A DNA stretch of 63,732 bases, counting the filler, from Octopus bimaculoides (Eukaryota): the NCBI RefSeq assembly GCF_001194135.2. It is 5 parts of 4 records of this genome, joined end to end, with 100 filler letters (N's around TTAATTAATTAA, not from the genome) between each part and the next. Parts side by side here need not be neighbours in the genome. Positions count along the whole stretch, not along the records: positions 1 to 25,709 come from NC_068984.1; 4 more parts are not named here. One strand, written 5' to 3'. Under the pieces are notes generated by a model. The model saw nothing but the letters and a program-made list of their open reading frames with translations, searched no databases and was not told where the DNA came from. This document shows positions 1 through 63,732 of the stretch, piece after piece (within the stretch, counting starts at the first letter, position 1; each line of letters opens with the position of its first letter). A program made the translations under genes and the position numbers.

Positions 1-18
1 ATTACCAAAAGTATATAT

Positions 19-54
<36 letters not shown>

Positions 55-58
<4 letters not shown>

Positions 59-215
59 CGACGGCTTTCAGTTTCCGTCTACGAAATCCACTCACAAGGC
101 TTTGGTCGGCCCGAGGCTAAAGTAGAAGACACTTGCCCAAGGTGCCACGCAGTGGGACTGAACCCGGAACCAGGTAGTTGGGAAGGAAGCTACTTACCAC
201 ACAGCCACTTTTGCG
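55..215 (-). mobile_element. tRNA-derived SINE (family A here: tRNA-like head plus central microsatellite), 5' half
   Basis: Reverse complement of the head seen at 33602 (TGGCTGTGTGGT box-A-like, GGGTTCAGTCCC box-B-like), ending in (TA)n. Confidence 0.85.
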
Positions 216-231
216 CATATAAATAATTTAT

Positions 232-780
232 TTGTACGATTGTGTGGCCAAGGTATTCCACCGGAACATATTACAGCAAAAGGGATTTGAAGTAGGCAGA
301 AACTGGCACCAACATCAACTAGAAAGTATAGCAGAGAACGACCAGTTTAAGGTCTTTTGGGACTTTACTGTACAGGCTAATCACGAACATCAAGTAAGGC
401 GACCTGATATTATAGTTCTGGAGAAGAGTAGAAAAGAGTGCATCATCATAGTTGTGGCTATATCTACGGACGTGAATGTAGCTGTCAAAGAACAGGACAA
501 AATAGGAAAATGCTTGGATTTGGTTACGGAAAAGCGAAGACTGTGGAGGATTTCTACAAAAGTAATCCCACAAGTAATATGTGTCCTATGTACTGTCACC
601 AACATACCTAATAGTTTCCTTATTGAGATTGGTGTAACTACGCGAGTTACATTAATACAGGAATCTACTCTGTTGGGAACAACAAGGATTGAAAGCAAGG
701 TCCCCGATACCTAAGGAAACTGTTTGTGACTCGGTATCAAGGATATTAGTACTGAATGTAACGTATTCGTGCATACTATG
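232..780 (+). mobile_element. R4/Dong-like non-LTR retrotransposon 3' remnant (restriction-like endonuclease)
   Basis: ORF 232..714 reads FWDFTVQ..RRPDIIVLEK..KE.DKI.K.LDL..RLW, the PD-(D/E)xK RLE C-terminus; (AAT)n follows near 781. Confidence 0.75.
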
Positions 781-883
781 AATAATAATAAGTCTTTCTC
801 TATTGGCCACACACAAAACAAAAGGATGCTACAACACAAAGGACTCATGTAGCATGTGTAAATAGTAAAAAAACACTAACGAT

Positions 884-1310
884 TCAATAAAATATCAAAC
901 AATAAAATTCCTCCAAACGTCTCAAGAAATCCGGTTGTCCCGCTTCAGTCAGGGCGTACACAGTGACTAGTCTAAAAGCACCACCTTCGCTGCTGTTCAC
1001 GTTCAGGACGACCGACTTACCTTCTGAGTCCCGGAAGATCGACCGTACCATGGGGTTTAGGTCTTTTCGGAACAATTCTGGAACGAGTATGAGAGACGCA
1101 AAGATCTCAAATTCGACAAAATAGGTGCCAAGGTGTGTGTGTGTCGGAAATCCTGATCTCGCTGACGGCTATCACATCCGAATCTAGCGACGTGACATCA
1201 TTGCGCTGGCATCCCTGCTTCCAGGGTGATCCCAGGTCACCTGTACTTAAGCTACCCACTCTAAATATTTCTATTTTGATCGGAGAGAAAGGAAGAAGAA
1301 AGGAGATCAC
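884..1310 (-). mobile_element. Degenerate LINE APE-endonuclease fragment (Tx1/L1-like)
   Basis: Frameshifted ORFs: IFRVGSL...DVIAVSEIRI and VVLNV..GGAFRLVTVYA..FLRRLEEF, matching the APE N-terminus. Confidence 0.65.
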
Positions 1311-1984
1311 TTATCTTAAAGGTTTTTCACACTCGGATGTGAGAAAATTCGTTTGCTGTATGGGGTTCCTTTGAGAAACCTTGCAGTAGCCTATTCGATA
1401 ACGTGACGGTTGAGTTTCCAATGTCATGCGGAAACTCTTTCTCATTTCTCTGTAACAATTAATTGGTAGCCCAACCAATTTCGGATTCTCTGGGAGATCG
1501 ACTGTGTTGTTTTTGAACTCTTTCTGTCTCTATGTCTCCTCTTTTTGCTATGTAAAAGAATTGGGGTTTTTTTTCTTTCTTACAAACACAAAGTTGAGTG
1601 TAACTTGTGGATGTGTTTGTCTCGACTTGTGTGTTTATCTTCTGGTTTTCTTCTTGTGTGTTGTTGTTCTGCTTGTGCATCATCTTTTGTTGCTGTTAGT
1701 AGAGCTGGTGGTGGTTGTAATGTATTTATTGTAGTTTTGGTGTTGTTTGGGGATCAGCGTGTTGACTTTCTTTTTACTGTTTTGCCCCTCTTCCTCGTTA
1801 TGTTATGTATGGTCGGAAGATTCCGCCTCGAATGCGGGTAGGGCATGTTTTCTCCTATGATTACATCTGTGATTTTGCACGTTGGCAAGTGGGAGTTAAA
1901 CAGGGGCAGCGGAAGAGAGAGTGGGGTTGGAATGTCCCCTAGATGGTGATTATTCCTTGATTGTCAATATTGTCCTTCACATAA

Positions 1985-2190
1985 AGGCGGCGGGCTGGCA
2001 GAAGCGTTTGCACGCCGGGAAAAAAGCTTAGTGACATTTCGTCCGTCTTTACGTTCTGAGTTCAAAATCCGCCGAGGTCGACCTTGCCATTCATTCTTTC
2101 GGGGTGAATAAAATCAGCACCAGCTGAACACTAGAGTCGATGTAATCAACTCTCCTGAAATTGCTGGCCTTGTGCCAAAATTTGAAACCA
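1985..2190 (+). mobile_element. tRNA-derived SINE (family B here: GGCGGCGAGCTGGCAGAA head, GTCGACTTTGCCTTTCATCCTTTCGGGGTCGAT core)
   Basis: Matches copies at 28335, 36265, 45872, 48480. Confidence 0.8.
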
Positions 2191-2405
2191 ATATTATCCG
2201 CCGCATTCATTGCTATTACGAAAGGAGTTAACGTTGATGTTGGTGCGATTGTGGGTATTGTCAATTTTTCTGTTGTTGTTGATGCTATTGATGATGATGG
2301 TAGAAATTTTATTATATTTCCTTCCTTTTTTTCTTTGCTGCTACAGTTGGTACTGCTTCTGTTGTTGCATAATGTTGTTGTGTTGGTAGTAGTGGGACCT
2401 TCTTT

Positions 2406-2880
2406 TTACCCTGTCTTCTTGTGATTGTGAGGATAGAAAGGCGCAGCTCCCTCCCATTTTTCAGAGAGATCACATCTGGAATCTTTTCTAGATTCTCCGG
2501 TTTTATATGGAGGAGCATCTCCAGATTGCTCCCAGAACCCCCCCCCCCCGCGTCCCTCTAAGGTTACACATGATACCAGCCACCTCCGGTCATACCCTGG
2601 TAGGATATCTTTGGATTTTTCTTCGGGCCGTCCTTCGCCCCAAGTATGTGGGATACAGAATAATGACATCACTCCCTCAGGGGACAACGGAGGGTTGCAG
2701 AGCGAGGGCCTCGGTCTTGAATGATAATTCTATATCTCCGCCCCCTACTGCTTGGTTCTGGATATGTACTGAACGTCCTCCCATTTTTTTCAAGAGCCTT
2801 TTTCACTTGAGCATTAGTTGCATTTTCCAGGTGGCAGCTCCCCAGAGAGATGTACTGGTAACACAATGTTCTTTTAAAAT
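2406..2880 (-). mobile_element. Possible degenerate LINE ORF1 remnant
   Basis: Short coding-like ORFs (RIIIQDRGPRSATLRCP) upstream of, and co-oriented with, the APE fragment at 884-1310. Confidence 0.35.
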
Positions 2881-2999
2881 ATCATTTAAGATAGAGGCTT
2901 GACTCTTGTGGCTCAAGGACAAAGTTTGTGAATTCAATGAAGTACAACACAGCTAAGCCAATAGAATCTTTTCTGAGTAGATTGTATAGAAATTCACCT

Positions 3000-3590
3000 G
3001 AAAAAGTCAGTGGATGTTCAGAACTGGTCCAGAAGGAGTACAAGGGATACAGAAAATACCAAAACGTTGTACAGAGGATAGACTGGGAGATGTGAAGGAG
3101 GTACGGGTAAGAGTGGACCAACAAGTAGTACGAATGCCAGTTGCAGACAATGATCACGTGGGATATGACAATCTACAGATAAGAAACTGTAAAAATCTTC
3201 CACCAGATATCATTCTTCTCCAGAAAGAGACCAAATAACACATCTTTATTGACTGAGAGGTACCAGCAGATCAAAAGATTGTGAAGACAGTGCACGAGAG
3301 AGCTGCAAGGTATTAAGACCTAGCATTTAAAGTGGAGCATATTCATAGAGCCACAAAAAATCGAGATGTTATCCTTCGTGATTGGTACTCTCGGAATCAC
3401 TGTAAAAGAACACAAAAACCAAGTATGAGAAGTTGGAACTATCAAACATCATTGGCAGTACGCAGTAAGCAACTATACTTAGAACAGCGCATGTATTGAG
3501 GAAAGTGTCGCATCTCTATGCCGTGGGAAGGAGCTGAGACACGACCTAGATAGCATAGAACATCAAAACTGGAGAGATTACTCTGCTGAT
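3000..3590 (+). mobile_element. Second R4/Dong-like RLE 3' remnant
   Basis: Across frameshifts: WDMTIY..PDIILLQKETK..VPADQ..YQDLAF..VIGTLG..LRKVSHL. Confidence 0.7.
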
Positions 3591-4009
3591 TCTTAAGCAT
3601 CGGAGGTGCTCCTTCTTTGTTTTTTCCCCTCCTACTTAGGAAAGCATATAATCAGTGAAGAGTTTCAGATTTGAATTTAAGAGAGTTCTTCATACCTGCA
3701 CTGCTTTGTCGTCCGGCATGCTAGAAATAAGAGTCTCATTTCCCACATGACATCCTGCTGTCTTAAAAAAAAATCCAGAAGAAAGAACGCGTCAAATAGT
3801 GTAGTCCAGGGTATAGTGTGACTGAGTAAAAGACGTGATGGTCATGATTGGGTTTGCTTATTCAGGAACTGGGTAAAACTAGTTTAGTGCCTTCACCCCA
3901 CCGTCACTAACTTTTGTTTCTTCATAACTTTCTGAATATTGCATGTTTATTTTTAATTGAAATTTTACAGTGATACATTTTCGCGAGTGCAGACTGTGAT
4001 TATGTTGGG

Positions 4010-4310
4010 GGAAGGGGATTAGTCAATTACATCGACCCCAATGCTCAACTGGTACTCGTTTTATCGACGCCAAAAGGTTGCAAGGCAAAGTTGACCTCGG
4101 CGAAATTTGAACTCAGAACGTAAAGATGGACGAAATGCATTTGGTCTGATGTGATAACAACATCAATGATATTAATAGTCCTTTCTTATTTTGGCACAAG
4201 GCCAGCAATTTCCGGGAACTGGGTAAGTCGATTACAGTGACACCAGTAATCAACTAGTACTTATTTTATCGACCCCGAAAGAATGAAAGGCAAAGTCGAG
4301 CTTGGCAGAA
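4010..4310 (-). mobile_element. Two SINE family B fragments
   Basis: ATCGACCCC..GGCAAAGT(T/C)GAC core twice, in reverse orientation. Confidence 0.75.
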
Positions 4311-4489
4311 TAATAATAATAATAATAATTTATATCTATTTGTTTTTAGTGCTCGTATATTGTTACCGTGTTCAGAAATTATCGCTGTAATTCATAAATA
4401 ATGCATTTTGCATTTCATCACTCAACGGACGACTATCTCAATGCTAGTTGGTTAAATGTGCCTTATCTGTACACAACTAATCAATAGAA

Positions 4490-4627
4490 AAGCGATCGAC
4501 AAAAGAGCTGTGGTCCTGAACTTCCGCTAGTCTACCTTCTAAACTTCAACTTCCCGTGTTACAAAAAAAAAAAAAATTATATTTTGAATATTCGTTTATC
4601 ATTGTCATCGGTCCTTTATAAGTGAGT
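4490..4627 (+). promoter_or_regulatory. Candidate promoter and non-coding first exon (donor GTGAGT at 4622), probably of taxilin
   Basis: ETS-like ACTTCCG near 4520 and a consensus donor AA|GTGAGT; assignment to taxilin is inference. Confidence 0.35.
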
Positions 4628-5639
4628 AGACTTTCTCATTAACTATCTTCATATTTGGTAAATGTTTCTTATACTGAATTCTTAAAATAATATTTATTTT
4701 TATTTGTGCGAGGAAAATCATTAACTTCACTATTTCTCGGGCTGTAAATCTCTTAAGGTCTCCTGTGGTATGTAAGGGAAAGTAATTGGCCAAACCTACG
4801 AAGTGAGCGTGTATGTTAGAAATAGGGTGGTGGTGGGGGCACATTGGTTCAAGGGGCTACTCGAACATGTAGGGCCACATCTGTCCCGAGAAAAATTATG
4901 TATCTTTAATTTTAGAAATTTCTAAGTGTGCTTTATAATGAATTGATGGAGTTTCGAAGACTTCGTCAACGAAGTGTTTCAGCAATTTGAATGCCGGCGA
5001 AATTTCTGTTGCGGTAGGTGTGAGAGGTTTCCCTTCTTTGCTCCTACACGATCGTTCGACTTGTTAGAAATTCCCTTCTCTGCTCCTACGCGATCGTTCG
5101 ACTTGTTAGAAATAGCCCGCTAAATCACATCCTACCATCTAAAGAAAAAAAAAAAAAATGTGAGAATAAGTTGATAATGTTGAAATGCATTTGATCATAG
5201 GTACTGTTCACACAAGTTGGAGCTAAGTAACATTAATTAGCTAAAACGTTAATTTCATCTTGTGTAACTATTACAGACCAATTCTTCATTTTTTCTACTG
5301 CTTCAAAGTTAGTTTTAATCGAAGTTCTGTAATTTCAATAAAGTTTAATAAAATATTAAAACAGTTTCCTTGATTTAACAATAGACTCATTTGTGATGTA
5401 TTAAGAACTTGCACGTGGAAATACCATCAGCAATGTTGCTTGTTATTACCATAATTTAAGGATCTTATGTTGTAATGAGTGAAAAAGTCGTGAAGTTGCG
5501 TATATTTCATATCAGCAACTGATGAATTTTCCCCACCAATACTTGCAATTTAAGTAGTTTTGATTAGCTAATCCACTGCATAGTTATAAATCTACTCAAA
5601 CTTTAGCCGTCACCCCCATTAAGCATTTTTTTTTTTTTT

Positions 5640-5825
5640 ACAACGCACTACTCTACTTATTCCTCCTCCCCCACGGGATGCATACTTCATGCTGTTCGCA
5701 AGTATGTGTTGATAAGTTCACCTACACTTGGCAGTTAGCTGCGAGCTTTGCGAAAGAAAGTTTCTTAGCTGCAACTCATGTTTTTAACCAAACTTCAAGG
5801 CTGTGTTTGCTGTCAATCTGTAAGT
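5640..5825 (+). promoter_or_regulatory. Candidate alternative non-coding first exon (donor GTAAGT at 5820)
   Basis: Locally higher GC/CpG unique sequence ending CT|GTAAGT. Confidence 0.3.
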
Positions 5826-6470
5826 TGCGGATTTACTGGCACCCTACTTTATATCAAGCGTTAAAACATATTCTTTTAAATTCTAATTGGGAAGTTTTTA
5901 TTTCACTTTTATTTTAGATTATGTATTTTCTCTTTACTTACAAATTATATTGTTTTAGCATTAATTAAAACTTCTTTATACCAAAATTATAATATACATA
6001 AAATATTAGACACTTAATTTTTAGTATTGAGTACTTTTTCCCCTGTTAATGTATTCGTTGCTTAAGAGACAAGCTAATTATACACTATTTCAAATGCTCA
6101 AGGTGAAGTTTATTTTTTATGATTTCGATTAGAAACAATTAAATACAAAACTCATTCAGATTTTCGAAAAATCATTTAGAAACTACATTGAAATGTTTGC
6201 TATTAGTTGCTGTTTTAAGATATACATTGATGTTAAACTATTTAGAAGTTGCGTAACTTGTATACATTAGTTGTGTCTGCTTTAGAGGGGACCAAATATT
6301 ACGCTTCTTTGCTTTTCGCCATGTGTTCTTGGTGTATGTTACCGTTGGATTGCCTCCCTTGATCTAGTCTTGCCTAATAGGGAATTCGTCTTTCTGCCGA
6401 CAGCTCTTGCTTTATTTTTAGCACTTCTTTCTACATTACTTACCCTTTCGGGTATGATCAACTGTACGTA

Positions 6471-6501
<31 letters not shown>

Positions 6502-8753
6502 TTTTCATTTTAAGTTTATTTAAAATTAGTTGTGTACGCTATTCTTGTACTTTGCTGTTATTTTGTCAGTATTATATTTTAAAAAAATAATAAGCGCATA
6601 TTTTGATGTTTACATTTTTTCTCGCTTGTTTGAAACTTGATTATATATGACATCCAGACTATCTTTTTTTTTTTTTTACTAAATATATTCGCAATTTGTA
6701 CCTCAGTTTGATTGCACTGTATTCTAAGATCGCTTGTGGCTTGTTTAGAGTAACCGCCTCTTTTAATTCGATTTTTATTCCAATTAATGGTGCAGCCATT
6801 CGACACCTCTGACCTCTGCTTTGGTGCTTAAACTTTGAAAGAAATTCTTAATTTATCTGCTTATTCGGTTTACAACTGTTTTGATAATCTAATTTAGATG
6901 ATATCGTTAAAGCCATTAGATTGTAATGTGCATTCGTTTTTGTTAGCCGAGCAGTGTTGCCACACCTCTCCTGAGGTCCCTTCCTTATTTTTTTGCTCCA
7001 TATTTGAACAAGTTGAAATCCTATTCCCTTACTGCTGTTGACATTTTACACTATCTCACTTTGACACATATCGGGTAAAAGTGGCTATTTTAAATCTTGT
7101 TCCACCTGTTCGAAAGTAAATATCTAACTTGCTTATAGTCTCAAATATTTAACAGTTTAAACAATTAAGTAACTTAAATTATTTTTGTAAAATCCTCAAC
7201 AACTCATAAATTCTGGACTACAAATGATGTAAGTTTATATCTCTTTTGTAAGTCAACACTGACAATGTATACTGAAATGAAATCGTCTTTCAATACAGGG
7301 TATTTTAATCCTGATGCCACCATTGTTTATAATCTCGACCTCTGTTTTCTCTGAAAATTAACACTTCATTTAGTTTCACGTTAGAGTAGGTATTCCGACA
7401 AGTTAATCGTTATTATATTGAACGTGTGTGTTATTTCGTAATTATCGTTTAATTTTGTTCGGTGATTGAACTTTTCGATAGCTTCACTATGGTAACCTAA
7501 GATAACGCTGTTATTCTAAGAAAATATTCAGATAAAGGTGCTTTTTGTTGAATGCTTCCACTAACCAATTCTAATTATTATTCGTGATACCCAGTTACCA
7601 AATATGTTATTTAGCACCATGTTAACCCTGATCCAATGACCATTTGCCTTTTCAATCTATCAAGGATTGCATTGTCCAGTAAGGTGTAATTTAAGAGTTA
7701 TTTTGGCTTTTATTTGTAGCAGGCTGAGCCACTGCAAGTTCCCTCGTTGGCTCACAACTACGAAATATACTTAAAATAGGTAGTCAGCTGTTTGCACTTG
7801 AGACAAGAGAAATTCAAATACTAAAAACAGGTAAACTCGACTTCTTAAACTTTCTATACATTAAATCGAGGGTGTCAAACTGGTTTGGCCTATGTGGGCC
7901 AGACTGAAGCATAAATTAGATCTCACGGGCTGAATAAGGGAATTCTTAAAATCCCTATTCGTAATGTAGGCCAAAGTAAATGGATCAAAGGATAATATTC
8001 AGTATAACAACATTATTAACGATAAGAAAAGGAAAGAATATGATATATTAGCAAACTCTGTATGCAGAGATGTGTGGGAAAATCTCATCCACATGGTGTA
8101 CAAATAAGCGTATTAAGAGTCCTGAGAGTAGAGTGGGAATAGAGATAAAAATTGTCTGATGACTGCATACATTTCTCGAGAAAACAAATACTTAATAAAA
8201 AGCTTGCACTGTTCTGTTGCAATCCTTTCAATATCAACAGAATCCATTCAGAGCAACACGTGTAAATTTTGAAAAAAAAAAAAAAAATTTGGTGTGTGTA
8301 TAGACAAAGTGAAAGGGAAATAGGGTACAGCTTTTATATAAATTCATAAGTTTTTCTCCATTGCTTAAGACAAAGTTTCCCTAAGGTGCACTGATTAGAC
8401 TTATTGGAACCAGTGTTAATCTTAACTCTAGTTGGACTCTGTCTTTGAATGCATGCTAGTGATATATATATGTATATATTTATTTATTTATTTAACAGAC
8501 TGTTTTAAAATTAAAAAATAATTATAACATTTTTTATACCCTTGAACTGGGGGCTACACTAAACATTTTTGCAGGCCTATATTAAATTTTGAAATTCTGG
8601 TTCTATAAAACTAGCTACTGAAACTATTTGGAAATAATTCTTCTAGCTTGCCATTATTATCTCGTGTTACATCACAAATGAAGAATAAGGAACCAATAAC
8701 CATTTCTATGTGGTTGTTCAACCTGCTAGAAAAAACAGCAAAAGCTGCCTTAA

Positions 8754-8962
8754 CCCTCAAGCATTCAGATTTCTTTGTCAAATGTGATGCTTATTTATTC
8801 ACATTGTTTTGAATTAATCACACATTATTTTGAAGCTTCAAAATTTCAGTGGTGTGTTTGTATGTTTTTAGAGTGACATTATAGGGTAGATGTGAGAGGT
8901 TGGATTTAGTCAGTTTTAACATAAAACAGGTATAATATTTGGCTGGATTGAATGCTAAAGGG
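8754..8962. mobile_element. piggyBac-like MITE
   Basis: TTAA flanks (8750-53, 8963-66); TIR CCCTCAAGCATTC / GAATGCTAAAGGG. Confidence 0.75.
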
Positions 8963-10442
8963 TTAAACCACATGCTGATGTTCATCTTGAAGAAAAGAAG
9001 GATACCTTGTATATTTTAGTCTCAGATACATTATATCTGAAAATAGAGACATGTGGTCCCTGTTAGAATATCTTTGACCTTACATTTACTGGATCAGGAC
9101 TAACCTGAGGCTTAATAGAATCATGAATATCTCACCAACCAATAAAAAGGCCCAATAAGTCCAGTTCCATAAAGAAACTGGAACAATATTTATTGATTTT
9201 TAACTTATGCCAAATTACTCTCATATACTATAGTGTATTCTTGCCTTATCTCATTCTACAGAAAATATACTAAATTAATTACCTTTTTTAATGAGCCCCA
9301 GTATGGCAGAAGCCATAATGTCAATGCTCATTTGTTAGTCCACCTCACATAACTGATTCTGAGAGAGAGAGAGAGAGAGGAAATGGTCCTAAGACTTGAC
9401 TGGCATTTCATTTACCAGCCCTGACAAAATGAAAGACAAAGTCAGCTGTGTTGGAATTTGAACTCAGAACATAAGAGTTAAAGAACTGGGACAAGTATTA
9501 CAAAGCCTGCTATCGGACACTGCAATGAGACTGCCAGCTTGCTGTCTTATTAAATTAATGAATTTTTGAGATGCTTAATAAACCTGTATTTCCAATACCA
9601 AAAATTATTGACGTTAAAATTAAAATATGGCAAAAATTAAATATCAGCACCATGGTAATCTTTTAAATACAAGAATCATGACAGCCTCTCAAATGATGTT
9701 GCCTTAAAATGTAACTAACACACTTTAAAAGTGGTTGGTATTAGGAAGGGCATCTAGCTATAGACTCAATGCCAAATGATATGTATATGGCTCTCATGTA
9801 AGATGACAATAACTGCAAACAGGAGCTACTTTGGACTGATGACTGATTCGTGCCAAATTGGAAGCATCTATGTAAAAATTAGCTGCCATAAATCAGATAA
9901 TGAAGATAGAATTATAAAATACTACATACACAATCATGAGCACAATCTTAACAGATTTTATCCTAAGATATATAATGAACCAAGCAACTAAAATTTGTCA
10001 AGAACGGACTGGTTTTTTGTTGTTAGAAAAATATCCAGAGGGTTAGTGGAGTTTATTTCTCGTCTTAATCATCTTAGACAAATGGAATTAAGTACAAGTT
10101 CTAGCAACATGGTTTTTTCTTTAGTATTAAATGGATGAATGAATAAAGCTGAGATTATATTTTTTATTTTGAGGAGTGAAAGCAGCTAATTAGAACAAGG
10201 TATTGTTTCTAATTTTAAAACATTTGTGTGATCTGTGAAATATTTTCATGCGTCTGAAATGAAAATATATTTTAGGTTGAATGACATTGGAAAGCTCAAA
10301 TTTTTTTTTGTATCCAAACCTATTTGTCTTAATGTTTGCTTACATGTTTCTTATGCTAAGAACCAAACATTGTTTACTGTTTTCTCTATGTTTAACTTGA
10401 TTTGTTCTTGTAAAAGCTTAGCCTGTTTTCTCAGTCGAGTAC

Positions 10443-10505
10443 ATGTTTCAGATAGCCACTTCTGCTGTTGTTTGTTGTTGGCCAAGTCAAACAAGATTTA
10501 AGTTG
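10443..10505 (+). CDS. Candidate first coding exon of taxilin (MFQIATSAVVCCWPSQTRFKL)
   Basis: Long pyrimidine tract + CAG acceptor (exon from 10435), ATG at 10443, phase-0 donor GTAATT at 10506 matching the phase-0 acceptor at 12417; no homology support. Confidence 0.4.
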
Positions 10506-10843
10506 GTAATTTTAGGGCCATATTAAATTAATTTGATTTAGATTAATGATTCTCTTTTGGAATAGTTAATGTGGAAGCAGATAAAGAAAGCTATAAATAA
10601 TAGCATGTAAATATTGGGTTAAGGAACACTTTAGATAATGTCAAAGGATGCTTGTGCGATATGAACCTAGATCTCCTGTAAGCATGTCATTCATTAGACC
10701 AAAGCAATTCTTTGAATTTCTTTATTCATTTTAGAAAACTGTATTCTTTCCAGCAAGAATTGTTTGTTGTTGACATATTGAATTAACTCAAGAAGGCCTG
10801 CCCACCACACAGAATTGAGTTCCTAAAACCAAGGTGTCATGTA

Positions 10844-11270
10844 AAAAGCACTGGTATTGGTGCCACATAAAAAGCACTCATATTGGTGCCACATAAAAAG
10901 CACTCATATTGGTGCCACGTAAAAAGCACTCATATTGGTGCCACATAAAAAGCACTCGTATTGATGCCACAAAAAAAGCACTGGTATTGGTGCCACAAAA
11001 AAAAGCACTGGTATTGGTGCCACAAAAAAAAAGCACTGGTATTGGTGCCACAAAAAAAAGCACTGGTATTGGTGCCACAAAAAAAAAGCACTGGTATTGG
11101 TGCCACATAAAAAGCCCTGGTGTTGGTGCCACGTAAAAAGCGCTGGTGATGGTGCCACGTAAAAAGCGCTGGTGATGGTGCCACGTAAAAAGCGCTGGTG
11201 ATGGTGTCACGTAAAAAGCGCTGGTGATGGTGTCACATAAAAAGGACTGGTGCTGGTGCCACATAAAAAG
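10844..11270 (+). repeat. Minisatellite, 16 copies of ~26 bp (AAAAAGCACTGGTATTGGTGCCACA/GT)
   Basis: Counted by eye; continues into the RTE-3'UTR-type repeat (GGTTGGC..AGGAAG) to ~11430. Confidence 0.9.
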
Positions 11271-11929
11271 TACCTTGCACACTCTGTAGAGTGGTTGGCT
11301 TTAGGAAGAGGATTCAATTGTAGAATTCAGACCAAAACAGACTAAAAAACCTGGTGTGGCCCCTGGTCTTGCCAGTTCCTGTCAGGCTGTCCAAACCATG
11401 CTCATATGGAAAACATGTTAAATGTTGTTGATGAGGATGATAATGAAATAGTGGGTTAAAAAATACATTCGGATAGGAAAAGTTGAAGGTTAAGTTGGTG
11501 TGTGTGTGTGTGCACGCATGTGATGGTTGTAAATGAGTGTCATCATCATTCAAGTAGTGTCCTCCTTTGATTCCAGTCTTCCATGAAAACATGTCTGGTC
11601 ATGGGTAATTATAATCTTACTTGAAACAGGTGAAGTTTGGTGACAGGAAGAGTATCTAACCATAGAAAATCCATTTCCATCTGACTCTTATACAAGCATG
11701 GAAAAGGGAACATTGAAACAGCAATGTTTGTTTATTGAAACCAATTGTCTATTAATGTTTTAATTTTAATTTTAAATTACTTTTGAATATATTAACTTGA
11801 TTTTTCTAAGCTCAGATTATGTTAAGAACAGTTTGCTTATTTTGGTGTAGGGAGTACATTTATCTTTTTGTTTTTTGAAGATTACTATCTTTATTTTTTA
11901 ATTGGTTCAGTCATTAGACTGGACTGACC

Positions 11930-12312
11930 ATACTGGAACACTGCATTGAGTTTAAAAAAAATTTTTTTTTAGTTGGCACACAAATGGAGCTTAGCACTTA
12001 TTTCTTTTAAGTCTTGTACTTATTCTATCAATCTCTATTGCTGAGCTGCTAAGTTATGGGGATGTAAACAAATCAACACCAGTTGTTGAGTGGTGATGAA
12101 ACAAACAGAAACAAAGACACACTCATGCACACACATACACACATAGATACAATGAGCTTCCACATGGTTTCTGTCTACCAAATTCACTCACAAGGCATTG
12201 GTTGGCCCATGGCTATAGTAGAAGATACTTATCCAAGGTGTCATGCAGTGGGACTGAACCCAAAACCATGTGGATGCAAAGCAAACTTCTTAATGTCACA
12301 GTCATGCCTGAT
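11930..12312 (-). mobile_element. SINE family A, diverged
   Basis: Both halves present around a (CA)n centre. Confidence 0.8.
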
Positions 12313-12416
12313 GTTAATCCTTAAAAATATCAAAATAACATTTAAAAAAAAAATTCTTTATTTTTTTGTAAACTGTTATATCTCTGAATATTTTCTCTAT
12401 TTTTCTTTTTGATTAG

Positions 12417-14622
12417 GTGTCAGACAAAGAAACAGATGAGTCTTGCATTGATAAAAAATCAGAAGATATTATATGCTCTTTGCCACGTAAATCTGAAGAC
12501 TGGACTGTTATAGCAAATAATCTTGCTTTAGAAAGAGATTATGAAAGTAGAGTAGCTGCAGTTACTTGTCAACAGAGCACACGTGTAAAGCAACCTTCAA
12601 GTAGAGTATCTAAAGACCAAACTCAAGAAAAGCAGGTTTCTGTAAAAACACTTTCCAAGAATCAAGATAAATTGCAAAAATTATTAGAACCAGATGAACA
12701 GGAAACTAGAGTAACTGCACTCCATTGTCAACAGAGCACATATGTAAAGCAACCATTAAGTAGCGTACCTGAAGACGAAACTCAAGAAGAGGAGACTTTT
12801 GTAGAAACACTTTCTAAGGATCACTATAAACTGCAAAAATTATTAGAACGTGATGAACACAAAACTAGTGTAATTTCACTATATTGTCAACAGAGCACAT
12901 ATGTAAAGCAACCATTGAGTAGCGTTCCTGAAGACGAAACTCAAGAAGAAGAGACTTTGGTAGAAAAACTTCCTAAGGATCAAGATGAATTTCAAAAATT
13001 ATCAGAACTAGATGAACAAGAAACTAGAGTAACTGCAATCTCTTATCAACAGAGCACATGTATAAAGCAACCTTTAAGTAGTGTACCTGAAAACGAAACT
13101 CAAGAAGATCAGACTTTTGTAGAAACACTTTCTAAGGATCAAGATACTCTGCAAAAATTATCAGAACAAGAGGAACACGAAACTAGAATAACTGCACTCT
13201 CTTATCAACAAAGTGGACCTGAAAACGAAACTCAAGAAGATCAGACTTTTGTAGAAACACTTTCTAAGGATCAAGATACTCTGCAAAAATTATCAGAACT
13301 AGAGGAACACGAAACTAGAATAACTGCACTCTCTTATCAACAAAGTGTACCAGAAAACAAAACTCAAGAAGATCAGACTTTTGTAGAAACACTTTCTAAG
13401 GATCAAGATACTCTGCAAAAATTATTAGAACCAGATAATCAGTTGAAAACTATTGATAGCTCTGCTGAAAATCATCTGGAAGAATTTATAGAAGATGCAA
13501 GACTAGTAGGGTCAGCACAATCTGAGCAGAAGATCAAATCTGAAGAATTCTCTGAAGAAGTTTGTGTAAACAACTTTGACACTGTGGAAGAAAATGAAAT
13601 AAAGAAAGGTCAGCCAAGTGTTGAAGAAGAAGATTCTATAAAGATTGTTGAGAAAGAGCACCAAGGTGAAACATCAGAGTTTTCCACTGAAAGTGTAATA
13701 TTGAAAGAGAAACATTTGAGTGTTGAGTATTCTTCTGAACCCAGTGGGAAAACTGTCTTGCCATTATTAAACGAAGAGTTGTCTGTGACTGATGCTACTT
13801 CAAACTCATTTTCTGAATGTAACTGGCCCCAACTATTACCATTGAATCAAGAGATAAGTTCAGAAACAACCAATTCTTTGTCAAAAATGTCTTCTAAATT
13901 GTCAGACAATCAAATAAAATGCAATGAAAATAAGCAAGATATGGATAATACTCCGGCATTTTTAAACCTTGATAACTTATGTGATAATTCTGATAAAGCC
14001 AAAGTTGATTCAACACATGAATCCAAAACAGAGACAAATGACGCAACTTTACATTTACCTTGTGATGACATTGAAAAGCCTATCAGTTCTTTAAACGAAT
14101 GCATCAGTTTACTCACTAACTTAGATAGTACATTGGCCAACAAACGAGAAGAAAGTCCTGCCAGTGATGAACTGATTGACACTTTAGTTTATGAACCTGA
14201 TGTTGATGATGAGGAAGAGGAAGAAAATGTAGAAACCATAACCAGTTCCTTAGAAGAAGCAAAAAGTACAACAGCTTCATCAACTGTTGAAATCAAGAAG
14301 GAATCTGAAGAAATTTTGAATGAAGTTAAATTAAATAACACTGAACTGAAACCAGCTCCAGACGTTCTACCTGACAGTATTTCGTCTGTGCCAGAAACAA
14401 TAAAAAGTACTGATTCTTCCTCTAAAGATGATGAAAAGACAGGAAATAGTAGTAGTACAGTTAAGAAGAAAAATAAGAAGAATAAAAGCACTGAAAATCA
14501 TTCAACAGGAAATCAAAGTGTCAATCATCAAAGCACTGTTGCAGTGAAATCTGAAAAGCCAACTGAAAATATATCAAAACCACATAGCACAAAGAACAAA
14601 AAGAAAGAGGATAAAACTTCTG
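12417..14622 (+). CDS. TXLN: Taxilin-family gene, giant internal exon (acidic/Ser-rich, tandem repeats)
   Basis: Open frame of 735 codons from acceptor TTAG|GTG to donor TCTG|GTATGT (phase 1); ends KNKKKEDKTS and joins in phase to the taxilin exon at 24080. Confidence 0.8.
12530..13437 (+). repeat. Coding tandem repeat: 4 units of ~53 aa (159 bp) + 2 units of 44 aa (132 bp)
   Basis: E(Q/H)ETR(V/I)TALSxQQS[TxVKQPLSS]VPEnETQEdxTFVETLSKDQDxLQKLxE; the last two units lack 9 aa. Confidence 0.95.
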
Positions 14623-14729
14623 GTATGTATATTTACGTGTGTATGATGGCATACACTTTTATTGGTTTCAGTCATTGAATTAGAGCATTGCCTTGAAAAA
14701 TTTAATCAATTAAGTTGACCCCAGTACTT

Positions 14730-15085
14730 ATTTTTACTTAAAGTTTGGTGTCTTCTCTGTCTATTTTTATTTTGCTGGACCACAAAGGTACTTGGATGTA
14801 AACCATCAAATATCTTTGTGAGTGCTGTCACTAAAGACAAGGTGTGAAGACACTCACACACACACTTGTACATGCACACACACACACACTTGTACATGCA
14901 CACACACGCACACTTGTACATGCACACACACTCAGTAGTTTCTACACAGTTCCCTTCCACCAAATTCATTCACATGGCATTGGTTAGTCCAGGACTTTTG
15001 TAGAAGAAACTTGCTCAAGGTCCTGTGCTGTGGGACTGAATCCAAACCACGTAGTTTTGAAGCAGGCTTTTTAACCATGAGCCAA
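14730..15085 (-). mobile_element. SINE family A, old copy
   Basis: Degenerate head and tail around a (CA)n-rich centre. Confidence 0.65.
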
Positions 15086-15374
15086 TATCAAATAATAAAA
15101 TGGATCTTGGTCAGCATATTCAGTTGTTTGATCAGCTGGACTACCAAGTGCATTGAAGCAGCCTATAAGTGGATGAGTCTTTCACAGCTATATGTATCTT
15201 TGCCATAAATTCTTAGGCAGAGCAGGAAACAGTGTGACAAAGTTGGACCTTTTGGGTTAGAGGTTCACTTCTTTTTATGGGTTTTGACATAAGTTCAGTT
15301 CACCCAGTTTCACTCTTAAAACTTGTATTGAATGGGGGCTACAGTAAATGATACTTAGCCAAAATGATATACAG

Positions 15375-15720
15375 AAAGTGTAATATTGAAAGAAAAACAT
15401 TTGAGTGTTGAATTTTCTTCTGAATTGAGTGGGAAAACTGTCTTGCCATTATTAAATGAAGATCTGTCTGTGACTAATGTTACTTTGCACTCATTTTCTG
15501 AACATAACTGTTCCCAACTGTTACCATTAAATCAAGAGATAAATTTAGAAATAAAGATGTCTTCTAAATTGTCAGACAATCAAATCAAATAAAATGCAGT
15601 GAAAATAAGCAAGATATAGATAAAACTCCAGCATTTTTAAACCTTGATAACTTATGTGATAATTCTAATAAAGTTAAAGTTCATTCAACACATGAATCCG
15701 AAACAGAGTCAAATAATGCA
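15375..15720 (+). pseudogene. Intronic duplicate of part of the taxilin giant exon (~13690-14045)
   Basis: Directly alignable (SVILKEKHLSVE..SGKTVLPLLNE..SSKLSDNQIK); has an in-frame deletion and a stop at 15590-92. Confidence 0.9.
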
Positions 15721-17149
15721 AGCTTCTTAACAATTCAACCATACCACATCAAGTGTATTTTTACATCACTTTAGTTATTTAACCTCAGTTCAGCCATGAC
15801 CCAGTAGACCTATATCCAATGGTCTAATGATTGTGATTGTCATTGTCTCTCTAAGATTACAGTTTCAAATGTTTTCTCACTTTTTGAAATGTTACAGCAT
15901 GATTTGAAGGATATCTGACAGATCAAAAGCTCGTGTAGAAGCACCTTTGTTAGCTTGAATAACATATTTATATGATAGATGTAAATCATACTTACAGATT
16001 GAGTATTGAACAACTGACTCATGGGTTAGGATTAAAATCACTGCAAGCATTTTGCTGCAATTTTGAGCGTGTGCGCGCATGCACACACACACACACACCC
16101 TTGTCTGTCCATGGAACCATGGAAAAGTAGACATTAAAGCAATGATAGTATATATGGATATGTGTATATGTATAGTTTCAGCAGATATATTGTCATTTAA
16201 TGTCTGTTTTCCACAGTTTGAGAGAATCTGATGAGTTCAAAGACTGCATTGTGCTCCAATGCTTTGGCATGGTTTCAATGGCTGGATTCCTTTCCTTTTC
16301 TCAACTACTTAGTAAACTTAGTGCTTTTTCATGGCACAAACACAAATGATGTCATCATGCAATTTGCAAGAGTAAAGGCCTAAAGGGAGCCTGAAGTAGA
16401 ATAGAAGAGAGTGTGATGATTGTTGGTGGGGTGATGAGAGAAGGTAAAGTATGATGAGAGGAATAGGTTGGTAGTTGTGAGAGGGTAATAATGGAGAGAG
16501 TAACAGTAGGCACTATTGGGGGAGTGAGTATGGAAAGGACAGGAGGTAGGGAAAGGATTAGTCAGAGTTTAGTGAGAGAAGAAGGGTCAGGATGGTGAGG
16601 TGGGTTGTGCTGGTGGTTCCAAGGCTTCTATCCAAGTTTGCATGGAGGGAAAGAAAACATTAAAGAGAGAAATAGATGGTGGGTAGCAAGGATCTGGGGA
16701 GAGTCATTGTAGATAAGAGAGAGAGAGAGAGATGAGTGGGTATTGAGGAGGCAGAGAAGCTGTGGGAAGAGGACAGTGAGAGGAAACAAGGCAGAAAATG
16801 GAAGAGCACTGGGCGAGTGTATTGAGAGTAGAGAAGGGGAAAGAGAGGCTGGAAAGTATGATAGAGGTTGTTGGGGAAAAATTCAGTATGAATGCAGAGA
16901 AAGCACCCCAGGTAGTTGGCAGTGGCTGTGGAGAAGAGGATGGTGAAAAAATGAGATAGGGAGGAGCAGTAGGTGAATGCAATGAGAGAAAGAAAGGTTG
17001 GATGTAGAGAGGGGGAAGCCTAGCTGTGGGTGGAAGGGAACAGAGTGAATGTAATGACTAAGAAGAGGTTGGAGTAGGAGCAAAGGACAGAAGCAGTGAA
17101 AGTATCCATGATTAGGAGGCTGAAGATAAAGGACAGTGAAGGGAAAGAG

Positions 17150-19240
17150 CTGTGGTTGAATGCAGCAAGTGCATCCCATGTGAACACTCCTTGTTTGCTT
17201 TCTTCCTGTCATGCTTGCTCAAGAGAGCAGGTTTTCACCAGTTATTGCAGTCACCTGTCATCTCTTTTGTGAGGTTCAGCATTTTGGGATCAGTTTTCTG
17301 TACTTCATCTGTTTTTCTAGGTCTTCCTTTTCCATGGGCACCATCCACTTTGTGCCCTCAGTATTGTTTTATGCAGCTGTTGTCAGCCATATGCATCATA
17401 TGCCCATAACCAATGCAACCATCTCTTTTGCGAACTTCATCTGATTCCTCTTAAACACTACTTTTCTCTCAGTTCATTTGCATTGCATTGCTCCTGCACA
17501 CTGATGTTACACATCTTGCAAAATTTTTCTTTCAATTGTTTGCAAATTCTCTACATTCAGGGCCTAGGTCTCACTATCATGCATTGAGGTCTGATTCCTC
17601 CCTAACATACTTGTGTGCCTGACATATACAAAATCTGCCTTTGCTGGTAGCCTGTCTGTGGCCCCACTATACCTCTTATGTATCTATTTTTTATGCTGGG
17701 TACACTGTATGGAGTTTCTTTCTACTCTTTTTCTGTATACCAAGCATTTCCCTTACAGTATCTGCATCTTGGCTTCCTTTCTACTTAGTATAATTTCAGT
17801 TACAGCTAAGTTTACTTTAAGGTCCTGGTCACAGAAGTTCTCACAGACTTAAATTCTTCTGTTATGACTTGGAGGACAATAATAAAAACTAGGACTGAGT
17901 CCTAATGAGCTCCTACCTGTATGCTAAATTCATTGCTGTATTCATTGTTAACTCTCATCTTACTGACTACTCCGTTCTACATAGCTTGTGCTGCCCCTAC
18001 TAGCCATGCATCTCCCTCTAGCATCCTTAGACCCACTAAATAATAGTGAGGAATTCTGCTGAAGGCTTTCTCCAGGTTTACAAATTCTAAGTTTAGAGGC
18101 AGACTTCTAGCCAAGTATTTCTTTTGCAGTTGTCTCACTAGTAAGTTCGCATGACTAGTATATCTTCCTAGCGTAGACAAAGCTAAACTACATCTCATCT
18201 AGGGTAATCCTGTTCTGAATCAGTTTTGCAATTACTTTCTATAACTTTCATGACCTGGTCTGACAGTTTGATTCTGCTGCAGTTTCCTCTCTCAAGTGCA
18301 TCCCCTTTGCTTTTGTTGCAGTTTGCAATAATGTTACAAGGTATTGTGTATGATACCTTCTTGCATTACTTGATTGATTATTTGAATGACTAAACCATAT
18401 CTTATTTTGTCAGATATTTTAAGCATCTCAGCAACTATTTCTGATGAGTCAGTTGCTTTCCCTACCTTCATATCTGTTTTTGCTCTATCTACCATGCAGC
18501 TGTCAACCTGAATGGCTAGCCACCCAGTGGAGTCTACTTGGGGTAGTCTCCTTCTCTCTCATTCATTCTTCACATTCAACAGCTTTTCACAGTAGTACTT
18601 CCATGCCTCTTTCTTTTTAATGTCAGTGACAGTGTGTGCCTTGTCTTGTTATTATGAACAATCTGTATTTTTGATCCTCGTGCCACAGAACCTATGCAAA
18701 CTTTCTTTCTACCTCTTCCCTTAAGTATATTTGATGTTTAGCTTTTCTTCTAGCTATAAATATATTTTTCCTTGCCATCTCTTTCTTCCAGTCTGCTCAG
18801 CATTTACAACTATTTGTCTATCTCATTTTCTGGTGAGAATGAAGGCTGTCTCTCTTTTGCATTTGCCAGATTGTTAGATAATCACATAGCTGGCTGGTTT
18901 CCTGAAGTTAGTGTTGCAATTGTTTAGGTTATTTGCATCACAGAACTCCAGGAGCTTTGATCCCTTCTCATTTCTCATACCATACCCAATGCGTCCATGT
19001 ACATTTTGGAAGCTATCCTGGTGTTATTCAACATGTCTGTTGACGTCACAAACTTCAATAATGAGATTGCTCTCATCCCATTGCTAATATTATACCTACT
19101 CCATTCACTCCATTGCTGTTACCAGCCTAGACCAATCCATGTTGTTTTTTCTTGCTTTTGAGGAGTTTGGCTGATGTCTCCTTCCATCTCTTGTGCACAT
19201 TATACACCAATCTGTTTTCACTCCAGTATCTCCACAGCAG
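17150..19240 (-). mobile_element. Degenerate RTE-clade LINE (APE to RT C-terminus)
   Basis: Fragments such as GVGIILA, VNLEKAFSRIP and GHMMHM..GKGRPRKT across many stops; a purine-rich tract continues to ~16150. Confidence 0.75.
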
Positions 19241-19254
19241 TGTTGCACAGTTTC

Positions 19255-19525
19255 GTATTTATCTGTCATTGCAACAGAATAAATATTTGTGAAGCAAAAA
19301 TCGTAAGGATTACTTTCTACAATCACTTGGTTAAAATCCATACAATAACAAAAACTGGCAAGTTTTGAAGCTAGCAAATTTTGTGGTAATTCGCCACTGC
19401 ACTGCTTTTTGTACATTTGTCCCTCTCTAGTATTTTTTATTTGTCCTAACTTCTTTAATTGAACATTTAATAACATGTCCAAATGGCTTCACAAATATTT
19501 ATTCCTTAATTTATCGTTGCTTCGT
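19255..19525. repeat. ~270-bp repeat, left arm of an inverted pair
   Basis: Reverse-complement match to 21072-21355. Confidence 0.85.
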
Positions 19526-19699
19526 GGAAGGAACTTGTGGAAAGGGTAGATTCAGGAAGATGTGGGACAAAGTAGTGAAAAAGGATCTTCAGATGCTAGG
19601 CCACGCTGCGCAGGGACTGGGAATTGTGGCAATTTGTTGTACTTGAGAAGATGCATCAAGCTTAGTAAAATCACAGTCATCGACACATTTCGGTGTCTT

Positions 19700-19930
19700 T
19701 TGCAGGTGCTGGTGCCATATAAAATGCACTCGTGCTGTGTAAATGCATCCCTGCTGGTGGCACGTAAAATGTACCCAGCACACTTTGTAAAGTGGTTGGG
19801 GTTAGGAAGGGTGTAGAAACCATGCTAAAACAGACATTTGGAGTCTGGATAGCTCTCCAATTGGCCAGTTCCTGTCAAATTATCCAACACATGCCAATGT
19901 GGAAAACAGACATTAAACGATGATGATGTA
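19700..19930 (+). mobile_element. RTE 3'UTR-type repeat (family C here), ending in (GAT)n
   Basis: GGTGGCACGTAAAA..GGTTGGGGTTAGGAAGGG..CATTAAACGATGATGAT. Confidence 0.75.
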
Positions 19931-20843
19931 ATGGCAGTTAAATTTGTGCATCATTGTTGTCTGTAGACATAAAAACAGAAAAAAGTTAACACTAGAAACT
20001 ATAGCAGGAGAGTTATGGAGATTCACTGTTGGACAATAAGTTGTAGATATTGGAAGAGTTCTTTGTTTTCAACCAACAACTGTTTGAACAATTTGTAATA
20101 ATTCATGTGCTCAAAGTGTTGCACCATTAGCTGCTACAAAATTAACTTGGAATAGAAGCCACATACTTGAAAATCTGGATAAGATTTTAAACATATTGAT
20201 AGGGGATATGCATCAGCATAATTCTCCATGTTTCCTACATGCCATACAAAGCTTTGATGACCTAAAGACAACATAAAGTTCAAGTTGTGCAAGTGAAAAC
20301 TTTATGTCAAGGCATGGCTGGTTTGAGCATTTTGTGAATCACTTGAAATTGTATCACATATGATAACAGGAGAGTCTGCAAGATTCTCTTGTTATCTGTA
20401 TGGAAAAGCTGCAGTTGCTTCTCTAGCTTTACTGAAAAATATTATTGTGAAGGAGGATACACTCAATAGTAAATTTGTTAATGTAGGTGAGTCAGGTTTG
20501 TTTTGGAAATGATTGCCAAAATGAATTTACATTTCTCAAAGCAGAAAAATCTGTATCAGGTTTCAAAGCTGCCAAAGATTGTATGATTCTTCTGTTTGGT
20601 AGTAATACTTAAGAAGATCTAAAACTGAAGCCACTGGTTGCGTGTTATTCTGAGGTAGCTGTAGCTATGAAAGGATACTTTAAATAAACATGTTTGATGG
20701 TGATCAGAGAAATATGAGACTGCCAAACAGCATTCTTATATTGATTTTGTCCAGTTGTCAAAGGATATTGTCAAAGTAGAGACCTTAAAAATGTAGCTTT
20801 GCTTCTTGTGGATAATGCCTCAGGTCACCTGTGTAACTTAGTT

Positions 20844-21065
20844 CAGTGTTTCTTAACCATTTTTTACCTATGGACCCCCTTGATTCCTATTGTACTTGGA
20901 TGTACCCTCATAGCCTTTTGATGTTTTAAAAGATCCTATCATTGTTTTTATAATTAAATATTATTAGGAATTGCATAAAAAATTAAATTATTTGTCTATT
21001 GTAGAATAGTAATCAATTTATTGCACATAAATTTTAACAACAAAATTTTATGTTGAGAACCACTG
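20844..21065. mobile_element. hAT-type MITE
   Basis: CAGTGTTTCTTAAC / GTTGAGAACCACTG termini; 8-bp TSD ACTTAGTT / ACTTAGAT (7/8). Confidence 0.8.
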
Positions 21066-21071
21066 ACTTAG

Positions 21072-21355
21072 ATGAATGCAATGATAAATTAAGGAATAAC
21101 TATTTGTGAAGCCACTTGGACATGTTATTAAATGTTTAATTATAAGAGGTTAGGACAAATAAAAAATACTAGAGAGAGACAAATGTACATATAGCAGTGC
21201 AGGGGTGAATTACTACAAAATTTGCCAGATTCAAAACTCGCCAGTTTTTGTTATTGTATAGATTTTAACTGAGTGGTTGTAGAAAATGATCCTTATGATT
21301 TTTGCTTCACAAATATTTATTCTTTGATACATCCCTGTTGCAATAGCAGATAATG
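21072..21355. repeat. ~270-bp repeat, right arm of the inverted pair
   Basis: Lies between the DNASGH and VFLPPN motifs of the Tigger remnant. Confidence 0.85.
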
Positions 21356-22259
21356 TTCTTGTAGTTTTCCTGCCTCCAAACTGAACTAACTTGATTTACC
21401 CTATGGACCATAAAGTTATTGCTGCATTTAAAACTTAGCTATTTAGGGTGCATCTTTTAAAGAATTGATCAAATTCTTAGAGGGTGAAACTAAGTCAGGA
21501 ATAACAGGATTTTGGTCTGGTCTTTGAAAATTTGACAGCAGCATAGTAACAAGTTAAAAACAGCAATGAATCATGTCTGGAGTAAAATTTATCCAACCTG
21601 TACTGCAAACTTCCTGAGTAATGAAGAGACAATACATAATGCTAATCAGAAGATTGTTGGGTTGGCATATCTGGTTGGATTTAAAGAAGAAATATCTAAT
21701 GAGGACCTCATGGAGAAGGAACAGCATCATGCAGAAGATGATTGCAAGTGTGAGGATGTAGAACCACCATGAATTTTTATGACTCAAGTTTTGATAAAAC
21801 TATGGCTCTTTACATTGAGAGAGATCCTCAGAGAGAAGTGAAAATAAAAAGCAAAGAGTAGATACAAATGCTACAAGGAATTTATATGAACAGTAAAAAA
21901 TGCATAGCAACAAACCTTAGACATATTTCTAAGTAAATAATTATTTGACTGATACTTATTAATCTTTCTTAAATCTATTTCTAACACACATATATTTCAA
22001 TGTTTAATACAAAAAGTGTTTTGAGTGTTTGTTTGTTGATGTTTTTATGACTAGAAGTATGCCATAAGAATATATTGTTGGAATGTAACTTGTTTGTATT
22101 GTTGAATCTTTTGTAAAATTGGTTTTATTTTACATTCTTTCACTTGTAATAAAACTTCTCAAAATCCTGCACACACCATTTAGGACAGGCTTTGTTATGT
22201 ATATATTTATGTATATTTGAGTGTGTGTGTGTATGTATGTATGTATGTAGATATATATG

Positions 22260-22295
<36 letters not shown>

Positions 22296-22296
<1 letters not shown>

Positions 22297-22710
22297 AGGT
22301 CACAAAAGTGACAGAGGGTACTGACTAGCACCGCTTTTGCTAAAGATAAGAGTTAAAATAACTCAAAAGCCACAAAATTACTGTCTTGATGACTGACGAA
22401 GGAAGGTAAGTCCCCAGCATACATATCCAGATCGCAATTTTGATTTAGACCATCTTAATCCTCATCAGCGGCTCTTAACGCCTAGGATTAAACTCAACTG
22501 CTTCTGTCAGTCTTATAAGAAGAACCATTGAAAATGTGTGCTGATTTTCAAAATGGTAAAAGTGTAAACAAAAAATTAAAAAAGGTGGGTTATTAGCAAT
22601 TAGAACCTAAAGGCAAAATTAATAGAGGTCACAAAAGTGACAGAAGGTACTGATTACCACTGCTTTTGTTAAAGACAAGAGTTAAAAGTTACAAAATTAC
22701 TGTCTTAATG
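22296..22710. repeat. ~90-bp direct repeats (22296-22391, 22625-22710) flanking ~230 bp; possible Penelope pseudo-LTR debris
   Basis: GAGGTCACAAAAGTGACAGA..CAAAATTACTGTCTT occurs twice; the Penelope assignment is inference. Confidence 0.55.
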
Positions 22711-23439
22711 CACCACACTGCAACATTTATTTCTGAATCTAAAGTTAAATAGAGCAACTGGCAAACCTGAATCAATTTATCAAATACATTATATGTTTTC
22801 AAAATGCTTCTTGAAAATGAAGATGAGTGTTGGAAAAAATGCTATGCATAATGTCAAAGATTTCTGTTACAATTCTCTCCTTGCTGAAGCTGCAAACTGC
22901 TTTCATGTTAAAGATTCAACTCACTCATAGCAAACTCACCCCCACTAAGGAATTAGCTGGAAAAAGGGTCCCTTAAAAAGCTTATGTTGGGATGCTTGGC
23001 TAGTCTATCATGTTAAGGGGTGGACAGTCTTCATAACGCTAAATGGACATGACCATCATGTGATGGGCTAAGATGGGTATCCAAAAGCAAAGGGGCACAA
23101 TGTGGATAGTGGATAGCTAAAGGTAAAGAGCGAACATGCTTCTGCTACACATAGTTCAAATTTACAGAAAACTGAAGATGAAGACAGGTGTATGAACAAC
23201 AAGCTGGTGTATTAGTTTGATGCTGGGAAAAAATGGGAAAGTCTTTTACTTTTTGAGCCTATGCTCTTTGACAAAGGATTAATGGAGAGAGAAAAAATGT
23301 GCAGAGTTCACTGGTCCAACAATATATATATATAATAATAATAATAATAATAAAGGAGAAAGTCTTAAAAAATGTTGTAAGTGGCCAGCATATGAAAATA
23401 GACCTATTAAGGTGAAATCATATATATAATTATAATTAA

Positions 23440-23623
23440 GGGCATAGAAGAAAACTAGCCTATATGCTGAAAAGAGACGCTAAATCTTCCAACCCTTTTA
23501 AATTGTTACAAAATTAGACACGTATTGAAATTGATTTCAACATGTCATTTTGTGATGATTTAAAGTGGTTGGACAATTTTAGTGTCTCTTTTCAGCATAA
23601 AGGCTAGATTTTTTTCTATGCCC
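23440..23623. mobile_element. MITE with ~45-bp TIRs, TTAA flanks and GG termini (Kolobok-like)
   Basis: TTAA|GGGCATAGAAGAAAACTAGCC..GCTGAAAAGAGAC versus its reverse complement ending CTATGCCC|TTAA. Confidence 0.75.
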
Positions 23624-23727
23624 TTAATTATCTATATATATGGATTCTCCTGTTGTTAGATAATGTATAAGAGTTTTGCAACTTCTTGCTGCACAACCAC
23701 ACAAATGATTTGCTTATAGTGACCAAA

Positions 23728-23791
<64 letters not shown>

Positions 23792-24079
23792 TATATATAT
23801 AGATATGTGCTTACATATATTTTTTTTGTAATTTTCGTGGCTAGATCTTCATTTTTCATTCTCTTGCCAATATTGTTACTACTTGTTGAATATTTAAAAG
23901 AACTTATTTTATTAACTAATTTGTATGGTATCTTTTGTAATTCAATACACCCGCCAACTTAACTGATCCAATTAACATTTCTTAATGTATTTAACTAGAT
24001 TTGAATTATCAAAAATCATGTTGTTCTCTTATGTTATATTTGTGTTTATATATTTTATTGCAAAAAATTTTCTTTTAAG

Positions 24080-24219
24080 ATCATGTCTTGAAATCCTTAA
24101 GCAATATACCAACAGCTGAAGGAAAATTATCAGCACTTTCTAAGAAATACACTACCATGAGTGAAGAAAATCGAACCCTAATTACTAATCAGAGAGTGAT
24201 AGAAAGAAAACTCTTGGTG
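24080..24219 (+). CDS. TXLN: Taxilin coiled-coil domain, first exon
   Basis: (D)HVLKSLSNIPTAEGKLSALSKKYTTMSEENR resembles alpha-taxilin LMQTLNTLSTPEEKLAALCKKYAELLEEHR; acceptor TTTTAAG, donor GTAGGT, phase consistent. Confidence 0.85.
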
Positions 24220-25471
24220 GTAGGTTTCTACATGATTTCTATTTCATTGTCATTTTATTTCTATTTTTTCATGCTTGCTTTAGTTTGGACAGAGGTCTTT
24301 GTCGTCATCATAGCATATTGCCATCTGCTGTGGTTCATCATCATTTCTTAGCATTTTGTGATCAGATTTCACCACCTCTTCCTTTACATTTTTCTTCTGC
24401 AGGTTTCTTTCCTTGGATCACCTGACACTTCTTTAACTGACCGTTAACCTTCATACACATCACTTGCCAACATCGGCACATTCTTCTTTCTTGCACACAA
24501 CAGTTGATTCCTCTTATTCCCAGTTTTTCTCTCAACTCATTTCATTCATGTACACCAACATTACATGTCAAACAGAGCATGCTCATCTTGTTTCTTTCCC
24601 GCCTCTGCTCATCCTCCACTTTCAATTCTTCTGTCTTATTACCATTCAGTATCATACTTATTACACAAGCTTTATGTAATCAGCCATTCACTTGGAGAAA
24701 AAAATCCTTTTATCATTATCAGAAATATTTCCTGATCTTTTTCCATTATTTTCTTTACTTTGGCTATTATACCTTGCAACACTCACCTTCACTGTTTATT
24801 AGATAACCTAGCTAACAGAAGCAGTTAACTATTTCCAGGTGCACTTACTACTAACTACTTTTGTGCATCTGTTATATACAAAATCCTTCTCTTTCAAACT
24901 ATCCATGATCCTATTGCATCTTTTATGAAACTTTTACGATGGAAAAGTCTTCGTTGATTTTACTAAAGAATCATGTGTATCATTGTATAATATATTTTGC
25001 ATGTTCATTCATAGAAGCAACAAAAGAAACCAACTTTAAAATAACAGTGGGACTTTATTCCTTCGTAAAGTGGTTCAGAGGATCAAAGCAAGACATTACA
25101 AATTCTGTTGGATGTTGTTCATCGTTTTGATAATTTTCAGCTTGGATCAGCATTGGTTACATGGGCTCCGTTACATATTAACTCTCCTCTGAAAATGACA
25201 GGAGCTGCATAACTTGCCTGAATAAAAAACTCTTGCCCTTCTGACTCGTAAATAATTTGTCGCACCAATTTATGGAAAAAGGAGGCTCCAGAACACATGC
25301 AGGTTTAGTTGTTTGAAATATATTACATGCAATGTGATTGGACCTCTATCCAATTCCCGCACAACACTCAACACCGGGTTCAATAAATGTCCAATAATTC
25401 ATATGATAGGTATTTTAACAGATCACAACAGATTAGTGGACGTTAAACGATGATGATGATGATGATGATAT

Positions 25472-25709
25472 ATCATCATCATCATCATCGTTTAACGTCC
25501 GCTTTCCATGCTAGCATGAGTTGGACGATTTGACTGAGGACTGGTGAAACCGGATGGCAACACCAGGCTCCAATCTAATTTGGCAGAGTTTCTACAGCTG
25601 GATGCCCTTCCTAACGCCAACCACTCAGAGAGTGTAGTGGGTGCTTTTACGTGTCACCCGCACGAAAACGGCCACGCTCGAAATGGTGTCTTTTATGTGC
25701 CACCCGCAC
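25472..25709 (-). mobile_element. RTE 3'UTR-type repeat (family C), truncated by the spacer
   Basis: (CAT)n GTTTAACGTCC..GGATGCCCTTCCTAACGCCAACCAC. Confidence 0.85.
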
Positions 25710-25809
25710 NNNNNNNNNNNNNNNNNNNNNNNNNNNNNNNNNNNNNNNNNNNNTTAATTAATTAANNNNNNNNNNNNNNNNNNNNNNNNNNNNNNNNNNN
25801 NNNNNNNNN
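25710..25809. other. Artificial contig spacer (44 N + TTAATTAATTAA + 44 N)
   Basis: Identical at four sites; the 12-mer has stops in all six frames. Confidence 0.95.
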
Positions 25810-26405
25810 GGCATGTAAAAAGCACTATTCAAGCGTGATCGTTACCAGTGCCGGTGGCACGTGAAAAAACATTCGAGCAAGGTCACTGTCAGTGCCGCTG
25901 GACTGGTTCCTGTGCAGATGGCACGTAAAAAACACCATTTGAATGTAGCCATTGCCAGTACCGCCTGGCTGGCATTCGTGCTGGTGGCATGTAAAAGCAC
26001 CCACTACACTCTTGGAGTGGTTGGCGTTAAGGACATCCAGCTGTAGAAATTCTGCCAGATCAGATTGGAGCTTGGTGCAGTCATCTGGTTTCACCAGTCC
26101 TCAGTCAAATCGTCCAACCCATGCTAGCATGGAAAGCGGACGTTAAACGATGATGATGATGAACATGAGCACTATCCAAACGTGATTGATGTCAGAGCTG
26201 CCTGACTGGCTCCCATGCTGGTGGCACATAAAAAGCACCCACTACTCTCAAGGAGTGGTTGGTGTTAGGAAGGGCATCCAGCAGTACAAACATTGCCAGA
26301 TAAGATTGGTGCCTGGTGCAGCCACTGGCCTTTCCAGACCTCAGTCAAATCATCCAACCCATGCCAACATGGAAAACGGATGTTAAATGATGATGATGAT
26401 GATGA
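25810..26405 (+). mobile_element. Two tandem family C repeats with (GAT)n tails
   Basis: Tails at ~26150 and ~26390. Confidence 0.85.
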
Positions 26406-27169
26406 TAATGAACTACTCAAAAACCTTCTGAAGGTGGTGTTTCTATTATAATAAATATTTGTCATATTTTATAAGTATAGTTACCGCTTTGACACCACAT
26501 GAAGAGTAAAATGTAGATTCCAACTAATCTATGTCAAATGATCAACAATCAATTCCTCAAAGTAGTTCTTTCATTACACTTACAGAGCTGCTGATTGAGC
26601 AAAAAAAAAAAAATATGAGTGTCTTAACTTCCAAATTCTCCCTCCTCTAACAAGTTAATAATACTGACTAGTGATGGATACCAGATTATAAAAATGTCAA
26701 CAGTTGATGATTTAGTGTACTTCTGTAAGATAATTAAAATATTGACAGTCATTTGTTGGTAATAAATACTGAAAAACAATTACAAAAATGTAAAAGCTTC
26801 CACAACAGACAGTCAAAGAGAAGACTATAAATCTTCAAGTGCAGTTTTTCCAGATACACTGGCCTAAACTTTTTGTGAAAACACTTGCTCAAATGCTTAG
26901 GCCGTTGGGATTAAGATGAGAAGCACACTGTGTCCTTAGACAAGATACTTCAGTTTATAATGCTCCAATCCACTCAGTGAAAATTAGTAGCATCTACTGC
27001 CGAGGTCCCATGCAGATGATGAGTCCAATATCTTGCAAACACAAGATGTTAACAACTCTTGGAGGCCTACCACACACTGATGATGATGTCTAAATTTGAG
27101 CAAGAGATCGTTTGTAGTGAGACACAATGTTATGGGGTTAAGATACTGGATTAGTTGTTTTCTACTCTA

Positions 27170-27370
27170 TGCACAAGGCCTGAAATTTTGGGGGAGGGGG
27201 CCAGTCAATTAGATCAACCTCAGTACGCAACTGGTACTTAATTTATCGACCCCGAAAGAATGAAAGGCAAAGTCAACTTCGGTGGAATTTGATCTCAGAA
27301 CGTAAAGACAGACGAAATATCGCTAAGCATTTCACCCAGTGTGCTAACGTTTCTGTCAGCTTGCCGCCAT
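27170..27370 (-). mobile_element. SINE family B
   Basis: Full head and core in reverse orientation. Confidence 0.85.
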
Positions 27371-27839
27371 AAGATACTGGATTAGTGACCACATAGTCAA
27401 GAGACCACATTTTATTACAGCCATAACAGCTGCTACTGTCAAGAACCTGAACAAAACTCCTACCTCAGTTTATACTGACTGAAGCAAAAAATAAAAATAA
27501 AATCAAAACTTCAAATTTACAGTTCCTTAATTAGGAGAAGACATGCCATCAAGCTGCAAAAAACACTTGCTCCAACAAGCAAACCATTCCATTCATGCAA
27601 CAGTCATTGAAAAGTGAATGTAAAATAATGGCGGGGAAAAATTAATAGATTTCCCTTTAGTAGATTCTGTGAAAAGTAATTTTTACTTAAAAGTCAGCTG
27701 CTAACCTTCAGTTTTAAAACTAGATCCAAGATATTTGTTTCAGAATATAAACTTCACAACAGAAAAAAAAAAAACTCTCAAATTCAAAATTATTTTTAGT
27801 ATAAAGATTTACATTAAAGAAGTAAGAGAAGCTTTTCCT

Positions 27840-28330
27840 ATGTATTAAGCCTGCAATAGAATATATATCATGGTAAGAATATATAATATNNNNNNNNNNN
27901 NNNNGAAGATATATATAATATAAGAATATATATCATGGTAAGAATATATAATATGAAAAGAATATATATATAATATAAGAATATATATCATGGTAAGAAT
28001 ATATAATATGATAAGAATATATATATAATATAAGAATATATATCATGGTAAGAATATATAATATAATAAGAAGATATATATAATATAAGAATATATATCA
28101 TGGTAAGAATATATAATATGAAAAGAATATATATATAATATAAGAATATATATCATGGTAAGAATATATAATATGATAAGAATATATATATAATATAAGA
28201 ATATATATCATGGTAAGAATATATAATATAATAAGAATATATATATAATATAAGAATATATATCATGGTAAGAATATATAATATAATAAGAATATGTCTA
28301 TAATATAAGAATATATATCATAGTAAGAAT
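27840..28330. repeat. AT-rich minisatellite, ~56-bp unit marked by TATATCATGGTAAGAATAT, ~8-9 copies
   Basis: Periodic CATGGTAAG; includes a short N gap. Confidence 0.9.
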
Positions 28331-28334
28331 AAAT

Positions 28335-28570
28335 AAGGCGGTGAGCTGGCAGAATCGTTAGCAAGCCGGGCAAAATGCTTAGCGGTGTTTCATCTACCGT
28401 TACGTTCTGTGTTCAAATTCCGCTGAGGTCAACTTTGCCTTTCATCCTTTCGGGGCCGATTAAATAAGTACCAGTTACGCACTGGGTTCGATATAATCGA
28501 CTTAACCCCTTTGTCTGTCCTTGTTTGTCCCCTCTATGTTCAGCCACTTGTGGGCAATAAAGAAACAAGA
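28335..28570 (+). mobile_element. SINE family B, full length
   Basis: AAGGCGGTGAGCTGGCAGAATCG..GGGCAATAAAGAAACAAG. Confidence 0.9.
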
Positions 28571-28688
28571 ATATATAAGCCTTCAATGAGCCAAATCTTC
28601 AACAGTTTTGATGCCTGATTCTGGTCATTGCACTCAATTGACTGTGCAAAAGCACCAGAAATAAGCATAGTGTACAATCTAATTTCAC

Positions 28689-28809
28689 CTGTTTTTGACA
28701 ACTGACTGAGACACCAACAAACACATAGGTCAGAGGTTTCTTTCCCTCGCAGGTATTTTGTTGTGTCACTGGACTGGACAATTGATTGTCTGCGTTCCAG
28801 TTCACTCAA
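28689..28809 (-). CDS. Candidate downstream exon of the bHLH gene (LSELERRQSIVQSSDTTKYLRGKE..)
   Basis: Acceptor TTTTCTGCAG in phase 0; possible donor CAG|GTGAAA, or read-through to a stop at 28540; no homology support. Confidence 0.35.
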
Positions 28810-28879
28810 CTGCAGAAAATGCAAACCAGGTACATTTTCTGATATTGAAGTCTGGTATTATATCTATGAATCTGGGAGT

Positions 28880-29298
28880 TTTATGGAAACTCTTTTACTC
28901 TTTTACTTGTTTCAATCATTTGACTGCGACCATGCTGGAGCACCGCCTTTAGTCGAGCAAATTGACCCCAGGACTTATTCTTTGTAAGCCTAGTGCTTAT
29001 TCTATCGGTCTATTTTGCCAAACCACTCCACTAAGTTATGGGGATGTAAACACACCAGCATCGGTTGTCAAGCAATGTTGGGGAGACAAACACTGACACA
29101 AAAACATACACACATATATATATACATATATACGACAGGCTTCTTTCAGTTTCCGTCTACCAAATCCACTCACAAAGCTTTGGTCGGCCCGAGGCTATAG
29201 TAGAAGACATTAGCCCAAAGTGCCACACAGAGGCACTGAACCCAGAACCATGTGGTTGGTAAGCAAGCTACTTACCACACAGCCACTCCTGCACCTAT
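28880..29298 (-). mobile_element. SINE family A, full length
   Basis: Head, microsatellite centre and AAAAGAGT tail. Confidence 0.9.
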
Positions 29299-29422
29299 AA
29301 GCTTAATATTTTTAAAAGCTGTATTCAATCTTATTAAAAACTGAGGTAAAACGCTAAAACTTAAATTCAAGACCATGTATCTAGTAATTCAGCATGGTAT
29401 CTGAACAATTTCAGTAACTTAC

Positions 29423-29428
29423 TGTAAT
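29423..29428 (-). CDS. Candidate 6-nt microexon (ATTACA, Ile-Thr), or start of a short terminal exon ITVSY*
   Basis: TTGTCTTGTTTTCTTCAG|ATTACA|GTAAGT; frame-preserving. Confidence 0.35.
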
Positions 29429-29631
29429 CTGAAGAAAACAAGACAAATATTTATTCAAATAGTTCTGTTAGCCACATTATATTATGCAGCTACAGCACAA
29501 TTCCTCAAACTCAAAATTTATAAAAAGATTACTCTTGTCTAAAAAAAAGAATTGGATTGAAAACAATAATGACATTGAATCCTAATGACAGCAGGAAAAC
29601 CTTTGAAATATCACGAACTTCTTTTACTGAC

Positions 29632-29773
29632 CCTGTCATAATCAGTTCCAACGTGACTTTGAAGGAAATAGATGTAGCGAGCTGCATACTCAAATACTGT
29701 TGCTTTATCAGTTTTATCTGACAGTCCAGGCACCAGTCGTCTCATTAAGTCACAAGCAATGGTGATACGGGCT
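29632..29773 (-). CDS. bHLH gene, helix-loop-helix exon (TCFL5/SOHLH-like)
   Basis: (R)ARITIACDLMRRLVPGLSDKTDKATVFEYAARYIYFLQSHVGTDYDR; CTTCCAG acceptor in phase 2, GTCAGT donor; resembles TCFL5 RIRICCDELNLLVP..TDKAT. Confidence 0.85.
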
Positions 29774-30032
29774 CTGGAAGAGTGGTAGAAATATTAAAAG
29801 CAATGAAGAATTAACTTTCAAAACAATATGTGAAAATAAATATATAAAGAGTCATAGGAGTATAAAAAAAATTGCATCAACATTTGAGTTTCGAAAAGAG
29901 AACGTTATTGTTTAAATCAAGTTTTTTAAAGTTGGATGTAATTTTGTAATGTTTAGAGCATCTGATTCTAAAGCTGAAAGTAGCAATCATTCTTCAGTGA
30001 GAGTAGACACTGGCTTTTTTTCCATTTTAATT

Positions 30033-30227
30033 ACTCTTACTCTTTTACTTGTTTCAGTCATTTGACTGTGGCCATGCTGGAGCACCGCCTTTAGTCAAGC
30101 AAATCGACCCCAGGACTTATTCTATCGGTCTCTTTTGCTGAACCGCTAAGTTACGGGGATGTAAACACACCAACATCGGTTGTCAAGCAAATGTTGGGGG
30201 ACAAACACAGACACACAAACATACACG

Positions 30228-30267
<40 letters not shown>

Positions 30268-30555
30268 GACAAGCTTCTTTCAGTTTCCGTCTACCAAATC
30301 CACTCACAAGGCTTTGGTCAGCCCAAGGCTTTGGTCAGCCCAAGGCTTTGGTCAGCCCAANNNNNNNNNNGGTCAGCCCAAGGCTTTGGTCAGCCCAAGG
30401 CTTTGGTCAGCCCAAGGCTTTGGTCAGCCCAAGGCTTTGGTCAGCCCAAGGCTATAGTAGAAGACACTTGCCCAAGGTGCCACGCAGTGGGACTGAACCC
30501 AGAACCAAGTGATTGATAAGCAAGCTACTTACCACACAGCCACTCCTACGCCTAT
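30033..30555 (-). mobile_element. SINE family A with an internal 17-bp tandem run (GGCTTTGGTCAGCCCAA) around a 10-N gap
   Basis: Direct reading. Confidence 0.85.
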
Positions 30556-30891
30556 TGTTGAGTACTCTGTCAACTTTACTCAAATAGACCTGTGACAAAG
30601 AAGTATTCAGTTGAATTTTTAAAGGTCACCAACATATCTAGCAAAATAAATGTGACCCAGGACTCACAGGGCCAGTTATCAAGTTTCAAAGCCATATAAG
30701 TGGGCAAGTTCACAAACATTCCACTGTCGCAAACTTACTCGTTTACAGCTGATTAGACTGGAGCAACATGAAATAAGGTGCTTTACTCAAGAACACAACA
30801 CACTGCCTAATCTTGGAACCAAATCTACACTCTTGCAATTGGGAGTGTACTACCCCAAACACAAGGTCATGAACCTTCACATGTGTTACAC

Positions 30892-31205
30892 CAGATGTTC
30901 TCAAACTTTTAGGGGCCACAGCACCCCTCATGGCCACAAGATACCCTCAGCACCCCCACCCCCATTATTATATATAAATAAATATTTTATATTTTACTAA
31001 TTTATATATACTATGAATCATTTGATATTTAATATAATATATAATTTGTATACAATACGATAATAATATTATAAATTCATAGCTTCCCCCAATCCTTCCT
31101 TTTTCTCTCCCCCATCCTGCATCATCCCCTTAGACACCAGCACCCACTTGGAGTCTCTCAACGCCCACGGGTGTAGTGGGGTAGCGCCCACTTTGAGAAC
31201 CTATG
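30892..31205. mobile_element. hAT-type MITE
   Basis: CAGATGTTCTCAAA / TTTGAGAACCTATG termini; perfect 8-bp TSD TGTTACAC. Confidence 0.85.
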
Positions 31206-31982
31206 TGTTACACCATGCACAACATGGCTGAATAAAATGTGTTACTTTGGGTTTATCAAAAGTAACAAAGTATGGCAATTTGGTCATTAATCATTCAATC
31301 TGTTGTTCAGTTTTTGTAGGGTTTGTTTTTCACCACCCACCCCACCATCGAAAGACAAAGAAGTAAAGGAGTAATCTTTGTCAGTGTATCAAAGATTTGA
31401 TTGATTCTTGAGTTTAGTCCTAAGATTGAACAGATCAATAACAGGACAAGACAATCCCATCTTTTGTGGGGGCATTGTATATCTAAGACTACCTTATCCA
31501 ATGTGTTTCTTCTTTCTCTCTCAAATGACACCTTACCATTTTTCTCCAAGATGGTAGGGTGTCATTTGAGCAAAAATCTGGCTACTATTTCCAGCAGAAC
31601 AAGCCACCACCTAGAGGCTCTTTTGTTGGCATATCATATCAGATGAGCCAAACAAAATTGACGTCAATTTACTATCCATTGACAAACTGGCTTAAACCCA
31701 ACCAAAACAAATCAGTATCGATTTCTTTTATAAACAAGCGCTAAAGCTTGTCATGTGTAAAGAATACGCCACAGACAGTTCCGCAAAGATCAGTGGAATA
31801 AAGTAAGTACCTCACTCGTTTTCCTGTAAGGGTTGGCTCGAGGATGGGGGGGGGGCATATGACCAGAGAATACCCTCAATACTCATCAAACCCATACTGG
31901 CATTGAAAAGGCAGGCGTAAAATACGATGATGGCGATAATGACCATAAAACTAATTTTAAAAAAGAAATTTTTAAAAATAAC

Positions 31983-32191
31983 CTTCTTTTCCTTTCATTC
32001 AAATTATGCTGATGTCGGGATGGATCATCTTCTTTGGCATTCGTTTGATCTGTTTTGTTATAAGATACCATATTATCTTCAGTATTATTTGGACTTTTAA
32101 AAGAAGTCACTGAGTTGGACAAATTTTCAGGTGGACTATTGTTCTCTTCTCCGCTGCTATTCAAATTCAAACTGTTTGTTGGTGTTTTCAG
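31983..32191 (-). CDS. bHLH gene, exon ending in the basic region (RHQHNLNERKR|R)
   Basis: TTTTGAAG acceptor in phase 0; 209 nt ending phase 2 at AG|GTTATT, in phase with the HLH exon. Confidence 0.8.
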
Positions 32192-32906
32192 CTTCAAAAA
32201 ATAAATAACTACATTAGCTCAAATTAAAAATACTTCGGCAATATTTTTTGACGATACAAATTAAAATTTATGAACAGAAAAAAAATCGAATGCAAATTAG
32301 TGTCTTCTTAGATTTACTCTTTATTTCATTAAATTTATGAATATATTTACAAAAGATATTGAGGACTTGAGAAAAATATGAAACAAACTTTGCATTTCGT
32401 TGTGATCTCTATTTATTAAGTTTAAAGATGTAAATGTATTATTACATCAAACTTAGCTCAACTGCTAATTAAATTAATTGTTCTACTACAAACGATTAAC
32501 TTCATATAGGGATTGGTGCTATATAAAAATGAGACAAAGATTATTTCTAAATTCTTATCGTTTATACTGACTGAACTTAGTCAACCAACCTGAGTTCTGT
32601 GATAAAAACTTCCTATTTTCATAAAGTGATCTTAATTAAAACCTTCCTTTAAAATTTTGGGTTAATTTATATCCCAAACACTAGTTTGATGACAAAGTTA
32701 TTTCACTAAATTCTTTACTATTTTGAAAATTTATTGAAACAAAAAGCAGTTGTATTTCAACAGAAATATGGTAACATAAGGGTCGTGTCTCCATTGTAAT
32801 TATTTTAATATAATCATTTAGCATTTCAAAGATAATATACATGAGGACATATTCTTTACAATATATTGAGGCTAATATGAAAGAATGAAGGAAATTTTTT
32901 TGATAC

Positions 32907-33162
32907 CTGTAATGGTAATCCGTTGTTTAAAACATTATGGCAGTAAATCACATGGCTAGCTTTTGATATAGGAGTATGGACTATTTGGTTTCCAGTCTGA
33001 GAGACTTTAAGTGGTTCAAGGTGATGTGGAGATTGTGTGACTAAGATGATATTATTGTCCGATTGTTGACCATAAATTGAAGAAAATGTCTCTTGACTAC
33101 TGGCGTGATGGTCAACTGGTGCAACAATTCCTTGCATACCATTTAAAATACCAAGTGGGCTG
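32907..33162 (-). CDS. bHLH gene, internal exon (SPLGILNGMQG..NGLPLQ)
   Basis: Acceptor TTTTTAAG in phase 2, donor CAG|GTATCA in phase 0; both match the neighbouring exons. Confidence 0.75.
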
Positions 33163-33441
33163 CTTAAAAAATGCAATAAAGGAACTTCAGTTGAGTTATC
33201 TTTTAAATTGAAGCTACAAATACATTAAAATATATAATCATTTAGTTTTAAATACTTCTCTACAAAAAACATGCATTGAGTGGTTCTCTATGGAGGTACT
33301 TTCAGTTCAGACCCAGTTAATGTTCTCAATATTGAAAACTTAACTGTGAATCCTCAAAAACGTTTTTATACCTCTGCTTTCATTCATAATTACACACACA
33401 CACACATATTATACATACATTCATATATGCACACATACATA

Positions 33442-33558
33442 TATGGGTAAATTTTCAGATTAACACTCGTACGATTACCTAACCTTAATCCTACTCCCTA
33501 AAACCTAAAACACCCTAGTGAAAATCGTGTGGGTGTTAATCTGAAAATTTACCCCATA
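33442..33558. mobile_element. Small hairpin MITE with a telomere-like CCTAA core
   Basis: 25-26-bp arms TATGGG(G)TAAATTTTCAGATTAACAC; core CCTAACCTTAATCCTACTCCCTAAAACCTAAAAC. Confidence 0.75.
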
Positions 33559-33601
33559 TATGTATACACACATATTTTTGTATAAACACATACATGTACA
33601 T

Positions 33602-33765
33602 AGGCGCAGGAGTGGCTGTGTGGTAAGTAACTTCCTTACCAACCACATGGGCTCGGGTTCAGTCCCATTGCGTGGCATCTTGGGCAAGTGTCTTCTACTA
33701 TAGCCTCAGGCCGACCAAAGCCTTGTGAGTGGATTTGGTAGACGGAAACTGAAAGAAGCCCGTCG

Positions 33766-33848
<83 letters not shown>

Positions 33849-34062
33849 GTGTGCGTGTGTGTGTGTTTGTCCCCCACAACATCGCTTGACAACCGATGCT
33901 GGTGTGTTTAGGTCCCCGTAACTTAGCGGTTCGGCAAAAGAGACCGATAGAATAAGTACTAGGCTTACAAAGAATAAGCCCTGGGTTTGATTTGATTCGA
34001 CTAAAGGCGGTGCTCCAGCATGGCCGCTGTCAAATGACTAAAACAAGTAAAAGAGAGAGAGT
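33602..34062 (+). mobile_element. SINE family A, full length with (TA)n(TG)n centre
   Basis: Best-preserved copy; box-A/B-like head. Confidence 0.9.
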
Positions 34063-34068
34063 ATGTTT

Positions 34069-34102
<34 letters not shown>

Positions 34103-34157
34103 GCATTCAACTCAGATGAGAGAGTAAAGCTTTAAATAATAGTTTTTTTTATCTTAC

Positions 34158-35266
34158 TTTTCTTTTTGCAAGCTATCAAGTTTGGAAGCTGGTAAAAGAT
34201 GTGAGACGGGTGTGTGATCCCTTCTGTGGATGGATCTATAACCACAATTAGAGGAAGACAGAGGCACAAAAGCAGAAGCTGGAGAAGTGGTGGTCGATGC
34301 TGTCTCAGTATTATTTAACCTCATTGTATTAAGCAGATGGTCGGGGACATCGCTGGAAACCTGACAGGGCAACAAGCTGATGTTTAAACCTCCCTGAGGA
34401 ATTTTGGTACCATTTCCGACAAGACTGTTGCTTTGGTTGACATTTTTGCTGACATTCAATCCGAGTTCGGTTGTATTAGAAGTCTGCTCAGAATGGTCAA
34501 AGGAGATAAGAGGAATTGTTGGTCCTGGGTTTACAATTTCTGATTTGTTTGGACTTGAAATGAGTTTTGGGAGCTTTGGGGTTGTGTCTGAAGAAATACT
34601 ATTGTCATTGTTGTTGCTATTATTATTATTATTATTATTATTATGATTATTATTATTGGTGGCGGTGGTCTTATTTGAGTTGGAACAAGGAATCAAAGTC
34701 GACACCTCAGATATGGCGTCGCTGCAGAGATTCTGTCTGACAGCCGATGTGTTACGTGCCACGCCCGAGGAAACCTTCCCAGAAATATCAGTCACTCCAT
34801 CGACATCAACAGCTGAACCCGAACAGATGTTTATTTTTTCGTTCTCGACAGTTGCAACATTATCATTATTATTATTATAACAAGATGTAACGTTACTAGC
34901 CATAGAGCAAACGGTTGTAACAATACTACTACTCTGTCCTATATCTATAGCTGTCGAACAGCTGCGACTAATATGACAATTGTTATCTAAATTCTGTGAG
35001 TTCCAATGGATTATAGTGTTAAATTGGCGATCTGTCGAAGAATCCATGTCTTTGGGTTCTTTTTTCATTATTTTACAAGGTGTTAAGCCATCATTAACAG
35101 TTGCAGAATTAACCATAGCCCGTCCGTAGTTAACATTGGTCTCTTGATTTTCAATCAGTTTCTCTTCTCTTGAACTTCGATCATTTTCCGAAATATCCAA
35201 CGGACATATCGAATTTTGTATGTTTGGAATTTCAGCGTTATTTGCTATTTCTAGATATTTCTCCAT
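34158..35266 (-). CDS. bHLH gene, large first coding exon (Ser/Asn/Thr-rich, poly-Asn tract)
   Basis: ATG at 35266 (MEKYLEIANN..), 1109 nt open to donor AA|GTAAGA (phase 2), matching the next exon. Confidence 0.75.
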
Positions 35267-35859
35267 GTCTATTTTCACCAGGCAAAAAGACAAACAAACA
35301 GCTGGGTTAGAAAACAAAACACTTCACCTCTTAAAAGAGGTTAAAATGAATGTTTAATAAACCCTCTCAACCAAATCAGTTGAATTTTGGTGATTCTATG
35401 GTCGCGTTCTCCAACTTCAAATACAACTCAAACTTTCTTTCTCTTCTTATTCTCATGTAACGTTTCCAAAAAAATATAATAATATTTCAAACAAGATCTC
35501 TTCCCAGTTTTCCAATGCCTCTTTTACTATTGGTAATATTTTCTTTCTTTCTTTCTCTCTTTAACGCGACAATAAATAAAAAAATTTCGACCTTGTAATT
35601 GCTTTTGGTAAAATCAGATGAGTTCCAAGAACCAAACTGGCGTTTACCAAAATTGCATATATATATATATATATAGATAGATAGATAGATAGATAGATAG
35701 ATGTGTGTGTATATGTAACTGCGTGCGTCGTATAGTTATGTTAAAAGCTCCAGCCCTAATCTTTCGACATCATCGTTCCAGAGCAGAAGGTGAAGAGAGT
35801 AAAATGTCAATGGCAAGAAGGAAAAAAAAAAAAATTAATCTCAAGAACGAAGAGAACGC

Positions 35860-35950
35860 GCACCGCTGCGCGTTGTTGTCGTTCAAACGGTGGCGCGTCG
35901 TGATGTCATCGATGACGTCATCGCCGGAAACGGCCGATTCGGTGAGTTCA
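35860..35950. promoter_or_regulatory. CpG-rich promoter: perfect CRE TGACGTCA (35913-20), CRE-like TGATGTCA (35901-08), ETS-like CCGGAA (35924-29)
   Basis: Direct reading; lies ~0.65 kb upstream of the bHLH ATG. Confidence 0.65.
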
Positions 35951-36209
35951 ACCGGTAACAAAATCTGTCGGCATATACGTGTGTGTGTATGTGTAAATAC
36001 ATACACATATATATACATATACACACACACATATTATGTATATGTATGTGTGTGTTATTAATATTTAACAGAAACAAGTGACTCAATAGCCAAGAGTTTA
36101 CGTGTATATATATATATATATATATATATTTGATTTTAATTTTTTATAAATTGATTTTAATTGAGTTTTTACCTGTAATTTTGGATTTTGTCCCTAATAT
36201 TATTATTAT

Positions 36210-36246
<37 letters not shown>

Positions 36247-36264
36247 GGGGGGAGGAGATGTGAG

Positions 36265-36490
36265 CTAAGGCAGCGATCTGGCAGAATCCTTAGCGCGTCG
36301 AACAAAAATGCTTAGCAGTATTTCCTCCAGCTCTTTAGATTCTTAGTTCAAATTTTGCCGAGGTTGACTTTGCCTTCAATCCAAACGGGAGTCGGAAACA
36401 TAAGGTACCAGTCGAGACCGGAATCGATGTAATCCACTTCTCTCCTCCTCTAAAATCGCTGGTCTTGTGCTACAATTTGAAACCGTAGGT
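36265..36490 (+). mobile_element. SINE family B, diverged
   Basis: Head and core recognisable. Confidence 0.75.
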
Positions 36491-37671
36491 ATATATAACC
36501 TTTTATCGTACTAACTAGTCTTTACAAGTGCTCTTAGGGTTTTTTTTTTAGCGTCAACGGAAAGGACTTCTTTAACCTCGTGCCGGTTACAATCGATCAG
36601 ACCTAAAATTAAAGGCGTTTCAACCATGACCTTCTCGTCTTTTTCCAAATATAATTTGTCTAAGACTACATTACCGAATGTGTGCGCATGCGAGCGTGAG
36701 TGTGTTTTGCAAGATGGAAAGTTGTGTGCTGAGATTTAGCTGTTATTTATAGCAGATCAAGCGACCACACAGAAACCTCTACATATGATATAGCAAGTTG
36801 GATAATTTCTCTTAACGCAGGTTATCCGTGCAATTAGGACAAAAAATCCCCCTCAAAAAAAAAAGAATGACAGAGACAGATGGAAAACGAAGTCTGCCTC
36901 AAACCGACAGATTCACGACACTAGAGCTTATTCAAATTTATTATGCATTTACGCTGAGAATACAACACGCTCCACTCCACCTTGAATAATATTCATTTTC
37001 CAGTGAATGCTCTGGAGCTATGTGAAATGAGTGTCTTGCTCAAAACATAAAGTACCACCCTAGCTGAGAATCCAGCCCACAACTTAAAGCATGCCAGCCT
37101 ATCACTCTGTTAGGCTATCTTCACAAAATCTTATAATCTAATAAAGGGAAATAACCCCAATAAGTTCAGTGAAGTGCATACAGTCTTTAAAAGTAAATGG
37201 TTGAAAGCAACAGATGTGTTCAAGTCTTACTAGTGTATTTAGAAACCAATTTTATGCTTAATCCATTAGCATTCAGATACCTCTGTTAAATGTAATGCTT
37301 ATTTAATCACATAGTTTTCAATTAATCATGCATTATCTTCTGGCTTCAAGATTTCAATATTATTACTAAACTTTATTCTTTGAATAAAAACCAATCTCTT
37401 CAATGACAGAGTCTCCTATACGTCACTCAGTTTGCTAGAAATACCAGACATATCCACTTGGAATTACATTTTATCATCTTTAAAAATGAAAGACATAACT
37501 AGAAAGTGTTGTCTGAGGTGTACTGTACCTTAAAAATCTGCTGATATGATCATAGCTGGAATAACAACCCAAGCACAACTCATACCAAGAAAACACCTGC
37601 TAAACATGAGAAGCACTCAACTAAAGCTCTCATGGTCACTCCAAATGTTAGGCTTCACTATCAGCAATGTC

Positions 37672-38250
37672 CTCATCATTATCGTTTAATGTCCGCTTTC
37701 CATGCTAGCATGGGTTGGATGATTTGACTGAGGACTGGCGAACCGGATGGCTGTACCAGGCTCCAATCTAATTTGGCAGAATTTCTACAGCTGGATGCCC
37801 TTCCTAACGCCAACCACTCCGAGAGTGTAGTGGGTGCTTTTACGTGCCACCAGCACTAGGGCCAGTCAGGCGGCACTGGCAATGGCCACACTCAAAATGG
37901 TGTATTTCATGTGCCACCTGCACAGGAGCCAGTCCAGCGGCACTGGCAACGACCTCACTTGAATAACTTTCTAACGTGCCAGTAAGGCAATGCTGGTAAC
38001 GATCACACTCAAATGGTGTTATTTACGTGCCACTGGCACGGAAGCTAAACAACTGCTCGGGCAATGATCACGCTCGGACGGTGCTGTTAGTGCTCCACTG
38101 GCACAGATGCCAGTCATCGAATATGTTTCAATTTCACTTGCCCCGTACCAAATCAGACTGGAACCTGGTGCAGCTCTCTGGCTCATCAGCTCCAGTCAAA
38201 CTGTCTAACCCATGCCAGCATGGACAACAGATGTTAAATGATGATGATGT
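37672..38250. mobile_element. Family C repeats in divergent orientation (- copy 37672-38140, + 3' end 38150-38250)
   Basis: (CAT)n at the left end, (GAT)n at the right end. Confidence 0.8.
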
Positions 38251-38441
38251 CGATGATGGGAGCACCAAAATCTTTAAAGTGCTTAAGACCTCTACCAGCC
38301 TTAATTTTCCCCTTGGTCGTGTGTCCCATGATATTAAAGCTTGTGCCCAGACAGTAGGCCTGTGACATGTCTTGAGGCCAGCTCACCAGTCTTGTAAACT
38401 CTATTCACATAACCATAGCAGCAAGTTAGTATACAGAGGTT

Positions 38442-38790
38442 TTATTACCTCCACCTTAGTGAAAGCTGAGGTATTGTTTTCAGTTGTGTTTGTTTGTTTG
38501 TCTGTCTGTGAACAAGATATCTCAAGAACTGCTGGATGGATTCGGATGAAACTTTCAGGATTGTTTGACCTCATGACTGGCACGAACTGATTACATTTTG
38601 GGATCAATCTGGTACCAGACTACGATTCTCCATTATTTTTCCTGCTTTTTTTTTTTTTTTTTACTTCCTTTTTGAGAGCGGTTGGGTTGTTTTAGTATTC
38701 TCGTTTATTTCAGATATTCTCATTTTAAAAATCATCTCTGGCTAATCATTGAGAGGACGGCGGAGGTTTGCGCTCTTGTTGTTCACTGTG
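38442..38790 (+). mobile_element. Helentron-associated non-autonomous element (HINE/DINE-like)
   Basis: TTATTACCTCCACC start, GTTT/GTCT microsatellite, inverted GGCGGAGGT near the 3' end. Confidence 0.6.
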
Positions 38791-40149
38791 ATGTCAGCAA
38801 AGTATAATTTTTGCTATATCATTCAGCAGTGCATCGTTTTTCCCCTTGATTTAGCTAAATACACATCGCTTGCCTACTTGAGTCATTTATCTCAGATCAG
38901 TTTGTACTTTTTAATCATGAAGATTATACTTGCCAAAAATTATTGGCGACTCTTTTTCTACAGATAAAAACATGCCAGATGTTCAAAGCAACCATGATTG
39001 AATAGACAAAGTTCACTAAGAATGACACATATCTTTTGATTGCAGAAAAAGAGTGGCTTTTCTTGCTAAGCATATTAATTCATTTCCAGAGATATTCAGG
39101 TAGACCTCAACTGAGGTCTTTTCGAGTAGATGAGTGTAACCAATAAGGAGCTGTAAAGAGGGTTAAAGGTGGTGGCAACATTGTGTCAGAGTGGGCTCTT
39201 GGGACAGAAGAACAGGAAAGATGGGTGGGTTGAGATTGCAAGGGTGTATGGAGAGTGTGAGGGATGGTTAGAGATGGGATAGGTGTACAAATATACTGAA
39301 TGACAAACAAGAGTTGAAGTGAGAAGGGTCAATGATAAGTACAAGTTGGATGAAATTTAGGGGGGAGAGCAGAAAATTAAAGATTAGGAAAGGTGGTGGC
39401 TATTGCTGCACTGCTAAGTTATGAGGATGTAAACAAACCAACGTTGGTAGTCAAGCAGAGTGGGGATGCTCACAAGACTGATTGGCCTGAGGCTATAATA
39501 GAAGACACTTGTGGAAGGTTCAACACAGTGGAACTAAACCTGGAACCATTTGGTTGGGAAGTAACATTTCTTACCATACAGCTATACATGTGACATATAT
39601 GCTTGTTCCCAAAAATGTCTCAAAAACGGAAAGCCCCACCCTGGGTCCTCTATTAGATATTGAATGCTTTTAGGCACTAAAAACCATTTTTTTTCTCTGA
39701 ATATGTATTGGTGAACTTGGTGTATCTAATATGCCCTTCTGTCTTTTATGACATCAAACATGGTATATACAATATTTTGTTGTCTTGTAAAATTGAACTC
39801 ATGACAACAGGAAACAATGTAAAATAAACAATAGCTACTAATCTATTTGTCATAACATGTGAGCGAATGTTACACTTTCAATAGGTAAATAACCTCATTG
39901 TGACCTCAATTGTTAGTATTTGCTGTAGTCAGAGAATCAGGAAGGTGGTGGATGGGGAGGAAACAAGTGTAAGTGGGAAAGATGACAAAGGTTAGAGAGA
40001 GAATATAAAACGACAAAGGAAAATCATCATCGTTTAACGTCCGCTTTCCATAATGAAAAACAATGAGGTGCTAAACACTAGAATTTTCTAATTTTATTTA
40101 CTGGTCTTCAAAATATTTTATGTTTAAGTTTACATCTCCTTTTCTATCA

Positions 40150-40635
40150 TCATAGTTTAACATCTGCTTTCCATGCTGGCATGGGTTGGACAGTTCGACC
40201 GAGGACTGGTAAGCCAGGAAGTTGCACCAGGCTCCGATCTGGATGCCCATCCTAACACCAACCACTGAGAGTGTAGTGGGTGCTTTTTACATTCCACCAG
40301 CATGGGAGCTAGTCAGGCAATACTGGCAACAACCTCGTTCAAATGGTGCTTTTTATGTGCCACCGGCATGGGAGCCAGTCCAGTGGGACTGGTAACAACC
40401 ACCCTAAAATGGTGCTTTCTACGTGCCACCAGCATGGGAGTCAGTCAGACAGCACTGGTAACAACCACGCTCAAATGGTGCTTTTTACGTGCCTCTAGCA
40501 TGGGAGCTAGTCAGGTGGCACTGGCAACAACCATGCTCAAATGGTGCTTTCTACGTGCCACCGGCATGGGAGCCAATCAAGTAGCACTGGCATCGACCAC
40601 GCTCGAATGGTGCTCTTTATGTGCCACCGGCACAT
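40150..40635 (-). mobile_element. Family C repeat with five tandem 66-bp modules (40291-40620)
   Basis: The spurious ORF 40302..40694 repeats every 22 aa. Confidence 0.85.
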
Positions 40636-41799
40636 ATAACTTCAATATAATTGTCTGGCTCATCTATAAAATTATTCTGCTTAAGTACTGGTGAAGGGGC
40701 ACAGCTTAGTGGTTTGGGTATCCAGCTTAGGATCATGAGCTTGATTCCCTGCAGTGCATTGCAACTTTGAGCAAGACACTCTATTTCATGTTGCTCCAGT
40801 CCACTCAGCTGGCAAAAATGAGTTGTAGCTGTAATTCAAAGGACCAAACTTGTCTCATTCTGTGTCATGCTGAATCTCTCTGAGAACTGTATTAAGAGTA
40901 CATGTGTCTGTGGAGCACTCAGCCACTTGAACATTAATTTCACAAGCCGGCTGTTCTGTTGATTGGATCAACTGGAAGACTCACCACCATAACCTATGGA
41001 GTGCCAGCGTTTGGGTTTTAGTCTGTAAAAAAACTTCAACTATGGAACTAAATTGAAACTCTAACCCTTTCAACCTGGAATTCTTTCTCAAGTTGGTNNN
41101 NNNNNNNNNNNNNNNNNNNNNNNNNNNNNNNNNNNNNNNNNNNNNNNNNNNNNNNNNNNNNNNNNNNNNNNNNNNNNNNNNNNNNNNNNNNNNNNNNNNN
41201 NNNNNNNNNNNNNNNNNNNNNNNNNNNNNNNNNNNNNNNNNNNNNNNNNNNNNNNNNNNNNNNNNNNNNNNNNNNNNNNNNNNNNNNNNNNNNNNNNNNN
41301 NNNNNNNNNNNNNNNNNNNNNNNNNNNNNNNNNNNNNNNNNNNNNNNNNNNNNNNNNNNNNNNNNNNNNNNNNNNNNNNNNNNNNNNNNNNNNNNNNNNN
41401 NNNNNNNNNNNNNNNNNNNNNNNNNNNNNNNNNNNNNNNNNNNNNNNNNNNNNNNNNNNNNNNNNNNNNNNNNNNNNNNNNNNNNNNNNNNNNNNNNNNN
41501 NNNNNNNNNNNNNNNNNNNNNNNNNNNNNNNNNNNNNNNNNNNNNNNNNNNNNNNNNNNNNNNNNNNNNNNNNNNNNNNNNNNNNNNNNNNNNNNNNNNN
41601 NNNNNNNNNNNNNNNNNNNNNNNNNNNNNNNNNNNNNNNNNNNNNNNNNNNNNNNNNNNNNNNNNNNNNNNNNNNNNNNNNNNNNNNNNNNNNNNNNNNN
41701 NNNNNNNNNNNNNNNNNNNNNNNNNNNNNNNNNNNNNNNNNNNNNNNNNNNNNNNNNNNNNNNNNNNNNNNNNNNNNNNNNNNNNNNNNNNNNNNNNNN

Positions 41800-41836
<37 letters not shown>

Positions 41837-42010
41837 CATATATACGACGGGCTTCTTTCAGTTTCTGTCTACCAAATTCACTCACAAGGTTTTGGTCGGT
41901 CCGTGGCTGTAGTAGAAGACACTTGCCCAAGGTGCCACGCAGTGGGACTGAACCCGGAACCATGTGGTTGGTAAGCAAGCTACTTACCACACAGCCACTC
42001 CTGCGCCTAT
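41800..42010 (-). mobile_element. SINE family A 5' half next to an N gap (41098-41799)
   Basis: Direct match to 33602. Confidence 0.85.
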
Positions 42011-43226
42011 GGATATTGTCCAACCATAACCAACTGAGATCTATCCCTAGATCTCCTACTGGTGGGCTCAGCTTGAAGAATTTGCCTTGTGATCTTTTCC
42101 TGCAACATTCCAACCTTATGTCAGGTAGTTCAGGAGCTGTGACCTCTCAGTGTGGAGAAGTAGCAACTCAACCAGGAGAAATTCCCTGATGCCCGATCTA
42201 TACACACTATTGGCTCATCTTACTCCAGAGACCCTTCAGAGGGACCCCATCTTGGCCACTTGAATTGCTATGAAAAACAATCTATTCATCGATAAAATGT
42301 GGAATAGATACATTACAGCATCTAGTTTCACAATTAAACATCCTGGGTTTAATGTTTATCTTTCTTTCTAAGAAAGATAAACTATTGTGTAGTGCAGATC
42401 AAGCAGACCTTTTTTTAACACACAGTTCCAGATATGTCACACCTATAACCAATTAATTTTTAATAATTTAGGCCTGAATCCAGCAATGAAGAAGAGAAGG
42501 AAGTTAGTCAATTAAACTAACACTGATATTTGACAGGTACTCAATTTTATTGACCCTGAGGAGATAAAAGGCAAAGTTGACCTTAACTGGATTTGAACTC
42601 GGAAATGTAAACAACTCTAAACAAATCCTGGAAACTATTTTACTCAATGCTCTAATATTTCTGCCTGCACTAATTACCCACTTAGAAAATCTAGTTATGT
42701 TCCCAAGCAAAATACATAAACACTATTTGCTGCACTTTGTTTGAACTAATCAAAGCAGTTTCATATCACTTCACAGCATATTATGGCAGTAGAAAGAGAA
42801 TTCAAATGAAAACCTGAATTACACATCATCATCATCATCATCATCATTTAATGCCTGTTTTCCATACTGGCATAAGTTGGACGGTTTGATGGGAGTAAAG
42901 TGGTTGGCATTAGGAAGGGTAACCATGTAAAATTTTCACTATGAAGTAAGAAAAAAAAAAGAAAAAAAAAAAAGGAAAACATATTTGGTATCTTTTTAAT
43001 TAACAAAAAAAAAATAAAAAAATAAAAACAACAAAGAATGATGATGATGCTGTTTTCCAGTGAGGGTTTTTATGTACATGTTATGTTGAAGATGTAGACT
43101 TTGGAAACTGCAATAAAGCTCTTCCTGTGACTCTAGATATTGTTCTTTTGTTTTGCTTTTAAATTTTGTACAATATAAAATGATCTGATTAGCAAGTGAG
43201 ATGACCCGAGTTTGGTGGTCACTGGC

Positions 43227-43322
43227 TCAACTCTGGACTGTACACTGGCTGTTGACAAATTGGGTCAGTTCCATCACTTTACGCTTGTATGTGTTCACAC
43301 TGGTCAGTAACATGTCGTGCAA
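43227..43322 (-). CDS. NUP160: NUP160 terminal exon (LHDMLLTSVNTYKRKVMELTQFVNSQCTVQS*)
   Basis: TTTCAG acceptor; position and helix pattern match the human end (ILDKLEDYQQKVDKAT). Confidence 0.65.
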   Translation of the reverse strand: MHDMLLTSVNTYKRKVMELTQFVNSQCTVQS

Positions 43323-43612
43323 CTGAAACGAGAGAAGCATTGGGTTAGGATGGCATTCAAGCGGAGAGTTGATAATGTGTGTATGAGAGAATGTACCTGA
43401 ACATACATGTCTGTGTGTGTGTTTATGCATGAGAGAATCTGTTGTTTAGCTTTATATCAGTCCGGAGAAAACGTGTGGGTGTGTGTGCATTAACTACAGG
43501 GTTAGAGCATTTTAGCTCATATTTCTAGCAATGTGTTTCCTGACACCTTAATCACATTTAGTGACATTTGTAATTCTCCTTGTTGGTGAAATGTTGCAAC
43601 CTGCTGTTTATA

Positions 43613-43655
<43 letters not shown>

Positions 43656-44774
43656 ACCAGAGAGAGGTAGAGATTAAAATGAAAGAAAGAAAAACGGTAA
43701 AAACAGTGAGGTGGAATGAGAGAAGTGTAGAACAGAAAGATGAATAGTTAAGACAATGGGGTGTATGTGAGAGAGAGAAAGAGAAGTAACAAGAGGAAGA
43801 AGTAGAGAGAGAGAGAGAGTAGGAGGAGGAAAAAGTGAAGTTGACATCACCAGGACTTGAACTCAGAAATGCAAAGTGTGAAAATACTGCAAAGTACTTC
43901 TGTCTATTGCTCTGACAACTCTACCAACTGACTGCCAATGGGAAGCCTGTCTTCACATGTGTGTGTGAATCAAAAATAAATTCTCTTATTCTTTTTCTTG
44001 TTTCACTCGTTTTGACTGTGGCCAAGCTGGAGCACTGCCTTTTAGTCAAAGAAATCGACCTCTGGACTTATTCTATGTAAGCCTGGTACTTATTCTATCG
44101 GTCTCTTTTGCCAAACCACTAGGTTACGGGGACGTAAATACACCAACATTGATTGTCAAGCGATGGTGGTGGTGGGGGTAAGANNNNNNNNNNNNNNNNN
44201 NNNNNNNNNNNNNNNNNNNNNNNNNNNNNNNNNNNNNNNNNNNNNNNNNNNNNNNNNNNNNNNNNNNNNNNNNNNNNNNNNNNNNNNNNNNNNNNNNNNN
44301 NNNNNNNNNNNNNNNNNNNNNNNNNNNNNNNNNNNNNNNNNNNNNNNNNNNNNNNNNNNNNNNNNNNNNNNNNNNNNNNNNNNNNNNNNNNNNNNNNNNN
44401 NNNNNNNNNNNNNNNNNNNNNNNNNNNNNNNNNNNNNNNNNNNNNNNNNNNNNNNNNNNNNNNNNNNNNNNNNNNNNNNNNNNNNNNNNNNNNNNNNNNN
44501 NNNNNNNNNNNNNNNNNNNNNNNNNNNNNNNNNNNNNNNNNNNNNNNNNNNNNNNNNNNNNNNNNNNNNNNNNNNNNNNNNNNNNNNNNNNNNNNNNNNN
44601 NNNNNNNNNNNNNNNNNNNNNNNNNNNNNNNNNNNNNNNNNNNNNNNNNNNNNNNNNNNNNNNNNNNNNNNNNNNNNNNNNNNNNNNNNNNNNNNNNNNN
44701 NNNNNNNNNNNNNNNNNNNNNNNNNNNNNNNNNNNNNNNNNNNNNNNNNNNNNNNNNNNNNNNNNNNNNNNNNN

Positions 44775-44862
44775 TGTGATTTTCTTCTTGGAGTGTCAGA
44801 ATGATTTGGTCAATACTTGTTAATGGTATCCATAAAGAAAACGGTTTGTTTATTATGTATCC
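44775..44862 (-). CDS. NUP160: NUP160 penultimate exon, 3' end lost in an N gap (44184-44774)
   Basis: GYIINKPFSLWIPLTSIDQIILTLQEENH resembles human VWLPYSSIDQLLQALGEN; TTCTCCACAG acceptor in phase 0. Confidence 0.85.
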
Positions 44863-44919
44863 CTGTGGAGAAAGTAAATTAAGCAGACAAATGAGTTTCA
44901 GAGTTGATGATTTTAATTG

Positions 44920-45089
44920 TACTGTATTTTAAACACGTATAAGGGACCCTTTTTTGTCAAAAATTAGGTTTAAAAAAAGGGAGTTTCTTATGTATGGATA
45001 GTATTATAATCCCTTACAAAAGTTTTTTTTCTTCTAAACTTTAAGCCCCCAAAATTAGGGGGGTTCCTTATACATGTTAAAATACAGTA
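44920..45089. mobile_element. TA-flanked MITE (Tc1/mariner-pogo type)
   Basis: TACTGTATTTTAAACACGTATAAGG / CCTTATACATGTTAAAATACAGTA. Confidence 0.75.
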
Positions 45090-45719
45090 ATTTTTATATA
45101 ATTAAGTGTCAGAATAGCTGTGCGGTAAGAAGTTTGCTTCCCAACTACACGGTTCTGGGTTCAGTCCCACAACACAGCACCTTGGACAGGTAGTTCATTC
45201 ACACGAGATTCTGCTACTCTTTAAATGTCTGCTGTCCATAAAATTTGGTTGAAGTGGATTTTCTACAGCTAGGTGTTTTTCTTGTTGCCAGCCTTCACCA
45301 GTTTCCAAGAAAGACGATAACTTCCTTAAATCCAGGCATTTTGCTTTTTCATGGAAGATTAGAACCAAATAACACCATTTCTATGATGGAGACATTTGTT
45401 TTACAATTAGTGTCTGATGCCAAGGCAAGGAGTCTCTCTCTCTCTCTCTCTCATGCACACAAATATATACACATTATGGGTTTCTCTTCTCAATTTCTGC
45501 CAACTAATTTTACTCACAAAATTTTTCTTGGCCTCGAGCACTAGAGTTAAGGTCAAGGTGTTGTCCTGTGGGATTGAACCCGAAAGCCTATCTAAGCATT
45601 TGGTTAACAAAAGAAATCAGAACAGTTTCCGTTGCCAGTTAAATCACAACACATTTTCACAATATCAGAACCAAGAGAAATAGGGATTCAAATAAAGTTT
45701 TTTTTTTTTTAAATCTTAT

Positions 45720-46104
45720 TTGCATGGCTGTGAGGTAAGAAGTTTGTTTCCCAACTACATGGTTCTGTGTTTAGTCCCACTGCACAACACCTTGGACAAG
45801 TGTCTTCTATTATAGCCTTGGGCCAACCAAAGCCTTGCAAGTGGATTTGGTAGACAGAAACTGAAAGCAGCAGAATCGTTAGCATGCCGGGCGAAATGCT
45901 TAGTGGTATTTCGTCTGCTGTTACGTTCTGAGTTCAAATTCCGCTGAGGTTGACTTTGCTTTCATCTCTTTCGGGGTCGGTAAATTAAGTACCAGTTATG
46001 CACTGGGGTCGATGTAATCGACTTAATCCCTTTGTCTGTCCTTGTTTGTCCCCTCTATGTTTAGCCCCCTGGGGGCAATAAAGAAATAGGAAACTGAAAG
46101 CAGC
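45720..46104 (+). mobile_element. SINE family B (45872-46089) nested in a family A head, 15-bp TSD
   Basis: GAAACTGAAAGCAGC at 45857-71 and 46090-104. Confidence 0.85.
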
Positions 46105-46228
46105 ATGGTGTGTGTTACTATCTCCTAGCCTTGACATCAAATGATAGTCGTAAATGAGATTCACCATCATACAAGCAGTGTTCTGCACAACGCCAGCACC
46201 TATCAAATATAAAGAACAAACAACTTAC

Positions 46229-46366
46229 TTTAAGTCTGTACAGGTGATTGTCTTGGCCCTGTAATGTTCCCAACACAGCATCCAAGTACTCTAGAGTAAC
46301 AGCAACAGCTTCTTCTAATTTGTCAAAGCCAATATATAAACGTATTAATTCTGCAACATCTAGGGT
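46229..46366 (-). CDS. NUP160: NUP160 exon (TLDVAELIRLYIGFDKLEEAVAVTLEYLDAVLG..)
   Basis: Resembles human DAAELLRLYLNYDLLEEAVDLVSEYVDAVLG; TTCTTTGCAG and GTAAGT sites, 138 nt, phase 0/0. Confidence 0.88.
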
Positions 46367-46439
46367 CTGCAAAGAAATACGACAAAAATGAAATTAGCAT
46401 CTTATCACAATTTGGGATTAAGTGTAGAGGTTTTGATCG

Positions 46440-46893
46440 AAATCGTGAGGGCGCCTTCCTGGCACTTGTGCCAGTGGCATGTGTAAAGACATTCGAGCGA
46501 GATCGTTGCCAGTGCTGCTGGACTGGCTCCTGTGCAGGTGGTACGTAAAATACACCATTTTGAGCATGGCCGTTGCCAGTACCGCCTGACTGGCCTTCGT
46601 GCCAGTGGCACGTAAAAGCACCCACTACACTCTCAGAGTGGTTGGCGTTAGGAAGGGCATCCAGCTGTTGAAACTCTGCCAAATCAGATTGGAGCCTGGT
46701 GTAGCCATCTGGTTCACCCACCAGTCCTCAGTCAAATCGTCCAACTCCAGTACTTGNNNNNNNNNNTCTCGGAGTGGTTGGCGTTAGGAAGGGCATCCAG
46801 CTGTAGAAACTCTGCCAAATCAGATTGGAGCCTGGTGTAGCCATCTGGTTCACCCACCAGTCCTCAGTCAAATCGTCCAACTCCAGTACTTGT
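46440..46893 (+). mobile_element. Family C repeat; its 3' part is duplicated across a short N gap
   Basis: Same sequence ending CCAACTCCAGTACTTG on both sides of 46757-66. Confidence 0.8.
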
Positions 46894-47619
46894 CTGGGAC
46901 TTATTTTATCAACTCAAAAAGATTAGAAACAAAGTCAGCATCATTGGAATCTGAATTAGAATGTAAAGAGCCAAAAGAAATGTGTTGCTAAGCATTTTGT
47001 CTGACATGCCAATGTACTAGAGTGAACTCTTCAGCCTTAATCACGTGGAACAACATCTCAAATGGCACAATAAAATGTACACACTGTAAAGCTGATGATA
47101 GGAAAGAGATCCAATTGCAGAAACCAAGCCCAAAATGTAACATATGAGTGATATGTGGAATCTAAAAGCTGAACTGAAAGCTACCTGTCTAGGAGAGCAA
47201 TAAATGCAAATAAGAACTGATACAAGGTAGAGGAGAGACTCTTTAGTCTTCCTTACATAAGACTATCTCTAGTGTTGGTGACACAATAAAATGGGACTAA
47301 GAAATACACAACAACAAAGCCTGCTAGTTTTCTCTGTCATTATGTGTTCAAGCTGATGCAGTCCATGATGACCCAACCAATCAACCATGGCAAAGAAAAA
47401 TGAAAGTAAAATGATGACAGCAATGAAAACTGTTCATACATAATGAGCAAATGATATTAGAAATATGTAAGTTAGGGTCAATATTTAATGCAAGGAGCAT
47501 TAATAAGCCAAAAGAAATACCTCAAAGCACCCTGAGAGTTGAAAGATTCAGCCACTTTACTGCCCGAGACTGGTATTCTATTAGCCCCAAAAAGATGTAA
47601 AATAAATTTGATCAAGGTT

Positions 47620-47732
47620 CCAGGTTCAGTCCCACTGCATGGCACCTTGGGCAAGTGTCTTCCACTATAGCCTCGGGCCAACCAAAGCCTTGTGAGTGGA
47701 TTTGGTAGACGAAAACTGAAAGAAGCCTGTCG

Positions 47733-47778
<46 letters not shown>

Positions 47779-47821
47779 CGTGCGTGCTTGTGTGTCTGTG
47801 TTTGTCTCCCTAACATCACTT
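47620..47821 (+). mobile_element. SINE family A, truncated by an N gap (47822-48358)
   Basis: Direct match. Confidence 0.85.
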
Positions 47822-48358
47822 NNNNNNNNNNNNNNNNNNNNNNNNNNNNNNNNNNNNNNNNNNNNNNNNNNNNNNNNNNNNNNNNNNNNNNNNNNNNNNN
47901 NNNNNNNNNNNNNNNNNNNNNNNNNNNNNNNNNNNNNNNNNNNNNNNNNNNNNNNNNNNNNNNNNNNNNNNNNNNNNNNNNNNNNNNNNNNNNNNNNNNN
48001 NNNNNNNNNNNNNNNNNNNNNNNNNNNNNNNNNNNNNNNNNNNNNNNNNNNNNNNNNNNNNNNNNNNNNNNNNNNNNNNNNNNNNNNNNNNNNNNNNNNN
48101 NNNNNNNNNNNNNNNNNNNNNNNNNNNNNNNNNNNNNNNNNNNNNNNNNNNNNNNNNNNNNNNNNNNNNNNNNNNNNNNNNNNNNNNNNNNNNNNNNNNN
48201 NNNNNNNNNNNNNNNNNNNNNNNNNNNNNNNNNNNNNNNNNNNNNNNNNNNNNNNNNNNNNNNNNNNNNNNNNNNNNNNNNNNNNNNNNNNNNNNNNNNN
48301 NNNNNNNNNNNNNNNNNNNNNNNNNNNNNNNNNNNNNNNNNNNNNNNNNNNNNNNNNA

Positions 48359-48650
48359 AAGGCAAAGTCGACCTCGGCGGAATTAGAACTCAGAGCATAA
48401 CAGCAGACGAAATACCTATTTCTTTATTGCCCACAAGGGGCTAAACATAGAGGGGACAAACAAGGACAGACAAAGGGATTAAGTCGATTACATCGACCCC
48501 AGTGCGTAACTAGTACTTAATTTATCGACCCCGAAAGGATGAAAGGCAAAGTCGACCTCGGCAGAATTTGAACTCAGAACGTCACAGCAGACGAAATACC
48601 GCTAAGCATTTTGCCCAGCATGCTAACGATTCTGCCAGCTCGCCACCTAA
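48359..48650 (-). mobile_element. SINE family B, one fragment plus one full copy
   Basis: Direct match. Confidence 0.85.
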
Positions 48651-49079
48651 ATAATGATAACTGTTTTTAACCCAGGCACAAAACATGACATTTGGTGGAA
48701 GGAAGAGTTGGCCCCAGAACTTGACTGACACTTTTTTTTGTTTTATCAACCCTGGAAGGACAAATGGCAAAGTTCACCTTGGTTAAATTTGAACTTAGTA
48801 AAGATAATAAGGAGCCAGAGCAAATACTGATACTCGAATGATTCCACCAGCTCACAACCTTAATAATAATCCTTTCTACTATAGGCATATGGCCTGACAT
48901 TTGTAGTGAGGGAGCTAATCGATTACACCCCACCCCCACCGTGTTCAACTGGCCCTTATTTTATTGACCCTGGAAAGATGATATCAGTGGAATTTGAACC
49001 CAGAACAAAAAGCTGGAACAAATGCTGCCAAGCATTTTGTCCTGCATGCTAACAACTCTTCCCATTTGTCACCTTAAAT

Positions 49080-49493
49080 CAGTGGTTTTTCAGTGTTGGT
49101 CCTTAAGGTCCATTAGTGGGCCTGGGAAAATTTTGAGGGTGCCTGAGAAAATTTTGAGAGAGCCTTGGGAATTCTCTGGATTGGAAACAAGTTGCTTTTA
49201 GTATTCAATCTGTAGTCTTGACCAGCATTACCAAAAGATTTTTCCAAAACATAACAAATGTTTATCTCAAAATGTTACAAACATAACAAACAGCATAGCA
49301 ACACATAAATTTTGTCAAAAACATAACAAATTTGTTATGAACCTAACAATTTTGGCAATGCTGGTTCAATTACTACTTTATGGGATTTATATTTTGGAAG
49401 AGGGTTGGATAAATGGCTTACAGGTCAATGGGTCCCCCGAGACATTTTGATTATAAAAAGTGGGCCCAAAGGTGAAAAGGTTGAGAATCACTG
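49080..49493. mobile_element. hAT-type MITE containing an inner inverted-repeat element (49212-49376)
   Basis: CAGTGGTTTTTCA / TGAGAATCACTG termini; perfect 8-bp TSD CCTTAAAT. Confidence 0.85.
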
Positions 49494-49734
49494 CCTTAAA
49501 TAATAATAATAATGATAATAACAGTTTCTTTATTAATTGCTACAAATGTGATGGATGAGGAAATATTACAGGGATACAGTACAAAATGTGAGAGAATTTA
49601 AATTGAAACTGAATGAAAGGAAATAAGTGATGACATACACAGCATACAAAATACTAGCTTATATCACTCTTTCTCACGGAACCCCTAGGAACCTTTTGCA
49701 GAACCCTAGGGTTCTATTGAACCCGGTTGAAAAA

Positions 49735-50125
49735 CGCTCGGATGGTGCTCTTAGCACTCCACTAGCATGGATGCCAGTCATCAAATTTGATTTCGATTTC
49801 ACTTGACTCAAAAGGTCTTCGCAAGCAGAGTTTAGTGTCCATTGAAGGAAAGGTATGCATAAGTGGGCTGGTTACACCCCTGGCATAGGCCACGGGTTAT
49901 GGAGTCACTTGGCTTGCCGGGTCTTCTCAAGCACAGCATATTTCCAAAGGTCTGGGTCACTAATCATTGCCTCAGTGAGGCCTAATGTTCGAAGGTCGTG
50001 CTTCACCACCTCATCCCAGGTCTTCCTGGGTCTACCACTTCCACAGGTTCCCTCAACCGCTAGGGTGTAGCACTTTCTCACACAGCTATCTTCATCCATT
50101 CTCGTCACATGACCATACCAGCGCA
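49735..50125 (-). mobile_element. 5'-truncated RTE LINE 3' end
   Basis: RWYGHVTRMDEDSCVRKC..GRPRKTWDEVVKHDLRTLGL..EKTRQAK*, followed by a UTR shared with family C. Confidence 0.9.
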
Positions 50126-50620
50126 TAAGAAATGTGTTGGTAGATAGCTGATGGGATATATGTGGTACTGAAAGAAGGGCAATAACTCCTGAAATATGCA
50201 TATACCCCACTTACGTATTTTTCTATCTTTAATCACATTATTTACATCAACATATTCATATATAAAACATTGTAACTTACAGTGCTGTCTCTGAATTCTA
50301 TGGAAAAATCTATAGTTTATCACTTTTCACCAAAACTACTTCATTTTAATATATATATATTTTTGTGTTTATCAAATATTCTTACCATTATGGAACAGTA
50401 CACTATATATATAAAAAGAAGGAGGCTGTTAGAATTTTGGATAATTCTTTATTAACGTTTTCATTTGTTGAAGAGTTCAACTGAATGAATGAAAACACTA
50501 ATAAAGAATTACCCCAAATTCTGACTGCCTCTTTCTTCTTAATATACACTATCTGTATCCCACTTCAAAAACACACATACTCTCTCTCTCTCTCTCTGTA
50601 TATATATATATATATATAGC

Positions 50621-50720
50621 NNNNNNNNNNNNNNNNNNNNNNNNNNNNNNNNNNNNNNNNNNNNTTAATTAATTAANNNNNNNNNNNNNNNNNNNNNNNN
50701 NNNNNNNNNNNNNNNNNNNN
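50621..50720. other. Artificial contig spacer
   Basis: 44 N + TTAATTAATTAA + 44 N. Confidence 0.95.
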
Positions 50721-50839
50721 ATATATATATATATATACACACATATAGTTTGTGTGTATGTGTGCGTGTTTCTATGTATGTATGTATGTATGTATGTATG
50801 TGTTTGTTTGTTATTAATACGAGTTACATTAATTCTTAC

Positions 50840-50937
50840 CTGAAAAGGAACGTGTGCAAATACATAACGCATTATATTTAGAATATTTGCTAATTTTATT
50901 ATGCCACTAGTGATATTTGAAGAAAACAATCCGAGAA
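50840..50937 (-). CDS. Orphan candidate exon (xLGLFSSNITSGIIKLANILNIMRYVFAHVPFQ), gene unknown
   Basis: Open frame with strong donor CAG|GTAAGA and a plausible CATAG acceptor only. Confidence 0.25.
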
Positions 50938-51627
50938 CTATGATGGAATAATATCATATAATTATGCCTTTGCTATTCAATCTAACTCTCCTAACTTCGT
51001 TTGATACCCCCCCCCCAAAAAAAAAACATGCTCTAGAAAACCATTCAGCAACCTTGTGATAAAATCTATTGCGTTATATATGATATGTAGGGACCGATTA
51101 GTATAACATTTTATTTCACCAAGATTCTGTTATTTCCACCTCTGACCAATTGAGTTAAATTACGAAATGATGTTACTACTTAATAAATCTGAATTTATTC
51201 GCGTTTCTACGCCTGCGTCATTTGACAGATTCATTTCCTGAGTTCAAACTGTCAAATCAAAGCTTGTCACACTTCACCTGCATTCTTGATTGTCTTTAAT
51301 TTCTAATGCACCACATCAATCTTATCCAATGCAATGTTCCATTGGTAATGTCCGTTAAATATTATATACAAGCAGTTATTTTATATTTGCAATTACCATT
51401 ATGAGACATAGATATGAGGGAGTGGATTTAAAAACTTTCTCTTCCCAGCCGTATGGTTTTTCGTTCGGTTCCGCTGCACGGCTCTACAGACAAGTGCCTT
51501 ATTTGGTAGACTGGTTCTCTATAGAAGCTTGCGGTGTGTCTATGTTTGGATTTACTAGCAGAAATCGACGTCGAACAGTATCTATGATATTGGGACTGTT
51601 TAGTGGACGTTCATTAAAAGCTAAACT

Positions 51628-51945
51628 ACGAGAAGAGGAAGGAGGAGAAGAAGGAAGAATAGGAGGAGAAGAATAGGAGGAGGAGGAGAAGAAGAAGAAG
51701 AAGAAGAAGAAGAAGAAGAAGAAGAAGAAAAAGAAGAAGAAGAAGAAGAAGAAGAAGAAGAAGAAGAAGAATGGGAAGAAGAAGGATGAAAAGAAGAAAT
51801 AGGAGGTGGAGAAGAAGAAGCAGCAGAAGAAGATGAAGATGAAGAATGAGAAAGAGAAGAAGCAGCGGTATTAAGAAAAAATGTTTATGTGAATAAATGT
51901 GGAAAAGAAGAAAAGAAAGAACAAGAACTGTCACAAGAAGAAGGC
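51628..51945 (+). repeat. (GAA)n/(GGA)n purine tract
   Basis: Direct reading. Confidence 0.95.
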
Positions 51946-52129
51946 ATCGAACATCTGTCAGATTTAGTGTGTTTAACGCTGTAATCCTTTGAGGTGGTTA
52001 CTTAGTACTACAGTAATGGGTATGACAATAAAAATTTAACGAGTGTCTTGGTCTCTTCGACAATACCTTTCTTCCGGATAGAAGGCATTGTGAGCAGATT
52101 CATATGTAACTACATATATATATATGTGT

Positions 52130-52168
<39 letters not shown>

Positions 52169-53185
52169 AGAGAGACAGAGTGAGTGAGAGCGAGTGAGAG
52201 AGTGAGAGAGAATCGTTGATCCTTTCCTCAGCTTAGATTATTTGGAAAGTGACATTTCAATTTGGTTACGAAACATTCTAATTGCTTTCTTATTTTCGTT
52301 CTTCACAAGGATTTGATGAGCAATGACCAAACTCATTACTGATTCGAATATTATGTATGTTGAAATCGAAAGGCAAGAACAAGACCCAACATACTGTTTC
52401 TCGCAGTGATTGCCCTAATGTACACTTCACAAACATTCTTTGTTTTTTTTCAAATAATCGTTGCCGAACCATGCAAATATTTATGAGTATCTTCAGATTT
52501 CGGCGGTTTGTGATATAAAATATATGGTCTCATGTATTTTTATTGTCTTGTACTGGTTAATAACTCATCGGCTTGTTTCATGTTGCAATGCATTGCATCT
52601 CTTTCTGTGCTTCGAATCTTAACCTATTGCCTTTCCTGTGCATCAAATGAGATACACGGGACATATTTTTCTGGTTTCCATGCATCATATATGACACATG
52701 TTCTCATTTTTTCCAATCACCAGAATGGGACTTGCCGAAGGAAAGCTTTGCATTTGTTGTGTCGACGGCCCCAAGCGAAGAAGTAGGATCGTCCAAGACA
52801 TATAAATAGAGGTAGTCTAGCCGTGGTAGAGGAGTTGAGTGACTGCTGAGTAGCAGTCGTGTAGCGGTTGAGTAGAGATCATCCGAAGGTGCTAGATAGC
52901 AGTAGCTTGAGACATAACAGTATTATTGAGAACTTATGAAACAAGTGCACATTAAACGCTTGAATACAAGCATCGATATTAAGGACTAACATAAGATTGC
53001 TTTGGACAGGCAAAGGATTGGCTATAGCTGATTATTCAATGTTTCGTGCGACGTGGGGGAAACCGGAATATTATTTCTTGCTGGTCAAACGAATACATTC
53101 GAGTGCAGCTGTTGGTTCAGTGAAAGGAATCTCCTTGAAAAATGAAATTGTGCATTCATTTGGATATTAATCGTACGTGCGTTTA

Positions 53186-53436
53186 CAGAGTGTTCAAAAA
53201 GTCTCTCCGCAGTGAGTATTTTTTTTATTACGAAATAAATATTTATAAGATGGAAAAAACTACAACAGAATATATCAAGCTGTACAAAACTTCAAAACAC
53301 TTTATAAGAGGTGTTGAAAGTGTTGTCCTTCATTTTCACAACATAAATTGACTCTTCTACATATGTTTTGAAAAACATCTTGAAGGAAAAAAATAAAATA
53401 AAAAATCTACTGCGGAGAGACTTTTTGAACACCCTG
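53186..53436. mobile_element. Tc1/mariner MITE
   Basis: ~28-bp TIR CAG(A/G)GTGTTCAAAAAGTCTCTCCGCAGT with TA flanks. Confidence 0.9.
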
Positions 53437-53918
53437 TATAATTCAACAGCATTGTTCCCTGATTGAATACTGGGGTTTTGCAATAGCATTTACAATATAA
53501 TTTGCAATAAAACCTATTGATTGCTTTACAGGTAATCTGTGTTTTCCGTAATACCTATACTTGAAGTAAGATTTGAAATTTGTTAAACCAGAATATAAAG
53601 ACAGTATCGCGAGTGAGTAATATCAACTATCTTAATCATGTTACAGTTAGATATCTCTTATTAACGGTATTTTACAGCATTCAATTAGAAATGATCATGA
53701 ATATTTAAACGTTCGATATTTCGAGGTTAATGATATGTCAAAATATTCTTCGCAGAATTATATATTATAATTGATATGTCATAAAGATAGGCATTTACGT
53801 TGTAGCCCTCAGCTAGAAGCATGAATCTTGCATAAATTTCTTGTATTAATTTTATAACTTCAGAGGAGATGTATATGACTAAACTCATTAATCTGTGAAA
53901 ATTATTGTTTTTATATAA

Positions 53919-53949
<31 letters not shown>

Positions 53950-53968
53950 GAAAATTAATTTTGTTGTT

Positions 53969-54032
<64 letters not shown>

Positions 54033-56103
54033 CAACAATAATTTTTCACACACACACATCACCACACCTCTTCTACTTTGCAAAATAAAAAATTAATAAT
54101 ATTCTTTCTTACATTGTGATCTGTACAAAATTGATAAAAATTGTGTCAGTTTCCAAAATAATTTGAAGTTAGAACTTAGGCTATAAAGGTATTTAGTACA
54201 GCAGAGTGTAGATTATATCTCTTCATAACCTTAAATATTCTAAATATTAATCTTAATGTTTGGCATTAACTGATGCATTTGGGATAATTATATTGATTCC
54301 AGTACTTGAGTGGTATTTTATTTCATTGATTTCTCCGGGACCTGGATTCATAATTTAAAGTGGCGTAACTAGATATCACAAATTCTTTTGCCTGACACTC
54401 TACCATTCCATATTCTAAATTACAACGCATCAATGAATATGAAAATATTGAACCAAAACTATGCTGCGTATAAATCAAAACGTCATCATGTATCAGACTC
54501 TGAGGTGAAAATTCAAACTACCGTATCGAGTTTGTGTCACTGTGCCGCCTGAATAGGCAAAAGGGATCTCAGGCCGTGTTCAACGGTGAGTTGAACGGTC
54601 AGTTGTTCGATCAACTGCACAGAACCAAATGTTAGACCAAAAGAAATGGTAAGGATAAATTCTCATGCTCGTAAAATTATAGTAAAATTATAGAATTCTC
54701 AACTGGCTAGTTAATATACTAGCAAGACTAGATAAAGTCTAAACAACAACAATACACCAAACGATTAAACAAAACAATATTCATATACTTAGTAAGATTA
54801 CATTGCAGTAAGGAGTCTTGTCCAAGTGAAAATAAGTATTATCAAATATCTACTACAGAACTGCAAAAATATTTAACAATATATAATACAATCTAACGCA
54901 AATTAGTACGAAACGCAAACGAAACAGAAAAAAAACTGTTCTCTGACATCGAGGACGACAACGAAAATAAAATACAAAAGAGGTTGAAATAACAGAGAGG
55001 CAACAAGAGAAATAGTGAAAAAGATACAAATGGGATTTATAACGTGAAATTAAAGCAAAGGTATGAAAAGCTCCCGCATGGCCAATATATGGAGATAGTT
55101 TAATGTGTTCTTTCCATATTTAAGATAACATAATGTAATTTGAGAAAGAAGATGAACGACCACATAGAAGCTCTCTCGTTGGCTTGTTTTAATTGTCATA
55201 GATATCAGAGAAATTTGATTATCAACGGAAGTTCATTTAATTTCTTATAGTTATTTAATTTCTTAACCGAAATCGTTAATCTCAATCTCGTTACGTACAT
55301 AGTATGATGTCGTCTGTGCCAACCACACTATTCTTGGAAGTAGAGAAACGGTGGTGTTTCCTGGTATTACGTATCCGGCTTAGATTAGAAACTATAAATT
55401 TCGCATTACGTGCACATTTTTATCGAGTATTCGTTATCCAACAAAAATTTTAATTGAATGCAAAATTCATATTTTACATTATCTGTAACAAGCGAAATTG
55501 TCACATATTGTTATACTGACAAATGCTCAAGCAATTGATACAAAATATTGCAGAATTATGAAGAGAAAGAAAAAATTTAATCGGTATATAATTATCATAA
55601 ATGCTTTATATTTATTACTTATACGTATTCATAAAACAAACACGAAAAAAAAAAGGAAAAAAAAAACATGTGAACGACTACACTTTTAGATTTCGTCGAA
55701 TATATTCAAAGAATCAGTCACGCAAAAGTTTATGCTGAAATTTATATGGCAATGGTTTTTTTTTTCTTTTAAATATATTAGTAATCATTGTTCTTAATTA
55801 CAATAGAGAAGTCATTATAAATTGCTATGTCTCCCAGTGTTGAGCATTTATCGACTGAAAAGCAAATTAGGATATCAGCCGTTGATCTGTTTAGAAAAAC
55901 AAATTATGACAAACATATACATTGATACATTGATACAAATATACATACATGTATACATGCATACATACATACATACATACAAACAGACAGACAGGCAGGC
56001 ATATTTGTGTATACGTAAGTATGAAGGAACGTATATGCATTTGTATGTATACTGTATGTATACGCGCGTATGTGTGAAAATATATATATATATATATATA
56101 TAT

Positions 56104-56203
56104 NNNNNNNNNNNNNNNNNNNNNNNNNNNNNNNNNNNNNNNNNNNNTTAATTAATTAANNNNNNNNNNNNNNNNNNNNNNNNNNNNNNNNNNNNNNNNN
56201 NNN
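56104..56203. other. Artificial contig spacer
   Basis: 44 N + TTAATTAATTAA + 44 N. Confidence 0.95.
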
Positions 56204-56204
56204 C

Positions 56205-56469
56205 TGTTATATGGACTGTTAGATATGTTATTCGTCTGACGTTCCGTGTGTCATGTGGTTCGTCTGAGTTCATTGTTTCATTGTTGTTGTCTTGTGGGAC
56301 TGTCGTAGTAAAATGTCATTGATATATATATGGCGGACATGACTTTTGTTTATTCATAACGAACATTGGGTGAGTGCGTTCTTTGTATGTAATTGAACAA
56401 TAAATGTAATAATTAAATTGTATAACTCGTTATGTTATCTCTGCGAGTCAGTCCGAGGGAAACATAACA
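56205..56469 (+). mobile_element. LTR (solo, or the 3' LTR of a lost element)
   Basis: TGTTAT...ATAACA termini, TATA-like run near 56322, AATAAA near 56399. Confidence 0.65.
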
Positions 56470-57230
56470 ACTGCCATGATGACTCTGGTAGGTCTCGATG
56501 CTGTAACATCTCGGGTCTCACAAAAGTCTGCTCCAAGGCTGAACCAATCACAAGGCAACACTCCTGGCCATCAATTCTGTGCTGTTAATTACAGTCCTTT
56601 TACATCTCAGGGTTGGAGCTTCTTTGGAATATTTGGCTGGCAGTTGCCCCTTAACACCAGCACCTTCTAGTTTTCCGACTCTCCCTTGTCTTTCATTATC
56701 TTCTTACTATCCTTCTTTTGTGTGGGGCAGTGAAAACTGAGATGTCCCTTTTCACCACATATCCAGCACTCTCTCCTAAGTGTGAACTTTTTACTACTGT
56801 CCTGCTTTTACTCTCTCTTCAGGCTGTAGCAATCTTGTATCTTGTGTCCTGGCTTCCCATAGTGCCAACAATTTATTTCAACCATCTTTTGTTCTTTTTT
56901 CTTCAAACAGCTTTCTCTGATCTTCTTGCAGTACCAGCAACTTAAATCTTCCTGCTTCACGTACTTGCCCCTTCCTTGCTTTGAATCTGGAACTGTAGTC
57001 CACCTGGAATCTTCCTGTGCTAGACCTTACATATGACTCAAGTTCCAGAGCTCTAGCCAATACCTCTTGTATAATATTTGGCTATGGTTGTTTCACTTCA
57101 ACTCTGCACTGCCCAACTGTTCTCTCAGAAGAAGAACCGAAAGTCCCTGGGCAAGCTGTTGTAGTGATTCTCCTCTAGTGCTTACACAAGTCTGAAATTG
57201 TACTTTGTTCACTTCACTCAGACACATAGT
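56470..57230 (-). mobile_element. Gypsy-like gag(-protease) remnant
   Basis: LARALELESY motif and CCHC knuckle CWICGEKGHLSFHC at 56768-56727. Confidence 0.75.
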
Positions 57231-57254
57231 GATATATCTTCTCTCTAAAAGTGG

Positions 57255-58190
57255 GTATAATTGAAGTATAGTTTGGTTTTGAAATACCTGAGATATTTTG
57301 AGTAAAAATCAATTTTAGGTGTTACCAATTTTTTGACAACTTAAAGCTGCATAAGTCTACACCAAAAAAATTCTACTCATTGAGTTCTTTTAAATAATCA
57401 TAATTAAAGAATAGTTTTCCTGCTAAATAACTGAGAAATTACAAGTTAAAGTAAATATTAGGCTTTACTCTCCCATGTTTGGCTCTACATTTTTATCATA
57501 ACATTTTTTCTATTGAACCAAATTTCGATTATTTTATGTCAAAATGTAGCTTACCTCTAGCCCATCAAAGTGCAAAAAAACCTAATTAAGATTGAGCTAA
57601 AACTGAATTAGTGGTAAAGCGTTAAATTGGTTGTGAGTGAGTAAAAGTTGGAAACAACAAATTATCACTTTTTTCATCACTTAAAGCTGGGTAACTTTTT
57701 TCTATCTAATATCTTTTAACAGGGTTTTCACCAGAAGATTCTACTCATCAAGTTCTTTTAAAAAAATATAATGAAAGTATAGTTTGCTTTTGAAATACCT
57801 GAGATATTTTCAGTCAAGATCAGTTTTAGGTCTTACCGATTTTTGGCTACTTAAAGCTGCATAACTTTTTTCTATCTCATGTCTTTTAGCGAGGTCTTCA
57901 CAAAAAGATTCTACTTATTGAGTTCTTTTAAAAGATTATAATTAAGGTCTAGTTTTTCTTTTAAATAACTGAGAAATTACAAGTCAAAGTAACTATCAGG
58001 TGTAACTCTCCCATTTTGAGCCCTACATTTTTTTATCATAACTTTTTTTTTCTGCTGAACCAAATTTCAATTGTTTTATGTCAAAATTAGCTTACCACTA
58101 GTTCATTATAGAGCAAAATACTGAATTAAGATTAACCTAAAACTGAATTAGTGGTAAAGCATCAAATTGGCCGCAAGTGATTATAAGTTG
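57255..58190. repeat. Diverged tandem duplication, period ~510-540 bp
   Basis: AGTATAGTTTG..TTTGAAATACCTGAGATATTTT and AACTGAATTAGTGGTAAAGC each occur twice. Confidence 0.85.
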
Positions 58191-58229
58191 ATCTTAATAT
58201 TATTCACATACTGCCATGTGTGAATAATG

Positions 58230-60330
58230 TATAATATATTCATCATCCAGTGTTTTAAATCCAGGGTTTGTCCCCTCTTAACATCAAGATCTACCTTGAT
58301 GTCATAGCAACTGCCCTCACACCATCTCGTCAGGTTTTGGGTGTCCTCCTTTTTCAAACCAACCCTCCCAATCTCCTCCTCTACCTTTTCCTTGGTCTAC
58401 CTCGCTTTTGTGCTCCATTTACCTCAAACAAAATCACCCTCCTCAGAACATGCTCTTCATCCCTCCTCAACACATGCCCATACCACCTCACTCCATTCGC
58501 CCTTGCCAACCATTCTACTGATTCCTTTAACCCTAGCATTTCCATCAAATCCTCAGTCCTCTTCTTATCAAACAGCTTCACCCCACACATTTCTCTCACC
58601 ATTGCTCTCTCAATCCTTCTCAAAATTACCATCTCTCTCTCTCCCTCAGACACCATGTCTCATTCCCATACAACATTGCAGCAGCTCTCACACAACTCTT
58701 ATAGACCCTTCCTGAACTTCACCCAGTCAAGTCTTGCTCTTGCTGTTACAGCCACTTCACATCTACCACTTACATCCACTCTATCTCCCAAATAACAAAA
58801 CCCTCTCACTATTTCCACCTCATCACATAGTGTTTCCACTGGTTCCACCAGTGCTCGAGCTCCTTTCTTACATCTTCCAGAAACTCTCTCACCAGTCTTG
58901 GGGTCACCTTCTTCATTTTTGTATATTTACCATGAATCCATTTCTCACATCTCGTACACAACACTGTATTTGCCATTACCCTCCTTCCATATACACCGCG
59001 TGGATCCACCTTACACACTAACACTTCTTCCATTCTCTCACTATCACCTTTGTCTTCCCAAGGTTTACCTTCAAACCCTTACTTTCAAACACCTCCTTCC
59101 ATTTCCAAAACTTCTCCCTCAATCCCTCCATCATCTCACTCATTAGAACAAGGTCACCCACATACAGTATCTCCATTATCAATCCCTTTCTTGCATTCTC
59201 CATCTCCACATCAACCACTATTGCAAACAACAATGGTGACAACACAGATCCTTGATGCACACCAACTTCCACTACAAACTCCAATTCTAACTCTTGTCTT
59301 GTTTACATATTTCTCTCCTATGACATCACGATTTTCTCTCACACACTGTCTTGCAACACAAAACACTTCATGTCTTTGGTCCTCACGATGCAGAACATTG
59401 GCAAATTTTTTCTTATTTGCTTCTCCTCTGGCTAAGTAAACATGTCTCCTAGCTTCCCTTCTGGTGATATGATACAGTTCCCTGCTATCACCATTCTTCC
59501 AGTCCTTCCATGCCTGTTTCTTTTCCCTGATGGCCTTGTCAACTACATTGTTCCACCACCACATTACCTTAGGTTGAGAGGAGACTTTGCACCATCCACA
59601 GATCTGGTCATTAGCCCTCAACAGGTTGTGACATAGGAACCTCCAGTTGTCTTCCACATTATGTGATGCTATATCCTCCTCTTTTTTGTCAAAAGCTTTG
59701 AGTAATACGTCTCTAAATCTCTGTCCATTCAGAGGATCCTTAAGCTCCCAGACCCTTCTTTTCCATGCTGGTCATCTTCTGGGCATCCATTTAGCCCTGA
59801 TCCTCAAGTCACTAACTACTAACCTATGTTGTGGGGTGCATTCTTCACCTGAGAAGGTTTTGGCATTTATAAGTAGCCATCTCTTTCCCATTTCCTGGTG
59901 AGAATGTAGTCAATCTGACTAATGTGTCCACCAGACTGGTCAGTGAACAGGTGACTGGTAGGTTTCCTGAAGTTAGTATTACAGACCATAAGATCATTTG
60001 CATCACAGAACTCCAGCAGTCTGGTTCCCTCCGCATTGTGGGAACCAAATATATAGCCATCACGTACACCATGGAAGCACTCTGCTTGTTGTCCGACATG
60101 CCCATTGAAGTCACCATCCACAAAGAGAAGGTCTCTGTCATTCATTGATGAGGTAGTCTGCAAGAGGATGTCATAAAATCGGTCTTTCTGTTTATCAGAT
60201 AGCCCTGGCTGATTGGCATAAGCCGACATAATGGTTGTTAATCCATGTTGTATCACTAATCTAAGCTTAAGTATTCTATCACAGACTTGGATTGAACCTA
60301 GGGATCTTAAGTTTTCTCTAACATACGGCA
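58230..60330 (-). mobile_element. RTE-clade LINE with an internal deletion (APE, partial RT, C-terminus)
   Basis: TIMSAYA..DGDFNGHVG..QIDYILTR; VGVHQGSVLSPLLF..ILYVGDLVL; VRWYGHVLRR..KRGRPRK; the N-terminal RT motifs are missing near 59290. Confidence 0.9.
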
Positions 60331-61009
60331 TGGAAGATGAAATTGTGGGTATATAGATAGATAATGAAATAATAAAGTAATTATAATTTGCACTGTAAAA
60401 GAGGTTCTTAGATGTGTGCTAGGTTGGAAACAAAAGTTGCTTATCTGAACATCTTCTTTGACTTCTACTTCGTGTGGCAAGATATTAGATTATGAGGTAG
60501 GGGAATCTGAATAGAGCTCATTTATATAGGGTGGGATGGGGTGGGGAGTGGAGGTAATGTCATTGTATTGGGAGAAGCAAGTGGTTAATGGAACTGAGTG
60601 AGAGAGAGAGAGACTAGATTTGGCTGACTGGAGACAAAACACGAGATGAAATTTTTGGGATTTAGAGTAACGTAACTGAACAATTGGATTTAATTTGCCA
60701 TCATACAAACCACTAAGTGAATAACACCACAAAACAGCAAACACTCTGGCTGCCGGTATGAAGGAATAACAATAATGAGATAGAATTGGACATTTGCATT
60801 CTTAACTAGGGCTATAACCAACAGTATTCAGTCAGCCAAACTGTGACAAAATTAGATGAATGAATAACTATAATGAACGTGAAAGAGAGGGAGAAGAGAG
60901 AATTAGGAAGAATTGGATTGAACATAGGGATCTTAAGTTTTCTCTTACATACAGCATGGAAGATGAAACTGTGGATACATAGAGAGATATATACATGCGT
61001 CCTTTTATC

Positions 61010-61325
61010 CTTTTTTACTTGTTTCAGTCATTTGATTGTGGCCATGCTGGAGCACCACCTTGAATTGTTTTAGTTAAACAAATCAACCCTAGGACTTATC
61101 AGTTTTTTAAGCCTAGTACATATTTTATCAGTCCTTTTTGCTGAACCACTAAGTAATGGGAATGTAGTAAACACACCAACACCAGTTATCAAGCACTTGA
61201 TGGGGAACAAACACAGGCACAAAGACGAGCCTGGTGTAGCCATCCGGTTGCACCAGTCCTCAGTCAAATCGTCCAACCCATGCTAGCTTGGAAAGCGGAC
61301 GTTAAACAATGATGATGATGATGAT
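61010..61325. mobile_element. SINE family A 3' half (-) fused to a family C 3' end (+)
   Basis: Direct reading; junction near 61226. Confidence 0.75.
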
Positions 61326-61541
61326 GATATATATATAAGGGTAAAGATTTATCAATTTATTAATTTATTAATAAATCAACAATTAATAATTTTTACCAAG
61401 CCCTTCGGTATGTAAGCACCATTATCGGTGGAGAACTTATTTAAAAGTTCCCATACATTTATAAACATAATTAAGGGATCAGCAAGCATTTGCTTCACCA
61501 TATACCGAAGTTCAGAAATAGCAGCTAAAAAAGCTGAGACT

Positions 61542-61641
61542 NNNNNNNNNNNNNNNNNNNNNNNNNNNNNNNNNNNNNNNNNNNNTTAATTAATTAANNN
61601 NNNNNNNNNNNNNNNNNNNNNNNNNNNNNNNNNNNNNNNNN
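61542..61641. other. Artificial contig spacer
   Basis: 44 N + TTAATTAATTAA + 44 N. Confidence 0.95.
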
Positions 61642-62105
61642 TTGTTGTTAAAAATTAAAATTACAATTTTGCTTTTGGTGTAAGTGTAAAATTTGCACTG
61701 TTGCATTTCTACTTTTTTTAAAATATCCTCTGTCTTATATTCTTGTTTCTCTATTATTTCAGAATACCAGAAACAGCGAAGAATTTTTCACATGAGACAT
61801 CACCAATATTGATAATTTTCTTAAAGCCTGTTTATATCAATAACTCTACGGTAGAATTGCTGAGAAATATCTCTTTAGAACTGAGATAAATGTCAACATT
61901 TGTCTTCTTCACTGCTTAGAAAGTTTACAAATTGATTTTGTATTTTGATTGAACTTGGATTGAGAAGGCTGAAGCAGATTGAGGTAATCACGAAAGATTG
62001 CAGGTGAAGGAAATACAGCAGTGATTGTATTTGTTGGGGAATATAATACAAGCTCAAAGAGAAGAAAACTTGTGTGTTATTGTGTTAAGGGAAAACCAAA
62101 ACAAA

Positions 62106-62870
62106 ATGATGGAAAACGAATTAAATGAGAAGAAGGTTAAATGTGAAACACCGAGTAAAAAGAGTAACTATTCTGGGGACTTAAAGCATGAGAAAGGAAA
62201 AACATCATATCACTGTGATATCTGTGGTAAACCATTCTCACAAAAAAGTAGCTTGACTACACACTTACGAATCCATACAGGAGAAAAACCTTTTCATTGT
62301 GACGTCTGTGGTAAATCCTTCTCGCAAAATGTCCACTTGAGTAAACATAAATGTTCTCGTAAAGAAGGAAAATCGTTTATCTGTAGTATATGCGATAAAT
62401 CATTCTCTAGAAAGAGCTCATTGACAAGACACATTCGCACTCATACAGGCGAAAAACCCTACCTCTGTGACATCTGTTTTAGATCTTTCTCTGAGAATCA
62501 TACCTTAACCATTCACAAACGCACTCATACCGGAGAGAAACCGTATCACTGTGACATCTGTGATAAATCGTTCTCCGAAACTGGTCATTTGTCTAGGCAT
62601 AAACGCATACACACCGGATACAAGCCACATAACTGCGATATCTGTGATAAGTCATTCTCTGAAAACGGGGACTTAATTAGACATAAACGCATTCATACTG
62701 GAGAGAAACCGTATACATGTGACATTTGTAGTAAAGCCTTCTCTCTTGGACATGCCTTAACCGCTCACAAACGCATTCATGCAGAGAAACCATTTCACTG
62801 CGATATCTGTGGTAAATCATTCTCTCAAAAACCAGACTTTGCTAAACATGTTGTTATTCATACGGGATAA
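62106..62870 (+). CDS. Tandem C2H2 zinc-finger protein, 8 fingers (finger 2 atypical)
   Basis: CxxC-x12-HxxxH repeats with TGEKP linkers; ATG at 62106 within ORF 62025..62870; upstream acceptor TTATTTCAG near 61760. Confidence 0.93.
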   Translation: MMENELNEKKVKCETPSKKSNYSGDLKHEKGKTSYHCDICGKPFSQKSSLTTHLRIHTGEKPFHCDVCGKSFSQNVHLSKHKCSRKEGKSFICSICDKSFSRKSSLTRHIRTHTGEKPYLCDICFRSFSENHTLTIHKRTHTGEKPYHCDICDKSFSETGHLSRHKRIHTGYKPHNCDICDKSFSENGDLIRHKRIHTGEKPYTCDICSKAFSLGHALTAHKRIHAEKPFHCDICGKSFSQKPDFAKHVVIHTG

Positions 62871-62895
62871 TAGCTGTATTAAACCGTTTGCATTT

Positions 62896-63300
62896 TAACT
62901 AGCCATATCTGGCCAAAATATTCTACCTGTTTTATGTTCAAACTGGCCAGATCAGGCCTCTCCCACCTATCATACAATGTCATTCTAAGAATACAGTCAT
63001 GTCATTAAAATCTTAAAGGTACAAATTTAAGACAATGTGAATAAATAAGCATTATATTTGGTAAAGTAATCTGAATGCTAAAGGGTTAAACTGGCTGCAT
63101 CCAGTCCAAATATTGTGCCTGTTTTATGTTCAAACTGGCCAGATCTGGCTTTTCATATCAACAGTACAATGCTATTCTAAAAATAAATAATCATATCATC
63201 AAAATTTTGGCGGTACAAGATAATTTATGCTTAATTTAAAACAATGTGAATAAATAAGCATTGGCCTTTGATAGATAATTTGATAATGCTATGAGATTAT
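62896..63300. mobile_element. Two tandem piggyBac-like MITE copies related to 8754-8962
   Basis: Share CCTGTTTTATGTT..GAATAAATAAGCATT; the first ends GAATGCTAAAGGGTTAA. Confidence 0.7.
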
Positions 63301-63325
63301 AAAACATACAATGCAACAAGCATTA

Positions 63326-63650
63326 TATGAGGTCTGATCAACAAGTATTAGGGCTGGTGTTATAAAAAGCAAACTACAGCACATATCAATCCAGTATTTC
63401 ATTTCCTTTGAAGTAGTCCCCTTCTGAAGCCATACACATTATCCAGTGTCGTTTCCATAAATGGAAGCATTCCTGGAACTCCTTTTCTTAGGATAGTGAG
63501 CAACTGCCTTCTCACATTCTCTTGGATTTCCTTGACATCTTGAAATCTTGACAGTGAGGGAAGGGGATTGTCTTCCACTCCCAAAATGACTGAGCCTTCG
63601 TTTCAAGGTCATAACCTTTGACACACAATTCATCACCTCTTATGACTGTT
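63326..63650 (-). mobile_element. Mariner-like 3' remnant
   Basis: TATGAGGTCTGATCAA terminus; the reverse strand encodes ECF..WK..WIMCMASEGDYFKG, typical of mariner C-termini. Confidence 0.7.
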
Positions 63651-63732
63651 TTCATACAGGACGGCTGCAGTCAAATGACAGGAGCGAGTAAAAGATGAAA
63701 TATATATGTGTGTGTATATATAAATAAATAGA

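Follow-up and report, generated by a model that had tools for sequence, protein, structure and literature searches.

Taxilins (alpha-, beta- and gamma-taxilin; Pfam family PF09728) are syntaxin-binding coiled-coil proteins in which a low-complexity N-terminal region precedes the coiled coil. According to PMC3972091 and the references therein, the binding of syntaxins outside SNARE complexes and a role in vesicle traffic are known only for mammalian taxilins. For human alpha-taxilin, the mapped partner interactions run via the coiled-coil middle region, which is bound by CEP170, and the N-terminus (residues 1-185) neither binds CEP170 nor is needed for centrosomal localisation (PMC8816381); this is consistent with an N-terminal region that can vary freely. 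Coding minisatellites are the second described system with which the octopus locus can be compared. Protein tandem repeats are very common (PMC3995336), and tandem-repeat length variation is concentrated in disordered regions (bioRxiv 10.1101/339663).

The gene studied here lies in a window of 63,732 nucleotides of Octopus bimaculoides DNA (the whole stretch that was analysed, filler included), of which positions 1 to 25,709 come from NC_068984.1. Its product shares with the taxilin family the full-length Taxilin domain, an intron of conserved position and phase where this domain begins, and a low-complexity N-terminal region before the coiled coil. The size and the architecture of this region differ, however: It comprises about 750 residues in octopus as compared to about 200-330 in the long bivalve isoforms that were examined and to residues 1-185 in human alpha-taxilin (PMC8816381), and a single giant exon encodes it in octopods, as opposed to three exons in Pinctada. 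Moreover, it contains an array of 53- and 44-aa units that is an Octopus-specific feature among the taxilins found here. As in other coding minisatellites, the units of this array are in frame, measure a multiple of three nucleotides and are arranged head-to-tail, some units are hybrids such as unequal exchange would generate, the copy number differs between close relatives, and the unit sequence appears to drift almost neutrally. The surrounding region would be disordered according to a weakly supported prediction. With lengths of 159 and 132 nt the octopus units are long, and with 5-7 copies they are few; their variation is known from differences between the assemblies of species and between RefSeq models. 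The array can be classed as a coding minisatellite that is specific to one lineage and located in a tail predicted to be disordered, and it represents a well-known kind of protein evolution in a gene for which a model was already public.

Exon structure and identity of the gene

Three coding exons of the gene are present in the window:

5778..5819, + strand: coding exon 1, ATG start and 14 codons, MFLTKLQGCVCCQS; located by tblastn of XP_014771703.1 and of the O. sinensis protein
12417..14622, + strand: coding exon 2 of taxilin; exact match to XP_014771702.1
24080..24219, + strand: coding exon 3, 140 nt, (D)HVLKSLSNIPTAEGKLSALSKKYTTMSEENRTLITNQRVIERKLLV; start of the taxilin coiled coil

Exon 2 measures 2206 nt, i.e. 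735 codons and one base, and is part of an open reading frame of 753 codons (12417..14678, + strand); at this base composition, 735 open codons would occur by chance with a probability of about 4e-24. The exon is preceded by a polypyrimidine tract ending at 12416 with the acceptor AG at 12415-12416, and it is followed by the donor GT at 14623-14624 (GTATGT directly after 14622). It encodes an acidic N-terminal extension that is rich in Ser, Thr and Gln. Exon 1 provides a leader of 14 residues with a cysteine cluster, ends in phase 0 at the donor GTAAGT and is 100% identical between O. bimaculoides and O. sinensis at the nucleotide level; the counterpart in Argonauta hians reads MFLTKFQGCVCCHS. 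Exon 3 is flanked by the acceptor TTTTAAG and the donor GTAGGT.

The splice sites that join exons 2 and 3 are canonical, and the junction splits an Asp codon, with the lone G at 14622 and the AT at 24080-24081. Beyond the junction, the frame runs on through DHVLKSLSNIPTAEGKLSALSKKY..., which corresponds to positions 1-47 of the Pfam Taxilin domain; the domain itself starts in the final eight codons of exon 2 (KKKEDKTS). That 14622 joins 24080 in phase had been proposed in the preliminary description, and this join is supported by two sequence comparisons: Translation of the exons 5778-5819, 12417-14622 and 24080-24219 yields exactly the first 796 residues of XP_014771702.1 (O. bimaculoides "girdin" isoform X1, 1193 aa), and the bivalve Pinctada imbricata has an intron at the equal position and in the equal phase, inside the Asp codon (G/AT) after KKKEDKTx. 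The peptide across the junction, KKKEDKTS/DHVLKSL, aligns with KKKEDKTIDHILRAL in many molluscs, and the same exon structure is present in O. sinensis and A. hians. If exon 1 is joined straight to exon 3, translation terminates after three codons; taxilin can therefore not be made from the start codon in exon 1 unless exon 2 is included, and any stop or frameshift in exon 2 would eliminate this product. A sliding identity scan of the window against O. sinensis revealed no clearly distinct additional conserved exon, Rfam and tRNA scans of the window gave no match, and neither did Pfam for six transposon-like open reading frames in the window.

The assignment of the gene to the taxilins was borne out by the full product, which scores 270.8 bits on PF09728 (cut-off 30.3) and covers profile positions 1-300 of 302; the window alone covers positions 1-47 with 17.1 bits and stays below the threshold by itself. 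Taxilin is the sole Pfam domain in the complete proteins of O. bimaculoides and O. sinensis. The closest non-octopod relatives are the alpha-taxilin-like proteins of Haliotis, Pecten, Pinctada and Mytilus, with 58-63% identity over the domain, and the matches listed in a search with the taxilin domain only were all 546 aa or shorter, apparently owing to a limit on length. Two annotated octopus proteins were recovered in a protein search, and UniProt lists a truncated model of the octopus gene as 'Alpha-taxilin'. The RefSeq names 'girdin' (O. bimaculoides) and 'myosin-J heavy chain' (O. sinensis X2) are misnomers, the former since Taxilin is the only Pfam domain of the record. An identity as girdin (CCDC88A) was considered and rejected: The Pfam scan of the complete proteins of both species detected neither a HOOK nor any other girdin-type domain, so the octopus protein and girdin are alike as long coiled-coil proteins, and the name is an automatic misnomer. 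The repeat had initially been regarded as unrecognised, and this holds for the literature, since our search for work on octopus or cephalopod taxilin and on octopus girdin yielded nothing relevant and no paper on the repeat was found. It does not hold for the databases, as RefSeq has contained the repeat-bearing proteins, misleadingly named, from the first annotation of octopus onwards.

Long mollusc taxilin isoforms start in one of two ways, either with MGNxxS/T or with a basic leader that carries a cysteine cluster (MFLTKLQGCVCCQS in octopods, MAARGGFKSLFCCFCGS in Crassostrea, MTRRRFRIFRCCF in Haliotis). We take the MGNxxS/T start to resemble a myristoylation signal and the mollusc leaders presumably to resemble lipid-anchor signals.

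Anatomy and origin of the array

Tandem Repeats Finder (TRF) detected two overlapping periods in exon 2, one of 159 nt (4.2 copies, 12543-13210, 84% matches, score 895) and one of 132 nt (2.7 copies, 13080-13435, 96% matches, score 670). Both are multiples of three. Together with the alignment of the units and their identity matrix, this resolves the exon and its surroundings as follows:

12543..13442, + strand: in-frame tandem array of six units (TRF, unit alignment and identity matrix)
12543-12701, + strand: unit 1, 159 nt (53 aa)
12702-12860, + strand: unit 2, 159 nt (53 aa)
12861-13019, + strand: unit 3, 159 nt (53 aa)
13020-13178, + strand: unit 4, 159 nt (53 aa)
13179-13310, + strand: unit 5, 132 nt (44 aa)
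13311-13442, + strand: unit 6, 132 nt (44 aa)
13443..14622, + strand: non-repetitive acidic part of exon 2, 393 codons; aligns with Argonauta along its length
15371..15756, + strand: decayed, frame-broken copy of the exon 2 segment 13686-14046, located in intron 2; 84% nucleotide identity over 366 nt

The unit alignment confirmed the six head-to-tail units and the common deletion of nine amino acids in the final two: Units 5 and 6 are devoid of the same residues, T(Y/C)(V/I)KQPLSS. The array occupies codons 43-342, and the earlier view of an exon built from the repeat has to be restricted, for the 735-codon open exon does carry the array but only 300 of its codons (41%) are repeat. With a pI of 4.5, the array carries a net charge of -31 on its 300 residues; the product of exon 2 is strongly acidic as well (pI 4.5, net charge -77) and rich in Ser, Thr and Gln. 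The non-repetitive part holds a poly-Glu stretch and a Lys-rich patch, KKKNKKNK. The copy in intron 2, which tblastn aligns in two frames, exists in O. sinensis as well; it has arisen as a by-product of duplications at the locus and lies outside the protein.

The locus was compared with its orthologues in O. sinensis (L001), Argonauta hians (L002) and O. vulgaris (L003). The array is present in the equivalent exon in three independent assemblies (the window, GCA_006345805.1 and GCA_951406725.2), and the frame is open in every unit at all four genome loci, i.e. the window and the three orthologous ones. These observations bear on the possibility that the repeat is no native coding sequence at all, and was generated by misassembly or by the exonisation of a transposable element or a satellite. 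SINE-like copies indeed adjoin the exon on both sides (12118-12293 and 14899-15074), and the surrounding introns are rich in repeats. The SINEs, however, match many places in the loci, whereas no further copy of the unit exists in the 25.7-kb window portion or in the 67-kb O. sinensis locus. Given this difference, the recurrence of the array in independent assemblies, the open frame in every species and the single-copy homologue inside the orthologous Argonauta exon that is described below, such an origin is extremely improbable.

In O. sinensis, the array has the identical layout of 4 x 159 and 2 x 132 nt. Orthologous units share 93-97% of their nucleotides between O. bimaculoides and O. sinensis; for paralogous units, the identity is 77-96%. 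The six units therefore predate the split of the two species. The situation is different in A. hians. The taxilin of this species (GAB1597583.1, 'girdin-like') is encoded by a gene of the same structure, with an exon 1 of 14 codons, a giant exon 2 and subsequent taxilin exons; it starts with a cysteine-cluster leader as in Octopus and exhibits 72% identity to the Octopus protein over the non-repeat part and the taxilin domain. Yet its exon 2, a single giant exon of 617 codons (L002, 6797-8647), contains only one 53-aa unit that has strongly diverged from those of the Octopus array, ...TKQPSGKEVLENFTQEKQ...NQGKLNKLLEPNQ. This segment is directly followed by PLKSINSS, which matches the LKTIDSS immediately after unit 6 of Octopus. 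Moreover, the dS between paralogous units (0.04-0.36) is below that between Octopus and Argonauta (0.5-0.8). From the single Argonauta copy and the lower dS of the paralogs we can conclude that the array was amplified within the exon after the Octopus and Argonauta lineages had parted. Its source in the Octopus lineage was thus a segment that was already located within the exon.

This history bears on two further statements of the preliminary description. The lineage specificity of the repeat stands, with the array in O. bimaculoides, O. sinensis and O. vulgaris and the single copy in A. hians; beyond these species, the unit is absent from the other mollusc taxilins found here. The idea that the repeat had been grafted onto a taxilin has to be abandoned: The exon is an enlarged ancestral N-terminal coding exon, the position and phase of its 3' junction are the same in the pearl oyster, the codons at its 3' end (KKKEDKT) are conserved among molluscs, and a single unit is present in the same exon of A. 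hians. Neither word-indexed nor exhaustive HMMER searches gave orthologues of squid, cuttlefish or Nautilus that ranked between Argonauta and the gastropods and bivalves.

Exon 2 of A. hians also contains an unrelated array of its own further along the exon (156-168 nt, 2.7 copies), which is a second, independent amplification in the same exon. This Argonauta array occupies the very segment of which a decayed intronic duplicate exists in Octopus. The taxilin of Haliotis rufescens has a tail repeat of its own as well, NASKQEAVTE in about eight copies.

Copy number and the X2 models

The number of units is six in O. bimaculoides and O. sinensis, seven in O. vulgaris, one in Argonauta, and five in two RefSeq X2 models. 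In the O. vulgaris genome, the 132-nt period is present in 3.7 copies, and TRF together with the protein sequence gives a 4+3 layout in which the additional unit is a 44-aa hybrid of the head of unit 5 and the tail of unit 4. Exactly one 44-aa unit is missing from the RefSeq X2 protein in O. bimaculoides (1149 aa) as well as in O. sinensis (1148 aa), and the five-unit O. sinensis X2 protein is the reciprocal hybrid of the O. vulgaris one. Length variation of the array had been anticipated, and versions with five, six and seven units were indeed found between the assemblies of different species and the RefSeq models.

As the X2 protein is 44 residues short in both O. bimaculoides and O. sinensis, one might suppose that one 132-nt unit is removed from the mRNA in a regulated manner as an intron within the exon, and that the repeat would act as a splicing-controlled length switch. 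The sequences at the deletions speak against this: GT-AG, GC-AG or AT-AC ends are present in none of the 84 possible 132-nt deletion frames in O. bimaculoides and in none of the 13 in O. sinensis, so that the X2 forms are not ordinary splice isoforms. Moreover, the registers of the deletions differ between the two species, the deletions have the shape expected for unequal exchange or for template switching by reverse transcriptase between direct repeats, and the reciprocal seven-unit product is present in the genomic DNA of O. vulgaris. We therefore regard controlled splicing as highly improbable. The five-unit X2 forms are most likely length alleles or artefacts of reverse transcription between direct repeats.

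Taken together, codons 43-342 can be viewed as a coding minisatellite with the following proposed history. A segment of about 50 codons, single-copy in Argonauta, would have been amplified head-to-tail in the Octopus lineage, one unit would have lost 27 nt, and this short form would then have undergone a further duplication. Units 4 and 5 probably continue to take part in unequal exchange, which generates the versions with five, six and seven units.

Constraint, predicted disorder and the possible role of the extension

Between O. bimaculoides and O. sinensis, exon 2 is 96.3% identical at the nucleotide level and the introns about 92%. The overall dN/dS of exon 2 is 0.46, with 0.84 for the array and 0.27 for the rest of the exon, a contrast that is marginal (Fisher p ~0.03-0.05; only 39 changes in the array) and can be distorted by gene conversion between units, as unit 4 is 96% identical to unit 5 and unit 5 is 93% identical to its ortholog. 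Among the six units of the window, the pooled pN/pS is 0.99, in comparisons that are not independent of one another. Both values suggest that the unit sequences drift at almost the neutral rate, and no purifying selection on the units was seen between units or between these species. For the non-repeat part, an omega of 0.34-0.37 was obtained against Argonauta; this part appears to be under moderate purifying selection and to be more constrained than the array. Several positions (TFVETLSKDxDxLQKL, ETRxTA) recur in all units of all species, which may be a reflection of the youth of the array, and the stable layout of six units across the split of O. bimaculoides and O. sinensis could indicate some selection on length.

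AlphaFold2 modelled residues 1-380 with a mean pLDDT of 36.5 and a pTM of 0.15, from a shallow alignment of three close sequences only. The region is predicted to be disordered, in agreement with the disordered spacer that had been suggested initially and with a composition of the disorder type (21% D+E, 22% S+T, GRAVY -1.0), although a low pLDDT from so few sequences is weak evidence. The alternative suggestion of a scaffold is not supported, as the units show no sign of purifying selection (pN/pS of 0.99 among the units, omega of 0.84 for the two species). For the array region, neither a Pfam family above threshold nor a significant PDB relative emerged from the sequence searches. Two hits were taken as chance matches, one of the Pfam family DNA_alkylation on exon 2 (16.8 bits, below the cut-off of 21) and one of the PDB entry 6g6o 'Ika8' (E 0.01, with no stretch that passes alone).

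The main alternative to a mere spacer is a functional multivalent module, in which each unit would provide an amphipathic helix (QTFVETLSKDQDTLQKL) and an acidic Ser/Thr linker resembling casein-kinase-2 sites, and in which the copy number would set the valency of a partner interaction, or would extend or regulate the coiled coil. AlphaFold2 does draw one helix of 30-40 residues per unit with proline-containing linkers in between, but every one of these helices is of low confidence (pLDDT below 50). Similarly, the hydrophobic residues of the consensus unit are spaced in a roughly heptad-like manner and the core TFVETLSKD.D.LQKL is present in most units of three species, but the pN/pS of about 1 between units and the omega of 0.84 between species are not what conserved binding modules would lead one to expect, and no known domain or solved structure matches. 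The retention of six units in both O. bimaculoides and O. sinensis would also agree with a set valency; on the other hand, versions with five, six and seven units coexist among close relatives, and Argonauta has only a single, strongly diverged copy. All in all, a multivalent module is rather unlikely.

We consider it probable that the array extends a disordered acidic spacer or tether, that this extension is tolerated and variable in length, and that its units are no specific binding modules. The protein consists of the 14-residue cysteine-cluster leader, about 735 acidic residues that are probably unfolded, and the conserved taxilin coiled coil, and in this proposal the array would separate a possible lipid anchor from the coiled coil that binds syntaxin. 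Given that the units drift almost neutrally, selection appears to keep only the open frame and the bulk length, negative charge and flexibility of the region. The frame would be kept open because an essential coiled coil lies downstream in a product whose exon cannot be skipped; bulk charge and length are probably maintained by selection as well, whereas the sequence of the units would not be. It is tempting to go one step further and to speculate that the array acts as a heritable switch of length in a taxilin that is tethered to the membrane and expressed in neurons: The leader would be palmitoylated, the acidic repeat would set both the distance and the strength with which the coiled coil is held from the membrane, and alleles with five, six and seven units that segregate in Octopus populations would make individuals differ in their regulated exocytosis. 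This idea is at odds with the near-neutral drift of the units, and we judge it very unlikely.

These results leave the knowledge of vesicle traffic unchanged. They do correct the public annotation, as the proteins named 'girdin' and 'myosin-J heavy chain' in octopus are its taxilin, and length alleles or artefacts of the cDNA are a more likely basis of the 'X2 isoforms' of these records than splicing. For the taxilin family, the leaders of the mollusc proteins, which resemble lipid-anchor signals, suggest a possible answer to the open point of how taxilin meets membranes. For the octopuses, the 0.9-kb array could be a simple PCR marker for populations and species of the genus. Finally, the locus provides a clean and datable case of the growth of a disordered tail, from one copy in Argonauta via six copies in the ancestor of O. 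bimaculoides and O. sinensis to the reciprocal products with five and seven units.

Duplications of a taxilin exon 2 segment

A segment of the large taxilin exon 2 has been copied more than once in octopods. In O. bimaculoides, intron 2 contains, about 750 nt from its start, a decayed, frame-broken copy of the segment, and this intronic copy is shared with O. sinensis (21163-21495 of the locus L001):

13686-14046, source segment in exon 2
15371-15756, degenerate copy in intron 2, 84% nucleotide identity to the source

The equivalent stretch of the Argonauta hians protein is tandem-amplified within the exon (156-168 nt, 2.7 copies; 7359-7844 of the locus L002), and this amplification is an independent event. 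Together, the intronic copy in Octopus and the in-exon array in Argonauta indicate that the segment was duplicated at least twice, and by different ways. Lineage-specific repeats in the tail of taxilins are not restricted to octopus either: the alpha-taxilin-like protein X1 of Haliotis rufescens (P0286) carries its own tandem repeat, NASKQEAVTE, in about eight copies in the C-terminal tail.

Repeats and mobile-element-like features around exon 2

Several other repetitive features were found in the window:

71-196, 12118-12293, 14899-15074, SINE-like repeats, first set
11250-11442, 19752-19928, 25471-25663, SINE-like repeats, second set
232-714, + strand, 160-codon ORF (…RPDIIVLEKSRKECIIIVVAISTDVNV…)
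10842-11270, 26-nt minisatellite in intron 1, 16.3 copies, 93% matches
19276-19520 and 21078-21323, inverted 245-nt pair in intron 2, 91% identity, about 1.5 kb apart

The short dispersed SINE-like repeats form two families, the copies being 72-82% identical to each other. Exon 2 is flanked by one such copy directly 5' and one directly 3', and numerous further copies are present at the O. sinensis locus. The inverted pair could be the termini of a DNA transposon or a foldback element; the ORFs near it had no match in Pfam, nor did the 160-codon ORF, which we take to be reminiscent of the C-terminal parts of retrotransposon proteins from invertebrates, a putative assignment. The copy number of the minisatellite differs from that of its counterparts, a tract of about 900 nt in O. 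sinensis (L001, about 15062-15971) and 13 copies in O. vulgaris (8059-8395 of the locus L003). Within intron 2, the G+C content is raised to 0.43 at 16000-17000, with a strong G-over-C skew (0.49).

Public records and N-terminal leaders

Public records list the octopod taxilin as 'girdin', 'girdin-like' or 'myosin-J heavy chain' (RefSeq/GenBank XP_014771702.1, XP_014771703.1, XP_029634618.1, XP_036357986.1 and GAB1597583.1); Taxilin is the sole detectable domain of the protein behind these five records. The UniProt entry A0A0L8HK09 ('Alpha-taxilin', 689 aa) begins from a methionine inside exon 2 and does not include the repeat.

Exon 1 (5778-5819) encodes MFLTKLQGCVCCQS. Among the mollusc taxilins compared (P0124-P0132, P0285-P0315), the long isoforms have one of two kinds of start: MGNxxS/T, similar to a myristoylation signal, or a basic leader containing a cysteine cluster, similar to a palmitoylation signal. 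As judged from these sequence resemblances, the leaders suggest that lipid-anchored forms of taxilin may exist in molluscs.
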